Of a stretch of DNA of 60,802 nt, positions 1 to 60,802 are shown one piece after another. Numbering within the stretch: the stretch's first letter is position 1; the number at the start of each line of letters is the position of its first letter. The notes under the pieces were generated by a model. It was not told the origin of the DNA. It was given only the letters and a program-made list of their open reading frames with translations, and searched no databases. The position numbers were made by a program, and so were the translations under genes. The stretch covers positions 1 through 60,802 of IMG/VR virus record IMGVR_UViG_3300025127_000031; one strand, written 5' to 3'. Source of the stretch: a virus. Its lineage: Duplodnaviria; Caudoviricetes.

Positions 1-455
1 TCATAGTAACCAGGGAAAAAATTCTCATCTAATAATCCTACTTTCTCAATAAGACTTGGAGTAAAAATAAATCCACACATATCATCAATACCTACTCCTA
101 AAAAAACACCATCTTTAAAATTAGTGTTCAATAGCTTTTGATACTGGCCTTTTGCTACCCACCAATCAAAACCAGTTACAATCCAATGATTACAATCAGT
201 ATTATCACGGATAATTTGATTGACTGCCCCAGGGTATCCTGAGTTCTGGTTATTGCTGACGACAACAATTTCTTCTATATGGTCTGGCTTTGAGTCGCAA
301 ATAAGATCAATGGCTTCGTCTACGGACGGATCTACGTTCATTGAATTATCAAGAATATAGTAACGCTTGACAGGAATATCAATTGTTTTAAAATGCCGCA
401 CTAATTTTTCACCTTGGACCATGACTGGCACAGCAATTAGATCCAAGCTTTTCAT
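1..455 (-). CDS. Glycosyltransferase family 2-like protein, truncated by the left window edge
   Basis: Not in ORF track. ATG at 455 reads MKSLDLIAVPVM...YYILDNS...NNQNSGYPGAVN...IEKVGLLDENFFPGYY and runs off the edge; the IDN, NxGxxxAxN and GxxDExFF..Y motifs are typical of GT-A/GT2. Confidence 0.75.
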   Translation of the reverse strand, partial: MKSLDLIAVPVMVQGEKLVRHFKTIDIPVKRYYILDNSMNVDPSVDEAIDLICDSKPDHIEEIVVVSNNQNSGYPGAVNQIIRDNTDCNHWIVTGFDWWVAKGQYQKLLNTNFKDGVFLGVGIDDMCGFIFTPSLIEKVGLLDENFFPGYY

Positions 456-495
456 TAATTTCAAGCTACAATAAAATTAATATACACAACTGACT

Positions 496-1344
496 GTGGT
501 TGATACGGATAAATCAGCAACTGTATACGAACTTTATAATGAAGATCCAGATTCATTTCTTGAATTAAACACAAAGCCTGCACGTGTTGTTATTAATGGT
601 AAACGCCATTATGAAACACCGTTCCAAACAGGTCCAGCTGCTTCTGTTACTACCATTATTTCTGAGACAGCGTCTGAAGCCAATAAGAAGAAGTTAGAGA
701 TGTGGGCAAAATCGAACCCCGGTGTGAAAGAAGCTGCAGCAGAACGTGGTACTGCGATACATAGCTGTATGGAGATGTTCCTGAAGAAAGAAGTCTTTGA
801 CGTTCCTGAGGAGTATCAAGAATTTTGGACTGGTATGCCTGAGATTCTCGAACAATTTGACGAAGTGCTCTGGGCAGAAACACCCTTGCAGGATGACTAT
901 CAATTCGCTTTATCCGAAGACGGGATTGGGAGAGTGTGGGGGCGGGATGAGGAAGAGAGACCATGGGTTGGCAGTCCTGACATTATTGGTATTGCTAACG
1001 GCAAACTAACGCTTGCTGACCTCAAAACAAGTGTCAAACCATACTGTCGTTGGTGGCCTAAAGATTTTGAAAAGGGTTCCCAGGAGTGGCGGACCCGTTT
1101 GGGTGGTTACATGAAATTTAAAAAATGCTGTCTACAACTGGGTGCTTATGCCTTAGGCATTGAGCAAACACTAAATCTTAAAGTCGAACAGGCAGCTATT
1201 ATTGTGTCAACACCTGCTGACACACAGCTATTTAAAATTTCTCGTCGTCATCTTGACTATTGCCAAAAAGACTGGTTAAAAATTGTAGAAGAATATTACA
1301 AACAAATTAATAATTGTATTGTTTATGACTTAGATAATATTTAG
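496..1344 (+). CDS. PD-(D/E)xK exonuclease (RecB/Cas4-like)
   Basis: SVTTI, RGTAIH, GSPDIIG...ADLKTS and QLGAY motifs. Confidence 0.8.
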   Translation: MVDTDKSATVYELYNEDPDSFLELNTKPARVVINGKRHYETPFQTGPAASVTTIISETASEANKKKLEMWAKSNPGVKEAAAERGTAIHSCMEMFLKKEVFDVPEEYQEFWTGMPEILEQFDEVLWAETPLQDDYQFALSEDGIGRVWGRDEEERPWVGSPDIIGIANGKLTLADLKTSVKPYCRWWPKDFEKGSQEWRTRLGGYMKFKKCCLQLGAYALGIEQTLNLKVEQAAIIVSTPADTQLFKISRRHLDYCQKDWLKIVEEYYKQINNCIVYDLDNI

Positions 1345-2402
1345 AGAAAGTCAAACGTAAGATATTTATTTTCAACTTTCTTCCCTACTTTTCCACCTCC
1401 ATCTATAAAATCGTTTAAAAACTTTTTGATTTCTTCTTCTGTTGCGCCTGTAGCTTCTAATTCTTTCATTTCTTTTTTATCAAATTTATTTCCATAATCT
1501 TTGGTAATACCACCGAAAACACCAAGCTTATTATAAACTTTGTCAGTAACTCTGCCACCTCCTTTAGTGTAATCAACTAAAAAGCTTTCAATTTCTTCAG
1601 CTGAAGCTCCACCTCTTTTTGTAGCTCTTAAATCTTTATTGGTAAATACATTACCAAAACGATCTTCTACTTTATCTGTTAATTCAAAACTTGTTTGAGG
1701 TTTTTGGCCTGGTAAATATCCTGTTTCCCACGCATCTACAATTCGCTCTGCCTCAGATTGTCTATTAACATTACTAATATCTAAAGCTTTTCCCCATCGT
1801 TTTATTTGTGCTTTACTCATACCTGCATCAAGCATAGGTTGAATTTCTTTCTTATCTCCATCTGTTCTCATATACTCGTCATAACCTTTTCCATCAAATG
1901 AAATTGATTTGTCTTGCCAATCTTCGTCTTTTAAACCTTTTTGTCCTGTTTTTACTTCTTTAAATACCTTATCAGGTAATTTTAATTTTTCAATTTCTTC
2001 TTTATAAGGTTCTTCTTCTTTTTTAGGTGTTTGATTTGCTTTATTTTCTTCTTCTACTTCGTCTAAAAATCCTGCACCATAAGCTCCTGGTACATAACTA
2101 TCAATATCAGACTGTAGTCCTGTCATATAAGCATCTAGATCAAAACCACCGGTACTTGTCCCCCCTGTATCAGGAACAACATCTGTAAGAGTTGCTACTG
2201 TTTCACTAAGAATTTCTTCTGGTGTTTTTTGCGGAGTGCTTCCATAATTACTTCTGCTATCTCCTAATGTAATATTGCGACCACCAAAAGTAGCATTCAT
2301 ATCGACTTCATTGCCTGCTTCATCATAAAAAGTTTTTCTTTCTGGTTCATACATCCCAGTGGCATCATTGTAAACAACGCCTTCTATACCGGTATAAGAC
2401 AC
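1341..2402 (-). CDS. Hypothetical protein with two ~50-aa C-terminal repeats
   Basis: 353-aa ORF; FGNVF...GASAEEIESFLVDYTKGGGRV and YGNKF...GATEEEIKKFLNDFIDGGGKV. Confidence 0.7.
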   Translation of the reverse strand: MSYTGIEGVVYNDATGMYEPERKTFYDEAGNEVDMNATFGGRNITLGDSRSNYGSTPQKTPEEILSETVATLTDVVPDTGGTSTGGFDLDAYMTGLQSDIDSYVPGAYGAGFLDEVEEENKANQTPKKEEEPYKEEIEKLKLPDKVFKEVKTGQKGLKDEDWQDKSISFDGKGYDEYMRTDGDKKEIQPMLDAGMSKAQIKRWGKALDISNVNRQSEAERIVDAWETGYLPGQKPQTSFELTDKVEDRFGNVFTNKDLRATKRGGASAEEIESFLVDYTKGGGRVTDKVYNKLGVFGGITKDYGNKFDKKEMKELEATGATEEEIKKFLNDFIDGGGKVGKKVENKYLTFDFL

Positions 2403-2517
2403 AATTTAAGTCCTTTATGATTTTATTATTCTAAATCAATTAATTAATAATTTTTATATCGAACTATTTTCAGATGTAAAGACCGTAGGATAATAAGACA
2501 AAACAACTCAAAACCCC

Positions 2518-2691
2518 ATGGAGCACCGCATCGCAATGGGGCAGTGGATTGCACATCTCACTTGCATCATGGCATCTGCTCATGATGGAGACTGCTTTTT
2601 ATTGCCTTCATATGCACATCTTCATGCTTATGAAATAACAAAAAACTCTGCATCTAAACAAAAAAGTTTTACAGTAAGGATCGAACTATGA
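2518..2691 (+). CDS. Small hypothetical protein (57 aa)
   Basis: Below ORF-track cutoff; MEHRIAMGQWIAHL...; ATGA overlap with the primase start. Confidence 0.55.
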   Translation: MEHRIAMGQWIAHLTCIMASAHDGDCFLLPSYAHLHAYEITKNSASKQKSFTVRIEL

Positions 2692-5303
2692 GTCTGATGT
2701 CAAACCAAAATTTCAATGCACTAGAACCAGGTCAGATTAATCTTTCTTTAATTCCTGTTGATTGGCCGCTTACTCCTTTAGGAAATAATAAAAATCCTTA
2801 CGTTTCTGGTTGGCAAAATAAACCATTTACTGTAAATGATATCGCGCATGAAATTGAAGAGGGTCTTTGTAAAGCTGTTGGTCTATTGAGTGGACCTGTT
2901 TACAATGAACCTTATGGTTTTGTTTGGGTTGATATCGATGGTCCTAGTGTTTATGAAAAAATTAAAGAGCTTTCAGGTTCTTCTGTTGAAGAAGCTTTGC
3001 CTTCTACGTTGACCATTTGCTCAGGTAAAGAAGGGCGAGAACGAAAACTATACAAAGCACCCAAGCAGATTTGGAAACATTTTGTTCGTAATAAATATTG
3101 CTGGCATGCCAGTGTTGATCGTGAAAAACTTGAAATTCTTTGGCAGCGGCACCAAGGAGTGCTAATGGGTGCTCATCCTGATACAGAAGGATATTACACA
3201 AAAGACGGTCAAGATTTTAATTTTATTGAAAAAATTCCTAATTTACCTCCTTGGATTCTTACTGAAATTGCAATTAAAAATAAAAAACAAGGTTCTCCTA
3301 CTGAATCAGTGGGTCGTGTTTATGGACCAAACTTTGCTATTAATACCACAATTGGTTTAGAACGAACAATTAAAGAAGCTGTTGATGCTTTATGGAAATT
3401 ACCTCCAGAAGCAGCTGATGATTATGATGTCTGGATTACAATTGGTCAATCTCTTCATTCTGTTGATGATTCTCTTTTAGAGCAATGGGATGAATGGTCT
3501 AAGCAATCAGAAAAATACAAAGAAGGTGAGTGTCATCGTCGCTGGCTTTCTTTTTCAAAAAAAGGTGGTCGTGGTATCGGATCTCTTTTTCACTTGGCTA
3601 AAGAACATGGATTTGAATTTGATGAAAATTATCGCGGTTTAAATGTTGATGACACGTTATTAGAGTATACAGTTCAATGTTTAGAAGAAGCTGAAAAAAG
3701 TAATAGTATGTCTCCAATGAATGCAGTTTTAAATTCTTTGACTTCATCTGTTGAGCCAAAGGTTTCATTTACTCGCCCTAAAAAAGAAGAACGTAAACGT
3801 AATAAGTCTGATGATATTATTGCAAACATTCTTTTAGGTATGTACAACGGAAACTTTTTGTACTCAAAAGGGCATGAAGAATTTTTTATGTATGAAAAAA
3901 CATCTCCTGGACTTTGGTCCCCACTTAATGAACTAGAAGCAAAGGCAGATATTTATGAAAAATTAAACATTCTTAAGGAAGAGCATTTGCCTAGGGGATT
4001 TGGTTCAAAACTTATTAATGACATCTACAACTTACTGAAGATGCAACTGAATTTTGATTCTTGGAATGAGAATAAAAACATGTTGCTTTTTAAAAATGGT
4101 GTATTAGATGTTTCTTCGTTAGGCTTAATGCCTGTTCAAAGAGAATTTTATTTAACTCAACTGCTGCCATATGAGTACGATCCACATGCAGAGTGTGAAG
4201 CCATTATTAAATGGTTGAAGTTTACACAAGACAATGACTGGGGTCGTGTCCAGGTTCTACGTGCATGGTTGCGTGCTGTTCTTTTAAGTTCATCTGACAT
4301 CCAAAAGTTTGTTGAAATTGTTGGTCCCGGTAAGTCAGGTAAATCGACTTATGCCAATCTTTGTAATGCTTTGGTGGGAGATGAAAATACAACAATATCA
4401 ACTTTGGAACACCTTGAAAAAAACAGATTTGAAACAGCAAACCTTTATAAAAAGAAACTACTTCTTTTTAATGATGTTGAGCGTTATGGCGGTAGTGTTT
4501 CTATCTTGAAGGCACTGACTGGTCGTGATCTTCTCCGGAATGAGCACAAATATCAAACAGGTAAACAAAAACCATTTAAGTTTGATGGCTTGTGCATGAT
4601 TACTGCTAACGAACCAATCCAAACAACGGATCCTACTTCAGGTTTGGCACGTCGTCGTCTCACGATTCCATTTAATAATCCGTTCCGTGGTAGCGCAAAA
4701 GAACAAAAAACCTTGATTGATATGGATGATCAAGGAAATGCATTTGGTGAATTTGCTCCAATGCTTCCGGGTTTGGTCAACTGGTTATTGGATATGTCTC
4801 ATGATCAAATGCGGGAATATCTAATGGAAACTACCAAGCACGTTAAGTTCTTTTCTGATTACACTATTGATCAACAACTTAAATCAAACCCTGTTAAAGA
4901 CTGGATGCATCACTGTCTTGTCTTTGAACTCAATACATCTGCTCAAATCGGCTTTAAGAAGTTTGCCCCCCAGGGGAGTTCAACTCATTACGCCAAAACT
5001 AATGAGTGGCTATACGCTAGTTATTGTGAATTCTGCATGAATTCCAACAACAACATCATGTCTCGCTCACGTTTTGAGTCACTTTTAGTAGACATTTTTA
5101 ATCATCAACTACATTTAAATATTTATGTTCGTCGCAATACAAAAGGTTTACGTGTCTTCAATGTTGCTATTAGAACAGGTCAACAACGTTTTGATAGTTA
5201 TCCATCATTGATTGATTTAGGTGAAAACCCTGAACGCTATAAAGACTTTTATGGACAAATTGATGTTGGGTACAAGCAACACCTACCTAATAATCAAGAT
5301 TAA
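2688..5303 (+). CDS. Primase-polymerase / PriCT-2 / D5-like SF3 helicase
   Basis: N-terminal Prim-Pol (WPLTP..KNP..GWQ, VDID), PriCT-2 (DYDVWITIGQSLH..WDEWSKQS.KY), Walker A GPGKSGKST, ITANE, RRRLTIPF. Confidence 0.9.
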   Translation: MSLMSNQNFNALEPGQINLSLIPVDWPLTPLGNNKNPYVSGWQNKPFTVNDIAHEIEEGLCKAVGLLSGPVYNEPYGFVWVDIDGPSVYEKIKELSGSSVEEALPSTLTICSGKEGRERKLYKAPKQIWKHFVRNKYCWHASVDREKLEILWQRHQGVLMGAHPDTEGYYTKDGQDFNFIEKIPNLPPWILTEIAIKNKKQGSPTESVGRVYGPNFAINTTIGLERTIKEAVDALWKLPPEAADDYDVWITIGQSLHSVDDSLLEQWDEWSKQSEKYKEGECHRRWLSFSKKGGRGIGSLFHLAKEHGFEFDENYRGLNVDDTLLEYTVQCLEEAEKSNSMSPMNAVLNSLTSSVEPKVSFTRPKKEERKRNKSDDIIANILLGMYNGNFLYSKGHEEFFMYEKTSPGLWSPLNELEAKADIYEKLNILKEEHLPRGFGSKLINDIYNLLKMQLNFDSWNENKNMLLFKNGVLDVSSLGLMPVQREFYLTQLLPYEYDPHAECEAIIKWLKFTQDNDWGRVQVLRAWLRAVLLSSSDIQKFVEIVGPGKSGKSTYANLCNALVGDENTTISTLEHLEKNRFETANLYKKKLLLFNDVERYGGSVSILKALTGRDLLRNEHKYQTGKQKPFKFDGLCMITANEPIQTTDPTSGLARRRLTIPFNNPFRGSAKEQKTLIDMDDQGNAFGEFAPMLPGLVNWLLDMSHDQMREYLMETTKHVKFFSDYTIDQQLKSNPVKDWMHHCLVFELNTSAQIGFKKFAPQGSSTHYAKTNEWLYASYCEFCMNSNNNIMSRSRFESLLVDIFNHQLHLNIYVRRNTKGLRVFNVAIRTGQQRFDSYPSLIDLGENPERYKDFYGQIDVGYKQHLPNNQD

Positions 5304-5334
5304 TTGTTATAGTTAGATCAGTTTTTATGATCTA

Positions 5335-6591
5335 ATGTCTAACAAGCCGAAGATTTTGTGGTCGGGTGATATTGTTGCCCGTACAGGTTTTGCACGTGTT
5401 ACTGAAAACCTAATCACTAGGCTAAAAGATCGATATGAAATTGTTGTTTTAGGCAATAACTGGTGGGGAGATCCCAATGAATTTCAAGCAGATTTTAAAA
5501 TGTATCCTTCATCCAATCGGTTCCAGACAGAACCTTTTGGTGTTCAGCGTATTCGTGAAACAGTAGAAAAAGAACAACCTAATTTGATCTTTGTTAACAA
5601 TGATGCCTGGATTGTTAATCAACTGTATAGCCAAATCAAAGATTATCACGATGCCGGTAAGTTTAAATTTGTAGCTTACATGCCAATGGACAGCTACGGC
5701 TGGACCGGTTGTTTGACTGATCATGCTGGTAGTTGGGATGGAATCGTTGTCTATACAGAATTTGGTGCTCGTGAATTCCATGCTGCTGGTATTGCTAAGC
5801 CAATCACTGTTATCCCTCATGGTGTAACAGATGGTCAATTCTTCCCTCTTGATAAAATCGAGTGTCGTAAAAAATTAAATCTGGCAGAGGATGGTTTTAT
5901 TGTTTTTAATGGCAACCGTAATCAAGCACGGAAGCGTATTGATATCACGATTGATGCTTTTGCTGAATTTGCTATTGGTCGTCCTGATACCAAGCTTTAC
6001 CTTCATATGGGCAAGAAGGACCAGGGTTGGGATGTGATGCATTTGTTTGGTCGTGAGATGCGTAAGCGTGGCCTCGATCCCAACGGTCGAATCATCATGA
6101 CTACCGATACTCCCCAGCCTCCTTCAGTTGACATTGGCTTGCTCAATATCATCTATAACGCCTGTGATGTGGGCGTTAACACCTGTAAAGGAGAAGGTCA
6201 TGGTCTAGTCAACCATGAGCATGCAGCTTGTGGTGTCGCCCAGGTGGTGCCCAACCACACGTCTTGTAAGGAGATCTTCGAGGGGGCTGCACCCTTGATC
6301 GATAATTGTTTTATCGATGTGGACATGAACTACAACCGGGACATGCCAGTGCCCAGTGCTGAGCATCTAACTGAGATTTTAGTGGAGCTGTACGAAGACA
6401 GGACATTGCTTAAGCAAGTTGGAGCTGACTGTTTCCAGCGGGCAACAAATTCCAAATATCAGTGGGACACCATTGCAGAGCAATTCAACGAGGTATTTGA
6501 AGAGACGTTGAAAGACCCAATTGAGATTGATAAGCCTGTAGTACGCAAGCCCAAGCGACGTAAAAAGAAGAAGAAAGCTGTAGCAGCCTGA
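5335..6591 (+). CDS. Glycosyltransferase family 4 (GT-B)
   Basis: TGFARV, IPHGV, NRNQARKRID, IYNACDV, EGHGLVNHEHAACG. Confidence 0.88.
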   Translation: MSNKPKILWSGDIVARTGFARVTENLITRLKDRYEIVVLGNNWWGDPNEFQADFKMYPSSNRFQTEPFGVQRIRETVEKEQPNLIFVNNDAWIVNQLYSQIKDYHDAGKFKFVAYMPMDSYGWTGCLTDHAGSWDGIVVYTEFGAREFHAAGIAKPITVIPHGVTDGQFFPLDKIECRKKLNLAEDGFIVFNGNRNQARKRIDITIDAFAEFAIGRPDTKLYLHMGKKDQGWDVMHLFGREMRKRGLDPNGRIIMTTDTPQPPSVDIGLLNIIYNACDVGVNTCKGEGHGLVNHEHAACGVAQVVPNHTSCKEIFEGAAPLIDNCFIDVDMNYNRDMPVPSAEHLTEILVELYEDRTLLKQVGADCFQRATNSKYQWDTIAEQFNEVFEETLKDPIEIDKPVVRKPKRRKKKKKAVAA

Positions 6592-6626
6592 ACTTTTTGG
6601 GGCCTTTTGGGTCCCAATTTTTTTGT

Positions 6627-6943
6627 AGGGCGGAGTTTGGTTGTCTCATTTCAATCTCAGCCCTGCTGTAATCCATTGTGTTGGAAGGGGTTCCAGCTAT
6701 TAGGGCGGATCTCGACCCCCTTAAACCTCTTAGTTCTAGTTCAACGACCCTTTTGGTACACCTTAATGGTTGACAGTTTTGGCTGCCCAAAAGGTACACC
6801 AAAAAGGTACACCAAAAAGGTCGTTGTGACTAGAATAAATAAAAATAAGGAGGTAAGAATGATGAGACTCACGTGAGATCCACTGCCCTGCAGTTGATTT
6901 GCATCGAAAACAAAGTCCGCCCTGAGACACCAAAGTCCGCCCT
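6627..6943. repeat. Large imperfect palindrome with iteron-like repeats; candidate replication origin
   Basis: Nested inverted pairs share an axis at ~6785: 6627-6648/6923-6943, 6734-6757/6811-6835 and central TTTTGG-CTGC-CCAAAA; tandem AAAAAGGTACACC x2.5; CAAAGTCCGCCCT x2. Confidence 0.7.
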
Positions 6944-6947
6944 CACC

Positions 6948-7646
6948 ATGGCAAACACTCTTACAAACCGTAAAAAAAGAGCAAAAAACATTTTAGATAA
7001 TTTAAATTTTAGGTATCTTCCAAACGAAGAGGATGAAACTTTAAATGCTTTAGGCTATTACAGAGGGTTTTTTTGTCCTTTTGGCCATGAAATACGTGAT
7101 AAAAAAGAACACTGGTGCTATCACTGTGTACGACGTATTCAATCAAATATCTGTGGTTTAGACATTAATTATTTGCATAATGCTTATCAACAAGATGCAA
7201 AAGATATTTTAGACTTTGTTGAAATTAAAGAGCCTCATGAGTGTTGGCCAATTCAATTAACAGCTGATGAGTATAGAAAATATGATACACCTAAAAGAAT
7301 TTCATTTCCTTCTTATCGAACTGGTCAGATGGATCGTCGTACTGATCGTGTTACTTTGCATAAAGCAATCTATACATTTACTTGGGGTGATGTAGGCAGC
7401 ATGCGTATTAGTAGACGTTGTCGAAACAAATGGTGTGGTAATCCATTGCATATGTGCTCTAGCTGGAATCGAGCCCATGTTCCAAAAGATTTTCATTACC
7501 TTGATCTTGAGTTAAACCCAAAGAAATTATTGTTAATGGCAAAACGTCATCGTCATAATTTGCCTATTGAAGAATTAATTTCTATGTCTTATCGACCAAC
7601 GATTGAAAATCCTTGTGATATTTCCCAGAAGTACAATGGAGAATAA
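6948..7646 (+). CDS. Zn-binding HNH/His-Cys-type endonuclease-like protein
   Basis: Likely start ATG 6948; YYRGFFCPFGH...WCYHC Zn motif; ECWP...LHKAIY...CRNKWCGNPLHM. Confidence 0.6.
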   Translation: MANTLTNRKKRAKNILDNLNFRYLPNEEDETLNALGYYRGFFCPFGHEIRDKKEHWCYHCVRRIQSNICGLDINYLHNAYQQDAKDILDFVEIKEPHECWPIQLTADEYRKYDTPKRISFPSYRTGQMDRRTDRVTLHKAIYTFTWGDVGSMRISRRCRNKWCGNPLHMCSSWNRAHVPKDFHYLDLELNPKKLLLMAKRHRHNLPIEELISMSYRPTIENPCDISQKYNGE

Positions 7647-7661
7647 AGCCTCTGTGGGCGA

Positions 7662-8627
7662 ATGACAGCGCAAAGAGAACGTTCACAACACAATCCTTTA
7701 AATCTGGGAACTTTTAATACTACGTCTTTACGTATGTTAAAAGGTACTTTGGGGCCAAAAAGTGAAATCATATCTGGTGGTTATGGGCGTGAAACATACA
7801 ACCACTGGTTTCAAGTTACGCTTGCTTCAGAAGCATGGATTATTTTATTTAAAGCTTCTTCTGAATTAGCAACAGGAAATAATCAATTATCAACCAGGAG
7901 ATCTCCTTTAACAACACGATTCTCTATTAGTGTTCTTGATCAAAACAAAAATCCAGTTCAAGGTCGTAATATTTTTCAAGCTGATTCGGCATTAGTACAA
8001 AACAATCGCGATAGTTTTCATACTACATTTGATAACAGCTATACCGGTCAGGTTATGGCTGCTCAAAGTGACTTATACAATACATTTAGTTCAACTAATG
8101 CAGATCGTGGGGATGATCGTTATTTTCCTTTACGAGCTGGAAATTATTTAATTTGTATTTCTGCTGATAGAAATGAAGAGTTTCAGTATGGTGTTGGTTT
8201 AGTTGTAGAGTTTCAAACTCCAAATGATGAATTATTTTTCTTATGTGAAGATACTTCTGATATTACTTATTTGATTACAGAAAATGATCTTAATGAAGCT
8301 GTTGTAGAAATTGTTCCTAATACTGTTACCAGTGGCATTACTCTATCCTCGTTGAATGGTTTTACAGAAAATCTTTGTACTATTGTTGATCCTAATGGTA
8401 TTGTTCAAGTTAACTATCAAAATTCTGATGGTAACCCACTATCTTGGTTAATTGGTCCAGATCCAGGGGACATTACAGCTGGTCGTGTTTTATTAGATGC
8501 TACTGAGAATTGGATTGATACAACACACGAACATTCATTAACAGAGTGGCGTGCAGCATGGGAGCGTGATCATTCTATGGATGATAAATTTCCTAATGTT
8601 TTCGCAACATATACTAACGTTGCCTAG
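7662..8627 (+). CDS. Hypothetical protein (321 aa)
   Basis: Long ORF with TACAAT 24 nt upstream; no recognised family. Confidence 0.75.
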   Translation: MTAQRERSQHNPLNLGTFNTTSLRMLKGTLGPKSEIISGGYGRETYNHWFQVTLASEAWIILFKASSELATGNNQLSTRRSPLTTRFSISVLDQNKNPVQGRNIFQADSALVQNNRDSFHTTFDNSYTGQVMAAQSDLYNTFSSTNADRGDDRYFPLRAGNYLICISADRNEEFQYGVGLVVEFQTPNDELFFLCEDTSDITYLITENDLNEAVVEIVPNTVTSGITLSSLNGFTENLCTIVDPNGIVQVNYQNSDGNPLSWLIGPDPGDITAGRVLLDATENWIDTTHEHSLTEWRAAWERDHSMDDKFPNVFATYTNVA

Positions 8628-8656
8628 GACTACAATAAAAATGTGTCTAAATTATT

Positions 8657-8824
8657 ATGACTACTGATTCCTTAGGCAGATTAGACCAAACTAAAGATTT
8701 AATCTCTGATTATTGGACAGGTAAAACAGAACACAAAGAAGAGATAATTAAACCTACTGAATTTTTTAAAACATATTGCGCAGTTGAACCTTGGATGCCA
8801 GAATGCAAAGAATATGATGTCTAA
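8657..8824 (+). CDS. cp12: CP12-like small protein (55 aa)
   Basis: Missed by ORF track; ends EHKEEI...YCAVEPWMPECKEYDV, matching the CP12 C-terminal C-x3-P-x3-EC-x2-YD motif. Confidence 0.6.
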   Translation: MTTDSLGRLDQTKDLISDYWTGKTEHKEEIIKPTEFFKTYCAVEPWMPECKEYDV

Positions 8825-8827
8825 TTT

Positions 8828-9562
8828 GTGTCTACTTTAATCACCAATCTTCCTCCGGTTAAGGTATGGGTACGTAAAGAATATCTTCGTGATCTTCGTG
8901 ACGGTCATGGTGAATATACTCTGGGTTATTGGACCAGTGTAAAATCTATTCCTGGGCGGGTATTTTATTTTGAAACGTTCCTCCCAGAGTACGGTGCTTT
9001 ATTTGACAAGTTACCAATTTCTGCTTTCTTGCTTTGGGACTCAGACTTTCCTGATGCCCCTGAAACACCAGCACCAGATTTACCGCTAGAAGAATTACAA
9101 TTTTGGAATTGTTTTAGTTATGACATTACCACCCTGGAAAAAAATCTTACGTTCACAATGGGATGGGAAATCAGAACCAAAACCCACGGTACTATCCCTG
9201 GCGAATATTTGTTTACTATTGACAGTTTTAATGGCGACCGCTCTAGGACTGATATCTCTTTCGCAGAGACGCCGGATGAACACAAATCCTTCAATATTAT
9301 TGGGTTGCCGAATGGTCAAATTGCAGCGTATCCCAACAACAGATGCCGTCTTGCTGACCCTTCTTTGTCCCCCGAGACGTTAAAACAACCTGACTTTCTT
9401 GTTTCAAGTCGATATTTTCAAGTTGAAAGTCCCAATGCAAAATGGGGACGCCTTGGTGAATCAGAAGAATATTTCTGGGAAACAAAAACTGAGCAAAACA
9501 AAAAACCAAATGAATATATGCTTTTTATTCCAGCGGATGATCAAGAAGAATTTGACCGGTAG
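8828..9562 (+). CDS. Conserved phage hypothetical protein
   Basis: 244-aa ORF; LITNLPP..VWVRKEYL, EHKSFN and AAYPNNR motifs recalled from marine phage proteins. Confidence 0.75.
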   Translation: MSTLITNLPPVKVWVRKEYLRDLRDGHGEYTLGYWTSVKSIPGRVFYFETFLPEYGALFDKLPISAFLLWDSDFPDAPETPAPDLPLEELQFWNCFSYDITTLEKNLTFTMGWEIRTKTHGTIPGEYLFTIDSFNGDRSRTDISFAETPDEHKSFNIIGLPNGQIAAYPNNRCRLADPSLSPETLKQPDFLVSSRYFQVESPNAKWGRLGESEEYFWETKTEQNKKPNEYMLFIPADDQEEFDR

Positions 9563-9589
9563 AATAGTGTTGTTGAGTTAAGTTTAACT

Positions 9590-9736
9590 ATGCAAGAGAT
9601 TCTTACTAATCCTATTACTTGGATTATTATTGCAGCAGCCTCTGAAATCATCGCTTTATCTCCTTTAAAAGATAACAGCATTATTCAAGTTGTATTAAAG
9701 GCTGTGCTTAAGCTTAAGCCTTCTGTAAAAAAGTAA
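9590..9736 (+). CDS. Small membrane protein (holin-like?), ends at a slippery site
   Basis: Missed by ORF track; MQEILTNPITWIIIAAASEIIALSPLKDNSIIQVVLKAVLKLKPSVKK; TAGAAT 24 nt upstream. Confidence 0.7.
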   Translation: MQEILTNPITWIIIAAASEIIALSPLKDNSIIQVVLKAVLKLKPSVKK

Positions 9737-9791
9737 AAGGCATCACTCCTGACGATGCTGTGTTTCTTGCACAGTGGTCGTTACGGAGTGA
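9727..9791 (+). promoter_or_regulatory. Candidate -1 programmed frameshift signal
   Basis: In-frame A_AAA_AAG (9727-9733), 5-nt spacer, stem GGCATC/GATGCT, loop ACTCC complementary to GGAGT (9785-9789); -1 frame open to TAA 9903. Confidence 0.6.
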
Positions 9792-9899
9792 CAAACAACG
9801 CATTAAAGATGAAATAAAACGTCGTAAAAACATGGCTTTAACAAGTCATCGGATTGATGAAGCTATTCGTAAATACAAAGAAGAAACAGGCTGGGATGA

Positions 9900-10058
9900 T
9901 TAATCATCTAATGCTTGAAACCAAAAGATAAATCCATCATTTGCTTCAACCCAACGTTTGGTTCTGTAGGCATCTTCTTTTTCCATTGTCTCGCATTTGC
10001 GCGTCTTGCCACACTCCCAACAAACGTTGACACGAATGGGTTTATCTTTATTTTTCAT
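9900..10058 (-). CDS. Small hypothetical protein (52 aa)
   Basis: Missed by ORF track; MKNKDKPIRVNVCWECGKTRKC...IFWFQALDD. Confidence 0.55.
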   Translation of the reverse strand: MKNKDKPIRVNVCWECGKTRKCETMEKEDAYRTKRWVEANDGFIFWFQALDD

Positions 10059-10136
10059 TGTATTAATTTATTTACTAATAAAACTATAGAAGCAACACCC
10101 CAAAAACCCAATCCAAAAATTGCTATTGCAATTCCT

Positions 10137-10817
10137 TCATACGTTAAAAACTTTTTTGGTAATTTCGTATTTAAGGTCTCGGTCTTCTTTACCGTTCCAT
10201 CCTCCGTTGATTCTGTAACAACAGGCGTCGAATCCTTGTCCAAGACAAATACCTAATAGATCGTTATCTTTAATCCATGTTAAAGCAGATCTAAAAGGAT
10301 AATGATCAGTTACATAGTCACATCCGCGTTCCACGATAAGTGGATCATGCAATTCAGCGGCCAGGCGCGTGTAGTTGTACTTTCCAGTTAGCATTAGTAC
10401 ACCTGTACCTTTATATTTAGGTCCGTCATTTGGACCATTACCTAGATCAGCACGGTTGTTATAGGCTGTTCCATCGGCGATTTCTTTCATCCAACGAAAG
10501 TTTCCTGTTTCATGCATAAGGTTTGCAATTAACATGCACATAGCTTCTTTATGCTGATCAAAACCTGTTGTCATCAACAACTTGTTGAAATCACCACAAA
10601 AAGTTGCATCAAAGTTACTGGCTTGATATCCAGTAAGCTGCTGCATGATGTCAGGTGTGATAATTTTCCCTGAAGGATTTGCAGGACCTGCACGATACAG
10701 ATCCGCAAATTCATCAAGTTGTTCATCTGTTAAAACAGATTCAAGCCAGTTCCAGGCGGCAAGCTGGTGGGATTCTTCTTTGTAATACTTAGCTGCTTTG
10801 CTCAGGTTGATCGTCAT
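10137..10817 (-). CDS. GH19 chitinase-like endolysin
   Basis: LMHETGNF..MKE, DLGN..DGPKYKGTGVLMLTGKYNY, RINGGWNG; likely start ATG 10817 rather than 10922. Confidence 0.85.
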   Translation of the reverse strand: MTINLSKAAKYYKEESHQLAAWNWLESVLTDEQLDEFADLYRAGPANPSGKIITPDIMQQLTGYQASNFDATFCGDFNKLLMTTGFDQHKEAMCMLIANLMHETGNFRWMKEIADGTAYNNRADLGNGPNDGPKYKGTGVLMLTGKYNYTRLAAELHDPLIVERGCDYVTDHYPFRSALTWIKDNDLLGICLGQGFDACCYRINGGWNGKEDRDLKYEITKKVFNV

Positions 10818-10965
10818 TGGTTTCTTCTTCGGGCTCGTATTCCAGGCTATCAATATATTGGCCCAGAAGTTGGCTAGAAAACTGAATAAGGTTTCCATCA
10901 TTAGAAGCACGGGCGGCTGCAAAAGAATTAATTGCAGAAACCAGTTCAGACTTTTTGCAAGCCAT
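10789..10965 (-). CDS. Small hypothetical protein (58 aa)
   Basis: Missed by ORF track; MACKKSELVSAINSFAAARASNDGNLIQF... Confidence 0.6.
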   Translation of the reverse strand: MACKKSELVSAINSFAAARASNDGNLIQFSSQLLGQYIDSLEYEPEEETNDDQPEQSS

Positions 10966-10993
10966 AGGAATATCTTAAAGCAACTTTAGTGTA

Positions 10994-12823
10994 TCAACTA
11001 TCTTCTAAAGCTGCAATACGGGTTTCCAAACTTTCAATCTTTGCATTAGCTTCTTGTAATGCTTTAAGCAACATAAAAGGAATAACAGAACGTTTAAGTT
11101 CTTTGGTTTCTCCCTCTGTGTGTATTAAACCAGGGAACACCTCTTCTACTTCTTGTGCAATAAGGCCAAGCTCTTTGGGTTCAGAATCTTCTTGCGTTTT
11201 CCAGTGATACTTGACAACTCTTAAATTTGCTAAATCATCTAAATAACCATCTCTTGTGGTTTCAACATTTTTCTTAAGCCTTATGTCAGATGGTGTGCCT
11301 ACTGTGCCATTGGTAAAGATTGAATAAATTGCTGTGCCATCATTGTAACTAGTGGATGAATGTACACCATATAAAAGTCGATGCGTTGTTCCGGAGGTGC
11401 TTCCGTTGTGAAGCTGAATTGTACTTGTACCGGAATCACTGAAAATACGGGTTTCTCCACTTCCAGCTATCTTCATCCGTTGCGATGGAGCACGGCTCAC
11501 AGTACTGCTGTTTGTGAAGAAGACTAAATCACACACCTGATTGGTATTAAAATTATTTTTACCACCAATACCTGCATAAATTCCCGAACTAGTACCATAT
11601 CCAAATAACAACTCCTCTGCATTATTTACTTTTTTAATAAATGTAGTTGTACCTGCGCTGTCAATTATCATCCGCTCCGTCGGAGAAGGCTGCCCATCAT
11701 TAGTGGTCGCAAATACCAGTTTTCCTGGGTAATCGTCCGTGCCGTTTGCACCATCGGCAGCACCTACAATTCGTGCATATTCACCTGCATCTGAATCATT
11801 ATCATTAAAAGTGATGATACCTAGATTGTCGTCGTGTGTTGTATTTGTTGTACTCTTATCGTTGCCAAGCGATAGATAACAAGCGTTGGTATTTAGTGTA
11901 TTTCCACGAAGTGCAAATTTAGCGTATTGAGCGTCTGTACCTGCTGGCGAGGAGGCAGTACCAATCAACAGCCTGCCCGTGCTGTCAACATACATTGCTG
12001 CAACACCATCACCACCATTAAAGCGTAGTAAAGTACTGCTGTCTGGATCATCGGGACCCAAAGACATTTCATGAGTGCTGTTGTTATATCGAATAGCAGC
12101 TCCAACACTTTGAGTTGGGCACCCAAACATTAGTGCTGTAGTGTTATTACCATCTGCGGTGAGAAGACTAATACCGCAATCGCCAGCATTCTCTACGACT
12201 AAATCGTCAGCACCAGAATTTGGAGTGACTGTGCCTGCAGTACCTGTGTGAACGTGCAAAGTACCATCTGGATTCGTCGTTTTAATCCCGACCTGGCCCT
12301 GGAAAGTGGCAGATCCATCTGCGTTGATATTTGCCGTATATGATGCAGTTGAACCATTGTACACGTATATTCGCTGATCAGTAGCTGATGTTGAACTACT
12401 TACATACGACGCAACTTTACCAGCATTAGAAATAAGCGCACCAGTTTCGTAATTATTGCCAGGGGGATTATTTACATAAATATTTCCGGAGTTGTCGATA
12501 TCTACTGCACGAATAGATCCGTTTGCTCCTGAATAAATTGTATGAGCTGTTGCACCAAGAACTAATTTATTACTACCACCAGTAACAAGATTAAGAGTAT
12601 TAGCACCGCTACTAAATAAACCAGTGTCAGTATCGCCTTCAAACCGAAGAGATGGCTGAGATGCACTACCTAGTTCAAGAGTTAAGTTACCAACAGGAGA
12701 GTCAGTAGTAAGAAGGGTACCGCCAACTGCAGGAAGGATAAAGGTCTGATCGCCTGCTACTGCTGCTGCTTGCAGTTCAGCGTAACCAGATGTTGATCCA
12801 CGTAGCCTTAAGGTACCCGACAT
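10994..12823 (-). CDS. Tail fibre with C-terminal intramolecular chaperone (S74-like)
   Basis: GSASQPSLRFEGDTDTGLF N-terminus, ERMIIDSAG-type repeats, SDIRLKKNV...LGLIAQEVEEVFP and a terminal coiled coil. Confidence 0.85.
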   Translation of the reverse strand: MSGTLRLRGSTSGYAELQAAAVAGDQTFILPAVGGTLLTTDSPVGNLTLELGSASQPSLRFEGDTDTGLFSSGANTLNLVTGGSNKLVLGATAHTIYSGANGSIRAVDIDNSGNIYVNNPPGNNYETGALISNAGKVASYVSSSTSATDQRIYVYNGSTASYTANINADGSATFQGQVGIKTTNPDGTLHVHTGTAGTVTPNSGADDLVVENAGDCGISLLTADGNNTTALMFGCPTQSVGAAIRYNNSTHEMSLGPDDPDSSTLLRFNGGDGVAAMYVDSTGRLLIGTASSPAGTDAQYAKFALRGNTLNTNACYLSLGNDKSTTNTTHDDNLGIITFNDNDSDAGEYARIVGAADGANGTDDYPGKLVFATTNDGQPSPTERMIIDSAGTTTFIKKVNNAEELLFGYGTSSGIYAGIGGKNNFNTNQVCDLVFFTNSSTVSRAPSQRMKIAGSGETRIFSDSGTSTIQLHNGSTSGTTHRLLYGVHSSTSYNDGTAIYSIFTNGTVGTPSDIRLKKNVETTRDGYLDDLANLRVVKYHWKTQEDSEPKELGLIAQEVEEVFPGLIHTEGETKELKRSVIPFMLLKALQEANAKIESLETRIAALEDS

Positions 12824-12849
12824 TTTACAACGTACTTTTTATTTAACTA

Positions 12850-13179
12850 TTATACGGCTTCCGTATCTGTCGTTTCTTCTGTATCTGTAACTACTTCATC
12901 TGTAGTTGCAGTACCCTCTTCTGTGATTGGTTCAACCGGAGTTGGATCAATACTCTCCTTGTAATCTTCGATTAACTCAGGAGTCCAGAGTGCAGCTGCA
13001 ACATCTTGTACTTCTTGCGGTGCTTCAGAAACATCATCACCAGGAGAATACACAGTGCGGTGATAGCCACGGGCAATTTCTACACCGTCTTTAAGAACGA
13101 TGTCAGCACGACGGCACTGGATGATAGACCAGGGGGGAATAATTTCCAGCTTGTATTCAATCTTTTCTTCGTAAGCCAT
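12850..13179 (-). CDS. Tail-fibre-associated small protein
   Basis: 109 aa between fibre genes; GGAGG upstream. Confidence 0.7.
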   Translation of the reverse strand: MAYEEKIEYKLEIIPPWSIIQCRRADIVLKDGVEIARGYHRTVYSPGDDVSEAPQEVQDVAAALWTPELIEDYKESIDPTPVEPITEEGTATTDEVVTDTEETTDTEAV

Positions 13180-13213
13180 TAGGAACGTCCTCCAGACGAA
13201 ACAGATTTAGGAA

Positions 13214-13239
13214 TAGTTTTAAGCCATTACGGGCTTAAT
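13214..13239 (-). repeat. Intergenic hairpin repeat, copy 1 (copy 2 at 15191-15216)
   Basis: ATTAAGCCCGTAATGGCTTAAAACTA, 25/26 identical to copy 2; stem TTAAGCC/GGCTTAA. Confidence 0.8.
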
Positions 13240-13241
13240 TT

Positions 13242-14807
13242 TTATGCATCAGTTGGATAAGTAAACGTGCCAATCCAATACATTCCGGTTAAGTTTACAT
13301 TATCTCCGCCTCCAAAATAAAAATTATTGCCTCCTTGGTGGTAAAGATAAAAGTTGGCTGTATTAGGAGTTCCATAGTTTGTTGTTATTTCGTTTGTTGT
13401 ATTATGAAAACTACTTGTGCCTCCTCCTCTTGTTAGCTCACTTGCACCTATAGTTCCATAAGATAAATTAGACATATTAAAAGGTAATCCCCCTATTCGT
13501 GCATGTGCAGTAGTACTAGTAGCACCTGTAGCAAACCTAATATAAATTTCAGCATAAACTTTATTGCCTATTTTTGTGTATCTTCCGGCTTGTATAGAAT
13601 AAGGTACTGCTCCGCCTGACCCATCGTCAACTCCTGCTGCAACAATTGGAGTAAAAGTACCTTCTTCGTAGTCATCTAATGCGTTAGCTGTTGCAGTATC
13701 ACCGTTAAAAGTAATACCGCCTGATGAAAGAATACGTACTTTTTCAGTAATAGCTCCAGCAGCATTGCCCGTTGCAAATTGTAAATAGCCACCTGCTTGG
13801 CCACTGGTTGCATTTTCTTTTCGACCTGCAATAGAAGCTACGCCATAGTTAGCTTGAGTTCCAATATGCGAAGTAAATACAAGAGGCAAACCTGTATCAG
13901 CTGCCAAAGCTGATGTGGACTGAAACATTACACCATCACGATTGCCTACAGCTTCACTTGCTGCTGCGACGTGTAAGATTTCTTCTGGACTGCTTGTGCC
14001 TATACCTGTCCTTCCATCAGCAAGAATAACAAATTTTTCAATTTTATCCCCTGATGAGCCACCCACATCAGATTGTACTTTAAAAGGCTTGGCAGTAGCT
14101 GTTTGTGTCTCTTGATATAAATCAATAGCGCCATCATTGATAGTGATACCACTGTTTTGCGCTAGCTGAACATATGAGCCGGAGGCATTTCCAAAAACAG
14201 CTTTTCCATCGGCATACATCGAAACTCTTTCTACGTTGCTTGAATTTCGATCTAAAATTCTAAAAGCCTCTTCACCATAAGCAGGAGAATGTGTTGTTCT
14301 TTTAATTGTTAATCTGCCAGTTGACTCTATGTCAAGATTTTGTGAAGCAAAAAATGCTGCTCCAGTACTACCAGTAAGTCCAATCCTGTTACTAGTAGTT
14401 AAATTTCCTCCAATGTATAAATCACCATCTGTTTGTAATCCTGTATGCCAAACATTGGCACTTGTATCTTTGGCAGCCCAAACATAGTCAGTTCCGCCTA
14501 AATTTGTTCCGGTCTGGAACCAAGAGTTAGTTGCTGTGCTCTGAGCTGATAAAGAAGTTGTTGTAATTGCTCCAGTAAAAGTTGTATTTCCAGTGCTTGC
14601 AATAGTTAAAATTGCAGAGCCACCAACACCTAAAGCAATTGAGTTTGCACCTGGAGAATATAAACCGGTATCTAAATCATCTTGGAATGACAAAGCTGGA
14701 GCACTAGCTGTACCATCTGCTAATGCTGCCGTTCGATCGTTTGCCAGCACAATATTAGGATCACTAGCATCCGTATGCTGTAAATTTGTTAGCCTAAGAG
14801 TGCTCAT
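13242..14807 (-). CDS. Tail fibre protein
   Basis: GTASAPALSFQDDLDTGLY; GIGTSSPEEILHV; NALDDYEEGTFTP...YTKIGNKV. Confidence 0.85.
   Translation of the reverse strand: MSTLRLTNLQHTDASDPNIVLANDRTAALADGTASAPALSFQDDLDTGLYSPGANSIALGVGGSAILTIASTGNTTFTGAITTTSLSAQSTATNSWFQTGTNLGGTDYVWAAKDTSANVWHTGLQTDGDLYIGGNLTTSNRIGLTGSTGAAFFASQNLDIESTGRLTIKRTTHSPAYGEEAFRILDRNSSNVERVSMYADGKAVFGNASGSYVQLAQNSGITINDGAIDLYQETQTATAKPFKVQSDVGGSSGDKIEKFVILADGRTGIGTSSPEEILHVAAASEAVGNRDGVMFQSTSALAADTGLPLVFTSHIGTQANYGVASIAGRKENATSGQAGGYLQFATGNAAGAITEKVRILSSGGITFNGDTATANALDDYEEGTFTPIVAAGVDDGSGGAVPYSIQAGRYTKIGNKVYAEIYIRFATGATSTTAHARIGGLPFNMSNLSYGTIGASELTRGGGTSSFHNTTNEITTNYGTPNTANFYLYHQGGNNFYFGGGDNVNLTGMYWIGTFTYPTDA
13663..13738. 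repeat. 76-bp direct repeat shared by two fibre genes (copy 2 at 15583-15658)
   Basis: 74/76 identical; encodes RILS(S/T)GGITFNGDTATANALDDYEE. Confidence 0.9.
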
Positions 14808-14831
14808 TTCTTTGTCACATACCAGTATTGT

Positions 14832-15170
14832 TTATTCTAGCGTTACCACACTAGTTTCCCAGGGTACGCCAGATTCGTGTGTGGGCTGTTGTTGTTCGTT
14901 TAAATTCTCAGTTATTTGTGATTCATAGTCAAGTACTTTTTCTGGACCAACTTGATCTTTTACCCAACCAATACAAGTTTCTTCTCGTAAATCTTCATAG
15001 GGAATAAACCCAGGGCTAAGTGGGTTAGCTGTGAAATTACAAAAGCTTTGAATCGTTGCTACGTAATCTGGTTCACGTTCAGCAGAAAGCTCCCAATAAA
15101 TACGTTCTACAACACCCTCGCGAATTTCGCGATCCATGGTGAGAACTTTCCAGTTATAGTTATCAGACAT
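14832..15170 (-). CDS. Tail-fibre-associated small protein
   Basis: 112 aa; WKVLTMDR...FIPYEDL.EETCIGWVK...GVPW. Confidence 0.7.
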   Translation of the reverse strand: MSDNYNWKVLTMDREIREGVVERIYWELSAEREPDYVATIQSFCNFTANPLSPGFIPYEDLREETCIGWVKDQVGPEKVLDYESQITENLNEQQQPTHESGVPWETSVVTLE

Positions 15171-15190
15171 TGCTATTAAGCTTTAGGTAT

Positions 15191-15216
15191 TAGTTTTAAG
15201 CCATTGCGGGCTTAAT
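15191..15216 (-). repeat. Intergenic hairpin repeat, copy 2
   Basis: ATTAAGCCCGCAATGGCTTAAAACTA just downstream of the fibre stop. Confidence 0.8.
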
Positions 15217-15230
15217 AAATATGTTTTAAA

Positions 15231-16604
15231 TTATGCGGTCATGTAAACAATACTTCCTCTAAAGAAATCAGCCCCTGTGCTGGCAGAGCCTGCAATCGGT
15301 CGTGAGGTTTCAAAAAACAAAACGCTGCTATTACTATTTACGTAATTTAAAACAAGTTTATTTGTTCCAAATATACAATTTGTGGCTTCTACACCTGTAT
15401 TTGAATTGTAATCACCTGGCTGAAACGGAAGTCCACCTACTGCTGAATAATCAGTTGAGTCGTCCAGACTGGTATAATTAAACTGGAAATTAACAGTTAC
15501 TATTTTCCCAACTTTTGTATAATACCCTTCGGCGTTTGTAATACCATTAAAGTTATTATTGCCCACAGGAGTCCAGTTTCCCTCTTCGTAATCATCTAAT
15601 GCGTTAGCTGTTGCAGTATCACCGTTAAAAGTAATACCGCCTGTTGAAAGAATACGTATTGTTTCACTGCCATTCGATTCAAATATAGTTAGTCCTCCAC
15701 TACCACTCATAAACAATAGATTTTGACTATCTGCTCTTATATGAACACTGTCATTAGTACCAGCAGTTCCGTGTGAACCTATTGTGATACGTGCATCAGC
15801 AGCAGCAGTACCAATTTCAGCATCGCTGTCAAACGTAGCTGCTCCACTCATGTTAATGGTGGCTTTAGTGATATTTGAATTGACTACTGTGAAGCCATCA
15901 CTGTCATCAACTTGAACATAAGTTCCAGATCCAGGTGTTGAGATTGTGCGAAGGTATCCAGTAAAAGTGGCATTGCCATTTGAACCGTTGAGGTTAATTC
16001 TTTCTGTATTGTTTGAATCGCCAACTTTTAAACCTGCGTTATAAATAGTAACTGTATCTTGGCTGGAATCCATGTTAAAAATTAACTTGGAAGCAGAACC
16101 ACTTGAAGCAGGATCAGTTGTAATCCTGACTGAATTACTATTATCACCTACATCTGCAATTTTTATTGTTCCGCCAGCAAAAGTGGCAGATCCATCGTGA
16201 AAAATCCTTGCCTGATACCCAGCTGGTGAGTCAACTTTATATACACCAACAGCGGTATGTGTTGAATCTCCAGTGCCATTAATATATAAACCGTAACTGT
16301 TATTATTCCAAATCTTTGCACTACTTGCTGTTGTTGAACTATAGTCACCAAATGTCAAAGATCCCGCGCTAGTTTCTAAATTAGTAAATGTAGTTGTTCC
16401 ATCACTTGCAATAGTTAATCTTGCAGAGCCGCCAACAGATAGTCCTAGTTGGTTAGCGCCTGGTCTAAATAATCCTGTATCACTATCTCCATCAAAAACT
16501 AATGACGGTGAGGCTGCAGTGCCCGTATTAGCAAGCGTAGTAACTGGCGCACCTAAAACAGTGAGACCATTTAAAGTTCCGTTGCCTTGCAGAGTTAAAG
16601 TCAT
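15231..16604 (-). CDS. Tail fibre protein
   Basis: GTAASPSLVFDGDSDTGLF; NALDDYEEGNWTP...YTKVGKIV. Confidence 0.85.
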   Translation of the reverse strand: MTLTLQGNGTLNGLTVLGAPVTTLANTGTAASPSLVFDGDSDTGLFRPGANQLGLSVGGSARLTIASDGTTTFTNLETSAGSLTFGDYSSTTASSAKIWNNNSYGLYINGTGDSTHTAVGVYKVDSPAGYQARIFHDGSATFAGGTIKIADVGDNSNSVRITTDPASSGSASKLIFNMDSSQDTVTIYNAGLKVGDSNNTERINLNGSNGNATFTGYLRTISTPGSGTYVQVDDSDGFTVVNSNITKATINMSGAATFDSDAEIGTAAADARITIGSHGTAGTNDSVHIRADSQNLLFMSGSGGLTIFESNGSETIRILSTGGITFNGDTATANALDDYEEGNWTPVGNNNFNGITNAEGYYTKVGKIVTVNFQFNYTSLDDSTDYSAVGGLPFQPGDYNSNTGVEATNCIFGTNKLVLNYVNSNSSVLFFETSRPIAGSASTGADFFRGSIVYMTA

Positions 16605-16615
16605 TGTTTTTCAGA

Positions 16616-17374
16616 TTAAACGATGGACCAATTTTCACCAGTGCCGATGGTGACAGTCACCCCAGCATTTAAATAAACCGGGCCACAGCTTGTGGCATTT
16701 TCATTGTTTGGTAAGGTGTAATTAGTAGTAACAGTTTGTTCATTCAATACAAATACACGATCACCACCTGAACCCGTAGCACCACCACCAAGGATGGCCC
16801 AGGTTCCGTCGTAACCCTCAAACTGAGCAAGGGTTGTGTTGTACCGGATCATACCGGTAGAAGAAGTAGAGGGTCGAGCAGCTGTTGTGCCAGAGGGAAT
16901 CTTTAGTGCCCCACTGCTGAACATGTGGGTGTCACCATTGCCAGAAATACGCCACCACTCAGCACCATCCGCAGCAACCGAAATTGTATTAGGAGCTACT
17001 GTAAAGATGCCTGTATTTTCATCATCAATGAAAGTAATGGAAGGTGCAGCTGCACTACCACTTTCAAAGTAAATTCTGTCAACACCAGACAGTGTGCCGG
17101 TGACAGTTAAATCACCAACGATACCTGTGGTAAATCGACCAATAGCACCTGAAATTGTGCCACTAGTTGTAGTAATATTACCCGTTATGGTATTGTAATT
17201 TCCACTATTGGTGATATCACCTTTGACATCTAAATCCCCGTTGATGATTACATCACCACTAAAGGTAGGGTTACGCAGTAAACCTGAAACAGGTACGGTA
17301 ACATTTGCCTCGTTCGGAGAGACTCCCGTAGTAAATGTTATAAAATCAACGCGAACCTCGCCAAACTGTGGCAT
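16616..17374 (-). CDS. Tail/virion structural protein
   Basis: PSGTTAARP..GMIRYNTT..QFEGYDG; GGATGSGGDRVFVLNEQTVT. Confidence 0.75.
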   Translation of the reverse strand: MPQFGEVRVDFITFTTGVSPNEANVTVPVSGLLRNPTFSGDVIINGDLDVKGDITNSGNYNTITGNITTTSGTISGAIGRFTTGIVGDLTVTGTLSGVDRIYFESGSAAAPSITFIDDENTGIFTVAPNTISVAADGAEWWRISGNGDTHMFSSGALKIPSGTTAARPSTSSTGMIRYNTTLAQFEGYDGTWAILGGGATGSGGDRVFVLNEQTVTTNYTLPNNENATSCGPVYLNAGVTVTIGTGENWSIV

Positions 17375-17415
17375 GATTAATCAGTCTCGGCTACTACTTT
17401 TAAATACATTCTAAC

Positions 17416-19854
17416 TCAGTTACCCCAAATTGTTAGGACAGCACCGTAGGTACCAGAAGAGATCGTAGCTTTACGAGAAGCGCCAGCTGTAATATCAATA
17501 ACATCTCCTGCACTACTATATAAACCTGTATTGGCATCATCAATAAATGCAATGCCAGGGGTTGCTTGATTACCTGAAGCAAAGAAGGCTTGGTCTCTAG
17601 AAGTTAATCCACTTTGCAGATAAACTTCACCGCTGACATTAAGATCACCACTAACAGTCAGGTTATCTCCTACGATGAAAACATCATCGATGTAAAGATC
17701 ATTAAATTGACCAGTTGTAAAGGTTGCTGTTTCACCGGTAACTGTTGTACCTGAAATTGTACCTGTTACAGTCAGATTTGTTCCAATCAGAATACCACTG
17801 ACAAAATTACTAGTACCAGTGACTGTAATACCTTCACGGAAAACACTGGCTCCACTAACAACAATTCCACTATCAAAGACAGAATTACCACTAACTTCTA
17901 AATCACCGCTAACAGTAAGATTGTCACCAATAATAAAATCATCATCAACAAATAAGTCTTGGAACGTACCTGTTGTAAATAAAGCTCTTGTACCTGTTAC
18001 TGTTTGCCCAGAAATGGTTGCACCTGACAAGGTGTTTGCAAGAACAGTTAAACCAGTAACAGTTCCATCAAAAGCACCACTTGCTGCAGTTATTTCTTGA
18101 ACAGCATCAATAAATTGACCTGAGATGCGATAACCAGTGATTGTGTTGCTAACAAATAAATCACCGGTAATTGTGATTTCACCACCACTAATAACAATTC
18201 CACTAATTGTGCTGGTCCATGTTGGTGCTTCACCTGCTCCTTGTGATACTAAGACTTGTCCGTGAGCACCGTAGTTTTCACCACCAAGACCTAAAGCTCC
18301 ATATCGACTAATACGTAATCGTTCAGTACCACTTGTTGAGAACCCTAAATATTTATCTAATGCAGGATTGCCATCAATAACACCACTAGTAACAAAGATG
18401 CCTGTATCATCTTCTCCTTCAAAAGTAATCGAAGGGTTGGCAGCACTTCCAGAAGCAAAAACTCCTGTTTGTGCATGGATTGTCGTACCTGAGAACGATG
18501 TTCCTGTTACGTTGGTGAAGACACCTGAAGCTCCATTAAAAGTTGTAAATTCTGCACTGGTGCCTGTAGCAGTTACGAAATGTCCACTTGTTGTAGAAAT
18601 TGTTGTGCCAGTAATGGTTCCACTGACATAAACATTGTCACCACTGATTGTGCCGCCTGTAATGGTTGGTGCAGTAATGATGGTGTCAAAATTACCAGAC
18701 TGTGCAGTAATCGTTTGACCACTAACTTCTCCAGTTATAGTAATGCCTGAAGCAAAATAACCTGAACCACTAATGAATAAATCTTCTAAAACAGTAAAAC
18801 TACCGCTAACAGTTTGGTCACCACTAAACTGAAGGTTGGCTGCAGTTAATGTTTGAGCTTGAAGGCTATTAAATAAACCAGACGCACCAGTAATGGTAGT
18901 ACCGGAAAGGTAAGTAAAGAAACCTGATGTTCCTAAAGTAACACCTAGGTTTGCTACATCACCTGTGATAGTAGTGCCTGAAAAAGATGTAGCGTGTGAA
19001 CTAAAACCTGTAAGATTTAAAAACTGTCCGTAATCACCTGTAATCGTGGTTCCTGACAGGTTTGCAACATCAATAAAAGTTCCCGTTGTTCTTTCAAAAA
19101 ATGCTGAATTACCTGTAATAGTTGTGCCAGAAATTTGAGTTGTAAATACAGCGGTTTGACCTGTCAGCGTCGTGTATTGACCAACATCTCCAGTAATCGT
19201 TGCACCAGAAATTGTTCCAGTTGCATTAATATCGTTGGCATTAATCGTTCCACTGTGAGTCAGAATGCCTGTAAAGGTTACATTATCTGCTGTAAGCGTA
19301 TCAATTTGTGCAACCTGAGCATACAAATCGTTGATATCTGCATCAACGATAATGCCTGATACAACACCAAAACTTTCACCTGTTAGGGTCGCTCCTGACA
19401 TTGTGTCAAAGAAACCGGTAACAAAGTCAATTGTTGTGCCAGTAATAATGGTAGTGAAATTACCTGAACTAATTTCTACATAGTCGGCAATAACATTATT
19501 GACTTCAATTTGAGTACCGGTAATCGTACCTGTTACAGAAAAACTACCGCTAGTTGTTAAATTTCCACCGACAATAACAGCTTGAAAATCTGAGTCACCA
19601 CTTACGGTTAAATTATTAAGGCTAGTGGTTCCACTGACACCCAGATTACCTGTAATGGTAATATTGTTGTATGTAGGATCTTCGCCAACGTTAATATAAT
19701 ATTGATCTAAGTAGTCTCTAAAACCACTAAAAGTAATCTTTTTATTTCTTAAAGCCGGATCAACTTCAAAGACGTGAACCAGGGTCAGAAGATCTGCATT
19801 AGCAATATCTACCGATTCAATCGTCGGAAATTGTGAGATCTTTCTATTGGCCAC
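17416..19854 (-). CDS. Long Thr/Ser/Gly-rich tail fibre-like protein
   Basis: 812 aa; RKISQF N-terminus; many SG(T/A)TI(T/S)G repeats; GSAANPSITF motif. Confidence 0.75.
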   Translation of the reverse strand: MANRKISQFPTIESVDIANADLLTLVHVFEVDPALRNKKITFSGFRDYLDQYYINVGEDPTYNNITITGNLGVSGTTSLNNLTVSGDSDFQAVIVGGNLTTSGSFSVTGTITGTQIEVNNVIADYVEISSGNFTTIITGTTIDFVTGFFDTMSGATLTGESFGVVSGIIVDADINDLYAQVAQIDTLTADNVTFTGILTHSGTINANDINATGTISGATITGDVGQYTTLTGQTAVFTTQISGTTITGNSAFFERTTGTFIDVANLSGTTITGDYGQFLNLTGFSSHATSFSGTTITGDVANLGVTLGTSGFFTYLSGTTITGASGLFNSLQAQTLTAANLQFSGDQTVSGSFTVLEDLFISGSGYFASGITITGEVSGQTITAQSGNFDTIITAPTITGGTISGDNVYVSGTITGTTISTTSGHFVTATGTSAEFTTFNGASGVFTNVTGTSFSGTTIHAQTGVFASGSAANPSITFEGEDDTGIFVTSGVIDGNPALDKYLGFSTSGTERLRISRYGALGLGGENYGAHGQVLVSQGAGEAPTWTSTISGIVISGGEITITGDLFVSNTITGYRISGQFIDAVQEITAASGAFDGTVTGLTVLANTLSGATISGQTVTGTRALFTTGTFQDLFVDDDFIIGDNLTVSGDLEVSGNSVFDSGIVVSGASVFREGITVTGTSNFVSGILIGTNLTVTGTISGTTVTGETATFTTGQFNDLYIDDVFIVGDNLTVSGDLNVSGEVYLQSGLTSRDQAFFASGNQATPGIAFIDDANTGLYSSAGDVIDITAGASRKATISSGTYGAVLTIWGN

Positions 19855-19896
19855 CTATTTCTAATAGTCAAGTCCTATTTGATATTATAGAACTGC

Positions 19897-20331
19897 CTAG
19901 TTCTCGCGAATTTCAATTCGTGGAAGAATATCTGTGGCAAAATTCCAGGCTCCTTGAATACCGAAAACAAGGCCACAAGAAACAGCAAAAACAACTAGAA
20001 TTTCTGCAAGGGTTAAATTACGTCTTATATAAACAACATTAGGTTCTGGCGGAGTAGGGTATGGCACTTGTACTTGTGGAGCACTACTGGGGGGAGCTTG
20101 TACCGGTGCCGGTTGTTGGGTGACTTGTTGAATGGCTTGCTCCAGGGCAATGCGGCGCATTTCTTGAAAATCAGGAACAGGAGGAGCTTGTTGTGCTATT
20201 TGTTGTTGTGCAGCAGCAAAGTCAGCTGGATTTTGATAGCGAGGTCCTCCAGGATCTGAAAAATAATTATTTTCTTCCGGTAGTTGCCCAGGGGTTACGT
20301 ATTGTTTGCTGGAAGGGACTTGATCTTCCAT
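19897..20331 (-). CDS. Pro/Gln-rich membrane protein
   Basis: Likely ATG 20331; one C-terminal hydrophobic helix. Confidence 0.6.
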   Translation of the reverse strand: MEDQVPSSKQYVTPGQLPEENNYFSDPGGPRYQNPADFAAAQQQIAQQAPPVPDFQEMRRIALEQAIQQVTQQPAPVQAPPSSAPQVQVPYPTPPEPNVVYIRRNLTLAEILVVFAVSCGLVFGIQGAWNFATDILPRIEIREN

Positions 20332-20384
20332 TGGTACTGGGTTATTGTTCTTTGAAAGTGTAGCATTAATCAAAACTTTTTGCG

Positions 20385-20849
20385 ATGAGTAAAAATGATT
20401 CGCTTGGAATTGTGAAAGCTCTTGCTTCAGTTACCGCTGAATTACGTGGGATTCGCAATATCTTGTCTTCAATGTGGCATAGCAGGTATCAAAATGACGA
20501 AACGGATCTCGTTTCACCTGAAGTTTATTCAGATGAATACATTTCTACAGAAGAATGCGCTCGGCGTTTAAATGTAACAGATCAAACAATTCGTAATTGG
20601 ATTTTACAAGGAAAAAAGAAAAAAGATTTTGGTTGGCAGCAAGGTATTCATTACATTGTTATGCCTGTTGGTGCACACAAAAAAATGATTCGTATTCCTT
20701 GGAATCAATTAATTTTGTCTTATAGAAAAGGAGAAGATGTTAATTTAAGAACTTTTGACGCTCCGAATACAATTGATTTGTATAAAACAAGTTCGCGAAA
20801 AGATTTGGATAATATTCCTAATCCTTCTGTTCCCGATTTACCTGATTAA
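20385..20849 (+). CDS. Excisionase/MerR-type HTH DNA-binding protein
   Basis: YISTEECARRLNVTDQTIRNWI; GIHY. Confidence 0.75.
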   Translation: MSKNDSLGIVKALASVTAELRGIRNILSSMWHSRYQNDETDLVSPEVYSDEYISTEECARRLNVTDQTIRNWILQGKKKKDFGWQQGIHYIVMPVGAHKKMIRIPWNQLILSYRKGEDVNLRTFDAPNTIDLYKTSSRKDLDNIPNPSVPDLPD

Positions 20850-20850
20850 T

Positions 20851-21312
20851 ATGGCTCATCGATTTGACAACATAAACATATCGGAACTGACGTTAGAAAA
20901 CTATGCTGAAAAGTTACCAAAAGATTTAGCATCTCAAGTTACAAAATTTTTGCCTCCTGAGGGTTCTTTTGATGAAATAATTATGCGTCGTTATATCCAA
21001 TCAATTCGTGACTTTGAGTTGGAAGATCCAAATAGCAGTATGACGTTAGCTAATCGTTTGCGTCTTGCTTTTCAAGACATGCAACCAGAAACAATTTGTA
21101 GTCGTTTTCCGAACGCTGATTTACCTTTAAAACGTCGTTTACGTTGTGTAGCTGAATACTTAATTCGTTCTGAAGAATTTGATAAATTAAAAGATGAAAA
21201 TGGAAAGCTAATTAAGAAACGTGGTATCTTGGGAAAAATGGTTGTAATCTATCAGCCTTTGCCTAAGATGTTAACCATTTTACAAAAACAAAAATTACTA
21301 AAAAATGGATAG
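20851..21312 (+). CDS. Hypothetical protein
   Basis: ATG directly after the upstream stop; 153 aa. Confidence 0.7.
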   Translation: MAHRFDNINISELTLENYAEKLPKDLASQVTKFLPPEGSFDEIIMRRYIQSIRDFELEDPNSSMTLANRLRLAFQDMQPETICSRFPNADLPLKRRLRCVAEYLIRSEEFDKLKDENGKLIKKRGILGKMVVIYQPLPKMLTILQKQKLLKNG

Positions 21313-21688
21313 GAGAGAAAAATTACTTACTGCTGTTTGCGGTAAAGACTTTGATGGTAACAGTGTTCGTTATGCGGATGCAACTATCAAATTAATTTTG
21401 GGTGATATGGGTAAAGAATATATGAAATTTTGGGAGGTTGAAGGTCCAGGTGCTATGTGTTTTCAACCAAACAACACAGAACGTACAATGTTTTGGTTAA
21501 CGTTAGAAGAATTGCATTCTGCCAAAGAACAAGCAGAATCTAACAACGAAGGAGATTTAGCTGAATCCTTTAGACGTATTTTGGAATCAGTACAAAAAAT
21601 TAATCCTACTGCTGGTGCTGGCTATATCTTAAACGATCACCAGGGTATGCGTTATTTTTATATTGATTACAATAAAGAATCTGAGTAA
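21305..21688 (+). CDS. Hypothetical protein
   Basis: 127 aa; translationally coupled in operon. Confidence 0.7.
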   Translation: MDRREKLLTAVCGKDFDGNSVRYADATIKLILGDMGKEYMKFWEVEGPGAMCFQPNNTERTMFWLTLEELHSAKEQAESNNEGDLAESFRRILESVQKINPTAGAGYILNDHQGMRYFYIDYNKESE

Positions 21689-22281
21689 TGGGTCTTAAGC
21701 GCGGTAACCTACGCTCAGAAGAGTTTGAATGGATTACTAACCGTGATTTGGTTGACTCTGCCCATCTCCTTATGGGTGAAATTGATCTCGATCCAGCTAG
21801 CTCTGCATTTGCTAACGAATACATCGGGGCAAAAAACTACTACACTCCAAAAGAAGACGGCTTAAACGAAGAAAAATGGTTTGGAAATGTTTATTTATTT
21901 CCACCTAGTCAATCTTATTTTTGGCACAAAAAAAGTCAACGCTGGAAAATAACTCGTGGTTTATCCCCAACATTGACATCAGGTCATGCTTTGTGGTGGA
22001 CGGCATTAAAACGTAAATGGTTATCAGGTGAAATTGAACAAGGTATATATTTTTCTAATTTTATTGATATGACCATGTATTGTCAGGATATTTTTGATCA
22101 TCCTGTCTGCATTATGAAATCAAGACCAACATTAATTCGTCATTACTATGCCGATGATAAGGTCATGTCAAGAAACACAGGGTGCAGCTTAATAGTTTAT
22201 TTACAACCAAAAGACAATATAGGAAAAGCTACTCAAGAATTTATCGATATTTATTCTGAAAAAGGCAGAATTATTGTGTAG
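21688..22281 (+). CDS. Phage DNA N6-adenine methyltransferase-like protein with atypical motif IV
   Basis: EWIT, IDLDPAS, YYT..EDGL...WFGNVYL; FPPS in place of NPPY/F. Confidence 0.65.
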   Translation: MGLKRGNLRSEEFEWITNRDLVDSAHLLMGEIDLDPASSAFANEYIGAKNYYTPKEDGLNEEKWFGNVYLFPPSQSYFWHKKSQRWKITRGLSPTLTSGHALWWTALKRKWLSGEIEQGIYFSNFIDMTMYCQDIFDHPVCIMKSRPTLIRHYYADDKVMSRNTGCSLIVYLQPKDNIGKATQEFIDIYSEKGRIIV

Positions 22282-22304
22282 GATATTTGAACTGAGTTCT
22301 GGCT

Positions 22305-22889
22305 ATGTCTGTACTAAGCGATAAAGAAATCCGAGAATTTGCAGAAAAGGGAATGATTACTCCTTTTCAGTCATCTTTAATCAATAAAGAAAATGACATT
22401 CCTATCCTCAGTTATGGACTTAGTTCCTATGGTTATGACATTCGTTTGTCACCTAATCAGTGTCTTTTATTCGGTGGTGTTCCCCACGGAATGTGTGACG
22501 CTAAAAACTTTGATCCTCAAATTTTAAAAGAAACAGAACTTCATGAAGATGAGCGAGGAAAATATTTTATCTTGCCTCCTTATGGCTACTGTCTTGGTGT
22601 TGCTGTTGAACACCTGGCTTTACCCCGAGACGTTACCGTGGTTGCAGTGGGTAAAAGTACATACGCCCGCGCTGGAATCATGGCGAACATTACTCCAGCA
22701 GAAGCTGGTTGGGAAGGTCATTTAACGTTAGAGATCAGTAATTGCACTCCTTTATTTAATAAGATTTATGCCAATGAAGGTATTTGTCAACTCTTGTTTT
22801 ATCAAGGAGAACCTTGTGAGGTTGACTATCAAATGCGAAAAGGAAAATATCAAAAACAACCGTATGAAGTAGTCTTTAGTAAGGTTTAA
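22305..22889 (+). CDS. dcd: dCTP deaminase
   Basis: LSDKEI, SYGLSSYGYDIRL, GKSTYARAG, EAGWEGHLTLEISN, EGICQLLF, GKYQ. Confidence 0.93.
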   Translation: MSVLSDKEIREFAEKGMITPFQSSLINKENDIPILSYGLSSYGYDIRLSPNQCLLFGGVPHGMCDAKNFDPQILKETELHEDERGKYFILPPYGYCLGVAVEHLALPRDVTVVAVGKSTYARAGIMANITPAEAGWEGHLTLEISNCTPLFNKIYANEGICQLLFYQGEPCEVDYQMRKGKYQKQPYEVVFSKV

Positions 22890-23233
22890 CCAAAACCTCT
22901 TCCTGTATAAAGTTTGGGTTTGTCTGCATAGTTCGTACTACCAGCTTTCCCAAACCTATCTCCTTCTATAAAAGCAGGAGTTTGTCCTTGTCTATCAGTA
23001 TATGGCTGATCGTAACCACTTTTCTGACGAAACTTTCCAGCTGATCTCGCTGATCTCAAAAACTTCTCAACACGATTTTGCTGTTGCTCGTTGCGAGTGT
23101 CCCCAGCATATGCCGTCTTTCGTTCGCTCTCATCTAGATTGCGCAAGTCAACGTCATAAGCACGCTCTGGAGTGAGATCTGTAACAAATCCTCCAGAAGA
23201 GCCACGCCTATTTTGAGGAGTAGGAATTACCAT
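22886..23233 (-). CDS. Hypothetical protein
   Basis: 115-aa ORF convergent on dcd. Confidence 0.6.
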   Translation of the reverse strand: MVIPTPQNRRGSSGGFVTDLTPERAYDVDLRNLDESERKTAYAGDTRNEQQQNRVEKFLRSARSAGKFRQKSGYDQPYTDRQGQTPAFIEGDRFGKAGSTNYADKPKLYTGRGFG

Positions 23234-23275
23234 ACCTGAATTATAATTGGAGTTAATAAAGGTACGTTGTTAATT

Positions 23276-23623
23276 ATGGATTTTTTATCCTCTTTCATTG
23301 CTAATAATGATGAGCTAAAAGGACGCTTGGCAACCGTGAACGATTTTGGTCAAGAATTAGACAATGAAAATAATGATGTTCCGGTGTATGATCAATTCAA
23401 TCGAGGAATTGCAGTGACGCAAGAATCGCGTCCTCGCATGAACTTAGCTATTGATCCGGAGGCACAACCACGATGCGGAGTAACAGGAACAATACCGAGT
23501 GCGGAACAGGGAATTGCAATGGGAGCAAGGCCGCAACCAAGGCAGTTAATGATGGAGATTCCAGAGGAACTGATGGAGGACGAAGTGATGCAACGGAAAC
23601 TGAAAGCTGGTTTGAACCGGTAA
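23276..23623 (+). CDS. Hypothetical protein
   Basis: ATG 23276; TATAAT 28 nt upstream. Confidence 0.6.
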   Translation: MDFLSSFIANNDELKGRLATVNDFGQELDNENNDVPVYDQFNRGIAVTQESRPRMNLAIDPEAQPRCGVTGTIPSAEQGIAMGARPQPRQLMMEIPEELMEDEVMQRKLKAGLNR

Positions 23624-23955
23624 GTCAAGAAGAAGAAAAGGAATGTCCGGGTGGTATTTGTCCTGTGCCCTGGGCAAAAAAAGAAGATAAAGAACAAATG
23701 TATCAAGAAAAAACATGGAATGCTTATATTAAAAAACATAAAGAGATTGTGGACAATGTTAATCATCCATCTCATTACAACGATGGAGGGCTTGAGTGCA
23801 TTGAAGCCATCGAAGCACAGCTAACGCCAGAAGAATATAGAGGCTACTTAAAAGGTAACGTAGCAAAATATGTCTGGCGCGAAAAGCATAAAGGGGGTAT
23901 TGAGTCATTAAAGAAAGCTCAATGGTATTTGAATAGATTGATTAATTTAGAATAA
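23473..23955 (+). CDS. DUF3310 / T7 gp1.7-like protein
   Basis: DNVNHPSHY..GGLECIEAI...KGNVAKYVWR..K..ESLKKAQWYL; start uncertain because of overlap with the upstream gene. Confidence 0.8.
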   Translation: MRSNRNNTECGTGNCNGSKAATKAVNDGDSRGTDGGRSDATETESWFEPVSQEEEKECPGGICPVPWAKKEDKEQMYQEKTWNAYIKKHKEIVDNVNHPSHYNDGGLECIEAIEAQLTPEEYRGYLKGNVAKYVWREKHKGGIESLKKAQWYLNRLINLE

Positions 23956-23975
23956 TAAAATACTAAATAATTTAA

Positions 23976-24401
23976 ATGTTTAAGCCTCCTAAGCAAGAAA
24001 AAAGTTATTCTTATCAAGAGCAAGGGCTTAATCCTTTTTTTGATAATCAAGGTAATGTTGTAAATAAAGCTAGTAAGAGTCAAGCACTTGCTACTCCTAC
24101 GTTTTTTACTGCTACTAGTTATCAACAAGATACTCCACCTTCTTCAACATCTTCTAATCAAGCTTTTTCTTTTTTAAGTAATAATCCTGTAGAAACAGGT
24201 GTTGATTTAAATCCAGAGCCTGGTGAAGAAACCGTAAATATTCAGGGATCTACAGGAGAAGCCACGGTACCTCTTGAGGATTTTGAACAACTTTTAGGTA
24301 AATTAGAAGGATCTAAAATGCGTCAACAAAGACAAAAATCTGTTGAAGGCAGAAGAGATATTTATGCTGAGGGATTAGCTTCTATGATGGGTAATTTTTA
24401 A
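23976..24401 (+). CDS. Hypothetical protein whose C-terminal 46 aa are shared with 46627-46869
   Basis: 42/46 aa identity of the C-termini. Confidence 0.75.
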   Translation: MFKPPKQEKSYSYQEQGLNPFFDNQGNVVNKASKSQALATPTFFTATSYQQDTPPSSTSSNQAFSFLSNNPVETGVDLNPEPGEETVNIQGSTGEATVPLEDFEQLLGKLEGSKMRQQRQKSVEGRRDIYAEGLASMMGNF

Positions 24402-24715
24402 TCCCTTTGACGCCAATCGTCAGTTTTTTCTTGGCTAAACCACTGGGCCATATCTTCAACACTTTTAAATTCTGTGCGATGGTTACTTGGATCAGGATCT
24501 CCCAAATCCATAGCATTCATAAAACTGTCTAAACCTTCAGCAGGCATGTCTGGATTAGCTGCAAAACGACGTGCTTTTCGCATCATTTCTCCTGCTGTTC
24601 TATTTGCTTTTGCTAATTTCTCAGCCCATACCATGTCTTTTAACTGAACTTCTTCTCCTTTAGAAATTCGTTCACAAATAAACTCAAGACGCAAGCGGTA
24701 GTTCGTCGATAACAT
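24398..24715 (-). CDS. Conserved cyanophage-type hypothetical protein
   Basis: MLSTNYRLRLEFIC...WAEKLAKAN...DDWRQRD. Confidence 0.75.
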   Translation of the reverse strand: MLSTNYRLRLEFICERISKGEEVQLKDMVWAEKLAKANRTAGEMMRKARRFAANPDMPAEGLDSFMNAMDLGDPDPSNHRTEFKSVEDMAQWFSQEKTDDWRQRD

Positions 24716-24736
24716 AACGAAAATATTTAATTTTAA

Positions 24737-25027
24737 TCAAAAAGATGCTTCTAAATCATCATCATCGTCATCTTCCATTGCCATCATGGTCATGGCTAGC
24801 TGTGTTAATTCAATATCACTAGGAATGTCAAATTCAAGTTCAATATTTTCATCCTGCATCATGTCTTTAATTGCTTGCATTTCTAGCAGCCTTTGATGAT
24901 ACAGATTCAAAAGAGCTGCATAAAGCTGATCCCAGGTTAATTCTTTAGCTTCAAGTTCAGCTCTACGCATGGCGAGTTGCAAATGAAGTGGTAATTCAAA
25001 CTCTTTTACAGATGCTGATTCACCCAT
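24737..25027 (-). CDS. nblA: NblA-like phycobilisome degradation adaptor
   Basis: ELPLHLQLAMRRAELEAKELTWDQLYAALLNLYHQ aligns without gaps to the recalled NblA pattern ELSLEQQF.IR......Q.MS.DQ....L..LY.Q. Confidence 0.6.
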   Translation of the reverse strand: MGESASVKEFELPLHLQLAMRRAELEAKELTWDQLYAALLNLYHQRLLEMQAIKDMMQDENIELEFDIPSDIELTQLAMTMMAMEDDDDDDLEASF

Positions 25028-25065
25028 GCGTTTAGTCCTTACTTTATATATTCTAATAGATAAGC

Positions 25066-25731
25066 CTACCTTTGTATCTCAAAAATACTCCGCAATTCTT
25101 CTTCGGAAAGCACTATATCCGAGATACTTCCTAAACTAAAATTGTTAGCAAACACAGACAATACATAAGGATTAATGTGTTGTTCTAATTCGCGTATTGC
25201 TCTTACTTGATGAGGAGCGGCTGCATAATTTCTAAACGCTTTCAATAAAATTTGGTCTGATGTCCATGGGTTGTCGTCATTTTCTTTTAAAAATAATTTA
25301 ACTTCTTGTCGTCGTCTGTCAATAAGTCCACCAATAACCTGGTGCTCACTGTCAAAAATCCACTTTGAAAATTCATCTGCTGCCAGGGAGTATTCTTTAT
25401 GTTCACATAAATCAATTATTTCACTATACAAAAAAGCATCCCAACCAATCGAATGAATGAAAGAAATTAAGCCTTCTTTCATTGAAAGGTTTAAATCTAA
25501 TTTTAATTTGTCAAGCTGTTCTGCAATAATTTTAATTTCGTGTTGCAGATATTCTTGGGCTTTTTCTTTTGTACAACAATGCCCTTGTTTTACTTTTGAA
25601 CCGTCAGGATAAAACTGTGTTCCATAGCCTAAGGTATACGGATCTTTTCCTGTGTTTGGATCACAATATGCTTTTTCGTTAAAACCCTCAAATGTTTTAA
25701 CAATTAACGCTGCATTTTTGTAAGAACACAT
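25066..25731 (-). CDS. GH24 phage lysozyme
   Basis: FEGF..KAY.D......TLGYG; GGLIDRRRQE..LF. Confidence 0.85.
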   Translation of the reverse strand: MCSYKNAALIVKTFEGFNEKAYCDPNTGKDPYTLGYGTQFYPDGSKVKQGHCCTKEKAQEYLQHEIKIIAEQLDKLKLDLNLSMKEGLISFIHSIGWDAFLYSEIIDLCEHKEYSLAADEFSKWIFDSEHQVIGGLIDRRRQEVKLFLKENDDNPWTSDQILLKAFRNYAAAPHQVRAIRELEQHINPYVLSVFANNFSLGSISDIVLSEEELRSIFEIQR

Positions 25732-25760
25732 AAAAGATCCGCATATCTTAATACTATATA

Positions 25761-25874
25761 TTATTTACCTTGTCCACGGAGTTTTTTTCTTCCGTGATTT
25801 GGGCGTGAATGTTTTCCTTGGCCTTGGTTTGTTTTTTTGGGCTTACCAACAACGTAACTGCCGCCTTTGTTCAT
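25761..25874 (-). CDS. Small basic protein (37 aa)
   Basis: Missed by ORF track; KPKKTNQGQGKHSRPNHGRKKLRGQGK. Confidence 0.6.
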   Translation of the reverse strand: MNKGGSYVVGKPKKTNQGQGKHSRPNHGRKKLRGQGK

Positions 25875-26056
25875 AGCTCTAAATCTAAAGAAGCTTCACA
25901 CATAATACTAAACAAAAATAGTTTCATGTGGTGTAACTTTTCTTGTTCTTCTGCTGGTCTTGCTGGAGATCCTGGCCAATATTGAATGGCATCACAAACG
26001 GCTGTGTATAATGTACGACAATCTTCTACGCTAATGCTTATTTCTACATTTACCAT
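25871..26056 (-). CDS. Hypothetical protein
   Basis: 61 aa; coupled to neighbours; WPGSPARP.EEQE. Confidence 0.6.
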   Translation of the reverse strand: MVNVEISISVEDCRTLYTAVCDAIQYWPGSPARPAEEQEKLHHMKLFLFSIMCEASLDLEL

Positions 26057-26349
26057 TTGACTTTATGGCTCCAATAGCGTGCGCTCATTTTACTTGGCTT
26101 GCTATCCTGGGCATTATGTCTTGCATAATATGACTTCTTACGTGCTTTGTCTTTGGCTGTCTTCGGATTTTTGCCAGCACCCTTTACACCTTGTTGGCCA
26201 AAACGAATTATTTTTTCTTTCCCGTTATCGCAAGCTTTTACAACGTGTGATTTGGTTTTATGATTAGGAGTGCGCTTAGGCTTATTACAAGCCATTTTGT
26301 CTTTATTTAACTTAGCTGCTTTTGCAGCTTTTTTATGTTTTTCAGACAT
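26050..26349 (-). CDS. Basic conserved phage protein
   Basis: KSHVVKAC...IIRFGQQG...SYYARH...ARYWSHKVKW. Confidence 0.75.
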   Translation of the reverse strand: MSEKHKKAAKAAKLNKDKMACNKPKRTPNHKTKSHVVKACDNGKEKIIRFGQQGVKGAGKNPKTAKDKARKKSYYARHNAQDSKPSKMSARYWSHKVKW

Positions 26350-29300
26350 TATTTAAAAAATACACTATAATCCATATCACCAATATACTCGCCATCATCT
26401 TCAGAACCATCGTCTCCAAATAGATCAAAGTAATTTCCAAAATCTTCTTGTTCTTCTTGTTCATCTCTTTCAATAGCTGTGTCAAAAACGTTGCTTCCTG
26501 TATCACCAAACAATGCACTTATATCTGCTAAGGCTTCAAAAGGATCTGTTGAAATTTCTTTTAGTTCAAGATCACCAGAAAGAGCTTGAGTTAAAAATCC
26601 TAAATCAGCTCGGTCTATGTCATCTGGCATAAAGTCATTGTAAAAATCATCGGCAGTACCTCCATAACCATATTGTTTAAATGTTTGAAATAAAATATCT
26701 TCATCAGGATCTTCTAAATCTTGCTTATCTTCTTCTCGTTGAATATAACTAACACCTAATTCCTCTTGTGTAGGTGTACGTCCTTTTTCATTTAAATATT
26801 TAATACCTTCTCTGTATGCTTTTGCGTCACTTGATTGCAATGTTTCAATAATTAATTCTCTAACAGCTTCAATTTCTGTTGAGTAATCATCAATATCATA
26901 AAGTTCTAGTAATTCTTTCCAGGCTGGATCGTTTTCATCAGGATTAATTCCTTCTAATAAAGCATCTGCAAGCTCTTCTGGTGTTGTAAATTCTGAAAAT
27001 ACATTACCATCTAATGCAATTTTTTCTTGTTCTAATAAAGGTAACAACTCTTCATTTGCTTGATCTTCAATATCTTTATATGTAATTGCATCACGAGCAG
27101 GATCAAAACCATAGTTTTGTCCAACTACTTCATAATGTAATCTTGCAAATTGATCAGGATTTTTTAGATCAATACCATAGTAATAAGCGTAATCATTCCA
27201 GGTAATCCCTTGTGGATAAGCATTTGATATGGTGCCTTCAATTACAGCATTACCATTAGTTTTTGCTTCATTCCAATCGGCTGCAACTTTTTCTGCTTGT
27301 AAAACATAATCTTTATATTTTGCATCATCTTCTGCCCAACCACTATTGTCTCCTGCTAAAGGATTCATATAAAAAGTTGTTTCAAAAACTTTATCTTCTG
27401 CTTTATAAATGCTATCTAATCTGTTTCTAGCATACGTTGCAGCTACATCTGTAATAGCTGTTAAGCCTGTTTCAGTTTGTAAAATATTTTGTTCATCTGG
27501 ATCAAGCGAATCCATATATGAAATGAATTCATCCATAGATTTTGATTGATCAAATCTAGGTTTTAAATAATCTTCAATAAAAGAATTTTTAAAATCTTCT
27601 TCTAACAAATAAAGACGATTATATTTATTTTCTACTTCACCTGTTGGATTTCCATCTTCATCTAATATTGGTATAGTTTCAGAAAAAGCTGCCATAGCTT
27701 CTTCTTTTGTCGTATTTTCTTCTAAGTTATAACGATCCATTAAAGCCTTCCAGGCTTCTGGATCATCGTTAGGATCTAATCCTTCTATTGTTGCCTGTGC
27801 TTCACTTTCAATCGTGGCAAGATTTTTATAACGTTCTGTAAATTCTTCTTCAAACCATTTTTCCCAATTAAAAAGTACACTGTTATTAGATATTCCTGTA
27901 ACGCCTGATAATTGACTTTCTAAATTTTGTTGTACTTCTTGTGTGTCATATCCAAGAATAGATAAATACCCACCTATTCCTGAATCTCCTAAAATAGAAT
28001 TTGCAATACTTTCATTTGCACTAAAAATTTCATCATATCCAGGTATGCCTCGAAGCATACTAAGTTCACTTTCTTCTTTTTTGACTTCTTTTAATTTGTC
28101 ATAAGAAGTTTTAAAAGCATCTAAAGCAAGCTGTTGAAATTGATCTTGTAATTCTAAATCTTTTGTTCCATATACATTAAAGACACTTGAACCAACAGCA
28201 CTAGTTCGAGCGTTGTTTAAAAAATCTGTATTTAAAACAGGTGTTTGTGAAGCAATCTGAGGTTGATCTGTTCTTTTTAGTTCTTGCTCATAAATAATAT
28301 CTCCTGCTTCATTTCGCAAAGGCTCTCCGTCTCTATCAAGACGTGGAATAGGATTGCCAGCCTCGTCTAAGGAGTTGATATAAATAAGATCTCCATTAGC
28401 ATCTCTTTCAGGTTCATAAACAATATTGCCAGCTTCATCTGTTTTATATTCAATTTCATATAGAAGTTTAGGTATGGGTATTGGGTCTCCTTCATCATCT
28501 AAAATTTGATTTCCTTCTTCATCTGTTGCATATAATGTATTTCCTTCTTCGTCTGTTTCGTAAACAGGATTACCTTCTTCATCTGTTTCATATTGAAAAA
28601 TCTCAACCTGTCTCGGCCTAGGAGTTTGTGCTCCTGTTTCAGGGTCTACGTCATAAATAATATTTCCTGCTTCATCTCTTTCAAAGAAATCAGATGTGCC
28701 TCCAGAGGGATCAATACCGAATTTTAAACTGTCTTTAAATTCTTCGTATGTTTGAGTAGCTGGATCATACGCTGCACCACTAAGGCCTAATCCATAAGAA
28801 CGTAGAATTTCTTTTTCTGCATCAGTAACTGTTTCTGTATATGCCTTGGCTGCAGCAGTTTCTTGTTCTTCAGTTACACGATGTTCAAGCGGATTAAAAT
28901 CAGCTGATTTAGATGCTTCTGTAAAATACTTTGAAAGATAGCCAACAGGAATTTTATTTCCATTTACATCTATTGCTCCATCTAATCCATATTTATATGT
29001 ATAATCTAAATCTTCAACTGTTCTTCCATCACTTGCTGAAAAAGTTGCATTCTTTAAATATTCATTGGCAGCATCCTGTCCATATGATGTTCTAATATAA
29101 TAATCAGCATCAAAATAACTATATTCAGGATCCATTAAAGGTGCTTTAGCACCGTCTTCTTTAGTGTTCCAGCGTTCTTCATTTGGTATACTATTTGCTA
29201 CATAAGCAGCATCAATAAGACCTGTAGGATTTCCTTTTGCATCTTTTGTGCCTACAAAATTATTTAATACAAACTGAAGATCATTAGCATTAGGATCGTT

Positions 29301-29957
29301 TTCATTGCGAAATCTAAGTTTAAGCTCATCGATTAATGTTTTATAGTCTCCAGCAGAATTATTATTTATTGCATTGGCAAGATCTTGGAAATTATTTTTA
29401 TAGTCTCCACCAATGTATTGTGTGTTAACACTTAATTTTCCATTATCATCAAGACTAAAAATAGCAGTAGTGGGTAATATTCTTCCTTCATTTTTTCCTT
29501 TTTGATCCCAGTGTTGCTGTCCAAATAATGTTTTACCTGCGTCATCTTTTGAGTAATAATTAGTTTTATTACCGTCATTCCATACAAAAGCGTTACTTGG
29601 CTCTATATGATTGTAAGCTGCTCCGCCTGCAAATCCTATCTCTCCAAGCCAACCGCTACCTGAATAATAATCTTGGGCAAACCGTTCAAAAGCAGCATTT
29701 GTTGCTGCTTGAGGATTACTTGCATATAAAGTTTTATTTGGATCTACAAGTCTTAAATAGCGATTGAATACAGTGCCTTCATATGTAAGATTCGTAATGC
29801 CAGGAGCACTAATAGTTACAGTTGTTGGCGTGTTTACATTTTCATACCAAAAATCAATCACACCATATTCTTGACCATAATTTAGCCAAGATGCGGTGCC
29901 TTGTGTAATAGAATTTAAATCATTTTCACGATTTACATAATCTTTATATAGACTCAT
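26349..29957 (-). CDS. Large acidic protein with D-E-x-G-N repeats (probable virion protein)
   Basis: 1202 aa; about 10 (Y)xxDExG(N/D) units. Confidence 0.8.
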   Translation of the reverse strand: MSLYKDYVNRENDLNSITQGTASWLNYGQEYGVIDFWYENVNTPTTVTISAPGITNLTYEGTVFNRYLRLVDPNKTLYASNPQAATNAAFERFAQDYYSGSGWLGEIGFAGGAAYNHIEPSNAFVWNDGNKTNYYSKDDAGKTLFGQQHWDQKGKNEGRILPTTAIFSLDDNGKLSVNTQYIGGDYKNNFQDLANAINNNSAGDYKTLIDELKLRFRNENDPNANDLQFVLNNFVGTKDAKGNPTGLIDAAYVANSIPNEERWNTKEDGAKAPLMDPEYSYFDADYYIRTSYGQDAANEYLKNATFSASDGRTVEDLDYTYKYGLDGAIDVNGNKIPVGYLSKYFTEASKSADFNPLEHRVTEEQETAAAKAYTETVTDAEKEILRSYGLGLSGAAYDPATQTYEEFKDSLKFGIDPSGGTSDFFERDEAGNIIYDVDPETGAQTPRPRQVEIFQYETDEEGNPVYETDEEGNTLYATDEEGNQILDDEGDPIPIPKLLYEIEYKTDEAGNIVYEPERDANGDLIYINSLDEAGNPIPRLDRDGEPLRNEAGDIIYEQELKRTDQPQIASQTPVLNTDFLNNARTSAVGSSVFNVYGTKDLELQDQFQQLALDAFKTSYDKLKEVKKEESELSMLRGIPGYDEIFSANESIANSILGDSGIGGYLSILGYDTQEVQQNLESQLSGVTGISNNSVLFNWEKWFEEEFTERYKNLATIESEAQATIEGLDPNDDPEAWKALMDRYNLEENTTKEEAMAAFSETIPILDEDGNPTGEVENKYNRLYLLEEDFKNSFIEDYLKPRFDQSKSMDEFISYMDSLDPDEQNILQTETGLTAITDVAATYARNRLDSIYKAEDKVFETTFYMNPLAGDNSGWAEDDAKYKDYVLQAEKVAADWNEAKTNGNAVIEGTISNAYPQGITWNDYAYYYGIDLKNPDQFARLHYEVVGQNYGFDPARDAITYKDIEDQANEELLPLLEQEKIALDGNVFSEFTTPEELADALLEGINPDENDPAWKELLELYDIDDYSTEIEAVRELIIETLQSSDAKAYREGIKYLNEKGRTPTQEELGVSYIQREEDKQDLEDPDEDILFQTFKQYGYGGTADDFYNDFMPDDIDRADLGFLTQALSGDLELKEISTDPFEALADISALFGDTGSNVFDTAIERDEQEEQEDFGNYFDLFGDDGSEDDGEYIGDMDYSVFFK
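28511..28592. repeat. 30-bp tandem coding repeat (~3 units)
   Basis: T(T/A)CCTTCTTC(A/G)TCTGTT at 28511, 28541 and 28571; encodes YETDEEGN units. Confidence 0.85.
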
Positions 29958-30319
29958 TACGCTACAGCGTTTTCGCTATCTAAATTTCCATTTATAAAGT
30001 CTAACGTATTTGCTTGAACCCAGCTTTTAATTGCATCGTATTTTTCTTCAATAAAGAAATCTTGTTTTTGATACCAAGCTTTCATTTCTTCTGATCCTTT
30101 ATTAGCATTACATCGTCTGCATGCAGGAACTAAATTATGACGGCCACTACAGCCTGATTTATATTTTGGAATAATGTGATCCAAAGAGGTAGCATCTGCT
30201 CCGCAATAAGCACATTTATGGTTCCACTCTTTATATATCTCTTCTCTAAATCGTTTCTTGGCTAATCGAGGCGACAGTTCAACAAGGAGGGCGAGGGGTT
30301 CGTGCTCCGTTTTGAACAT
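29957..30319 (-). CDS. HNH endonuclease
   Basis: CAYCG...LDHIIP...NLVPACRRCNANKG. Confidence 0.9.
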   Translation of the reverse strand: MFKTEHEPLALLVELSPRLAKKRFREEIYKEWNHKCAYCGADATSLDHIIPKYKSGCSGRHNLVPACRRCNANKGSEEMKAWYQKQDFFIEEKYDAIKSWVQANTLDFINGNLDSENAVA

Positions 30320-30397
30320 GTTTTTCTAGCCGTTATCTCATTTTAAGTGAAGTAAACTTCATAAAAAGTAATCGGGTTTAAATTAAAATAAACAGGG

Positions 30398-30425
30398 TTG
30401 ACGTTTTATTAATTGAATTTACCTT
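30398..30425 (+). promoter_or_regulatory. Possible sigma70 promoter
   Basis: TTGACG-N16-TACCTT, 23 nt before ATG 30449. Confidence 0.35.
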
Positions 30426-30448
30426 AAGTATGTAGTTTCTACACGATC

Positions 30449-30709
30449 ATGTCAAAGAAAATCTGGTTTCCTGTGAAGGAAGCCTTGGAAGAATTGCAAA
30501 TTGAGCGCAAGCAGCTTTTCCGTATGAGAGATGACGGGACGTGTAAGCTTGGAACGCATTATGCCGCATTCCCTGAGACTAGGTCAAGGGACAATTATCG
30601 TTGGAATGTTCCCAAGGTTAAAAAAATTCTGAAAGAACAAGAGGCTAAGCAGAACACAGAAGTAATCTCTGTTTCTTTTGACAACCGGTTGTCTTCTGAA
30701 GCCGCCTAG
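30449..30709 (+). CDS. Excisionase-like winged-HTH protein
   Basis: WFPVKEALEELQIERKQLFRMR...GTHY...YRWNV. Confidence 0.6.
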   Translation: MSKKIWFPVKEALEELQIERKQLFRMRDDGTCKLGTHYAAFPETRSRDNYRWNVPKVKKILKEQEAKQNTEVISVSFDNRLSSEAA

Positions 30710-31085
30710 CAGGGGTGTAATAAATTTTACGAACTTTATGAGCCAGGAGGACATCATCTATCTGTGATACAAGACCTGTGTCTTGAGCTTGAGAAAGTGC
30801 TTCAGAGAGTGCGTTCCAGCAGCTCTTCATTCTGGGGGGCTGCTTTTCTTTGAGTTGAAACAAGAAAACCCACTGAGGATGAAGTGGGCGAAGCGGTCTT
30901 TTTTTATGTTTAAGACTAATACTGTTGTCTTCGTTCCAAATAAAATGTTTTAACTCTTCTGGATGTTTACCATAAACGGCAACCATACCATAAAGCCAGG
31001 CAATTTTTTCTAAATTTGGTTTAGCTGCTAGAGAAAAGAACTCGTCTAGAATTTCTTGATCGCGAGGCACGCTACGAATAGTCAT
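30645..31085 (-). CDS. Degenerate tyrosine-recombinase-like fragment
   Basis: WLYGMVAVYGKHPEEL resembles box I (W..GM.ATYGLRPHE) but lacks Arg; RPLHPQWV..F.L; no HxxR or Tyr box. Confidence 0.45.
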   Translation of the reverse strand: MTIRSVPRDQEILDEFFSLAAKPNLEKIAWLYGMVAVYGKHPEELKHFIWNEDNSISLKHKKRPLRPLHPQWVFLFQLKEKQPPRMKSCWNALSEALSQAQDTGLVSQIDDVLLAHKVRKIYYTPARRLQKTTGCQKKQRLLLCSA

Positions 31086-31205
31086 GGCTTATGTCGCTAG
31101 TGAGCTTACTATACCCATAAGGGTCGTTTGTCTGTGAATGAAAACTGTCATCTCAAGAAACCTTCAGGTAACTTGATGTAAGTATTCTATATTATTAAGA
31201 TTTAC

Positions 31206-32858
31206 TTATGACTGACCACCTGAGTCAGGTTTTTGGCCAGAGGCTGGAATATACGCCACACCGTTTTTGTCAAACATAATGAACTGCTGAAGCTCGATAA
31301 ATTCAGTGGGAAAGTTAAACAACTTCTGTAACATTGGTATCATTATTGGTGACTGACAATTATACGGAGGTATGTCCATATGACTGACACCATATTCAGT
31401 AAATGAATTGAATGAATCTTTTTGTTCTTTAATTGTTTTATCAATTAAATTATTTTCCCATTCAGTCATTAAACCTGCATCGATAGGAAAATCAGATGGT
31501 TCAGTAGGGAACTCATCTGCAAGATATTTCATTGCATAAATATGTTTGCAATAACGATATTGATCCAATACATAAGTCCAATCATCTGAAATTTCTGTAA
31601 TGGCTAAACCACTCTGTTTATAATCACCATATTTTGGCATCCCTTCTGCCACTTGGGTTGTTGAGGGGTTATCACCGAAACCACGTCTGTAAATTTTACC
31701 GAAATCAGCAAATTGTCCAGGGACATCTCGATACAACGTCTTTGGATCTCTAACGTCTTTAGTTTCACCACTTACACCAATACCAACCAATTGGTATCCA
31801 CTTGGTGCAACAATAGTTAAACTTCTGTTTTGTACTATCTTCTCATTGACTTCTGTCATCATGGCATTCGACAGCTGTCCTAATTCATAAATTTCTTCTG
31901 TACGTCCAGGTTTTAAAGTAGCTACGTTAGTCCTTGGGAATAAAGGTTTTCTTCTAACACCTAAATTAGATAAGTAAGCATAATCGCGACGTGTAAAATC
32001 TTGACATGAACAACAATAACGTGGGCCTGTTTGAAAGAAACGTCCTGAATGTGGAGGAATTCTTGATGGTGTAGCTAGTATTCCATCAATCGTTCCTTGT
32101 ACAGAACCTAATTTTTCTAGTTTTAAAATGCCTTGGTACTGGTCTACGTCGATTAAAACAGCTTGAACAAAACCAAAACGACGGTTTGTAGCTGGATCTC
32201 GACTATCAATTTCAATAGCTGTACCAGATACGGTTAATATTTTGTCTTCTAAAATATCCCCATTAATTGGTTTTAATGTTTTTGTTGTACCTGAAAAGGT
32301 AACAAACAATGGTGGAGGAACTGGATTAATCGTACTAAACGTACCACTCAATTGGATATACCAATAATTTTGATTGTCTTGTGGTACACCAAGGAACAAA
32401 GTGTTCTTGGAAACTTCTCCTGAAATAGCTAATAAGGTTCCAGTTCCATCATCAAGGCGATCAAATCTAAGGTTGCCTGGATGTATTTTACCTGCCCAAT
32501 GAATTCCTAGTTCTTTATTCTTAGTTGGGAAACCTCTAAATGTCCCTGAAAGCTGAGGCTCTCTTGCACCTATTTGATCAATAGCTCCTGATGTTGTAGG
32601 GATAATGTAAGCAAAATTATATTCATAGGCTGTGTTTTTTAAATTAGCGGTTCCTAATTCATAGCCACGTCGCCAACGAGACCAGGTTGACTCTCGATCA
32701 ATAGTATATAAAGAGTTTGGAATAGAGCCTCCAAAAACTCCTTCGATTGGTTCAACACGATATTTTTCAATCTTTGGCCCACTTTTGTCAAAAGATTGTT
32801 TTTTAAAATTACCAAACCCATTAGAACCGCCAAATGGATTTGATTTTTTGCTAGCCAT
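31206..32858 (-). CDS. Hypothetical protein with split SWIM-like Zn finger
   Basis: CSCQDF ... ~150 aa ... YCKHIYA. Confidence 0.7.
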   Translation of the reverse strand: MASKKSNPFGGSNGFGNFKKQSFDKSGPKIEKYRVEPIEGVFGGSIPNSLYTIDRESTWSRWRRGYELGTANLKNTAYEYNFAYIIPTTSGAIDQIGAREPQLSGTFRGFPTKNKELGIHWAGKIHPGNLRFDRLDDGTGTLLAISGEVSKNTLFLGVPQDNQNYWYIQLSGTFSTINPVPPPLFVTFSGTTKTLKPINGDILEDKILTVSGTAIEIDSRDPATNRRFGFVQAVLIDVDQYQGILKLEKLGSVQGTIDGILATPSRIPPHSGRFFQTGPRYCCSCQDFTRRDYAYLSNLGVRRKPLFPRTNVATLKPGRTEEIYELGQLSNAMMTEVNEKIVQNRSLTIVAPSGYQLVGIGVSGETKDVRDPKTLYRDVPGQFADFGKIYRRGFGDNPSTTQVAEGMPKYGDYKQSGLAITEISDDWTYVLDQYRYCKHIYAMKYLADEFPTEPSDFPIDAGLMTEWENNLIDKTIKEQKDSFNSFTEYGVSHMDIPPYNCQSPIMIPMLQKLFNFPTEFIELQQFIMFDKNGVAYIPASGQKPDSGGQS

Positions 32859-32861
32859 TTA

Positions 32862-33656
32862 TCAATAGAAGCCACCTTGCGCAATAATGTGAGCACCAGG
32901 AATATAACCGGAAGCTGTGTTATACACACCTCGTTGAAGAACGCCTACATAAAGTCGATCACCACGTTGTAGATAAATACCACGATTTTTTAAAGGTGTC
33001 TTAGGACCTAAACCAGTAGTATTTCCTTGTTGTGGTACAGGTGTTGCTAACTCAGGCATAACATCTGAACAGTCAACAAAACCAGAATTACTAGGTACTG
33101 TTTTGCTAAACACAGGGACATAATCACCGTCTCCTGGAATTGGAACCGTAGTGCCGCGAGTGTGGTAGACAACAAAAGTAACAGCGGGAAGATTAGTAGA
33201 ACTTAAAGAATTAAACGTAAAACCAGAAGCAGTGGGGCTTGCTACACCTGAAAAATGAATAGCAGTATTGACAACGTTTAACGCTGTATCGCCTGTATAT
33301 GTGTAATATCCTTGTCCACTTTCAGCAGGTGTCGTTAAAACACCTGTATTTTCTACGTAAACAATCTGACCTTTTGTTAAACCAATAAAAGTTCCTGAAG
33401 TATCTGCATTAATGGTGTAATCAATATGAACAGCATCTGAAGTATCATCACGAACAATAGTAATTGAATCAACAACACCACCACTATTATTATCGGAGCT
33501 TAAGGTTGCATCCATGTCAACCAATAAACCAGGACTTTGTCCACCTTGAACATTAAGGTCTGTGTTGTTGCCAACAACCTGATTAGTCAGTCGTGTGCGT
33601 GCCAGCAACGGACGATCAACAAAAACAGGTTGCTTATTAGTATTAGTTGCTGTCAT
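32862..33656 (-). CDS. Probable virion structural protein
   Basis: 264 aa, beta-rich, within the structural block. Confidence 0.65.
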   Translation of the reverse strand: MTATNTNKQPVFVDRPLLARTRLTNQVVGNNTDLNVQGGQSPGLLVDMDATLSSDNNSGGVVDSITIVRDDTSDAVHIDYTINADTSGTFIGLTKGQIVYVENTGVLTTPAESGQGYYTYTGDTALNVVNTAIHFSGVASPTASGFTFNSLSSTNLPAVTFVVYHTRGTTVPIPGDGDYVPVFSKTVPSNSGFVDCSDVMPELATPVPQQGNTTGLGPKTPLKNRGIYLQRGDRLYVGVLQRGVYNTASGYIPGAHIIAQGGFY

Positions 33657-33690
33657 TTAATTGCTGTTCTTATCTATCTATTTTATCGTA

Positions 33691-34287
33691 CTATGGATAA
33701 AACGTATCATAACTTTGCATCAGTCTAGCCGCATCTCTTTTGCTCTGATTAGTAAGCGTTTGCAATAACTTACCAAAGTCATAGTCAGAAGGAGTAGATT
33801 TAAGAGAGTTGTTAAGGAGTCGCCCTAGCATAAGTTGTTCAAACTCTTTTTCTGGATTTCTTGCTTTTTGTTTTTGGGCTTCAACAGTAATGTTATATGT
33901 GTCTCCTGCTTGTTTTGCTGTAGTATCATCTAAATTAACATTAGTAAAAGCAGGATCTGTTGGATCATAAACTGACCAGGCTCCAAAACCTTGTTGATCA
34001 CGAATAATTTTTGCAGCTCTTGTATTCGTATCTAAATCGTATAATTGTTCATTTTTTTCAATTCCAAATTGTTTACGTCGCTCAGGACCCATGTCCCCAA
34101 TCATATTGATTTGAAAAGTCCCATAGCTTAAATCTCCAGTACTTGCATCGGGGTTTAATGCTAGTCGATTAAAACCAGACTCTCTCCGAGCAATTTCAAT
34201 CATTGTTGGAAGCTCTTGCGGAGAAAAGCCTGCTTTTAACAATGATTCGGCTAATTGTTTTTTAGTAACGTAAGACGGTGATGTCAT
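33691..34287 (-). CDS. Lytic transglycosylase (SLT-like), probably virion-associated
   Basis: IARRESGFN..A.N, SYGTFQIN, N..AA, GFGAW. Confidence 0.8.
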   Translation of the reverse strand: MTSPSYVTKKQLAESLLKAGFSPQELPTMIEIARRESGFNRLALNPDASTGDLSYGTFQINMIGDMGPERRKQFGIEKNEQLYDLDTNTRAAKIIRDQQGFGAWSVYDPTDPAFTNVNLDDTTAKQAGDTYNITVEAQKQKARNPEKEFEQLMLGRLLNNSLKSTPSDYDFGKLLQTLTNQSKRDAARLMQSYDTFYP

Positions 34288-35732
34288 TTCTTTTTCTTCT
34301 CCAACTCTTTAAGATACTCTTGCATAAAGGCTTGTTCTTCTAGTATTTGAGTTGCTTGAGCTAGCTGTGCAAGGCCTTGCTTTTTATTGCCTTCAATTAC
34401 CTGTGTTCGTGCATCTTTATCAGTCATTGTATAAGGCATTTGAACACCACCACCTTTAACAAAACCTTCCATAGTTGCTGGATAGCCTTCAGGGAACATA
34501 CTGGTTTTAATACCGCTCATTTGCGGATTAAAGGTCCGGTCTGATGCCATCGGTGTTTGGAAGTTGCTATAAAGATGTGGATTATGTGCTTTATGAATAG
34601 CTAAACCAACATCTCTTACTTGGTTCATTTCGGCTTGTGTTTTAGCAGCACCACGGCCTTGTTCATACAAAGCCATTTGATACTGCATAGGATTTGTATC
34701 AATGGATTGCTCAGCGGAAGCAGGAAGGTCTTGGTTGGGATTAAAAGAAGGTAGTGGATTGGCAGATCCACCAGGGAGATTACGGATTGCTTCCATGTCA
34801 AGGTCTGCGCCTTGTTCTCTATCATATTGTTGTGTTCGATAAAGCTCTTCTGCACGTTTTGCTTCAGGGGAATCCATTGTTCCATCTGCTACTGTAGCTG
34901 GTGCTCCCAGTTCAAGTGCTGTTAAACCTAAACCGGTCAAACCAGCAACACCCAGCCCTCCTGCAGGTAATACTCCTTTTACTGCATTTAAAGTTTTACC
35001 TGGGAACATTAATGCGGCGTTTAACGCAGCTTGTCCATAGTTTCCTTGTCTTAAATTGTTAATAACCTGAGCTCCTTCAAACGCTTGAAAGCTTCTTCCC
35101 AATAACCCCATAGGGCCTTTAGGTGCATATTGACTAATTTGTTGAATTAAGTTTTTATTAGTCCCTTTAGTAACAATTGGTGTATTGCCAACAATAGGGT
35201 TAGTTCCTCCAAAAGCTGTTATAGGTTGTACTTTTTGTCCACCTGAAGGGATGCTTGGTCCGGGTTTAATTTTTGAAGGAGGTAGTCCGGGGCCTTGAAA
35301 AGTAGCGTTTAAATTTGGTTGAAATGGACCAGTAGTAGCTCTTGCTCCACGGGGGTTGATTAAATCATATGATCGGGTAGCACCAGGAACTTGAGGTGCT
35401 CTAAGTGCTCCAGTAGATGCCTGTCCTCCTAAAGGACGGGCTGCATCATCAAGACGCGATGCCATTTGAAAATTTCTTTGCAGTTGATTTCTCGCCGCTT
35501 CTCTTGCTGCCCCTGGAGGCATCTTGGCAACATCACTGACTTGTCCTATCAGATTTGTTGGTGCATTTTGAATGCCTGCACCTTGAAATTTTCCAGGTAA
35601 AGCACGTTGAAGTACGTCATCTACCTGTCCAAACAATGCTTTATATGTATTTGGATTTACAACATTATCAATAACAGATGCAGCATTGGGAAGCTTGCGA
35701 CCGTATTTCAAAAAATCTAAAGGAGAAGGCAT
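34284..35732 (-). CDS. Gly/Pro/Gln-rich hypothetical protein (internal virion?)
   Basis: 482-aa ORF with a hydrophobic Gly-rich segment. Confidence 0.7.
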   Translation of the reverse strand: MPSPLDFLKYGRKLPNAASVIDNVVNPNTYKALFGQVDDVLQRALPGKFQGAGIQNAPTNLIGQVSDVAKMPPGAAREAARNQLQRNFQMASRLDDAARPLGGQASTGALRAPQVPGATRSYDLINPRGARATTGPFQPNLNATFQGPGLPPSKIKPGPSIPSGGQKVQPITAFGGTNPIVGNTPIVTKGTNKNLIQQISQYAPKGPMGLLGRSFQAFEGAQVINNLRQGNYGQAALNAALMFPGKTLNAVKGVLPAGGLGVAGLTGLGLTALELGAPATVADGTMDSPEAKRAEELYRTQQYDREQGADLDMEAIRNLPGGSANPLPSFNPNQDLPASAEQSIDTNPMQYQMALYEQGRGAAKTQAEMNQVRDVGLAIHKAHNPHLYSNFQTPMASDRTFNPQMSGIKTSMFPEGYPATMEGFVKGGGVQMPYTMTDKDARTQVIEGNKKQGLAQLAQATQILEEQAFMQEYLKELEKKKK

Positions 35733-35734
35733 GA

Positions 35735-36214
35735 TTATCTAGTCGTAGCGTGAAGGTAGATGTTTGCGCCGATTGCAGTATCAGCAGGGCCAGGTAATGC
35801 CTGGATAAATTCAGCTCCTGATCGCTCGTAGCGATACCGAGCTTGCATAGGATCCTTATAGTTAGGAACATAAAGAATCTGAGCAAGACGATTGGTCTCA
35901 TACATATAGACCTCGTCCCAAAGCTTCAGAGCTTCTTTAATACTGCTTGAACGAATCGTACGATCAACGTCACCTATGATCCCTTCAACTCGTGTGCTAG
36001 GTACTTGGAAAGTGTCCTCAAACGAAGCAAGTTGAGTTTTCTTTTCAGCTGCATCACAACGACCAATCTGAAGAACTATTTTGTCGTGGAACACTGCATC
36101 TGGAACAGAATTTAATGACTCTTCCAAACGTGCATAATCACCAGCTGGAACACTAACAACGTAGTAACCCAGATGATATCGAATACGACTTTTATTAAAA
36201 TCAGATAGTTGCAC
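35735..36214 (-). CDS. Putative head-tail adaptor
   Basis: 159 aa; SRIRYHLGY N-terminus; position downstream of capsid genes. Confidence 0.55.
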   Translation of the reverse strand: MQLSDFNKSRIRYHLGYYVVSVPAGDYARLEESLNSVPDAVFHDKIVLQIGRCDAAEKKTQLASFEDTFQVPSTRVEGIIGDVDRTIRSSSIKEALKLWDEVYMYETNRLAQILYVPNYKDPMQARYRYERSGAEFIQALPGPADTAIGANIYLHATTR

Positions 36215-36254
36215 TGTAAGCCGCCGGTATTTTTTTATTATACTTTGCGTTAAT

Positions 36255-36277
36255 AAAAAAAGCCCCGAAGGGCTTTT
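36255..36277 (-). terminator. Rho-independent terminator ending the capsid operon
   Basis: Minus strand AAAAGCCC-TTCG-GGGC-TTTTTTT directly after the stop at 36279. Confidence 0.85.
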
Positions 36278-36278
36278 A

Positions 36279-36689
36279 TTAAACTCTAACTAAATCGGCG
36301 GCAAAAACAGAATCCCAATCAACACGTTTAATTTGTTTTAATTGATCCAAACTGTGAAATCTTTCACCCGACAATGAAAGTTGTAAGTCTTTAATTTCAC
36401 GAGCTGTTTTTAAACCAATTCCTTTAATATGATCAGCAATCATTTGGGCTGTTGCTGAATTGATATTAAGGCGTGTTTCAGGAGGGAATTTACGAATTTC
36501 TTCTTTAGCTGCAGCGTCTTTTACTTGAAGAGTTTTAACTTGTTTAGTTGCCTTTTGATCGGGAACAACTTCAGTTTTATAAGCGGTAAATACACGACCG
36601 TCTTGATCTTCGATCATAAACCAATCGCCATCATCCCACTCGCTAACAACTTTAACTCGCGCTCCTGTTTTTACGTGCTGATAAAGCAT
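36279..36689 (-). CDS. Helix-hairpin-helix (ComEA-like) DNA-binding protein
   Basis: RLNINSATAQ...IKGIGLKTAREI...F.SLDQLKQI. Confidence 0.8.
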   Translation of the reverse strand: MLYQHVKTGARVKVVSEWDDGDWFMIEDQDGRVFTAYKTEVVPDQKATKQVKTLQVKDAAAKEEIRKFPPETRLNINSATAQMIADHIKGIGLKTAREIKDLQLSLSGERFHSLDQLKQIKRVDWDSVFAADLVRV

Positions 36690-36730
36690 AAGGACCAGAT
36701 TAAATCTCTGGTCCTATATTACATTAATTA

Positions 36731-37486
36731 TCAGCTAACAGTGCGGTTAGGCAGATACTGCTCCATGTCGGCGTAAGCAACAGCCGTATCAGGACGGATG
36801 TAGCAAACTTCGACCAGGATGTAACCAGTACGTCCAGCAGCAACGTCATCAGCGTGAATGGAGAAGCCACCATTCAAAGAAGTAGCGTTAGTCGTTGCTT
36901 TTGAGTAGACCTCAAAAGTAGTATCAGTAGTTAGCTCTTCATAGAGCCACTCTTTAGTCACAATGCCAGTAATGTTCTGGAACGGGTTAGTACCGTATCC
37001 AGCAGTGCCAGCAGGGATGTTGTTAGAGGCTGCCGTTAAGTTTGCACCTTCCACAACACCAGAGGTGCTCACAGGGCCTGCAGGACCAAAAGCAACCACT
37101 TGGGTGCCACCAGAGGTCATCAGACCGCTTTCGGCAACACGACCGTCTCCCCAGCCTTGGGCTACGGAAAGGTTCGTGCGATACACATAAGCAGGACGGG
37201 TGGTATCAGCAGAAACCACCATGCCGGTGATGTCAGTGCGGGTATCATCGTTCCGATAGGGGGAAGGAATGATCACACTGGCAGAAGAGGTGTAACCAGT
37301 GGTGGTCACAGGAACGTAACCACGCAGTTGATAGAACTGCCAACCGGGATTGGCGAGAACAGATGTAGGGCCTCCATTGGAGGCATCGTTAGTGCCACTG
37401 TCGTTGGTATCAATATTTTTGTACCAACCATTAAGAGGCTCGTTGAAGTTACCGGGGTAAATCTTCTTAGCAGACAAATAAGCCAT
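36731..37486 (-). CDS. Capsid-associated structural protein
   Basis: 251 aa directly after the MCP; GGAG RBS. Confidence 0.7.
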   Translation of the reverse strand: MAYLSAKKIYPGNFNEPLNGWYKNIDTNDSGTNDASNGGPTSVLANPGWQFYQLRGYVPVTTTGYTSSASVIIPSPYRNDDTRTDITGMVVSADTTRPAYVYRTNLSVAQGWGDGRVAESGLMTSGGTQVVAFGPAGPVSTSGVVEGANLTAASNNIPAGTAGYGTNPFQNITGIVTKEWLYEELTTDTTFEVYSKATTNATSLNGGFSIHADDVAAGRTGYILVEVCYIRPDTAVAYADMEQYLPNRTVS

Positions 37487-37518
37487 TTATTTCTCCAAAT
37501 TAGTTTGAACTATAACAA

Positions 37519-38682
37519 TCAGACGGAACCGTCATCTTGAATGAAACTGAACGCATTTGTGATGAAATCTTTGTTCAAGATTTCAAAACCAGCATACAAT
37601 TGCCAGATTAAAATGATGAACCTAGAGAAGTCATCGTTGTTGTTAATTAACACTTGCGCGTTCGGTCCACCGATACCAACACCAACAGATTGAGGGCCAA
37701 AGAAGAAGCCTTGGGCAACTTCTTTAGAAGCATAGTTACCACCGCCGTCGAAAGAAGCAGTAACACTCTTAGATGGGAAGTTGGTTGACTCGAAGAACTT
37801 GACGCCTTCAAATTGTACACCAGTCGGCATTACAGGCTCACCAGCCAGGAAGTAGCCCTGACCTGCTTGGGGACCCATGTAGAAGCTGGAGTTGTTAGGC
37901 ATCATGGGGTTAGCCATGTACATGCCTTGACCAGGATTGCCAGCGTAACGGGCGATCTCGCGGAAGTCAGAATCACGACGCAGATGCAGCATGAAGACAG
38001 GATCGCAAATGCAGCGATACAGGCCATCAGCAAAGGTCGGCACGTTGCGCTTACGCAGGTCCTTGACGACTTCTAACAGGTCAGTGCGAACAGAGAACTG
38101 TTGGATTTGGTCACCATACTCATTGGCAGTGTAGGAAACACGTCCAGTAGCATCTTTCTCTTTACCACCAGCAAAGTAGTAACCACCTTGAGAAGCAGAA
38201 GCGGCTCCATTAGCTTCAGCTTTGGCTAATTCGTCAATGAAGACCCGGTCCCTCCAGCGTCGGTAATCATCTAACAGCGTCAAACTTCCTATGCTTTGAT
38301 GGAACATATTCAGGTTGCCCGTGTCAAGCAGCAGGCGCTGCGCAGTGATCAGGGTCTCCCGAGCAATTTTAAAAGTAGAAGGCTGAGTAGGATCACCCGG
38401 GTCCGCAGGACCTGTGTACTCTTTCAGCACAACCAACACTTTCTCTTTAGTGATGTTGCGGCTATTAGCGGTACCAATTGTTTGATCAGCAATACGCTCA
38501 CGAGAGTCCTTTGTACCAGGTGCCCCCCAGAACTTGTAGCGATCCAGTTGCACAGTCTGGCCGGGCTGGGATGTAAAGTCGTGGACGACTACAGGCTCAA
38601 CAGCCATCTCACAAACATAGGCTGGATGCGGACGGTATAATTCCGCGCCTAAAATCTTGGGAAAATCGTTATCAAGAAACAC
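37519..38682 (-). CDS. Major capsid protein
   Basis: 387 aa; GTG start with GGAGG; PGQTVQL, GVKFFESTN and DDFSRF HK97-like motifs; follows portal/scaffold. Confidence 0.85.
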   Translation of the reverse strand: MFLDNDFPKILGAELYRPHPAYVCEMAVEPVVVHDFTSQPGQTVQLDRYKFWGAPGTKDSRERIADQTIGTANSRNITKEKVLVVLKEYTGPADPGDPTQPSTFKIARETLITAQRLLLDTGNLNMFHQSIGSLTLLDDYRRWRDRVFIDELAKAEANGAASASQGGYYFAGGKEKDATGRVSYTANEYGDQIQQFSVRTDLLEVVKDLRKRNVPTFADGLYRCICDPVFMLHLRRDSDFREIARYAGNPGQGMYMANPMMPNNSSFYMGPQAGQGYFLAGEPVMPTGVQFEGVKFFESTNFPSKSVTASFDGGGNYASKEVAQGFFFGPQSVGVGIGGPNAQVLINNNDDFSRFIILIWQLYAGFEILNKDFITNAFSFIQDDGSV

Positions 38683-38792
38683 TTTCTTTTATCCTCCAGA
38701 TATTCGGAAAATTAAGTAATCGGGTGAAAGATTCGGGCATTCTATTGCCCTATCTAAAGAAAATTTTAGCAGTCTGTAATTTATTGGTGTAA

Positions 38793-39236
38793 TTAATACA
38801 TTACAGGGTATTGTTGCATGTTCATACGTGATCCAAGGGTATTACTTGAACCTGGCATTTCAGGGTCAATTGCCATCCCTTGTCCTAAAGCTGCACCTCC
38901 CATAGCTCCTAAACCTAAACCGGCTGTTGCTGGTGCGTATTGAGCAGCAATTCCTAAAGGATTGGTTGATAGCATTGCAACTTGTTGCCCTGCTCCACGT
39001 AAACCTTTTTGGACATCACGTGCCAAAAGACCAACACCTCCTAAACCACCTGCTTCCATATTCTTTCCGGGAATATATTCAGCAGCTCTAAACAAACCTT
39101 CAGCAGCTTTCTTTTGGCCTTTAGCTGCTGCAGACTGAACTTGTTTTCTTAGTTGAGGAGCATACCTGCCAGCAAGGCCGCTACCTAAAGCGGCCCCACC
39201 AATGGCACCTCCTGCTCCTAGCAAAAGAGGAAGCAT
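38793..39236 (-). CDS. Gly/Ala-rich hypothetical membrane-active protein
   Basis: Likely ATG 39236; glycine-zipper-like segments. Confidence 0.6.
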   Translation of the reverse strand: MLPLLLGAGGAIGGAALGSGLAGRYAPQLRKQVQSAAAKGQKKAAEGLFRAAEYIPGKNMEAGGLGGVGLLARDVQKGLRGAGQQVAMLSTNPLGIAAQYAPATAGLGLGAMGGAALGQGMAIDPEMPGSSNTLGSRMNMQQYPVMY

Positions 39237-39240
39237 TAGA

Positions 39241-40212
39241 TCACTCCATGACAAAGAGCTTGTTAGCAAACTGACGAGGGTCAGCTTGGTTCACCAAACG
39301 CCAGGCTTGGGAGGGATCAACATCCATCTGTTGTTTAAAGGAACCCCAGAAATCCTGAGGTTGTTGAGGTGCAGCTGCAGCCGGAGGTGCAGGCAGACCA
39401 GCAACATTCATGCCAGCTTGTCCAACAGGAGCGGTCGGATAACCACGAGTTTCCAGGTCAGCTTCAGATTCGTACACAGGGTACGGACCTTCAGGACCAA
39501 AGAACTTCAAGGTGTAATCAGACAGAACGTCAGGATTGGTCAGAATCTGGTTATAGGCAAGGTTTTCCTTATGCTCAGTAACAGAGAAGTTGGCGTAACC
39601 TTTTAAGCAATTAGTTGCCCTTTCTCCCCACGCGACGGCGCTGTCCAGCATCCCTTCCAGATTTAGGGCGTACTGATTCAGAATTGCCGGTGCCTCGGTT
39701 CCGTAGTTTGCTACCACCATCCGGCTTTCCGGACTCCACTCCAGCAGATTCGCCACGTCCTCTAAGGAGTTGATCGAGGAGGTTGGGGAAGAGTTGTTGG
39801 ATGATGTCTGGTTTGTTTGCCAGGTCGGCTGAGCCGATGGTGCCGAGGTTTGTGCCGGGGCTTGTGGTACTCCGTAATTCGCCGGGCTGTATTGAGTCGG
39901 AGAGGATGGTTGACCCTGGAACGGGGATTGCACCGGGCTGCCCAACAGGTTCACCACCTTGTTGAATGCCGACTCCCATGGATTGCCCTGCATTTGGTCC
40001 GAACCCTGGGATGGGGGGACGAATGTTGACGGGGCGGATTGGTAACTGGTAGTCCCCTGAGGTGCGGCCTGGGGAACCGCCTGGGGGTAAAGAGTTCCCA
40101 CTTGGGCCGGGGCTGGAGCTGCCGGTGCTGCCGGTGCTGCCGCCACGTAACTGCTCGGAGCCACTGCGGGTTGGCTCGTCTGTGGGATCGATTGGACGGT
40201 AGCGTCCTGCAT
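39241..40212 (-). CDS. Putative capsid scaffolding protein
   Basis: Pro/Gln/Ala-rich 323 aa between portal and MCP; AAGGAG 7 nt before ATG, inside the portal ORF. Confidence 0.75.
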   Translation of the reverse strand: MQDATVQSIPQTSQPAVAPSSYVAAAPAAPAAPAPAQVGTLYPQAVPQAAPQGTTSYQSAPSTFVPPSQGSDQMQGNPWESAFNKVVNLLGSPVQSPFQGQPSSPTQYSPANYGVPQAPAQTSAPSAQPTWQTNQTSSNNSSPTSSINSLEDVANLLEWSPESRMVVANYGTEAPAILNQYALNLEGMLDSAVAWGERATNCLKGYANFSVTEHKENLAYNQILTNPDVLSDYTLKFFGPEGPYPVYESEADLETRGYPTAPVGQAGMNVAGLPAPPAAAAPQQPQDFWGSFKQQMDVDPSQAWRLVNQADPRQFANKLFVME

Positions 40213-41956
40213 AACTCATCTCCTTTTGTAATGCTTCTAAGGTTCGATACAGATAGGGAGTTAAGTCCAAACGTGGATCTGCCGCCATAGGTAAATCCGG
40301 TGCTTGTGGGTGAGGGGTCTGCATCATTCCCCCCACTAAACGAGAAAACTGGGAATAAGCTCCCTGTAATTCGTTGACCATCCTGAACGGGAAGCCCGAG
40401 AGCATTTCCGCTCTTTCCTCATCGGTTTTTGATGGGAAAAGATATTTCAGTGCTTCTATGCTATCAACTCCTAATTCTTGTAAGTTTCTTACAACAATTG
40501 AATTGTTCAGGATATCTTGTGTTGAATCCTCATAAACAGGACCTAACCAACGCCAAAGCATTGTGATATCTCCATCAGGAATTAAGCCTTTAACCCCTGG
40601 TGGAATCATTTGTGCTTTGACACAAGCCATCATAAGTTGTTTCATGCGGCTGTCAAATTCAGCCATAGCTTGTTGATAACCAGCCTCTTCTTCTGGTGTT
40701 GCTTCTGGTCCAGGGGGCACTGGTTTTTCAAATTGTGCAGCAGCTGCAAGCGTATCTTTAAATAACTGTTCTTCTTGGAAAATAATTAATTCAAGGCAAC
40801 GACATAAACCATGCGTATAAATAGCATTAGCTTTCTTTTTGGCTGTCGCTGAGACACGACCAAATAATGATTTATATTCTGTAGCAGTAACACCTGCTGA
40901 AATTGATAATTCGTCTACACCACCTAATGATGTTCGGATTTCTTCTCGGTATTGCCGCACAAATGCATTTTGATCACCGGAAATTGCATCCGGAACAATA
41001 TAACCAACTCGATCATTTGGCTCCAGATTCGCAATCACTCTTGGGACTCTAATTTGCCCATCAACACCACGGCTGACTGGATCTTGTTTAAACGTTGAAC
41101 GACTTAATCCAAGGGGACTAGTAAAGCCTGAATTGGCTGCAATAGAAGGACGTTGTGCTGCTCCATCACCACCTGACTCCATCAAGTCAGTTTTAGGCCT
41201 GGATGATAATAAGGTTGGATTACCAAAGAACTGTAAGTTCTTTCGCATGTTATTAACTAAACCATCATGGATAACAATATGATTTGCTAAAGCATCAAAC
41301 TCTCCACTGCCTTCCATAGAGAACCCTTTCGGATTATTGAAAATTTCTACGCAAGGAATAAAACGAAGTGCATTGGTAAACTTTTCAGTTTTACCAGGGA
41401 CTTGTCCCATTGCATTTTCAAACGAAATTTCTCCGTCTGAATGAGTCTCTTCAATAACGTTTGCTTTAATTGAAAGACGAATATATTTCTTTTGTCCTGG
41501 TGTTTGGTTTGGATCACCAGTTAAATTGTACGTACCAATATCTTGAAAACCTGTATTAGGTTTTTTGACTTTATAGCTGTAAATAATGACAACCTCTTCT
41601 AGTTCACCATCGACATTGTAATAAGAGCGATACTCATGATTACGAAAATAATAGAGACGATAATTATTTTCAGTAGGCCGGATATAAAACAGTCCTTTTC
41701 CATCACATAGGAAATAGTCCCATATTGAATCAAGGCGAGTATCTAGTTTGTTATATTTGACAACTTTATCGATAAAATCTTTGCGTTGTGCACCAAAGTT
41801 GTCTTGTGACGGAAAGAACTCAACTCCTTGGCGAATACCAAAGAGTTTCATTTGAGCGATATGAGACGCAACAATTCCCGTATCTACATTAGAACTTCCA
41901 TCTCGATCGATGTAAGAATCAATAATTTCCTTAAGACGAGACTTAGCGTCAGACAT
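39611..41956 (-). CDS. Portal protein with ~200-aa C-terminal extension overlapping the scaffold gene
   Basis: Position between terminase and scaffold; FIPCVEIFNN, FFGNP and ITMLWRW portal-like motifs. Confidence 0.8.
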   Translation of the reverse strand: MSDAKSRLKEIIDSYIDRDGSSNVDTGIVASHIAQMKLFGIRQGVEFFPSQDNFGAQRKDFIDKVVKYNKLDTRLDSIWDYFLCDGKGLFYIRPTENNYRLYYFRNHEYRSYYNVDGELEEVVIIYSYKVKKPNTGFQDIGTYNLTGDPNQTPGQKKYIRLSIKANVIEETHSDGEISFENAMGQVPGKTEKFTNALRFIPCVEIFNNPKGFSMEGSGEFDALANHIVIHDGLVNNMRKNLQFFGNPTLLSSRPKTDLMESGGDGAAQRPSIAANSGFTSPLGLSRSTFKQDPVSRGVDGQIRVPRVIANLEPNDRVGYIVPDAISGDQNAFVRQYREEIRTSLGGVDELSISAGVTATEYKSLFGRVSATAKKKANAIYTHGLCRCLELIIFQEEQLFKDTLAAAAQFEKPVPPGPEATPEEEAGYQQAMAEFDSRMKQLMMACVKAQMIPPGVKGLIPDGDITMLWRWLGPVYEDSTQDILNNSIVVRNLQELGVDSIEALKYLFPSKTDEERAEMLSGFPFRMVNELQGAYSQFSRLVGGMMQTPHPQAPDLPMAADPRLDLTPYLYRTLEALQKEMSYAGRYRPIDPTDEPTRSGSEQLRGGSTGSTGSSSPGPSGNSLPPGGSPGRTSGDYQLPIRPVNIRPPIPGFGPNAGQSMGVGIQQGGEPVGQPGAIPVPGSTILSDSIQPGELRSTTSPGTNLGTIGSADLANKPDIIQQLFPNLLDQLLRGRGESAGVESGKPDGGSKLRNRGTGNSESVRPKSGRDAGQRRRVGRKGN

Positions 41957-41960
41957 TTAA

Positions 41961-42170
41961 CTATTTACGACCCTTTTGTTTATACATCCTAGCAGCTCTG
42001 CCTGCTTTTTTAGCCTTCTCTGTGTTAGGAACAAACTGTTTCCCCTTACGAGAACCAGCTCGTTTTTTCCGATCAGTATCCTCCCTTTCTTCTTTAGAAA
42101 GTTTGGCCCATGCTTTCTTAGGAAGATAACGTTTAGTCGTACCGTCTTTTTGAATTGCTTTATCTGCCAT
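41961..42170 (-). CDS. Small basic protein
   Basis: RYLPKKAWAKLS..E...T.RKKR.G...GKQFV. Confidence 0.7.
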   Translation of the reverse strand: MADKAIQKDGTTKRYLPKKAWAKLSKEEREDTDRKKRAGSRKGKQFVPNTEKAKKAGRAARMYKQKGRK

Positions 42171-42171
42171 T

Positions 42172-42342
42172 TTAAGTTTCCGTTTCTAAGCACTCAGGCC
42201 ATGTTTTTGTTTTAAAAACTTCATGTATATTTTGACGTTGTTGATGATTCTCTGGTCTTTGAAAAAACGGATCATCATACAAACGTTCAATAGCTCCATG
42301 ATACTGGGAACAACTCATCATCCAGGCAAGCAATACTTCCAT
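42172..42342 (-). CDS. Small hypothetical protein (56 aa)
   Basis: Missed by ORF track; MEVLLAWMMSCSQY...; fills the gap exactly. Confidence 0.5.
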   Translation of the reverse strand: MEVLLAWMMSCSQYHGAIERLYDDPFFQRPENHQQRQNIHEVFKTKTWPECLETET

Positions 42343-42461
42343 TATTTATTCATGTATTTACCAGCAAGCTTGTCAAGTTTTTTGGCTTGGCTAGCGTGCA
42401 TCTTTGCACTGCCTTTTAGCTGTTTAGAAATTTTTTGTAAGTCTTTAACTTGTTTTTTCAT
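42342..42461 (-). CDS. Small basic protein (39 aa)
   Basis: Missed by ORF track; KISKQLKGSAKMHASQAKKL. Confidence 0.55.
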   Translation of the reverse strand: MKKQVKDLQKISKQLKGSAKMHASQAKKLDKLAGKYMNK

Positions 42462-42466
42462 GATGA

Positions 42467-42673
42467 TCAAGGTTTAGTAATTTTTAAAATTTCATTGACA
42501 ACCTGAGGAGAGTAACCGCTATTTTTTAATTGGGATACCGCAAAAGGATATTGAAAATCTAATAAAGCTTTTTGAAGTTCAGCGTTGTTGGTTTGCCGCG
42601 CAAGAGAATGCATTAATTTTTGATCTGGAAAAATTTCGGGTGTGTAATTATTATATTTACCTGCTATTCTCAT
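42467..42673 (-). CDS. Hypothetical protein
   Basis: 68 aa; ATGA-coupled. Confidence 0.55.
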   Translation of the reverse strand: MRIAGKYNNYTPEIFPDQKLMHSLARQTNNAELQKALLDFQYPFAVSQLKNSGYSPQVVNEILKITKP

Positions 42674-42957
42674 GAGTTTTTCTCCTTAGCTTTCTTGGCT
42701 GCAGTAGCAGCTTTTTTACTTTTCTCATATTGGTCTTTAGTTTGCCAATCTTCTTTACCCCATTTTTTCAAAGATTTTTGTTTTTTACCTTCACCACCTT
42801 TATAACCGCCACCTTTCTTCTTGTATTCAGCAGCAACCATTTGTGCTTTCCGAGCAGACCACTGACCAGGCTTACCACCTTTACTACCAGCGGTGATGCG
42901 CTTTTTAATTGATTCGCGCAGTCCTGGTTTTGTATATTTGGAATCGTCTTGTGCCAT
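42670..42957 (-). CDS. Small basic protein
   Basis: YTKPGLR...GSKGGKPGQWSARKAQ...YKKKGGGY. Confidence 0.75.
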   Translation of the reverse strand: MAQDDSKYTKPGLRESIKKRITAGSKGGKPGQWSARKAQMVAAEYKKKGGGYKGGEGKKQKSLKKWGKEDWQTKDQYEKSKKAATAAKKAKEKNS

Positions 42958-43322
42958 TAGCTTACATATTTATTTTGAAAGCCCATGGGTAAACCTTGCG
43001 CTTGCTGAAGAGGAAGTGGAATAAATTGCATTTCTTCTTCTCTTTTTTCTTCTCCTCGATAAGGCAAATATGGACCAAAGCGATAAGGAGACTGACCCCC
43101 TGGAATTTCAAAGCTAGGTGTAGCAGTTATATAAGGAAGCGTTTGTATGTTTCCTGGAGCACCAGGGATGTTTAATCCTCCGCTATAACGAGGAGCACGG
43201 TAAAAAGGATTCTCTGGATAAGCTTCTTGATCAGTTAAAAAACCACGGCCTGGATAATATGTCCTGGGTATTTCATCCATAGGAAAAGAATATCCTTGTT
43301 GTTGAGCTACTAAATTATTCAT
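42957..43322 (-). CDS. Hypothetical protein
   Basis: 121 aa; TAGAAT 20 nt upstream. Confidence 0.6.
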   Translation of the reverse strand: MNNLVAQQQGYSFPMDEIPRTYYPGRGFLTDQEAYPENPFYRAPRYSGGLNIPGAPGNIQTLPYITATPSFEIPGGQSPYRFGPYLPYRGEEKREEEMQFIPLPLQQAQGLPMGFQNKYVS

Positions 43323-43340
43323 CTAATTTAAAACTTTTTA

Positions 43341-43520
43341 TTATTCTAAAGGTTCAAAGCCTCCTTCACCATTTAAACGTTGAATAATAATTCCATCACC
43401 TTTTATATCCCAAGTTAATAAAGTTTCAGGTTCCCAACCTAGGGTTTCAATGACTTCTTCTGGAATTTGAACGTATAAATCACCATTTTCTAGTTCTTCA
43501 ACTTCAATAAAGTAACTCAT
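43341..43520 (-). CDS. AbrB/MazE-like small DNA-binding protein (59 aa)
   Basis: Missed by ORF track; ENGDLYVQIPEEVIETLGWEPETLLTW. Confidence 0.6.
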   Translation of the reverse strand: MSYFIEVEELENGDLYVQIPEEVIETLGWEPETLLTWDIKGDGIIIQRLNGEGGFEPLE

Positions 43521-43741
43521 TTGGAAAGGATCTTTTCCACAAGTTTATCAAGTTTATTATTAATTTCACTAAACTCATCATTCATTCTTTCCATCTCTCG
43601 TATATAATCTTGTTTTAAAACGTATTCAAGGGGTAGTCGATCAATGCGATCTTCTAGGCTACGCATTCGACCAAAGACTTTACTAATAAACCAACCGCCA
43701 CCAGAGACAGCTGCAATACCTAAAGCTACGAGTTGTTCCAT
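43517..43741 (-). CDS. Small TM plus coiled-coil protein
   Basis: ATG overlaps the terminase stop (TAATG); MEQLVALGIAAVSGGGW... Confidence 0.6.
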   Translation of the reverse strand: MEQLVALGIAAVSGGGWFISKVFGRMRSLEDRIDRLPLEYVLKQDYIREMERMNDEFSEINNKLDKLVEKILSK

Positions 43742-45267
43742 TAGTAATCCAACTGGAGTTTTCCTTTGCGAGTTAATCCTGTAATAAGCCATACCAATGC
43801 ATCAACACAGTCATCATGAGAGCTAACGCCAAAATTTGTAAGCTCTTCAAACATTGTCGTAAAGTTTCGGTATCTGTTAAATACTATTTTACGGTCTTCA
43901 AACATTCCCATGATTCCACGAAAACGTGCAAGTTTATCTGCTCTGAAGCCTTTGACAGGATGCCAAATTAAATTATACAAACCCTCATTATTTAAACAAA
44001 TACGTTTAAAGTCAGCTTCTAAAGAAGCCTGGTATTGCACAGCTTCTGACCAAATATCACACGTTGAATATGTTGGAAAATATGTACCATCTTCTTGACA
44101 ACCAATGACTGACCAGTCATTAAGAAGCTCTTTTAATGCATCTAATTTTTCTAGGTTACCCATAACACGTAACCTTCTGTAATCAATAATATGGATTTTA
44201 TCGCCAATTCGCCCACCAAGAACCATGACGGTATAGTCATTTTTCTCTTTGGTACCTGCAGAAAGGTCAACTCCAATACCAAGTGTGTCAAATTCGGTTG
44301 CAATTTCTGCTTTTACTAGTAACTCTGGTGCCAGGGACAGCTCATTTTGCCTGACAATTTGATTCATATATTGAAAAGAAAAAGCAATAGGGGCTTGCCT
44401 CTTCTTCTCTTTTAGATAATCTAAGGACCACATTGCAGGCCAATATGACTCCTCTTCGCCCGTTACGTCATTATTTAAAATGGCAGAAAGGACAATCTGC
44501 ATCCAGTTATTATTTGGACAGAACGTGGTCGAATGAATGTCATCATGACGGAAGCGTGTACCAAGACAAATCGCACGACCTCCTTCAAACATCGTTGGAG
44601 CAATCACGGCGTTCCAGTTATCCTGCATCATCTTGCGGATGTCTGGGTTGCCAATATCTGAAGCAGATTTTATTGGGTCATCAATTATCACAAGTTGAGA
44701 ACGTTTTGAAGTCACAGAACCCTTGAGTCCTGCGGCACATAAAGTAAACTGTTCTTCACCTGTTGTATCAATACCAGCAAATTTATGGTCGATAGACCAG
44801 TATTCATTACTTGTAACGTTTTTGAGCAACTTAACGGTAGGGAATACCTCTTGATATTTTTTTGATTCAATAATTCGTTTGATTGTTGCTGATTTAGATC
44901 TTGCAATGTCAACCGTATAACTCAAATAAAGAATTTGTAATGGTTTTTTTGCTTGTGTATGAATACCAATAGCCCAAGCAGTAAATAAACCAAGTACTGT
45001 AGATTTAGCTGATCCTCTAGGACCAAGTAAATCAATATTGGGACCGGCAATTTTTAAAAGGCAAGAGCTATCATTATTTGTTACAAGTTGTTTATGCCAT
45101 TCTTTATGGTGTTCTGCTGGAGGTTTATCGGCTACATAAGAACAAAAAAAACCAAAATCTTCTCTAGCTTTCTCAAATAACTCTTCTTTACTGCTTTTAC
45201 GAACTTTATGTTTTTTCGCAGCAGCCTGTGCGTTACGTCGGTAAGCTAGATGAAGATGAGAAGGCAC
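43741..45267 (-). CDS. terL: Terminase large subunit
   Basis: Walker A PRGSAKST, Walker B IIDDP, GTRF..DD, nuclease GVDLS..DYT and HDDCVDA. Confidence 0.93.
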   Translation of the reverse strand: MPSHLHLAYRRNAQAAAKKHKVRKSSKEELFEKAREDFGFFCSYVADKPPAEHHKEWHKQLVTNNDSSCLLKIAGPNIDLLGPRGSAKSTVLGLFTAWAIGIHTQAKKPLQILYLSYTVDIARSKSATIKRIIESKKYQEVFPTVKLLKNVTSNEYWSIDHKFAGIDTTGEEQFTLCAAGLKGSVTSKRSQLVIIDDPIKSASDIGNPDIRKMMQDNWNAVIAPTMFEGGRAICLGTRFRHDDIHSTTFCPNNNWMQIVLSAILNNDVTGEEESYWPAMWSLDYLKEKKRQAPIAFSFQYMNQIVRQNELSLAPELLVKAEIATEFDTLGIGVDLSAGTKEKNDYTVMVLGGRIGDKIHIIDYRRLRVMGNLEKLDALKELLNDWSVIGCQEDGTYFPTYSTCDIWSEAVQYQASLEADFKRICLNNEGLYNLIWHPVKGFRADKLARFRGIMGMFEDRKIVFNRYRNFTTMFEELTNFGVSSHDDCVDALVWLITGLTRKGKLQLDY

Positions 45268-45297
45268 TATTTAACCTCTTGTTACTTAAATAGTACC

Positions 45298-45459
45298 TTA
45301 CTTCTTATCTTTGTCTTCTTTTTTATCTTTATGTTTTTTAGCTGCTTTAGCTGCCTTTAACCCTTTTTCTGCAGATTCTTCTGCATCTTTGCCCTTCTTG
45401 GATTCATTTTTCTTTTTAAAGTGCTCCAGGAGTTGGGGCGGCATTTTATTCTTTGCCAT
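45298..45459 (-). CDS. Small Lys-rich protein (53 aa)
   Basis: Missed by ORF track; MAKNKMPPQLLEHFKKK... Confidence 0.55.
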   Translation of the reverse strand: MAKNKMPPQLLEHFKKKNESKKGKDAEESAEKGLKAAKAAKKHKDKKEDKDKK

Positions 45460-45460
45460 T

Positions 45461-45685
45461 TTATTTAGACCGAGCGTTTAACAATTGTTGGAATTTATCC
45501 GAAGGATCAACACCTGGTTCGAGTGAATCAGCGTTGGAAGGTAAAGGAGAAGGGGCTAAATCAGTCGCCGCATTTTGTGGTGGCTGATTAGGCAATGTAG
45601 GAACATTATAGTTCCGATTCTTCTCCAAATCAGTCAGCATTTGTAATACTGACATTCTTGTAAAAGATGGGCTATTTTGTTCCAT
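45461..45685 (-). CDS. Hypothetical protein
   Basis: 74-aa ORF in operon. Confidence 0.55.
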   Translation of the reverse strand: MEQNSPSFTRMSVLQMLTDLEKNRNYNVPTLPNQPPQNAATDLAPSPLPSNADSLEPGVDPSDKFQQLLNARSK

Positions 45686-45690
45686 ACATA

Positions 45691-46266
45691 TTAATCTTCA
45701 AATTGCATTCTAGCCCAAACAGACATTGAAGCCTCTTGTAAAGGTCCTTCAATAGGATCATCTTTAAAAATAGAAGCAACTTCACGTAATGCACGGTCAG
45801 CACCAGCCATCAAAAGACCTTTACGGTCACGAGAAGAAACAAAAGAATCAACCTGGGAGATAGTTCCACGCAATTCTTTTTGCATAGCAGCAATGCGAGC
45901 AACACCGACATCTCGCTTAACCGCATAGTTTTCAATATCCATTCTTAACTTTCTAATGTCTTCTTGCATTTCTTCAATCTCATGCAACAAAACTTTAAGA
46001 TGATCTGGTTTTAAAAAATTATCTTTTAACCATAAATCAACAGCTACAATACTACTGTCATAACCAAGAAACTTAGCATACAAATAAACCTGTATAACAG
46101 AGAAAGATTCCTCTGCAAAAGAACAGAAAGACTCCTTGGTCGAGCTGTCTAAATTATCTACCCAATGGTTAAAGACTTTTAAGTCAATATCAGAATCGGT
46201 ATGCTTGTTGGGCCTGGCGGTAATCCCGGTCTTCGTCTTTTTCAGAGAATCGCTGCTTTTGCTCAT
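45691..46266 (-). CDS. Helical/coiled-coil protein, possible terminase small subunit
   Basis: Size and position upstream of terL; start uncertain (overlaps the upstream gene). Confidence 0.55.
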   Translation of the reverse strand: MSKSSDSLKKTKTGITARPNKHTDSDIDLKVFNHWVDNLDSSTKESFCSFAEESFSVIQVYLYAKFLGYDSSIVAVDLWLKDNFLKPDHLKVLLHEIEEMQEDIRKLRMDIENYAVKRDVGVARIAAMQKELRGTISQVDSFVSSRDRKGLLMAGADRALREVASIFKDDPIEGPLQEASMSVWARMQFED

Positions 46267-46441
46267 TAGTCTTACGTTCTTCTTCTGCAAGATTACTCTG
46301 TTTCTTCATGGTTGAACCAACAGAAACATCCTGGAAGATTTTTACTGCTTTAGCCGCTTGACGTGCTTTATCTTCATCAAAGAAAAGATTAGTTACGTCA
46401 TCAGCATCCTCATCATACATTGCACTGATTGCATCAGCCAT
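46190..46441 (-). CDS. Hypothetical protein
   Basis: 83 aa. Confidence 0.6.
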   Translation of the reverse strand: MADAISAMYDEDADDVTNLFFDEDKARQAAKAVKIFQDVSVGSTMKKQSNLAEEERKTNEQKQRFSEKDEDRDYRQAQQAYRF

Positions 46442-46619
46442 CTTTATTATCGCTCCTAGAGAAAGTAGAGTCTTCTTTGTCTTCCAGGGGGAAGTTATCG
46501 GGAGAAGACTCGTTTAATGCCTTTTCCTTTGCGTAGTCATAGGCGACTTGTGCTGCTTTTTTATAAGCATCAAGCTCCCCGCCTGTTGTGTAATTTTCAT
46601 CAGGAGAAGGCTTTTTCAC
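46434..46619 (-). CDS. Hypothetical protein
   Basis: 61 aa; YKKAAQVAYDYAK. Confidence 0.5.
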   Translation of the reverse strand: MKKPSPDENYTTGGELDAYKKAAQVAYDYAKEKALNESSPDNFPLEDKEDSTFSRSDNKDG

Positions 46620-46626
46620 AAGACGA

Positions 46627-46869
46627 TCAGAAGTTGCTCATCATGGAAGCTAGACCCTGTGAATAGATATCACGACGGCCTTCAACAGACTTTTGACGTT
46701 GCTGACGCATCTTGGATCCTTCTAACTTACCCAGGAGTTGTTCAAAGTCTTCAATGGGGACAGTAGCATTATCAAACCCAGCTTCGCCAGGTAGCGCCTC
46801 GCGCTTGTTACCATCCTCCAACTCAATCATTGCGACGCCGTCTACAAACGATAGATCACCTGCTGCCAT
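46627..46869 (-). CDS. Hypothetical protein sharing a C-terminal module with 23976-24401
   Basis: ATVPIEDFEQLLGKLEGSKMRQQRQKSVEGRRDIYSQGLASMMSNF. Confidence 0.75.
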   Translation of the reverse strand: MAAGDLSFVDGVAMIELEDGNKREALPGEAGFDNATVPIEDFEQLLGKLEGSKMRQQRQKSVEGRRDIYSQGLASMMSNF

Positions 46870-46916
46870 GGTATTTAAAAATTACACTATAAAAATTATA
46901 ATACAAACTAATCAGG

Positions 46917-47600
46917 TCAACCGATAGAATTCCAGAAACCAGCCATCATTTGTCCGTACATGTTGGTACGTGCAATATCTTGATCACCTGCTGTGCGAAT
47001 TTCTTGAATTGCTTTATCAAATTTTCCACGTTCTGTAATACCAGAAACACTGTACTTACCTTGCATTTCTGCAACATCTAGCAATCCTTGATTAATAATA
47101 TTCTGGAGATTTAAACCATAAGCAATGTCTTTATCTTTGAAATCACGTAAGCGAGCATCTTCAACTGTTGTTGTATATTCTGTTAAATCACGCTCTCTTG
47201 CGTCAAGTAAGTTATAACCAGATAAGGTAACTTGGCTTCCATATATATCAGCACCTGCATAAATACCAGCAACAGCTTCATTTGAAGCTGTTTCAATGTT
47301 TGCAATTGCTACATTATTTAAACGATCTTTATCCCTTTGTTGTCCTTCAAAAAGTTGTTGATCTTCTCGCCCTAATTCTTCATAACCATAAATTTGATCA
47401 AGGTAACCTGTATACTCGTCTAAAAACTCTGCTGGATCTTGTACTCCTACGCTTGTATCCAGTGCATCATCGAAATAATCTGCTTTATATTCTTTAAACA
47501 AAGATTTATCATTATCATAATAACCTTTTTGTTCATCAGTTAAATCGCTCCATTTAATATTTCCATCTGCTCTTTTAATAATGCCTTTTTTCTTGCCCAT
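46917..47600 (-). CDS. Putative internal virion protein
   Basis: 227 aa, helical. Confidence 0.65.
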   Translation of the reverse strand: MGKKKGIIKRADGNIKWSDLTDEQKGYYDNDKSLFKEYKADYFDDALDTSVGVQDPAEFLDEYTGYLDQIYGYEELGREDQQLFEGQQRDKDRLNNVAIANIETASNEAVAGIYAGADIYGSQVTLSGYNLLDARERDLTEYTTTVEDARLRDFKDKDIAYGLNLQNIINQGLLDVAEMQGKYSVSGITERGKFDKAIQEIRTAGDQDIARTNMYGQMMAGFWNSIG

Positions 47601-47649
47601 GTCAGTATCCTATAAAAACAATAAGTAACCTGATAATATCTATGCTAAC

Positions 47650-48327
47650 TTATGCGAACGCATTTGAAGCAGCTGCTTGTGATTGCTTTCTACCCGCTTT
47701 AATAATATCTGGTGTTTTAAATAAAAGGCCACCCGTTTCAGGATCAAGTCTTCCTGGACCAAATTGGGCCATTAAACTATAATCTTGTTCACCCATGCTT
47801 CTAAACCCTGGGAATAAAGAGGCAATTTGATTACTAGCTCCAGAGGTAATCGATGATGGTGATCCAAGTTGCCCTGTACGCTTTAATGATTCATATGTAT
47901 CATCTACAAATGATTGAGATGCTGTTCGTCCTTTTGATGCAAGTCTAAATTGATCAGCAATTAAATTTTTAGCATCTTTTTTATCAACCGTTCCTGTCAT
48001 AAGATCTTTTACATCTTCATTTAACATAAATTGATTTGGATCACTGTAGCTACTTAATGTAGATAAAGCATAATTACGATCAAACATTGGATTTGTATTA
48101 ACATTTTTATTAAAAAACCCTGCTAATTCACCAAAGTCTTCTTTAGGCATATAAAGATCTTTTGTAAAATCATCCCTGAATTTACCTGCTAATTCATAAG
48201 GATCAAACTGAATAGCACCATAACCTCCTCCGCCTCCTGACGAACCACCGCCACCACCAAACATTTTATTTAAAGCGAAGCCACCTATCGTAGAAACAGC
48301 TGCTCCGGCGATTGCTGGCCAAATCAT
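47650..48327 (-). CDS. Putative DNA ejection/pilot protein
   Basis: Hydrophobic Gly/Ala N-terminus followed by a poly-Gly linker. Confidence 0.6.
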   Translation of the reverse strand: MIWPAIAGAAVSTIGGFALNKMFGGGGGSSGGGGGYGAIQFDPYELAGKFRDDFTKDLYMPKEDFGELAGFFNKNVNTNPMFDRNYALSTLSSYSDPNQFMLNEDVKDLMTGTVDKKDAKNLIADQFRLASKGRTASQSFVDDTYESLKRTGQLGSPSSITSGASNQIASLFPGFRSMGEQDYSLMAQFGPGRLDPETGGLLFKTPDIIKAGRKQSQAAASNAFA

Positions 48328-48381
48328 TTACATTTACCTCATTATGTATTTATTATCGCAGACCCAAGCCAAAAGTAAAGT

Positions 48382-48873
48382 TTAAGCTAATCCGCCAAAC
48401 ATCCTCTTCCTGGCTGCTGCACGTTGTTCAAAACCAATGCCGCTGTCACCCATGTTTGCACGTGTTACTAACAAATCTTGAAAAGGAGCAGAGCGTTGAA
48501 ATTGTAGATTCCGTTGTGCTGCCTGTTGATCTAAATTTAATCCAAAGCGTGCCATATCTTTTCCAAGATTGGCATTAATCATTGCAGTACCTAGGGCTGC
48601 ATCAGCAGTTAATTGCTGGGCCGCCAACATGCTTCGGCCATAATTATCAGCAGTACGTCCTGCAAAGATGCCACCAAGACCTGCAGCCGCCACTGGCATC
48701 AGATCACTTAATTTAAAGTTACTTAAGAAACCACCACCTCCACTAGATGAGCCGCCTCCTGTAGGGTAATTAATAGCACCTGATGAAAAATCAGGGCCTA
48801 AAGGTGCTGGATTAAAAGAACTTGAAGTAGCATAACCTGCACCTCCTGGATTAAACGGATTAGTAGCAACCAT
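48382..48873 (-). CDS. Putative DNA ejection protein
   Basis: Gly/Ala-rich, AAAGLGGIF segment. Confidence 0.6.
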   Translation of the reverse strand: MVATNPFNPGGAGYATSSSFNPAPLGPDFSSGAINYPTGGGSSSGGGGFLSNFKLSDLMPVAAAGLGGIFAGRTADNYGRSMLAAQQLTADAALGTAMINANLGKDMARFGLNLDQQAAQRNLQFQRSAPFQDLLVTRANMGDSGIGFEQRAAARKRMFGGLA

Positions 48874-48875
48874 AA

Positions 48876-49385
48876 TTATCCAATCAAAGGCATGTTCTGG
48901 AAGTAACGACCTGTCGTTACCTGTGGTGTACTAATTCTACCGAAGTTATCTCTAATACCCGCTAAAGCTGCATCAGCACCTGCGTACTTAGCAAACTTCA
49001 TATCCTTAACCATATTGGGAAGACCCTTATATAAGAAACCCAGCATCGCAGAACGCTCACCATATTTCTGTGCCCGTGCCATTTGACGTGCAGCAATCTC
49101 ATCAGCTAACTCAGCTTGGGTACGGAGATACTCTTCAGATCGATAATACTTTTTATCTTCTTCAGCTTGTTTGTCTTTTTTTATAAGATAATCAACCAAA
49201 GGATCACCAGTAGACTTAGTCTTTGTTTCATCATCTGGTTTTTTATTTTCATCGAAAACATCTAAACTATAGACATCACTGATGTCTGTACCCAAAAAAG
49301 GCATATAGTCACCAGCTACTTTAAAAGGATTCTGCCCTTTCGCATAAGGATTGAAATTGTATTGTGGGAACAAAGACATAATCAA
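48876..49385 (-). CDS. Hypothetical protein
   Basis: 169 aa in operon. Confidence 0.65.
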   Translation of the reverse strand: MIMSLFPQYNFNPYAKGQNPFKVAGDYMPFLGTDISDVYSLDVFDENKKPDDETKTKSTGDPLVDYLIKKDKQAEEDKKYYRSEEYLRTQAELADEIAARQMARAQKYGERSAMLGFLYKGLPNMVKDMKFAKYAGADAALAGIRDNFGRISTPQVTTGRYFQNMPLIG

Positions 49386-50342
49386 TCAACCAAAGCTAAT
49401 ATTTGGTGCTTGCATCACGCTACCTGCATAAGGATTAGCGGTTAATGCAGTACGTAAGTTAGCACCAGCTTCTGCTTGTGCTCCTGTAGCTAGTTTACCA
49501 GCAGTTGCCACAGTACCTAACATGGCATAATTACCAGCCATTGTATTAGCCATTGCTTGTTGACGTACTAAATCCGCATTCTTCATTTTTTGAATCAACG
49601 GATTCATTGCTTGCATTTGTTGCAACTCTGCTTGCATATAGAACTGAGTTAAATCTTTGGTTGCAGCTAAGTTTTGACCTAGCATTTGTTGGCGAAGGTC
49701 TAAGTCTTGTGATGCAATCTTTCCTCTTGCTGCGAGCTGACTACCAAGCTCACCTTCTTTGCCCTTGGTTGGTTCACCTGTAACTTTACGCTTTACATAC
49801 TCAGTTGCTTGTGCTCCAGAAGGTGCTCCCATCAAGGCACCAACAGTCGGTAAAACAGCCTTAGCTACTCCTCTTACCGGTGCAGGAAGTAAAGCTGCTG
49901 CACCCAGACCTAAAGCAGCACCAAAGCCGCCACCAGCAACAGCACCAGCTGCACCAATTGGGCGTCCTTGCTGAGCTTCACTAACGGCAGTTCCAAGAGC
50001 AGGTAGGGCTGCTAAACCTAAACCAAGACGACCAGGGTTATTTTGAATCGCACGTTGTACTTGTTTAGCACGTTCTCCCATTGGATACAGCATATTTTGA
50101 ATCTGCTGCTGTGCTGCTTGAGCACGTTGTGCCATGGTCATTTCTCTTGATACACCAAGAGTTAAAGGAGTTGTAAATGCTTGTGTTGCACTAAACGTGC
50201 GGCCTTGACCAAGAGAACGTACACCTCCTGCTGTCAACGGTTCTCGACCAGCGCCAATATTAATTGATTCAAGTCCACCAAGATTTCCTACTGCTGGTGC
50301 GCCAACAGAACCTAAATTAGTAGAAGCATATGGTGAATACAT
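49386..50342 (-). CDS. Putative DNA ejection protein (glycine zipper)
   Basis: GAAGAVAGGGFGAALGLGAA; Gln/Ala-rich C-terminus. Confidence 0.65.
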   Translation of the reverse strand: MYSPYASTNLGSVGAPAVGNLGGLESINIGAGREPLTAGGVRSLGQGRTFSATQAFTTPLTLGVSREMTMAQRAQAAQQQIQNMLYPMGERAKQVQRAIQNNPGRLGLGLAALPALGTAVSEAQQGRPIGAAGAVAGGGFGAALGLGAAALLPAPVRGVAKAVLPTVGALMGAPSGAQATEYVKRKVTGEPTKGKEGELGSQLAARGKIASQDLDLRQQMLGQNLAATKDLTQFYMQAELQQMQAMNPLIQKMKNADLVRQQAMANTMAGNYAMLGTVATAGKLATGAQAEAGANLRTALTANPYAGSVMQAPNISFG

Positions 50343-50379
50343 CGTTTATTGAAATTTAAATCTGTACTTAAATTCTATA

Positions 50380-51495
50380 TCAACCAAGTCGAATTAATTC
50401 TTGTCTACGTTGTTCTAATTTTTCTGGAGTATTTAATCCAACTTTTTCTAATTCTTCATAAGGACCATAACCTCTGATAGCTGCCATTACTAATTCACCT
50501 TCTGGAGTTACGCCGTTAAAAGTACGTTCTGGTGTAATGCCGTATTCTTGAGTAGACGGCAGATCAGATTGCCCTTGAGATGCAATAGCTCGATTCATTA
50601 ACTTACCTGCTAATGCACCTAATAATGCACCACCAGCGCCAGCTGCAGCTACTTGTGCAGTAGGAACACGTTTGGCTGATGGACGAACAATTGTTTGTCC
50701 TTTATCTTTCTTCTCTACCTTCCCAGGGGGCATGCTCCTTAATGCAGTAGCAGTTGCTGCAGAACTTCCTGCTAAAGCACCCACGGCTTGTAAACCCACT
50801 GGGAAACCAACAATGCGTGCTTCAGGCTCTCCCTGAAGATTCTCCATTGTGCCTTTAACTAAACCAACCCCCAGGGGTCCTTTTTCGTTATACAAAAAGT
50901 TCATGTAATTTGCATAACGTTGCTTTGTAAGATCTGGGATATCTTCTTTAGCTGTATCAAACTTTAAAGGTCTACCTTGACGACCTAAAACAAATCGTTC
51001 TAATAACTCAGGAGCTGGTTGTCCTGTTTTTCTGCGATCTTCTGAACCTTGCTCTGCATACGATTGAGCAAAACCTTTGGGCCTAAATAACTCCCCTGGA
51101 TTAGTTAAGTCATAAATACCTAAAGACGCACCCACAGGAATACCAACAGAAGCTAAGCCAATAACAGCTTTCTGTGGCGCACTATATTGATTAATATTTT
51201 TACCTTGTGCCAATCGAGATAATGAATCTGAAATAGGCATTGGATGATTATTTTTCCAATACAAGATACGTGTTGCGTCATAACCTAAATCAGTTACAGC
51301 TGATGTAGCTAAAGCACCAGCAAGCTTAACCGGTGTCTTTGTCGTAACACCTTGTTCTTTTAATCCACTATATGCTTTTCTTGATGCCTTAGTAAAAGGT
51401 GCAAATGTTAATCCGTAGTCAATTCCTTCTGTTGCTTTTGCAAAAGCTCTGCCACCTGCTTTTAAATCTTCAAATGTTTGTTTTAATCGTTTCAT
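50380..51495 (-). CDS. Hypothetical protein (glycine-zipper segments)
   Basis: 371 aa. Confidence 0.7.
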   Translation of the reverse strand: MKRLKQTFEDLKAGGRAFAKATEGIDYGLTFAPFTKASRKAYSGLKEQGVTTKTPVKLAGALATSAVTDLGYDATRILYWKNNHPMPISDSLSRLAQGKNINQYSAPQKAVIGLASVGIPVGASLGIYDLTNPGELFRPKGFAQSYAEQGSEDRRKTGQPAPELLERFVLGRQGRPLKFDTAKEDIPDLTKQRYANYMNFLYNEKGPLGVGLVKGTMENLQGEPEARIVGFPVGLQAVGALAGSSAATATALRSMPPGKVEKKDKGQTIVRPSAKRVPTAQVAAAGAGGALLGALAGKLMNRAIASQGQSDLPSTQEYGITPERTFNGVTPEGELVMAAIRGYGPYEELEKVGLNTPEKLEQRRQELIRLG

Positions 51496-51497
51496 TT

Positions 51498-52052
51498 TTA
51501 CACTCCTACAATACGTGCCATATCTCGTTCAACCTCTGCCACATTAAACATTGGCATCTCACTATTTAAATATTGTTGCGTCAATGCTTGTGGGCTTTGA
51601 ATACCCATACCTTGATACATTGTTCCGGGCATATATTGTCCTGCTAATAAATCATTATTAATTAGCATGCGTTGTAAATTTTGCTGACTAACTTGTGTCT
51701 GTTGTGCAGCAACAGGAGATTGAGCAGTAGCTAAAGAAAGGTCTTTGTATCGAGGATCCATTGCTACTACAGGAACCCTACTTGCAAAACTACCAGCAAC
51801 GTTTGCAAGAAGTTCTCTGGTTCCTGTTTTCTTACCCAAAGCAGCACGTAAACCACCTTGAGCTAAGCCAGAACCAGCTGCATCAGCTACGCCATAGGCT
51901 AATGCTGTTACAGGATCTGCACCTCCTACAAGCTCCATTCCTGAACTAAGGGCTCCACTAACTAAGGCGTCACGGCCAAGGCCTTTCATCAAACCCTTCT
52001 TGGTTAGGCCCGGTAAAAATTTACTTGCTAATTTTAATCCGGCTGCCAGCAT
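51498..52052 (-). CDS. Hypothetical Gly/Ala-rich protein
   Basis: 184 aa; TAGAAT 22 nt upstream. Confidence 0.65.
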   Translation of the reverse strand: MLAAGLKLASKFLPGLTKKGLMKGLGRDALVSGALSSGMELVGGADPVTALAYGVADAAGSGLAQGGLRAALGKKTGTRELLANVAGSFASRVPVVAMDPRYKDLSLATAQSPVAAQQTQVSQQNLQRMLINNDLLAGQYMPGTMYQGMGIQSPQALTQQYLNSEMPMFNVAEVERDMARIVGV

Positions 52053-52092
52053 CTATCCGTAGTTATATAGTCTGATTCTACTTCCTTTAATT

Positions 52093-52752
52093 TCAAGCTG
52101 GTTTTTCTTTATCCTTAGGTTTCTTAGTTTCTTTCTTGTCTTGATTTTTTAATTGCTCTGTTCGTTTTTGTTGCGGTTCTTCTGCTTCTTTAACTTCTTT
52201 CTTGGAAGATGATAAAAGCTGAGCAACATTCATCTTGCCTTCAAGTTGGTTTTGTGCTTTCTTCTGCGCATAATCCATAAGATTGCCCTTAGGATCAGGG
52301 TTGCTAGCGCGAGGATTAGGATTAGAAACTTTTTTATCAACAGAAAGGGTAGGGCTTAACTCATACATTTGCACCCACCGCTCTTTAAAATCTGGATACG
52401 TTCTGAAATCTAATTTTGTATTTGCACGACCATTTTGAAAACTATATAACGGATTCTCTGGATCATTCCTACCAGTATCAAAACGTCCTAGTCCAGTAAA
52501 CGCTTCAAAGTTTTCTGGGTTCTGTGGATCAACAAAACCAGCTCTTGGATTGTTCTTTAGCTTTTTAGTTTTAAGTCTTTCTTGTAATGAAGCGGAATCA
52601 AAATGATAAACCGTAAAAGGTGGTTCATCAGACTTACGACGAAACGCTTCTTCGTAATTAATTTGATAAGGACCTTTAGCTCCTTTATGAAAAAAAAGAG
52701 CTACCTCATCGAGATAATCTTGTGGACGACTTAGGCGGCTATCACGTGGCAT
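52093..52752 (-). CDS. Hypothetical protein
   Basis: 219 aa. Confidence 0.7.
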   Translation of the reverse strand: MPRDSRLSRPQDYLDEVALFFHKGAKGPYQINYEEAFRRKSDEPPFTVYHFDSASLQERLKTKKLKNNPRAGFVDPQNPENFEAFTGLGRFDTGRNDPENPLYSFQNGRANTKLDFRTYPDFKERWVQMYELSPTLSVDKKVSNPNPRASNPDPKGNLMDYAQKKAQNQLEGKMNVAQLLSSSKKEVKEAEEPQQKRTEQLKNQDKKETKKPKDKEKPA

Positions 52753-52754
52753 GA

Positions 52755-52880
52755 TTACTTTTTACTCCGTTTTTTTACAGGTACACAGTTGGGAACTTTT
52801 TTGCCTGTCTTCTTTGATGTCTTCATGCCTTGTTTTTTATACCCTGACCAGCAAGGATCACTCTTTTTCTTTGCTGGCAT
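52755..52880 (-). CDS. Small basic protein with CW.GY...VPNCV motif (41 aa)
   Basis: Missed by ORF track; MPAKKKSDPCWSGYKKQGMKTSKKTGKKVPNCVPVKKRSKK. Confidence 0.6.
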   Translation of the reverse strand: MPAKKKSDPCWSGYKKQGMKTSKKTGKKVPNCVPVKKRSKK

Positions 52881-53094
52881 TTTTCTTATCTTTTTTGTTC
52901 TTATTTATCTTAACAAGAGTTTCACGAAGCTGAGCTTGCTTACGTGTTTTCTCGTCATATTTATCTGGATTCTTTTCTACATTGGCTTGTAACTGAGCAG
53001 GAGTAATCCCCTTCTTCCTGGCCTTAGCTGTGAAAGTACCAGGCTTTTTAATTGCCGATTGAATCCAATTTTTATCTTTCTTCTTTTCAGCCAT
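52858..53094 (-). CDS. Small basic protein
   Basis: NWIQSAIKKPGTFTAKARKKG...RKQAQLRETL. Confidence 0.7.
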   Translation of the reverse strand: MAEKKKDKNWIQSAIKKPGTFTAKARKKGITPAQLQANVEKNPDKYDEKTRKQAQLRETLVKINKNKKDKKNASKEKE

Positions 53095-53096
53095 AA

Positions 53097-56000
53097 TTAG
53101 TTAAAAGGAATGGGAGGTTTACCTATATAAGTAAAAGAAGTAGACTGCCCTGGTCGTGCTGGTGGAGTGTATTGTGCTGACCTATTAGCCAGTATACTTG
53201 CCGCACGGTTTAATTGAGCACTGCCCACGCCATATTTTTTGATGAAATCAGATTCATTTAAATCAGGTTTACGTAATCCTGTGCCAACAGGTGCTGTACG
53301 TAAGCGTTGTGCAGCTTCACCAACCATTGAGCGGTTTAACTGCTGATTGGCTACAACTTCTGCTGCACGTCGAGGATCACTAGGCTGCGCTAAATTAACT
53401 TTTCTTGTTCCTCCAGCTCCCTGTGGAACTGGTTGGTTTATGTCACCATAAGAAGCAAAGCCATAACCAGTATATGGACGTTTTGTATTAGCAATAAAAC
53501 CACCGCCTACGTTACTGACATAAGGTACTTTTAACCCTTGTGGAGCAGTTTCCATTTGCTGACGTAAACCCGCTAACTGAGGACCAACATTACCAAGAGA
53601 TATTTGTCGAGTTGTTTGCAACTTTGGCAACGTCCCCATTTTAGGTTGCCTACTTTGTCCAGTTACAGTAACGCCAGTAACCACTTGGCCTTGTGAGCCT
53701 GTGGCAGCAGGTGTTGCCGTAAGCGCCTGACCTGTTCTTGCATCTTTAACGACTTGAGGAGCTGTTTGAATACGTGGTGAACGATACGCTACGTTTTCAA
53801 ATTCTTCAGCATTACTTAGCTCCATAGGATCCAGTCCACCTGAACCTTGTGTTTTGTATTGCCCTGGAATAGGAGCTGCTACATCTTCTTTACGTAGTGG
53901 AACAGGTTCCATGTATGTGGTAAATCCTCGTTTTACTGGAGTTCTTACAGCTTTACCAGTTTCATCAACTAAAGCAGGAACACCATAAATAGCGGGTTCT
54001 TTTGTTGTTTTCAAAAGATCATTAACGAACGCATGTGCAGGCCCTGCATGCATTCTTTGACCTTCTATTTCAAAATCACCAAGTAATAAACTTTGTTTTT
54101 TACCTACAGGCGCACCTAAATCAATACCATAGTTATCTCGAACTTTTCCACGGAGACTGCGGATAATAAAATCATTATACGTAGAAGCATTGCCAATATC
54201 AGATAATGTTTTGCCTTGCGCTAAACCATCAGCTAATAACTGAGGATTAAATTGGAGCAAAAATTCTTTCTTGGCCGTTGGGTTGTTAAAGTAATCATAC
54301 GAAGCATCTCTTGCATATTGTTCTAAAGCAGCACGAGGCAATTCAACTGGTTCTGGTTTTGTAGTTTTAAGAAAAGTACGTCCTTTATTTCCTTGTGCAT
54401 CTGTTGTAATCGTTTCTCGAATGCCCATCAAGGGCTCTTGGCCTTCAACAATTTTTCCTTGAGGAATATAAAGCTTACCATCATCGCCTCTTATAACTTG
54501 CTCGTCATAGTCACGAAATCTAGATGCAGGTTGAGTTGAAATATTTGCACTCGGTTCACCAGTAGCAACCTCAAACCCACCTCTTGAACCAGAACCTTCA
54601 ACATTAATATCAAAGCTAGTATCGATCTTTCCACCAGGTTGATTGCGTTGTCCTGCTCCTGCAAGCCGGAAACGTCCGCCTTCAACACTGTATCCGCGAG
54701 CGGGATCACCTTCTTCTGTACGTCGCACAGGAAGCTGTTGATTAATAGCACGTTCAAATCGATCTGATTCATCAACAAGCCCTGTTCCAGCTTCAACTGC
54801 CCCTGGGATTTGTGTTGTACCTTTATTCGTACGTTCTCGATACGATTCTGTATCTACCATTGTGCCAATGCCTTCAGCACCGGCTAAACCTTCTGCTCCA
54901 TAAGGATCAAATTGTTGACCCATTTCTTTTCCAATAAAAGGATCGCGTTCGTCCACTACAACTACATTTTCATCTAACTGAGTCATACGTGCGCCAAGCT
55001 CTGTATCTGTATCGTCAAGACCACGATTCTTATAAAAGAAAGGAACTTCTTCTACTTTTCCTGTTGAAGGATTAACAACCCGACGCTTTCCAAAAATATA
55101 TTCATCTTCATTGCCACCTCTGGTCATACTTGCCCTGGCACCTTCAGTTAACTCCTGCGTTAAATTAGTTCCAACGCGACCACGGCGTTCTGCAAGGGTA
55201 CTTCCCAGCATTCCCTTAACAGCTGAAGTAGGCACACTTGGATCTAGTAAACGTGCTTTAATAACAGGATCATCAACACTAGCTGCTGCAGAAATTCGAT
55301 CAGAAATGTCATACATTGTTTCTTCTGCTACACGTACAGAATCTTCTGTTGGCCTAGCAGCAACTTCACGAGTTATTAAATCGTGATCAGAAAAAGCCCC
55401 TCTTGGAGGTAACTGTTTTGAACCAAATACTTCTTGACGGCGCTTAGCCGACATCTCACTTACTCCAGGGAGATTTTCTGCTTTTCCTGTTAAGTTATAT
55501 GCACTAGGTGTTGGATCATAACGCGCTTCGGCCATAGCCTGGCCAACTGCTGTAATTTGATCATCAGGCAAACCACCTGACATGTCCATCTGTTCAAACT
55601 CATAAGAAGCTCTTTTTAATTTTGCTTCGGGAGAATCTAAATTAGTGCGCGGTGCTGTTTCCAGGGCCAAACGCCTTTGTTTTGGTGTCATACCATCTAC
55701 AATTTCTTCTTGTACAACAGCTGCTTTACCTACGCGAACTGAATCTGTATCTCTTTGAATTGCTTTTTCAAGAAAACTATCAGCTTGATCTGCAGCACTT
55801 TGAACAGCATCAATGTTTTGTGCTTGTGCAGCTGGTTCGCCAAAGGTTTCATAAGTATCTGTAAGACTTATGGGTTCAGCTCGCATTTCATCTAATACTT
55901 TTTCCCCTTCTTTATTAATACGCCGAACAAAACTTGCTTGACGATTAGCTTCAGTACCCATCATTTGACGGGCCTCTGCTGCTACTTCTGGTCCGGCAAG

Positions 56001-56621
56001 CATTTCACCTGCAGGACCAACTTTTACTTCAGAAATTAATTCATCAACACGATCAGATAAAAAATCACTAGCATTCGGCGGCTCCATACGAGTCCGCATT
56101 ACCTGCTCTTGTTCATCCGCAATTAAATTCAATACCTCATCACGACCAGTAATGTCATCTGCTCTTTCACTGAACCGCCGGAAGCCACTATCTTTTGTTG
56201 CTGTACCAGGGAAATCTGATCGTCTAACAGGTGCTTCAGTAACAACTTGTTCTTGTGTAACTACTCTGCTAGGTGCAACTTTCTTGGTATTAAGAGGTTG
56301 CGTAGCTGCTCGTTCGAGATCAAGAATTTTATCGGCAGAAGGATTAGCTTGAACTTTGATTCCACCTTTACCAGAGGGGTCCATCTTTGGAATCCGGCGG
56401 CCACGTAAGGCCAATCCAGTACCAGCTGCACCTAATAAACCCAATCCAATGCCAATTCCAGTTAATAAATTATTTTCACCCCCAGATTCTCCTTGTTGTA
56501 GCTGTCCTGCTCGAAATGCACGTACTTCAGGGACCATTTGTGCCCGTTCTTGCGGCGATTCAGGGTAAGGAGTCCCTGTAGCACGGCTATATGCGGCAAA
56601 ATCAGCAGGAGAAAGAGACAT
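53097..56621 (-). CDS. Large hypothetical protein (probable internal virion protein)
   Basis: 1174 aa; one hydrophobic GIGIGLGLLGAAG segment near the N-terminus; otherwise disordered-looking. Confidence 0.8.
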   Translation of the reverse strand: MSLSPADFAAYSRATGTPYPESPQERAQMVPEVRAFRAGQLQQGESGGENNLLTGIGIGLGLLGAAGTGLALRGRRIPKMDPSGKGGIKVQANPSADKILDLERAATQPLNTKKVAPSRVVTQEQVVTEAPVRRSDFPGTATKDSGFRRFSERADDITGRDEVLNLIADEQEQVMRTRMEPPNASDFLSDRVDELISEVKVGPAGEMLAGPEVAAEARQMMGTEANRQASFVRRINKEGEKVLDEMRAEPISLTDTYETFGEPAAQAQNIDAVQSAADQADSFLEKAIQRDTDSVRVGKAAVVQEEIVDGMTPKQRRLALETAPRTNLDSPEAKLKRASYEFEQMDMSGGLPDDQITAVGQAMAEARYDPTPSAYNLTGKAENLPGVSEMSAKRRQEVFGSKQLPPRGAFSDHDLITREVAARPTEDSVRVAEETMYDISDRISAAASVDDPVIKARLLDPSVPTSAVKGMLGSTLAERRGRVGTNLTQELTEGARASMTRGGNEDEYIFGKRRVVNPSTGKVEEVPFFYKNRGLDDTDTELGARMTQLDENVVVVDERDPFIGKEMGQQFDPYGAEGLAGAEGIGTMVDTESYRERTNKGTTQIPGAVEAGTGLVDESDRFERAINQQLPVRRTEEGDPARGYSVEGGRFRLAGAGQRNQPGGKIDTSFDINVEGSGSRGGFEVATGEPSANISTQPASRFRDYDEQVIRGDDGKLYIPQGKIVEGQEPLMGIRETITTDAQGNKGRTFLKTTKPEPVELPRAALEQYARDASYDYFNNPTAKKEFLLQFNPQLLADGLAQGKTLSDIGNASTYNDFIIRSLRGKVRDNYGIDLGAPVGKKQSLLLGDFEIEGQRMHAGPAHAFVNDLLKTTKEPAIYGVPALVDETGKAVRTPVKRGFTTYMEPVPLRKEDVAAPIPGQYKTQGSGGLDPMELSNAEEFENVAYRSPRIQTAPQVVKDARTGQALTATPAATGSQGQVVTGVTVTGQSRQPKMGTLPKLQTTRQISLGNVGPQLAGLRQQMETAPQGLKVPYVSNVGGGFIANTKRPYTGYGFASYGDINQPVPQGAGGTRKVNLAQPSDPRRAAEVVANQQLNRSMVGEAAQRLRTAPVGTGLRKPDLNESDFIKKYGVGSAQLNRAASILANRSAQYTPPARPGQSTSFTYIGKPPIPFN

Positions 56622-56724
56622 TTACTTGATATTGACTAATTATTGGCTAATAAACTTATTTTAAGGTGAAAAATTCACAATTTATACTCTGATATAGACT
56701 ATAACTATAAAAAATTGCAATAAG

Positions 56725-56946
56725 ATGCTAAACACCACGGATAGCCAAGAAAAAAAGATGGCACGTGCAGTTGCTTTAAAGGCAATTGAGCAAACTGCTG
56801 GTGATCTTGCTGCATCTGGTGGCTCTCCTCTTGACATTCAGACTTTTGTTGCAGGTGCCAAGCGCGAATTGGCACATGAAGCTGGTGATAGACAAAAAAT
56901 GGGTTTAGCAGCTAAGGCTGCATACGACTATAACAAATTAAAGTAA
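56725..56946 (+). CDS. Hypothetical protein
   Basis: 73 aa, divergent from the late block. Confidence 0.6.
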   Translation: MLNTTDSQEKKMARAVALKAIEQTAGDLAASGGSPLDIQTFVAGAKRELAHEAGDRQKMGLAAKAAYDYNKLK

Positions 56947-57314
56947 AAAAACCCCGCGAATTTGGGGTAAATCTTTGGGGTAAACGTCACTTTTGACGAC
57001 GTTTTAGGCTACAAAATTTTATTTAAAATTTTATATTAGGAAACAAAAACATTACTTTTTAGCAATAGAAGTTTGGGCTAAAAACTAACGACACATATAC
57101 ATTATGTGGACCTTTTGGGCTGGGTTTTTTTTCACAGTAAACCCCACTTTTTACCCAAAATGGGTTAAAAATTACCTGACACTCCTCACACACACCTTCC
57201 GACTGTAAACCTGTATAGAAAAAAAATAAGGGCGGGCCTCCGTATATATCAGCGGAGGATGAATGGGCGGGAAGGAGGAAGCGTGCTGTGTTACCAGGGG
57301 ACCTCGCGAGCGTT

Positions 57315-57368
57315 ACTTCCACAGTTAATCCACAACCCTGTGGAGAAACACACAATCTCTGTGGAAAA
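57315..57368. promoter_or_regulatory. Cluster of four DnaA-box-like 9-mers
   Basis: ACTTCCACA 57315 and TAATCCACA 57326 (+); TTCTCCACA 57339-57347 and TTTTCCACA 57360-57368 (-). Confidence 0.6.
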
Positions 57369-57459
57369 CCTGCGTTCTATCTGTCGTCTCCCACCTTTCG
57401 TTCCTTTATTTCTTTCCTCTGTCGCCGCAAGCCAGAGAAGATTGTAGCGACTAAGTAAT

Positions 57460-57488
57460 CGTCTAGCTGATGGACGTTAAACCGTAGC
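57460..57488 (+). ncRNA. Leader pseudoknot of the first early gene
   Basis: CGTCT-AGCTGAT-GGACG-TTAAACCGT-AGC; same TAAAC linker as the pseudoknots at 58275 and 58580. Confidence 0.45.
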
Positions 57489-57512
57489 GTTGTTCTATCG
57501 CATTCCATACAA

Positions 57513-57812
57513 ATGCAAACTCAAACCAGCTGGAAGTTCGATTGGAAAGCCACTGCTAATGCAGAGGTTGACTCAGAGGATGTCTGGCAAGCATTTGATC
57601 ATCTTCTTGCTGAAGGTCAGATGACTTGGCTATTAGCCGACGATGCTGATCAACAGCGAGAGGAGATGAAGTACTGCCGTGCTCTTTACAAGCGTTTGAT
57701 TGATGTTTTCAGTGAGAACTGTAGCAACATTGATGCAAAGCTTGGCATGAGTTTATTCAACTCCCAGGAGTTAGGTTGTAGAGCGGTAACTATTACTGCT
57801 CAAAACAACTGA
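57513..57812 (+). CDS. Early hypothetical protein
   Basis: 99 aa; stop TGA lies in cassette A. Confidence 0.7.
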   Translation: MQTQTSWKFDWKATANAEVDSEDVWQAFDHLLAEGQMTWLLADDADQQREEMKYCRALYKRLIDVFSENCSNIDAKLGMSLFNSQELGCRAVTITAQNN

Positions 57813-57882
57813 GTCCGTACAAGCGGCCAGTGGGGGTGCAATGCCCCCACCAGTTATTACCCACAGCGGAGATGGGTACCGC
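57807..57882 (+). ncRNA. Cassette A: tRNA-like three-way junction plus H-type pseudoknot
   Basis: AACTG/CAGTT; CCG-TACAAG-CGG; GTGGGGG-TGCAATG-CCCCCAC; ATT; ACCCA/TGGGT with GCGG/CCGC. Confidence 0.7.
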
Positions 57883-57900
57883 ACACACAGGAGAATACCT

Positions 57901-58230
57901 GTGACCGACTACACCAACAAAGCAACTCAAATGCTATCAGCTCTCTACGCAACATCTCCTGATGCCATGGCAAATATGGAGATGGGTATTCCCACTTGCC
58001 AAGATTACGATCCTTTCTTCGATCGTATCGACACCCCTGAGGATGACAATCCTTGGGTGCATACCGAATACTTCTCCGATCGTGAGGAAACTCACGTTCC
58101 TACTCGTGAGGAGTGCGGCGAGATCGTCTTTCAACAGATTAGAAGTCTGATGGAGGACGGAAACTCCCAGGTACTAACCAGGGAACACGCAGCAGAGATT
58201 GCCAAGTATGCAATCAAGCTGCTTAGCTGA
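57901..58230 (+). CDS. Early hypothetical protein
   Basis: GTG 57901 preceded by AGGAG. Confidence 0.7.
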   Translation: MTDYTNKATQMLSALYATSPDAMANMEMGIPTCQDYDPFFDRIDTPEDDNPWVHTEYFSDREETHVPTREECGEIVFQQIRSLMEDGNSQVLTREHAAEIAKYAIKLLS

Positions 58231-58300
58231 TCCGTTAAAGCGGGTGACCAGGTGCAAACCCTGGTCCAGTTATTGACCTGAGCATGTCATTAAACGGCTC
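58225..58300 (+). ncRNA. Cassette B: tRNA-like three-way junction plus H-type pseudoknot
   Basis: AGCTG/CAGTT; CCG-TTAAAG-CGG; GACCAGG-TGCAAAC-CCTGGTC; ATT; GAC/GTC with GAGC/GCTC. Confidence 0.7.
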
Positions 58301-58322
58301 TTGTTCTACCTCAACTTACATC

Positions 58323-58535
58323 ATGCAAGTTCAACTTGAAAACCTTTCTGTTTTTGCTGCCAGACTAATTGGAGCATTTATTGGCTGTGCATTTGCTTTT
58401 GCAATGTATCTTGCTTTGCCTCCTGTGCGTATGTTTTATCATTGGCAGTGGCAGTTTATGACCACGCATCCCATTTCCTTTGTGATCTGTGGTGCTATTG
58501 GCATAGCAGTAGGTTATTTCTCTGACAAAGACTGA
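58323..58535 (+). CDS. Early membrane protein (2 TM)
   Basis: ATG after the TTGTTCTACCTCAACT leader. Confidence 0.65.
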   Translation: MQVQLENLSVFAARLIGAFIGCAFAFAMYLALPPVRMFYHWQWQFMTTHPISFVICGAIGIAVGYFSDKD

Positions 58536-58606
58536 CCACCAGCGTGATGCCGGGGGCTCGAAGCCCCTGGTCAGTCATTGACCTAAGCACGTCACTAAAC
58601 TGCCTT
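58530..58606 (+). ncRNA. Cassette C: tRNA-like three-way junction plus H-type pseudoknot
   Basis: GACTG/CAGTC; CAC-CAGC-GTG; GCCGGGGG-CTCGAAG-CCCCTGGT; ATT; GAC/GTC with AAGCA/TGC(C)TT. Confidence 0.65.
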
Positions 58607-58627
58607 TGTTCTACCTCAACTCAAATC

Positions 58628-58819
58628 ATGCATCCTTTTTCTGCTGTTGTAATTGGCATTGCCGTTGGCTGTCTTGCATCCGTCGCAGGACAGAAGCATC
58701 TCAATAGTCTTGCCACCAAGACTTGTAACGAGATGTCTGATACGCATCGTCTTGTTACGATGAATTCATGGGTCGGTGATGCTAAGCATTGTATGCACAT
58801 TCGCTATCTTGCACAATGA
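58628..58819 (+). CDS. Early small protein with N-terminal TM
   Basis: ATG after the second TTGTTCTACCTCAACT leader. Confidence 0.6.
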   Translation: MHPFSAVVIGIAVGCLASVAGQKHLNSLATKTCNEMSDTHRLVTMNSWVGDAKHCMHIRYLAQ

Positions 58820-58968
58820 TTACTAAACGTCAGAAACTACTTGCATCTGGTTCAACCCTCATCGGTATTGGTGCATTACTTGGTGCACCTATTACTGCTG
58901 TTGCAGCTACAGCTGCATACCTCGCCTACAAAGTAGGTGAATGTCAACCTAACTCCACATCCAAATGA
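58816..58968 (+). CDS. Early small membrane protein (50 aa)
   Basis: Missed by ORF track; ATGA-coupled at both ends. Confidence 0.6.
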   Translation: MITKRQKLLASGSTLIGIGALLGAPITAVAATAAYLAYKVGECQPNSTSK

Positions 58969-59129
58969 CTAAGCTCAACATTCGTAAGAACACTGGCAAG
59001 CTGCTGCGTCATGCCGCGGCCCATGTCGAGAATCTTAGTGACAATACACCCAAGGCTGCCGTTCGTCACTTACGAACCAAGCTTGCAGATGTTATTCGTC
59101 CCAAGGGTTCTTATTACGATGCGCTTTGA
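58965..59129 (+). CDS. Early small basic protein (54 aa)
   Basis: Missed by ORF track; stop TGA abuts cassette D. Confidence 0.6.
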   Translation: MTKLNIRKNTGKLLRHAAAHVENLSDNTPKAAVRHLRTKLADVIRPKGSYYDAL

Positions 59130-59130
59130 T

Positions 59131-59179
59131 TCTTGCACTGAGGGCCTTCGGGCCTTCTCTGCAGGACTCTACATCCTGT
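59131..59179 (+). ncRNA. Cassette D: 7bp-2x2-7bp UNCG hairpin with alternative 3' hairpin
   Basis: TCTTGCA-CT-GAGGGCC-TTCG-GGCCTTC-TC-TGCAGGA; downstream TCCTGT. Confidence 0.65.
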
Positions 59180-59199
59180 GTTTTATTGCAACTCAACTC

Positions 59200-59493
59200 A
59201 TGAACCGCGACTCTCTCAAAGAGATCATTAGACAAACTAAATGGATCAATGCCATTGATGAAGACTTTGAACTACAAGTTTCTAAGTCTGGTGTTTTGTT
59301 TGCATTCTTTGCTGTCAATGTAGATGAAGAATCAAATTGGAAGAACATTCCAAGCTATCACTTGAAAAGTGGTTGTATTGATTTCTGTGTTGATGATAAA
59401 TGGTATGACTACCAATTTATAGATAAAGAAATTGATCTCGACAAAGCAAAGACTTGTCGTTGGATCATTGAAGTTCTACGATTAGTTGATTGA
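59200..59493 (+). CDS. Early hypothetical protein
   Basis: ATG 59200 after the CAACTCAACTC leader. Confidence 0.65.
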   Translation: MNRDSLKEIIRQTKWINAIDEDFELQVSKSGVLFAFFAVNVDEESNWKNIPSYHLKSGCIDFCVDDKWYDYQFIDKEIDLDKAKTCRWIIEVLRLVD

Positions 59494-59494
59494 T

Positions 59495-59542
59495 TTCTGC
59501 ACTAAGCCCCTACGGGGGTTTTCTGCAGGATTCATTCCTGCA
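59495..59542 (+). ncRNA. Cassette E: same fold as D with covarying stems
   Basis: TTCTGCA-CT-AAGCCCC-TACG-GGGGTTT-TC-TGCAGGA; downstream TCCTGCA. Confidence 0.65.
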
Positions 59543-59565
59543 CAATCTTTTATCCAATTCAAATC

Positions 59566-59922
59566 ATGACTACCCTTCACTTGCTGTCTCATGCTGACAG
59601 CTTCATCACTGCTGCCATGCGTCTTTACGCAATTGGCGGCGAACTATTCAACATCACAGCCATTCTGTTTTGTTTGAATTTCATGGCGAATCTTATTCGT
59701 CACACCTACAATGCTGGCTACCAAGTAGGCAAGTTCTACCGTAGACATCTACATAAACCACTGCGATGGTTATTTGTACACGCTATTGCTCTGATCATCT
59801 TGCTTACTCAACTTGCTTGGGAAGGAGCAGTAGTGGTCTATACCAATCGCCAAGAGATCTATGATGCTTGTGCTCATGCATGGCATCAACTTGAACGTCA
59901 ATTCGTTTACGAATACGCTTAA
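59566..59922 (+). CDS. Early membrane protein
   Basis: 118 aa with two hydrophobic segments. Confidence 0.65.
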   Translation: MTTLHLLSHADSFITAAMRLYAIGGELFNITAILFCLNFMANLIRHTYNAGYQVGKFYRRHLHKPLRWLFVHAIALIILLTQLAWEGAVVVYTNRQEIYDACAHAWHQLERQFVYEYA

Positions 59923-59925
59923 GTT

Positions 59926-59959
59926 ACCTGGGCAGCACATCTGTGTGTAAGTCCCAGGT
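59926..59959 (+). ncRNA. Cassette F: intergenic hairpin with asymmetric internal loop
   Basis: ACCTGGG-CA-GCACA-TCTG-TGTGT-AAGT-CCCAGGT. Confidence 0.55.
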
Positions 59960-59986
59960 TTCAACTCACTTCTTTTCAAATGATTC

Positions 59987-60139
59987 ATGGAAAGCTACAA
60001 AGTCATCATGGAACACTGGCACACAGAACAATCCATTTTTCTTACAGTCGAAGACTGTAAAGATATGGATGAGTGCATAACCCATGTCAAAGAAGAGTGC
60101 CCTGAGCACATTATTGTTCAAATCTCACGCATCAAATGA
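59987..60139 (+). CDS. Early small protein (50 aa)
   Basis: Missed by ORF track; ATGA-coupled to the next gene. Confidence 0.55.
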   Translation: MESYKVIMEHWHTEQSIFLTVEDCKDMDECITHVKEECPEHIIVQISRIK

Positions 60140-60324
60140 CTTATTCATTAAACAGAGTTGATCTTACTGAGGATGAGCAGAAATGTATCTTACATTTTCT
60201 GCGAGAGGCTGAGGGGTGTGGCTATCCTTCAGCCAATGAGCCTTGGTATTCCACCATTAACTCAATCTTCCGAAAGTATTACGCCACTCAAATTCAAGAA
60301 GCTCAACCATGGCAAACACTATGA
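60136..60324 (+). CDS. Early hypothetical protein
   Basis: 62 aa; ATGA-coupled. Confidence 0.6.
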   Translation: MTYSLNRVDLTEDEQKCILHFLREAEGCGYPSANEPWYSTINSIFRKYYATQIQEAQPWQTL

Positions 60325-60491
60325 AAACTAAACAAGCCGATGCTCTTGTAACACAATTCTTTGACAAGATTATTGATGACTACTTGTTAGATATCGTCAG
60401 TCAGTGCTCTTATGAAGCACGAGATTCAGACGATGAAATGCAAGCAATCAAGGACTTGCTTTGGAACACCATTCAACAAAGGATCAAATGA
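60321..60491 (+). CDS. Early hypothetical protein
   Basis: ATGA-coupled start at 60321. Confidence 0.55.
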   Translation: MKTKQADALVTQFFDKIIDDYLLDIVSQCSYEARDSDDEMQAIKDLLWNTIQQRIK

Positions 60492-60763
60492 CAACTAAAG
60501 AGATGCAAAACAATGCTATCCAAGCTGCTCGCAAGCATGAGTGGATGGTTTGCACTGAAGGTGATAACCGTGTTGCATGTGTCATTGCATGGAGCAGGCA
60601 ACCAGATACTAACTGGTGCCGGGTATTGACGATTGTTGATGGTATTGGCAAAGTTGAAACTGTTCACCTACCTAAATACTACAAAGATCCCAACGCAACT
60701 GTGATGGGCTCTGACTACGTTGGAGAACATCTCAACCTGTTCAAACTTCAAACTAAATCCTGA
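60488..60763 (+). CDS. Early hypothetical protein
   Basis: ATGA-coupled start at 60488. Confidence 0.6.
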   Translation: MTTKEMQNNAIQAARKHEWMVCTEGDNRVACVIAWSRQPDTNWCRVLTIVDGIGKVETVHLPKYYKDPNATVMGSDYVGEHLNLFKLQTKS

Positions 60764-60802
60764 TGCCTTATCAAACAATCCGAGTAAAACCTGGACGTTA
60801 TT

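Follow-up and report, generated by a model that had tools for sequence, protein, structure and literature searches.

The window analysed here, a stretch of 60,802 nucleotides, is from a tailed-phage genome in which a primase, a large terminase, a major head protein and tail fibres are encoded. On its plus strand, a small ORF for a hydrophobic 48-residue protein ends in GTA AAA AAG TAA, and a second ORF, in the −1 frame, continues from the end of the first up to a convergent block of minus-strand genes that contains an endolysin-like gene. The features of this region are as follows.

9590..9736, plus strand: short-form ORF, 48 aa, zero frame, with the sequence MQEILTNPITWIIIAAASEIIALSPLKDNSIIQVVLKAVLKLKPSVKK
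9727–9733, plus strand: slippery heptamer A_AAA_AAG, the proposed −1 slip site, in the zero-frame phase X_XXY_YYZ
9734..9736, plus strand: zero-frame stop codon TAA directly 3′ of the heptamer, which ends the short form
9733..9903, plus strand: −1-frame extension, 56 codons and the stop codon TAA at 9901–9903
9743..9791, plus strand: long imperfect RNA hairpin of 21 pairs with two 1-nt bulges, a candidate frameshift stimulator in the window's clade
9900..10058, minus strand: convergent 52-codon ORF with a CxxC...C motif, marking where the endolysin-containing minus-strand block ends
10055..10243: 62-codon membrane ORF overlapping the 3′ end of the endolysin-like gene
10137..10922, minus strand: endolysin-like gene, 261 aa, convergent with the frameshift gene

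All coordinates given by the original prediction, for the ORF, the heptamer, the limits of the −1 frame and the stem, are correct. The ORF reading confirmed, as it had described, that the 48-aa hydrophobic ORF carries A_AAA_AAG in frame at its end, that the −1 frame is closed by TAA 9715–9717 and then open from 9718 to 9903, and that this frame has no start codon near its beginning, its earliest ATG, GTG or TTG being GTG 9760, nine codons past the slip site. The first −1 codon after the slip would be GTA 9733, and the predicted products have 48 and 104 residues. The 56-residue peptide encoded from the slip site onward, VKGITPDDAVFLAQWSLRSDKQRIK...GWDD, begins with VKGITPDDAVF and ends with ETGWDD. 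The heptamer alone is at chance frequency (37 copies of AAAAAAG on the two strands of the window versus 38.5 ± 6.3 in shuffled sequences), and its significance comes only from its phase, position and conservation. On inspection by eye, no Shine–Dalgarno (SD)-like element at the dnaX-type spacing was evident upstream of the slip site in the window, and no second frameshift arrangement of the tail-chaperone type was seen near the 1202-aa ORF.

The 48-aa protein matches phrog_22542 (E = 1.2e-20, 42 of 49 profile positions), a family labelled 'unknown function'. Homologues were first located by tblastn in the cultured Synechococcus phages S-CBS1 and S-EIVl; the −1 peptide of the window, searched by tblastn against cultured phages, gave no match. 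Three scans of IMG/VR, pooled, yielded 172 loci with the N-terminal domain, in 133 distinct 180-nt contexts, and 126 of these contexts have both an in-frame slippery heptamer 0–1 codons before the stop codon and a −1 ORF that is 30 codons or longer. The heptamer is A_AAA_AAG in 122 of them, G_GGA_AAG in three and A_AAA_AAC in one, and the stop codon follows directly in 15 and after one further codon in 111. The same arrangement of heptamer, stop codon and −1 ORF is present at six of seven loci in a genome-collection scan, which yielded only seven MAG contigs with mixed taxonomic labels that are probably binned phage contigs and uninformative about hosts, and in all four further cultured Synechococcus phages (KBS-S-2A, S-CBS3 and the T7-like phages S-B28 and 7B11-B). 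Thus, a lack of the heptamer in homologues, named by the original prediction as evidence against it, is not what the scans revealed. At least seven cultured Synechococcus phages, from three lineages, have the arrangement, and the named hosts are all Synechococcus. In S-CBS1, gp22 ends in CAA AAA AAG GAC TGA and the annotated gp23 occupies its −1 frame. The S-EIVl homologue, which is unannotated, ends in CCG GGA AAG CGC TGA, and thereby contains the G_GGA_AAG heptamer; the next annotated gene lies in the −1 frame of this small ORF.

Judged from codon choice, the slip site is conserved beyond the need of the encoded protein. The first codon of the Lys-Lys pair at the site is AAA in 123 of 123 cases and the second is AAG in 122 of 123, whereas elsewhere in these ORFs Lys is encoded by AAA 110 times and by AAG 140 times. 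Immediately 5′ of the pair, codons for nine amino acids (V, A, S, Q, G, P, E, T and I) occur, yet every one of the 123 has A as its third base. Loci without the heptamer are mostly without the extension too: both are absent from L009, L040, L048, L061, L069/L070 and L173, in which the next gene, be it the endolysin or not, follows within about 12–20 nt, and in L034, which also has no heptamer, the −1 frame extends only 29 codons past the stop. An exception to this joint loss is L059/L111, which has G_AAA_AAG yet retains an intact 86-codon extension.

In-frame fusions of the two domains are found in protein databases (P0003, P0006, P0014, P0016 and P0017). P0003 lacks one Lys by sequence, and hence the slippery run. 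The database protein P0039 has obvious frame errors from assembly, so some of the in-frame fusions, which are known as proteins and not as DNA, may be artefacts. A scan with P0016 for DNA encoding the in-frame fused form returned frameshifted relatives only. The length of the A run in the window is genuine, because contigs from three other studies span the site with 12–19 substitutions and no indel.

The −1 ORF usually seems to have no usable start codon of its own. From the upstream stop codon to codon +19, 81 of the 126 contexts have no ATG, GTG or TTG in the −1 frame, and 42 have none to codon +39; counting ATG alone, 119 of 126 have none to codon +19. Within the 30 codons upstream of the slip site, no −1-frame ATG, GTG or TTG was seen. 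The first such codon is at position 70–71 of 87–88 codons in several contexts, and one relative, L006, has GTC in place of the window's GTG 9760 and no ATG, GTG or TTG in 78 codons. Of the 12 sequences aligned from the window's clade, 11 have GTG at codon +9. Nevertheless, signs of coding in the −1 frame precede it. The −1 peptides are alike from their first residue (GLIPADGRWLWRF, ALISFGKPGW and VKGITPDD), and, in the nine codons before GTG 9760, 14 of the 19 changes within the window's clade are at third positions of the −1 frame. When the −1 peptide of the window was compared by profile with the extension domain of other clades (hhalign; 94.2%, E = 1.2e-7), the match began at residue I9 of P0001, six codons upstream of GTG 9760. 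These patterns of substitution and similarity indicate that coding in the −1 frame starts at the slip site and that the extension domain is homologous across clades. A conserved independent start codon, for which the original prediction had named GTG 9760 as an example, was accordingly not found.

Downstream of the slip site, the window folds into a single long hairpin (9743..9791), which starts 9 nt 3′ of the heptamer and has a minimum free energy (MFE) of −28.2 kcal/mol (fold of 9734–9800; z = −4.49, with 1 of 200 shuffled sequences as good). An equivalent hairpin forms in all eight clade relatives that were folded, 7–9 nt after the heptamer and with z values from −2.4 to −4.7, and the distant clade members L008, L047, L090 and L091 retain it through different pairs. 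In an alignment of 12 sequences, 85% of the cells are paired and four pairs change on both sides; these measures were reached by 1–5 of 500 shuffles. Across the family, by contrast, the median fold z of 123 contexts is −0.34, with 23% below −2 as against 2% and 7% in two control windows, and the largest clade (clade B, 34 sequences) has no consensus structure. Strong downstream structure is thus clade-specific, enriched but not general in the family, and we therefore regard the heptamer and the adjacent stop codon as the universal signals and the hairpin as an addition at clade level. The original prediction had described a short stem, GGCATC (9739–9744) with GATGCT (9754–9759), whose loop ACTCC would pair with GGAGT (9785–9789). 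These elements are all present, but the short stem is not the MFE fold, and the ACTCC–GGAGT pairing exists as the lower stem of the long hairpin and not as part of a pseudoknot. The combination of short stem and pseudoknot was therefore rejected, the short stem competing with the hairpin.

Several other explanations of the locus can be weighed against these observations. GenBank treats the two ORFs as separate genes in S-CBS1 (gp22 and gp23), S-CBS3 and S-EIVl; the −1 ORF would then be translated from GTG 9760, a codon that most of the window's clade retains, or by termination–reinitiation, which is known to occur near a stop codon in bacteria, and the Lys-Lys pair would be a basic tail. We give this reading very little credence, as so many contexts have no ATG, GTG or TTG to codon +19 (in L006, none at all in 78 codons), and both the conservation of the peptide and the variation at third positions already start at the slip site, before GTG 9760 is reached. 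Moreover, a basic tail explains neither the fixed order of AAA then AAG nor the invariant A that precedes the pair in codons for nine different amino acids, and separate genes leave the joint loss of heptamer and extension unaccounted for. Slippage of RNA polymerase on the A run is a more subtle alternative, because transcripts with one added A would encode the identical long protein in frame. The runs are longer in some relatives (seven A in S-CBS1 and nine A in L179), and the database proteins P0016 and P0017, which derive from assemblies of either DNA or RNA, look as though a single A had been inserted. However, polymerase slippage usually needs runs of 8–9 or more, whereas most of the sites have six A and the three G_GGA_AAG sites only three, both of which are short. 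The last base of the heptamer is G in 125 of 126 contexts, so that the run is not extended, and this G fits the optimum for ribosomal slippage; the X_XXY_YYZ phase is also strictly kept. We consider polymerase slippage quite improbable.

For the window's clade, the hairpin and the complement of the heptamer might instead form an intrinsic terminator that serves the convergent minus-strand lysis operon, and the clade with the strongest hairpin is indeed the one with convergent genes. A consensus scan marked minus-strand positions 9758..9740, which precede CTTTTACTTTTTT, as resembling a terminator. One such site is nevertheless the chance level for the region (0.7 expected), the T tract beside the stem is interrupted and varies among relatives, and a terminator leaves the heptamer unexplained in those clades whose endolysin gene is downstream and co-directional. 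In addition, the spacing of 7–9 nt between heptamer and stem suits frameshift stimulation, for which the optimum spacing agrees with these values. As an explanation of the site, termination is unlikely; the two roles of the hairpin are not mutually exclusive, and termination could be a second one. The chance that the window merely holds a broken 104-codon gene, through assembly error or an inactivating mutation, is negligible: homopolymer runs are error-prone and a few database homologues are in frame, but the same frame arrangement recurs in 126 distinct contexts and seven cultured phage genomes, and no indel interrupts the site in the contigs from the three other studies.

We conclude, from the sequence and that of its relatives, that a site of programmed −1 ribosomal frameshifting, conserved and very probably functional, is present in the window. 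The candidate frameshift with two protein forms put forward by the original prediction thus gains support from the conserved heptamer, the open −1 frame and the lack of a start codon of its own. In the proposed mechanism, most ribosomes on the 48-codon ORF would stop at TAA 9734 and release the 48-aa short form. A fraction would slip back by one base on A_AAA_AAG (9727–9733), with both Lys-tRNAs re-pairing on AAA AAA, resume at GTA 9733 and read 56 codons to TAA 9901, which would yield a 104-aa long form. The two forms would have the membrane-anchoring N terminus in common. In the window's clade, a pause of the ribosome at the hairpin (9743..9791) probably makes slippage more frequent; in the other clades, the heptamer and the adjacent stop codon seem to act without a conserved structure. 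According to a preprint, the dnaX heptamer alone gives 14–16% frameshifting in vitro (bioRxiv 10.1101/2025.10.02.679949).

The gene lies in similar surroundings at most loci. Flanks were fetched for 83 loci. An endolysin homologue lies in the flank of 70; these enzymes are of two different types, and most of their genes share the strand of the small ORF and begin about 200–260 nt beyond it. At 62 of the 83 loci there is, just upstream, a membrane/coiled-coil ORF that resembles gp21 of S-CBS1 and matches phrog_26178, with a weak match to XhlA-type 'hemolysin'. In the window, the upstream neighbour is a cyanophage 'PurM/ferredoxin' gene (phrog_3704, E = 1e-90), and in its clade the frameshift gene is adjacent to the endolysin operon but convergent with it, and so outside it. 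The 261-aa product of the endolysin-like gene matches phrog_181 (endolysin, E = 5e-24) and phrog_14712 (chitinase, E = 7e-14), and a Pfam search at E ≤ 0.1 gave no match; the enzyme that had been called a GH19 endolysin is thus endolysin- or chitinase-like by its PHROG matches, and these searches do not confirm the GH19 label. The 52-codon ORF has homologues at the same place in clade relatives and no family match in PHROGs, Pfam or NCBIfam. In 7B11-B, the frameshift gene is flanked by a tail-fibre-related gene on one side and the gene for the small terminase on the other, which we take to be the same position as that of the T7 holin gene 17.5, between the tail-fibre and small-terminase genes.

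The short form has one predicted membrane helix (Kyte–Doolittle 19-residue maximum of 1.68, at residues 8–26), an N-terminal flank with a charge of −1 and a C-terminal flank with a charge of +4, and, after the membrane helix, an amphipathic Lys-rich helix. This pattern suggests an N-out/C-in topology with an amphipathic second helix, and the positive-inside rule would place the added helical domain on the cytoplasmic side. An AlphaFold2 (AF2) model of the fused homologue P0003, whose pLDDT rose from 58 with five sequences to 82.7 with 68 sequences, comprises a membrane helix (residues 10–25), an amphipathic helix (residues 31–45), a confident long helix (residues 65–96) and a small β hairpin. 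Foldseek searches of the PDB and BFVD with this model gave no match at E ≤ 0.001, the matches in the ESM Atlas are unnamed viral clusters only (scores of 0.85–0.87), and a complex prediction with two copies of P0003 scored 0.00, which gives no verdict. Searches of PHROGs, Pfam and NCBIfam with the 48-aa protein, the extension and the fused homologues provided no functional family name; the sole family matches are phrog_22542 and phrog_15106, both 'unknown function', and Pfam and NCBIfam gave none.

What points to a role in lysis is the position of the gene, namely the endolysin close by in 70 of 83 loci and the gene order of 7B11-B. The protein also has holin-like traits, in its small size, predicted membrane helix, charged C-terminal tail and endolysin neighbourhood. 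Against such a role, its N-terminal domain is unusually conserved for a holin, neither a holin family nor a fold was matched, and in the window's clade the gene converges with the endolysin operon. No membership of a holin, antiholin or spanin family was detected in PHROGs, Pfam or NCBIfam. The original prediction had suggested a holin/antiholin pair; the lysis-region setting of that proposal holds, no holin family was matched, and the pair is a reading of gene position. By analogy, we tentatively propose, as a possibility with somewhat less than even prospects, that the two forms act in the lysis machinery as a small holin-like protein and a longer regulator made at a fixed ratio. More speculative, and on balance doubtful, is the reading in which the slip rate at A_AAA_AAG would set the ratio of a holin-like effector to its extended antagonist or regulator, as a lysis-timing device of many Synechococcus phages. 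Such a device might, with the same doubt, span siphoviruses, T7-like podoviruses and the S-EIVl lineage. If true, the time of lysis would be coupled to the translation state of the host, for example through the supply and modification of Lys-tRNA or through ribosome loading, and the system would be a recoding-based counterpart of the dual-start holin/antiholin system of phage lambda.

A comparison with known recoding systems places the site among several precedents. In orfA/orfAB of the IS3 family (IS911 and IS150), A_AAA_AAG lies in the zero frame with a stop codon near the slip site, normal termination gives the short product, and a −1 shift creates a fusion with an ORF that has no start codon, often with a 3′ stem-loop. 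The window resembles IS3 orfAB in its A_AAA_AAG, its nearby stop codon and the fusion through a −1 ORF without a start, but it encodes a tiny membrane protein and its extended form in a lysis region, with no transposase and no sequence relation, and an upstream SD-like stimulator is not evident. The tau/gamma site of Escherichia coli dnaX has the identical heptamer and, like the window's clade, a downstream hairpin as stimulator. The dnaX gene has in addition an SD-like element 10 nt upstream, of which none was seen in the window, and slippage there leads to early termination and a shorter shifted product, whereas here it would extend the protein.

Within phages, a parallel is the tail chaperone pair G/GT, in which a conserved −1 frameshift produces a short and a C-terminally extended protein at a fixed ratio in very divergent tailed phages. 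The lambda G/GT heptamer is G_GGA_AAG, which three relatives use here. Unlike G/GT, the gene adjoins an endolysin and is not upstream of a tape-measure gene, and it has no relation to the chaperone family; its neighbours are the endolysin and the gp21-like ORF or, in the window, the PurM-like gene and the convergent lysis block. The proposed functional analogy is with lambda S, a single lysis gene in which two start codons give the forms S105 and S107, differing by two N-terminal residues and made at a set ratio. One lysis-region gene would likewise encode two membrane proteins here, with the difference that the forms are predicted to differ by a C-terminal domain of 56–90 residues, added through frameshifting. 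The gene itself belongs to none of the IS3, dnaX, G/GT or lambda S gene families.

What is new is the use of a known mechanism, −1 frameshifting. To our knowledge, the textbook cases of conserved programmed frameshifts in tailed phages are confined to tail chaperones and a small number of genes for capsid or replication functions. Our literature search, whose coverage ended short of the PRFect supplementary site predictions, found no description of a frameshift in a holin-like gene or a cyanophage lysis-region gene. The present case, known from no fewer than seven cultured Synechococcus phages in three lineages and from more than 100 environmental contigs, would be a second widespread and ancient frameshift of tailed phages, in a different functional module. 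If the two forms control lysis, frameshifting would offer marine cyanophages a route to setting their latent period, and cultured phage–host pairs exist. The arrangement also bears on annotation, in which the extension is called as a separate gene with an invented start codon or left unannotated, as in S-EIVl, S-B28 and 7B11-B, and the small ORF itself is sometimes missed.

The lysis genes that converge on the frameshift gene (window 9590–9736, plus strand) include, in addition to an endolysin-like gene, a second candidate for the holin:

10137–10922, minus strand: endolysin-like ORF, with PHROG endolysin and chitinase family matches
10055–10243, minus strand: 62-codon ORF, with a membrane helix at its C-terminus, that overlaps the endolysin gene at the latter's 3′ end
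9900–10058, minus strand: 52-codon CxxC ORF, which comes after the 62-codon ORF
9740–9758, minus strand: terminator-like hairpin with CTTTTACTTTTTT, complementary to the heptamer region, after it

As an alternative, the holin of this phage could be encoded by the 62-codon membrane ORF; neither this ORF nor the CxxC ORF matched a family in the family profile searches, including PHROG and Pfam. The original prediction had described the neighbouring enzyme as a GH19 endolysin. Its PHROG matches agree with an endolysin or chitinase, whereas the GH19 label is unconfirmed, because no Pfam match at E ≤ 0.1 was found for this ORF. The terminator-like hairpin may terminate the convergent lysis operon, and the number of such sites in the surrounding region (n = 1) is at the chance level.

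The genes immediately 5′ of the frameshift gene are of host-metabolism type (the 55-codon ORF and the 'PurM/ferredoxin' gene), and an endonuclease-like gene lies further upstream:

6873–7646, plus strand: 257-residue ORF matching an HNH/endonuclease family (phrog_1872, E = 1e-12)
8657–8824, plus strand: 55-codon ORF with a weak CP12-domain match in Pfam (E = 0.02, below the cut-off)
8828–9562, plus strand: gene of the cyanophage 'PurM/ferredoxin' family (phrog_3704, E = 1e-90), adjoining the 55-codon ORF

Several homologues of the small membrane protein depart from the usual arrangement. In the database proteins P0004, P0005, P0007, P0011–P0013 and P0020, a sub-lineage represented by short contigs only and read from the protein sequences, the zero frame has no stop at the Lys-Lys site and stays open for 20–50 codons beyond it, and the resulting tails resemble an out-of-frame translation of the usual extension. 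P0009 (130 residues) combines the small membrane domain with another membrane helix and a coiled coil, a part that matches phrog_12220 and, weakly, the holin family phrog_1296; this protein, from a 1-kb contig, is a naturally occurring fusion to a partner or else an artefact of read-through.

At the nucleotide level, relatives L035, L036, L072 and L074, which belong to a clade other than that of the window, have their own hairpin about 10 nt 3′ of the heptamer, kept despite differing sequences (CCCACCC/GGGAGUGGG versus CCCUGAC/GUCAGUGG). Relative L179 carries nine A residues before the G (CCA AAA AAA AAG TAG, at about 545–560) and a 107-codon extension; this run would be the most plausible site for polymerase slippage.

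In the records of the cultured Synechococcus phages S-CBS1, S-CBS3 and S-EIVl, the extension is annotated as a gene of its own that starts at GTG or TTG, and the following parts lack annotation in the published genomes:

L182 1645–1774: extension, S-B28
L183 1647–1818: extension, 7B11-B
L002 2504–2644: small ORF itself, S-EIVl

Follow-up and report, generated by a model that had tools for sequence, protein, structure and literature searches.

A conserved same-strand overlap between a portal gene and a scaffold-like gene in S-EIV1-like viruses, with signs of selection in both reading frames

Genes and features of the head-assembly locus

The sequence analysed here is an IMG/VR record of an aquatic Synechococcus phage S-EIV1-like virus, and 'the window' denotes the whole of this stretch, 60,802 nucleotides long. 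Its portal gene stands in a head module, beside the large terminase gene (43741..45267) and 5' of the capsid protein gene (37519..38682, matching phrog_1357), an order also seen in S-EIVl. No protease gene separates the portal gene from that of the major capsid protein, and the scaffold-like gene sits between these two (Table 1). It is followed by a Gly/Ala-rich ORF of 158 aa, also ahead of the capsid gene, and the window terminase is without the 331-aa insertion present in the S-EIVl terminase. A 602-nt same-strand overlap of portal and scaffold had been claimed in the initial annotation of this DNA, and the overlap was indeed found with the extent given there; with respect to the portal, the scaffold-like ORF is in the +1 frame.

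Table 1. Features of the portal/scaffold-like locus, in window coordinates.
Feature	Position	Strand	Remarks
Portal gene	39611..41956	-	781-aa ORF; core ~residues 1-596 (40169..41956), tail ~597-781
Scaffold-like gene	39241..40212	-	323-aa ORF, after the portal gene and before the major capsid protein gene
Dual-coding overlap	39611..40212	-	602 nt including the portal stop; portal residues 582-781, scaffold residues 1-200
Shine-Dalgarno-like AAGGAG	40220..40225	-	Inside the portal codons for K-E
Scaffold start ATG	40210..40212	-	Portal TAT (Tyr582) plus the next G
Conserved scaffold motif NPWESAFNKVVNLL	39943..39984	-	Scaffold residues 77-90, predicted helix
Portal tail motif IPVPGST	39908..39928	-	Portal residues 677-683; local pLDDT 60-65 amid disorder
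Portal tail motif IGSADLANKPDIIQQLFPNLLDQLL	39764..39838	-	Portal residues 707-731, predicted amphipathic helix
Basic portal end	39611..39763	-	Residues 732-781 plus stop; poorly constrained, over the start of the scaffold helical domain

The portal protein matches PHROG 20475 (E 2.8e-267, the profile covering aa 3-727), a family named only 'virion structural protein'; no Pfam family was hit at E<=0.01, and no sequence match was found among PDB sequences. The AlphaFold model has a core with pLDDT ~90, for which Foldseek returned 164 PDB matches at E<=0.001, all of the listed top ones being phage portals with probability 1.00 and the best of them 9m6k_A (E 7.5e-11). By its predicted structure the protein has a portal fold, the fold made up of wing, stem, clip and crown.

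Searches with the 323-aa protein against Pfam, PHROGs, PDB, the ESM Atlas and BFVD returned nothing beyond its truncated S-EIVl homologue, and its homologues align across the four clades of relatives described below. In the model (mean pLDDT 54), residues 1-147 are disordered except for a helix at 78-91, and further helices are predicted at 150-238 and 288-322. Phage scaffolding proteins are elongated and helical, with a C-terminal helix-turn-helix that binds coat protein. Here we call the protein scaffold-like, a label taken from gene order and a helical model of low confidence.

A putative start site inside the portal gene

The scaffold-like ORF appears from sequence to have its own translation start. 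The AAGGAG ascribed to it in the initial annotation was located 7 nt 5' of the ATG, and an in-frame TGA (40216..40218) lies two codons 5' of that ATG. Among 69 unique relatives the start block, CAAAAGGAGATGAG[T/C]TATGCAGGACGCT, is invariant except at a single third position, whereas synonymous sites just upstream of it do vary. The start signal is kept constant at positions where the portal reading would permit synonymous change. Elsewhere the start keeps a homologous position, as ATG in clades 3 and 4 and as GTG one codon downstream in clade 2, and a stop occurs 1-2 codons 5' of it in all four clades. These observations bear on the alternative that only the portal reading matters, the second gene starting after the portal stop and the frame upstream of it being open by chance. 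That alternative agrees with the GenBank record of S-EIVl, which places the second gene at 59863..60264 only (133 aa), and with the weaker Shine-Dalgarno-like sequence in clades other than that of the window, but it leaves the homologous start codon, the adjacent stop and the invariant start block without explanation.

We also considered whether the scaffold gene has an internal promoter of its own. The candidate at 40656..40629, which matches at 11/12 positions, was rejected: its -35 box is not conserved among the 69 relatives, and promoter-like sites occur at the level of shuffled sequence (7 vs 6.0).

Distribution of the overlap among relatives

The initial annotation had proposed to check its dual-coding claim in homologous genomes. 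Both frames proved open in all relatives examined with a locus extending into the overlap. In the clade of the window (clade 1) both frames are open in 77/77 complete loci, with an overlap of 506-644 nt, and both are also open in three further clades, the portals of which are 44-55% identical. For clade 2 this holds in 70/73 loci with complete portals, the other three being a locus cut off shortly after the portal gene and two in which the script picked the wrong ORF; in two other sets of relatives the counts were 77/77 and 74/77, the remaining three of the latter being contig ends. Across the clades the overlap measures ~450-640 nt. Two loci at ~37% identity likewise have both frames open, as do 9/9 loci at ~30% identity, which were obtained by a scan with a narrower alignment. 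The overlap of these nine is shorter (65-398 nt, measured in six), and the comparison of their downstream gene with the scaffold-like protein reached an hhalign probability of only 13.9%. For the tail-less or short-tailed portals P0131, P0126 and P0190, no IMG/VR loci were found. The lineage is abundant in aquatic metagenomes (2137 protein-cluster hits, 592 IMG/VR stretches). The overlap is very probably ancient.

Composition and openness of the two frames

Several features of composition read off this DNA at the outset held when counted. Both products are of low complexity in the overlap, the portal tail being rich in Gly (19%), Pro (12%), Ser (12%) and Arg (9%) and the scaffold N-terminus in Ala (15%), Ser (14%), Pro (13%) and Gln (11%), and GC content reaches 0.56-0.64 in 300-nt windows, compared with 0.40-0.45 in the upstream portal core. 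Avoidance of T before AA, AG or GA was likewise borne out: none of the 34 such contexts in the window overlap has a T-ending scaffold codon, as against 23/165 in its other contexts and 12/26 in the same contexts of the non-overlapping part of the scaffold gene. Across the 69 unique relatives the count is 0/2185.

Chance openness was assessed by codon shuffling, with 5000 shuffles per sequence for eight of the 69 unique sequences. Given the scaffold protein and its own synonymous codons permuted, the shuffle proposed in the initial annotation, the portal frame was open with a probability of 0.002 in the window (range 0.0014-0.097 over the eight sequences), and with codon usage from outside the overlap it was open in 0/5000 shuffles for seven of the eight. 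In the opposite direction, given the portal protein, the scaffold frame of the window was open with a probability of 0.009 (own codons permuted) or 0.022 (background usage), and values ranged from 0.0002 to 0.031. The third sense frame of the same stretch carried a mean of 4.3-6.3 stops, with a minimum of one. The openness of the overlap is beyond chance and more than composition explains.

The improbable openness of the scaffold frame is a further point against a portal-only reading, and that of the portal frame bears on the converse alternative, in which only the scaffold reading matters and the portal carries a functionless translated extension in GC-rich, low-complexity DNA. The first third of the overlap is compatible with such an extension: it consists of low-complexity Ala/Pro/Gln codons, which are unable to give stops in the portal frame, so that openness there costs nothing. 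Set against this are the shuffling results for the overlap as a whole, including those with background codon usage, and the complete absence of T from the dangerous contexts.

Two long open frames on one strand are also the geometry needed for a programmed frameshift, as in known frameshift products of phage structural genes (T7 10A/10B, the tail chaperones G/GT), and it may be asked whether the overlap serves to make a fusion, either portal core plus scaffold (+1) or scaffold N-terminus plus portal tail (-1). The initial annotation had thought a portal-scaffold fusion conceivable, an idea that found no support here. A -1 slip from the portal frame misses the scaffold frame and enters the third frame, which has stops; in the scaffold frame, an XXXYYYZ heptamer is absent from the window overlap and from all 185 sequences of clades 2-4, and occurs in 24/69 of clade 1, in a search that covered -1 sites of this pattern, +1 sites having no simple one. 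Moreover, the two frames share neither their conserved motifs nor their start or stop. We give the fusion very little credence.

Selection in both frames

Selection was estimated with OLGenie-type dN/dS ratios, which were set against phantom-frame controls because ratios of this type are biased. In clade 1 the scaffold frame gave dNN/dSN = 0.27 [0.21-0.34] against 0.91 in the phantom control and the portal frame dNN/dNS = 0.77 [0.61-0.96] against 1.42, the intervals being too narrow since the sequence pairs share phylogenetic history and only codons were resampled in the bootstraps. Clades 2, 3 and 4 gave 0.43, 0.31 and 0.50 in the scaffold frame (controls 0.80, 0.72 and 0.85) and 0.66, 0.50 and 0.63 in the portal frame (controls 1.36, 1.54 and 1.64), and neither a portal-guided alignment nor a different choice of sequence pairs altered the results. 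Synonymous variation, for which a suppression had been anticipated, is indeed depressed: inside the overlap the scaffold-synonymous distance falls to 0.67, from 1.49 elsewhere, and the portal-synonymous distance to 0.23, from 2.06. Taken together, the sequence comparisons show that purifying selection acts on both frames in each of the four clades and that synonymous rates are lowered.

Constraint is unevenly spread. Over its first 150 codons the scaffold frame has a ratio of 0.24 (phantom control 0.91), and the motif NPWESAFNKVVNLL, of which 34 sequences were aligned and a version of which occurs in all clades, has a diversity of 0.11, 0.08 and 0.33 at codon positions 1, 2 and 3, a periodicity of the scaffold type. 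On all this evidence we regard it as highly improbable that the second gene begins only after the portal stop. Codon periodicity over the whole overlap follows the scaffold frame, and over the last ~50 portal codons the portal-frame ratio is 1.79-1.82, no lower than the control of 1.42; both results are in line with a portal extension without function. At the helix motif IGSADLANKPDIIQQLFPNLLDQLL, however, the portal-frame ratio falls to 0.27-0.30, and here alone within the overlap codon periodicity is that of the portal frame. This local signal, like the portal-frame ratios that lie under the phantom control in four clades, argues that the tail is itself a target of selection.

The two conserved motifs do not coincide. 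NPWESAFNKVVNLL shares its DNA with a stretch of portal linker that is weakly conserved, and IGSADLANKPDIIQQLFPNLLDQLL with a Ser/Thr/Asn-rich scaffold linker (scaffold residues ~128-150). The pattern of constraint reads as a mosaic in which a conserved motif of each protein is placed over a disordered linker of the other.

The portal tail

The tail comprises ~110 disordered Gly/Pro/Ser-rich residues, two short motifs and a basic, variable end. A motif of the form PxPG[GSATV][TSAV] occurs within the last 200 aa in 28/44 distant representatives. The helix motif has the consensus ADLxxKPDIIQQLFPNLLDQLL, with helices at 710-733 in the model (pLDDT 61-73), and related motifs were found in distant relatives. 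The portal stop falls in eight different alignment columns among the 69 sequences, always 3' of the helix motif. The basic stretch noted at the portal C-terminus is present, the protein ending in ...QRRRVGRKGN with a net charge of +8 over its last 30 residues, and a net charge of at least +3 over the last 20 residues was found in 247/254 sequences of the four clades and in 43/44 distant representatives. Judged by composition, the basic end appears to be a near-universal, family-wide feature, and it would be compatible with binding to DNA or to an acidic partner.

The tail is found in relatives as distant as ~35% identity, and distant portals of 35-50% identity have the same features. This bears on the proposal that it is an overprinted disordered tail: the AlphaFold model does predict disorder in the extension, but the status of newcomer, which overprinting implies, found no support. 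Relative synonymous codon usage correlates with that of non-overlapping sequence at 0.04-0.23 in the portal frame and at -0.13 to -0.53 in the scaffold frame, values that lean weakly towards the portal frame as the older. The persistence of the motifs and basic end at 35-50% identity, and a stop that never lies 5' of the helix motif, are again hard to reconcile with a functionless portal extension. We consider that alternative disfavoured, and extremely unlikely to be correct.

A proposed explanation

We conclude that these ~600 bases are very probably a same-strand (+1) dual-coding region, which specifies both a portal tail and the N-terminal 200 residues of a scaffold-like protein, each of them selected. 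The scaffold-like gene would be translated from its own Shine-Dalgarno sequence and ATG, which fall among the final conserved codons of the portal core, while ribosomes in the portal frame would continue for 200 codons beyond this start. Residues 1-200 of the scaffold-like protein would then provide Ala/Pro/Gln/Ser-rich disorder, the conserved helix NPWESAFNKVVNLL and the start of a helical domain. Such an arrangement would be tolerable because both segments are mostly disordered linkers, with the motifs of each over the linker of the other, so that the constraints of the two proteins alternate along the DNA without clashing.

Could the overlap instead be kept mainly for regulation, portal ribosomes that cross the scaffold start setting the portal:scaffold ratio and the tail sequence being secondary? 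The scaffold start is inside the portal ORF in all clades, which makes some interplay of elongating and initiating ribosomes unavoidable. Coupling of this kind needs an overlap of the start region only, however, and not 450-640 nt, and it leaves both the portal-frame selection on a motif 125 codons downstream and the family-wide basic end unexplained. As the main reason for the overlap we judge regulation distinctly improbable; regulatory coupling may act in addition to the dual coding favoured here.

Within that dual-coding arrangement, a role inside the capsid may be proposed for the tail. In solved portals such as those of P22, T7 and SPP1 the C-termini exit the crown on the capsid-interior side. 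If those of the window portal also face the interior, the (pro)capsid would contain twelve tails in the form of flexible tethers, each of which would dock through its helix motif on a partner in assembly (scaffold, capsid protein or internal protein) and touch DNA or an acidic surface with its basic end. A more far-reaching version is that twelve scaffold-like portal arms, each with a long tether, an amphipathic docking helix and a basic tip, capture capsid or scaffold subunits so that the shell begins to form at the portal vertex, and at a later stage rest on the packaged DNA; that the shared DNA, more than something merely tolerated, locks the co-adapted, interacting arm and scaffold segments together against recombination; and that the overlap grew stepwise from ~65 nt to ~640 nt as the arm lengthened. 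Taken as a whole, this version is unlikely. The complex prediction for the full-length scaffold (alignment A3) with portal tail 665-781 scored 0.00, which gives no answer either way.

Comparison with known systems

Selection on both frames of a long overlap is seen as a trait of tiny viruses, and an overlap of more than a few bases in a tailed dsDNA phage is usually put down to faulty annotation. In the present case an overlap of 0.45-0.64 kb joins two core head-assembly genes, in hundreds of aquatic metagenome contigs, and gene callers and the GenBank record of the single isolate shorten the second gene. The locus offers a clean natural case for the study of codon sharing by two disordered segments, and points to a conserved, undescribed portal tail with motifs that are open to testing. 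A literature search found no portal-scaffold overlapping reading frame in the titles and abstract starts examined.

The only isolate relative found is S-EIVl (KJ410740), with a portal 70.6% and a scaffold-like protein 62.6% identical to those of the window. As in the window, both of its long ORFs are open, with an open overlap of 554 nt, but its record annotates a second gene of 133 aa from after the portal stop only and leaves the overlap without annotation. The P22 portal barrel likewise is a C-terminal extension beyond the crown, a long structured helix that projects into the capsid, whereas disorder is predicted for the extension of the window portal, which carries two short motifs and ends in a basic stretch; Pfam and PDB sequence searches found no relation to P22-type C-terminal extensions. 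Two functional proteins encoded by one DNA stretch in the +1 frame are known from the Rz/Rz1 spanin genes of lambda and from T7 18.5/18.7, and these resemble the portal/scaffold-like overlap in frame and in belonging to dsDNA tailed phages. Rz1, however, is fully embedded, occupies <200 nt and belongs to the lysis module, and the overlap described here is terminal and 450-640 nt long.

The class to which the overlap belongs is that of viral overlapping genes encoding disordered proteins (Rancurel et al. 2009; Willis & Masel 2018; both via Pavesi 2021, PMC8227390). The cases in the parts of that review drawn on here are also same-strand terminal overlaps in a shifted frame, with both products rich in disorder-promoting residues, and they too show suppressed synonymous variation and a constraint that alternates between frames. 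They come, in those same parts, mostly from small RNA or ssDNA viruses of <30 kb, in contrast to a dsDNA tailed phage of ~80 kb, a size taken from one complete relative, S-EIVl (79178 bp); and, compared with the cases covered there, both partners here are old core head-assembly genes, neither of which can clearly be named the 'de novo' one. We therefore see the portal/scaffold-like overlap as a well-supported new case of a known class, overlapping viral genes that encode disordered segments, in an unusual setting, the head-assembly genes of a tailed dsDNA phage.

The two genes and their products

Downstream of the scaffold-like gene, the minus strand carries a 158-aa Gly/Ala-rich ORF and then a 387-aa major capsid protein that matches phrog_1357 (E 9e-15), on an IMG/VR record of 60,802 bases that is an estimated 76% complete.

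Features of the portal–scaffold region
Feature	Position	Strand	Source or context
Large terminase, 508 aa	43741..45267	-	upstream of the portal gene
Portal ORF, 781 aa	41956..39611	-	ORF listing
Sigma-70-like TTGACA-16-TATGAT	40656..40629	-	inside the portal gene; 11 of 12 positions match
Scaffold-like ORF, 323 aa	40212..39241	-	ORF listing; frame +1 relative to portal
Shared portal/scaffold stretch, 602 nt including portal stop	39611..40212	-	ORF listing
Gly/Ala-rich ORF, 158 aa	38793..39269	-	between scaffold-like and capsid genes

A Pfam search matched the portal to no family; among PHROGs it matched PHROG 20475, 'virion structural protein' (E 2.8e-267; profile spanning residues 3–727). Its AlphaFold model, for which a 60-sequence alignment was the input, has a pLDDT of ~90 across residues 1–590, and in a Foldseek search of the PDB all top matches listed were phage portals, including those of NF5, phiCD508, SaPI1/80alpha, T7, SPP1 and lambda (closest neighbour 9m6k_A, E 7.5e-11). 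These neighbours, with the terminase gene upstream, support the name 'portal' by predicted fold and gene order. Pfam, PHROG, PDB and fold-database searches gave the 323-aa protein no relative whose function is known, and its model has a mean pLDDT of 54 (residues 1–147 disordered save a helix at 78–91, then helices at 150–238 and 288–322), so that its scaffold role is one we infer from gene position and architecture.

The Gly/Ala-rich ORF, which matched neither a Pfam nor a PHROG family, is conserved in the isolate Synechococcus phage S-EIVl (KJ410740) at 6724..7200 of its locus, L001. In its longest form, from a TTG, it would overlap the end of the scaffold gene by 29 nt; translation more likely begins at an ATG 11 codons further on, immediately after the scaffold stop. 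Of the sigma-70-like site, ~420 nt upstream of the scaffold start, the -35 box varies across the 69 relatives and the -10 box falls on conserved Met-Met codons.

The overlap is conserved across the portal family

The phage collection contains a single isolate relative, S-EIVl (portal 70.6%, second protein 62.6% identical), which keeps both long ORFs open over a 554-nt overlap; its GenBank record starts the second gene only after the portal stop, at 133 aa. At L001 7239..8465 (KJ410740 60784..62010) lies a 383-aa GTG-started ORF, a homologue of the window's major capsid protein, where GenBank instead places two CDSs, one on the minus strand and a short one on the plus strand; thus the capsid gene looks mis-annotated, as does the truncated scaffold-like gene. 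The S-EIVl large terminase (846 aa, L001 535..3075) aligns to the window's only over residues 1–200 and 532–846, and so carries a 331-aa insertion absent from the window's virus, possibly an intein or homing-endonuclease-type insert.

An IMG/VR portal scan listed at least 598 matching stretches; 592 of those listed were confirmed as relatives, and the best 80 were kept. The sample of clade 1, the window's own clade, comprised 82 sources (81 loci and the window; 69 unique sequences), all 82 with the MQDA... start. The dual-coding overlap claimed in the initial annotation is open in all 77 of these sources with both ORFs complete (506–644 nt, median 593). A search of 1.84 billion cluster representatives found 311 portal relatives (E<=0.001), which served as new queries for the sets that follow. 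Clade 2, with portals ~50% identical to the window's, has the +1 overlap in 70 of 73 complete-portal loci (449–536 open nt); of the three misses, one locus is cut off shortly beyond the portal and the script mis-picked the ORF in the other two. The clade 2 scaffold starts at a GTG that lies one codon downstream of the homologous position. A further set (63 loci at 52–55% portal identity and 14 from the window's clade) has it in 77 of 77 (464–626 open nt). In the metagenome set, with portals mostly 43–51% identical and two (L240, L241) at 37%, the overlap occurs in 74 of 77 (461–623 open nt; the three misses are contig ends), and in a distant group with portals ~30% identical (L320–L328) in nine of nine loci, six distinct ones having overlaps of 65, 179, 305, 317, 338 and 398 nt. 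Between the downstream ORF of this group and the window's scaffold-like protein the hhalign probability is 13.9%, too low to support homology. From these sets, the +1 frame relation is constant throughout the portal family examined, with overlap length following portal tail length; the distant group, its overlaps shorter in step with its tails, looks like part of an evolutionary series of overlap lengths.

Both frames are open beyond chance and under selection

With one protein fixed and synonymous codons reshuffled 5000 times each in eight of the 69 unique sequences, the portal frame stayed open in 0.2% of window shuffles (range 0.14–9.7%), and in 0 of 5000 for seven of the eight sequences when codon choice followed the usage of the genes outside the overlap. 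Over the shuffled portal tail of the window, the scaffold frame was open in 0.9% (permuted) and 2.2% (background) of shuffles, with a range of 0.02–3.1%. Across four clades the third sense frame, an internal control, averages 4.3–6.3 stops (minimum 1) and the antisense frames hold 2.2–11.4. Two open frames here exceed chance.

The compositional features first noticed in the window also held up on measurement. GC is 0.56–0.64 inside the overlap versus 0.40–0.45 in the portal core; both products are of low complexity there (portal G 19%, P 12%, S 12%; scaffold A 15%, S 14%, P 13%, Q 11%); and scaffold codons before AA, AG or GA never end in T (0 of 34, and 0 of 2185 across the 69 unique relatives), against 12 of 26 in the same context in the non-overlapping part of the gene.

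Nucleotide diversity at codon positions 1/2/3 in clade 1 is 0.18/0.11/0.50 in the portal core, 0.21/0.15/0.50 in the non-overlapping scaffold and 0.17/0.20/0.37 in the overlap read in the scaffold frame, a scaffold-type periodicity with the third position damped and the first two in inverted order. In sliding windows it turns to the portal frame at scaffold-alignment codons ~150–186, which hold the portal motif IGSADLANKPDIIQQLFPNLLDQLL. Synonymous variation is suppressed, as the initial annotation would predict: the scaffold's synonymous distance drops from 1.49 outside the overlap to 0.67 inside it, and the portal's from 2.06 to 0.23. Because OLGenie-type ratios are biased, they are benchmarked against phantom frames in non-overlap regions and not against 1.

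OLGenie-type estimates for clade 1 (800 random pairs from 69 sequences; intervals from 1000 codon bootstraps, too narrow because pairs share ancestry)
Region	Scaffold-frame dNN/dSN	Portal-frame dNN/dNS
Whole overlap	0.27 (0.21-0.34)	0.77 (0.61-0.96)
Scaffold-alignment codons 0-150	0.24	0.70 (0.53-0.91)
Motif segment	0.49 (0.28-0.81)	0.30 (0.14-0.51)
Last ~58 alignment codons (186-244)	0.21	1.79 (1.12-3.0)
Phantom frames, non-overlap regions	0.91 (0.79-1.03)	1.42 (1.07-1.88)
Real frames, non-overlap regions	0.15	0.07

Clades 2, 3 and 4 gave portal-frame values of 0.66, 0.50 and 0.63 (phantom 1.36, 1.54, 1.64) and scaffold-frame values of 0.43, 0.31 and 0.50 (phantom 0.80, 0.72, 0.85); a portal-guided alignment and other pair subsets gave the same picture.

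Interleaving of the two products and the portal end

Portal residue p shares its DNA with scaffold residue p-581. Thus the conserved scaffold helix 77–90 pairs with a weakly conserved Gly-rich portal linker, the Ser/Thr/Asn-rich scaffold linker 128–150 with the portal helix motif 707–731, and the well-conserved scaffold helical domain from ~150 with the free basic portal end. The portal tail (595–781) is modelled at pLDDT <50 except around IPVPGST (677–683, about 60–65) and in helices 710–733 (61–73). Among 44 distant portal representatives, 28 have a PxPG(S/G)T-type motif and 22 a hydrophobic-aromatic-Pro motif resembling QLFPN or QLFPTF.

The portal stop falls at eight alignment columns (34 of 69 sequences share the window's), downstream of the helix motif in every sequence; the three shortest tails stop 10–12 residues past it. 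Together with the ratios of the last segment, this argues that the portal reading is required through the motif and that the sequence beyond it is free. Charge, unlike sequence, is not free there: 247 of 254 sequences from four clades and 43 of 44 distant representatives (>=680 aa) have a net charge of +3 or more over their last 20 residues, the portal core averaging about -0.5 per 20 residues. The three exceptions in clade 1 are presumably the three shortest tails.

Expression and possible function

The AAGGAG reported ahead of the scaffold ATG is present 7 nt before it, with an in-frame TGA two codons upstream of the ATG. Across the 69 unique sequences the start block CAAAAGGAGATGAG[T/C]TATGCAGGACGCT is invariant bar one third position, including several portal-synonymous sites; synonymous sites just upstream vary freely. 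Most likely, independent initiation would yield two proteins from one mRNA region. Translational coupling of portal and scaffold may exist, as the portal ORF contains the scaffold start, but it cannot account for the length of the overlap or for selection on the distal portal motif; for the frameshift fusion once thought conceivable, the window's overlap lacks a slippery XXXYYYZ heptamer in the scaffold frame. The portal tail is predicted to be a long, disordered segment ending in a docking-type helix and a basic tip. In solved portals the C-termini leave the crown into the capsid lumen, and the twelve tails would thus be tethers inside the capsid; our best guess is that they serve procapsid nucleation or partner capture, then DNA contact.

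Literature searches, which excluded the original S-EIV1 paper, found no published description of a portal–scaffold overlap. It fits a class of viral overlapping genes as outlined by Pavesi (2021; PMC8227390): the overlap is terminal and in a shifted frame, the two products are both disordered, and synonymous change is damped. Its setting is unusual, a lineage of tailed dsDNA phages found very commonly in aquatic metagenomes. Also unusual are the partners, two ancient core genes of the head, and the depth, down to 30–37% portal identity.
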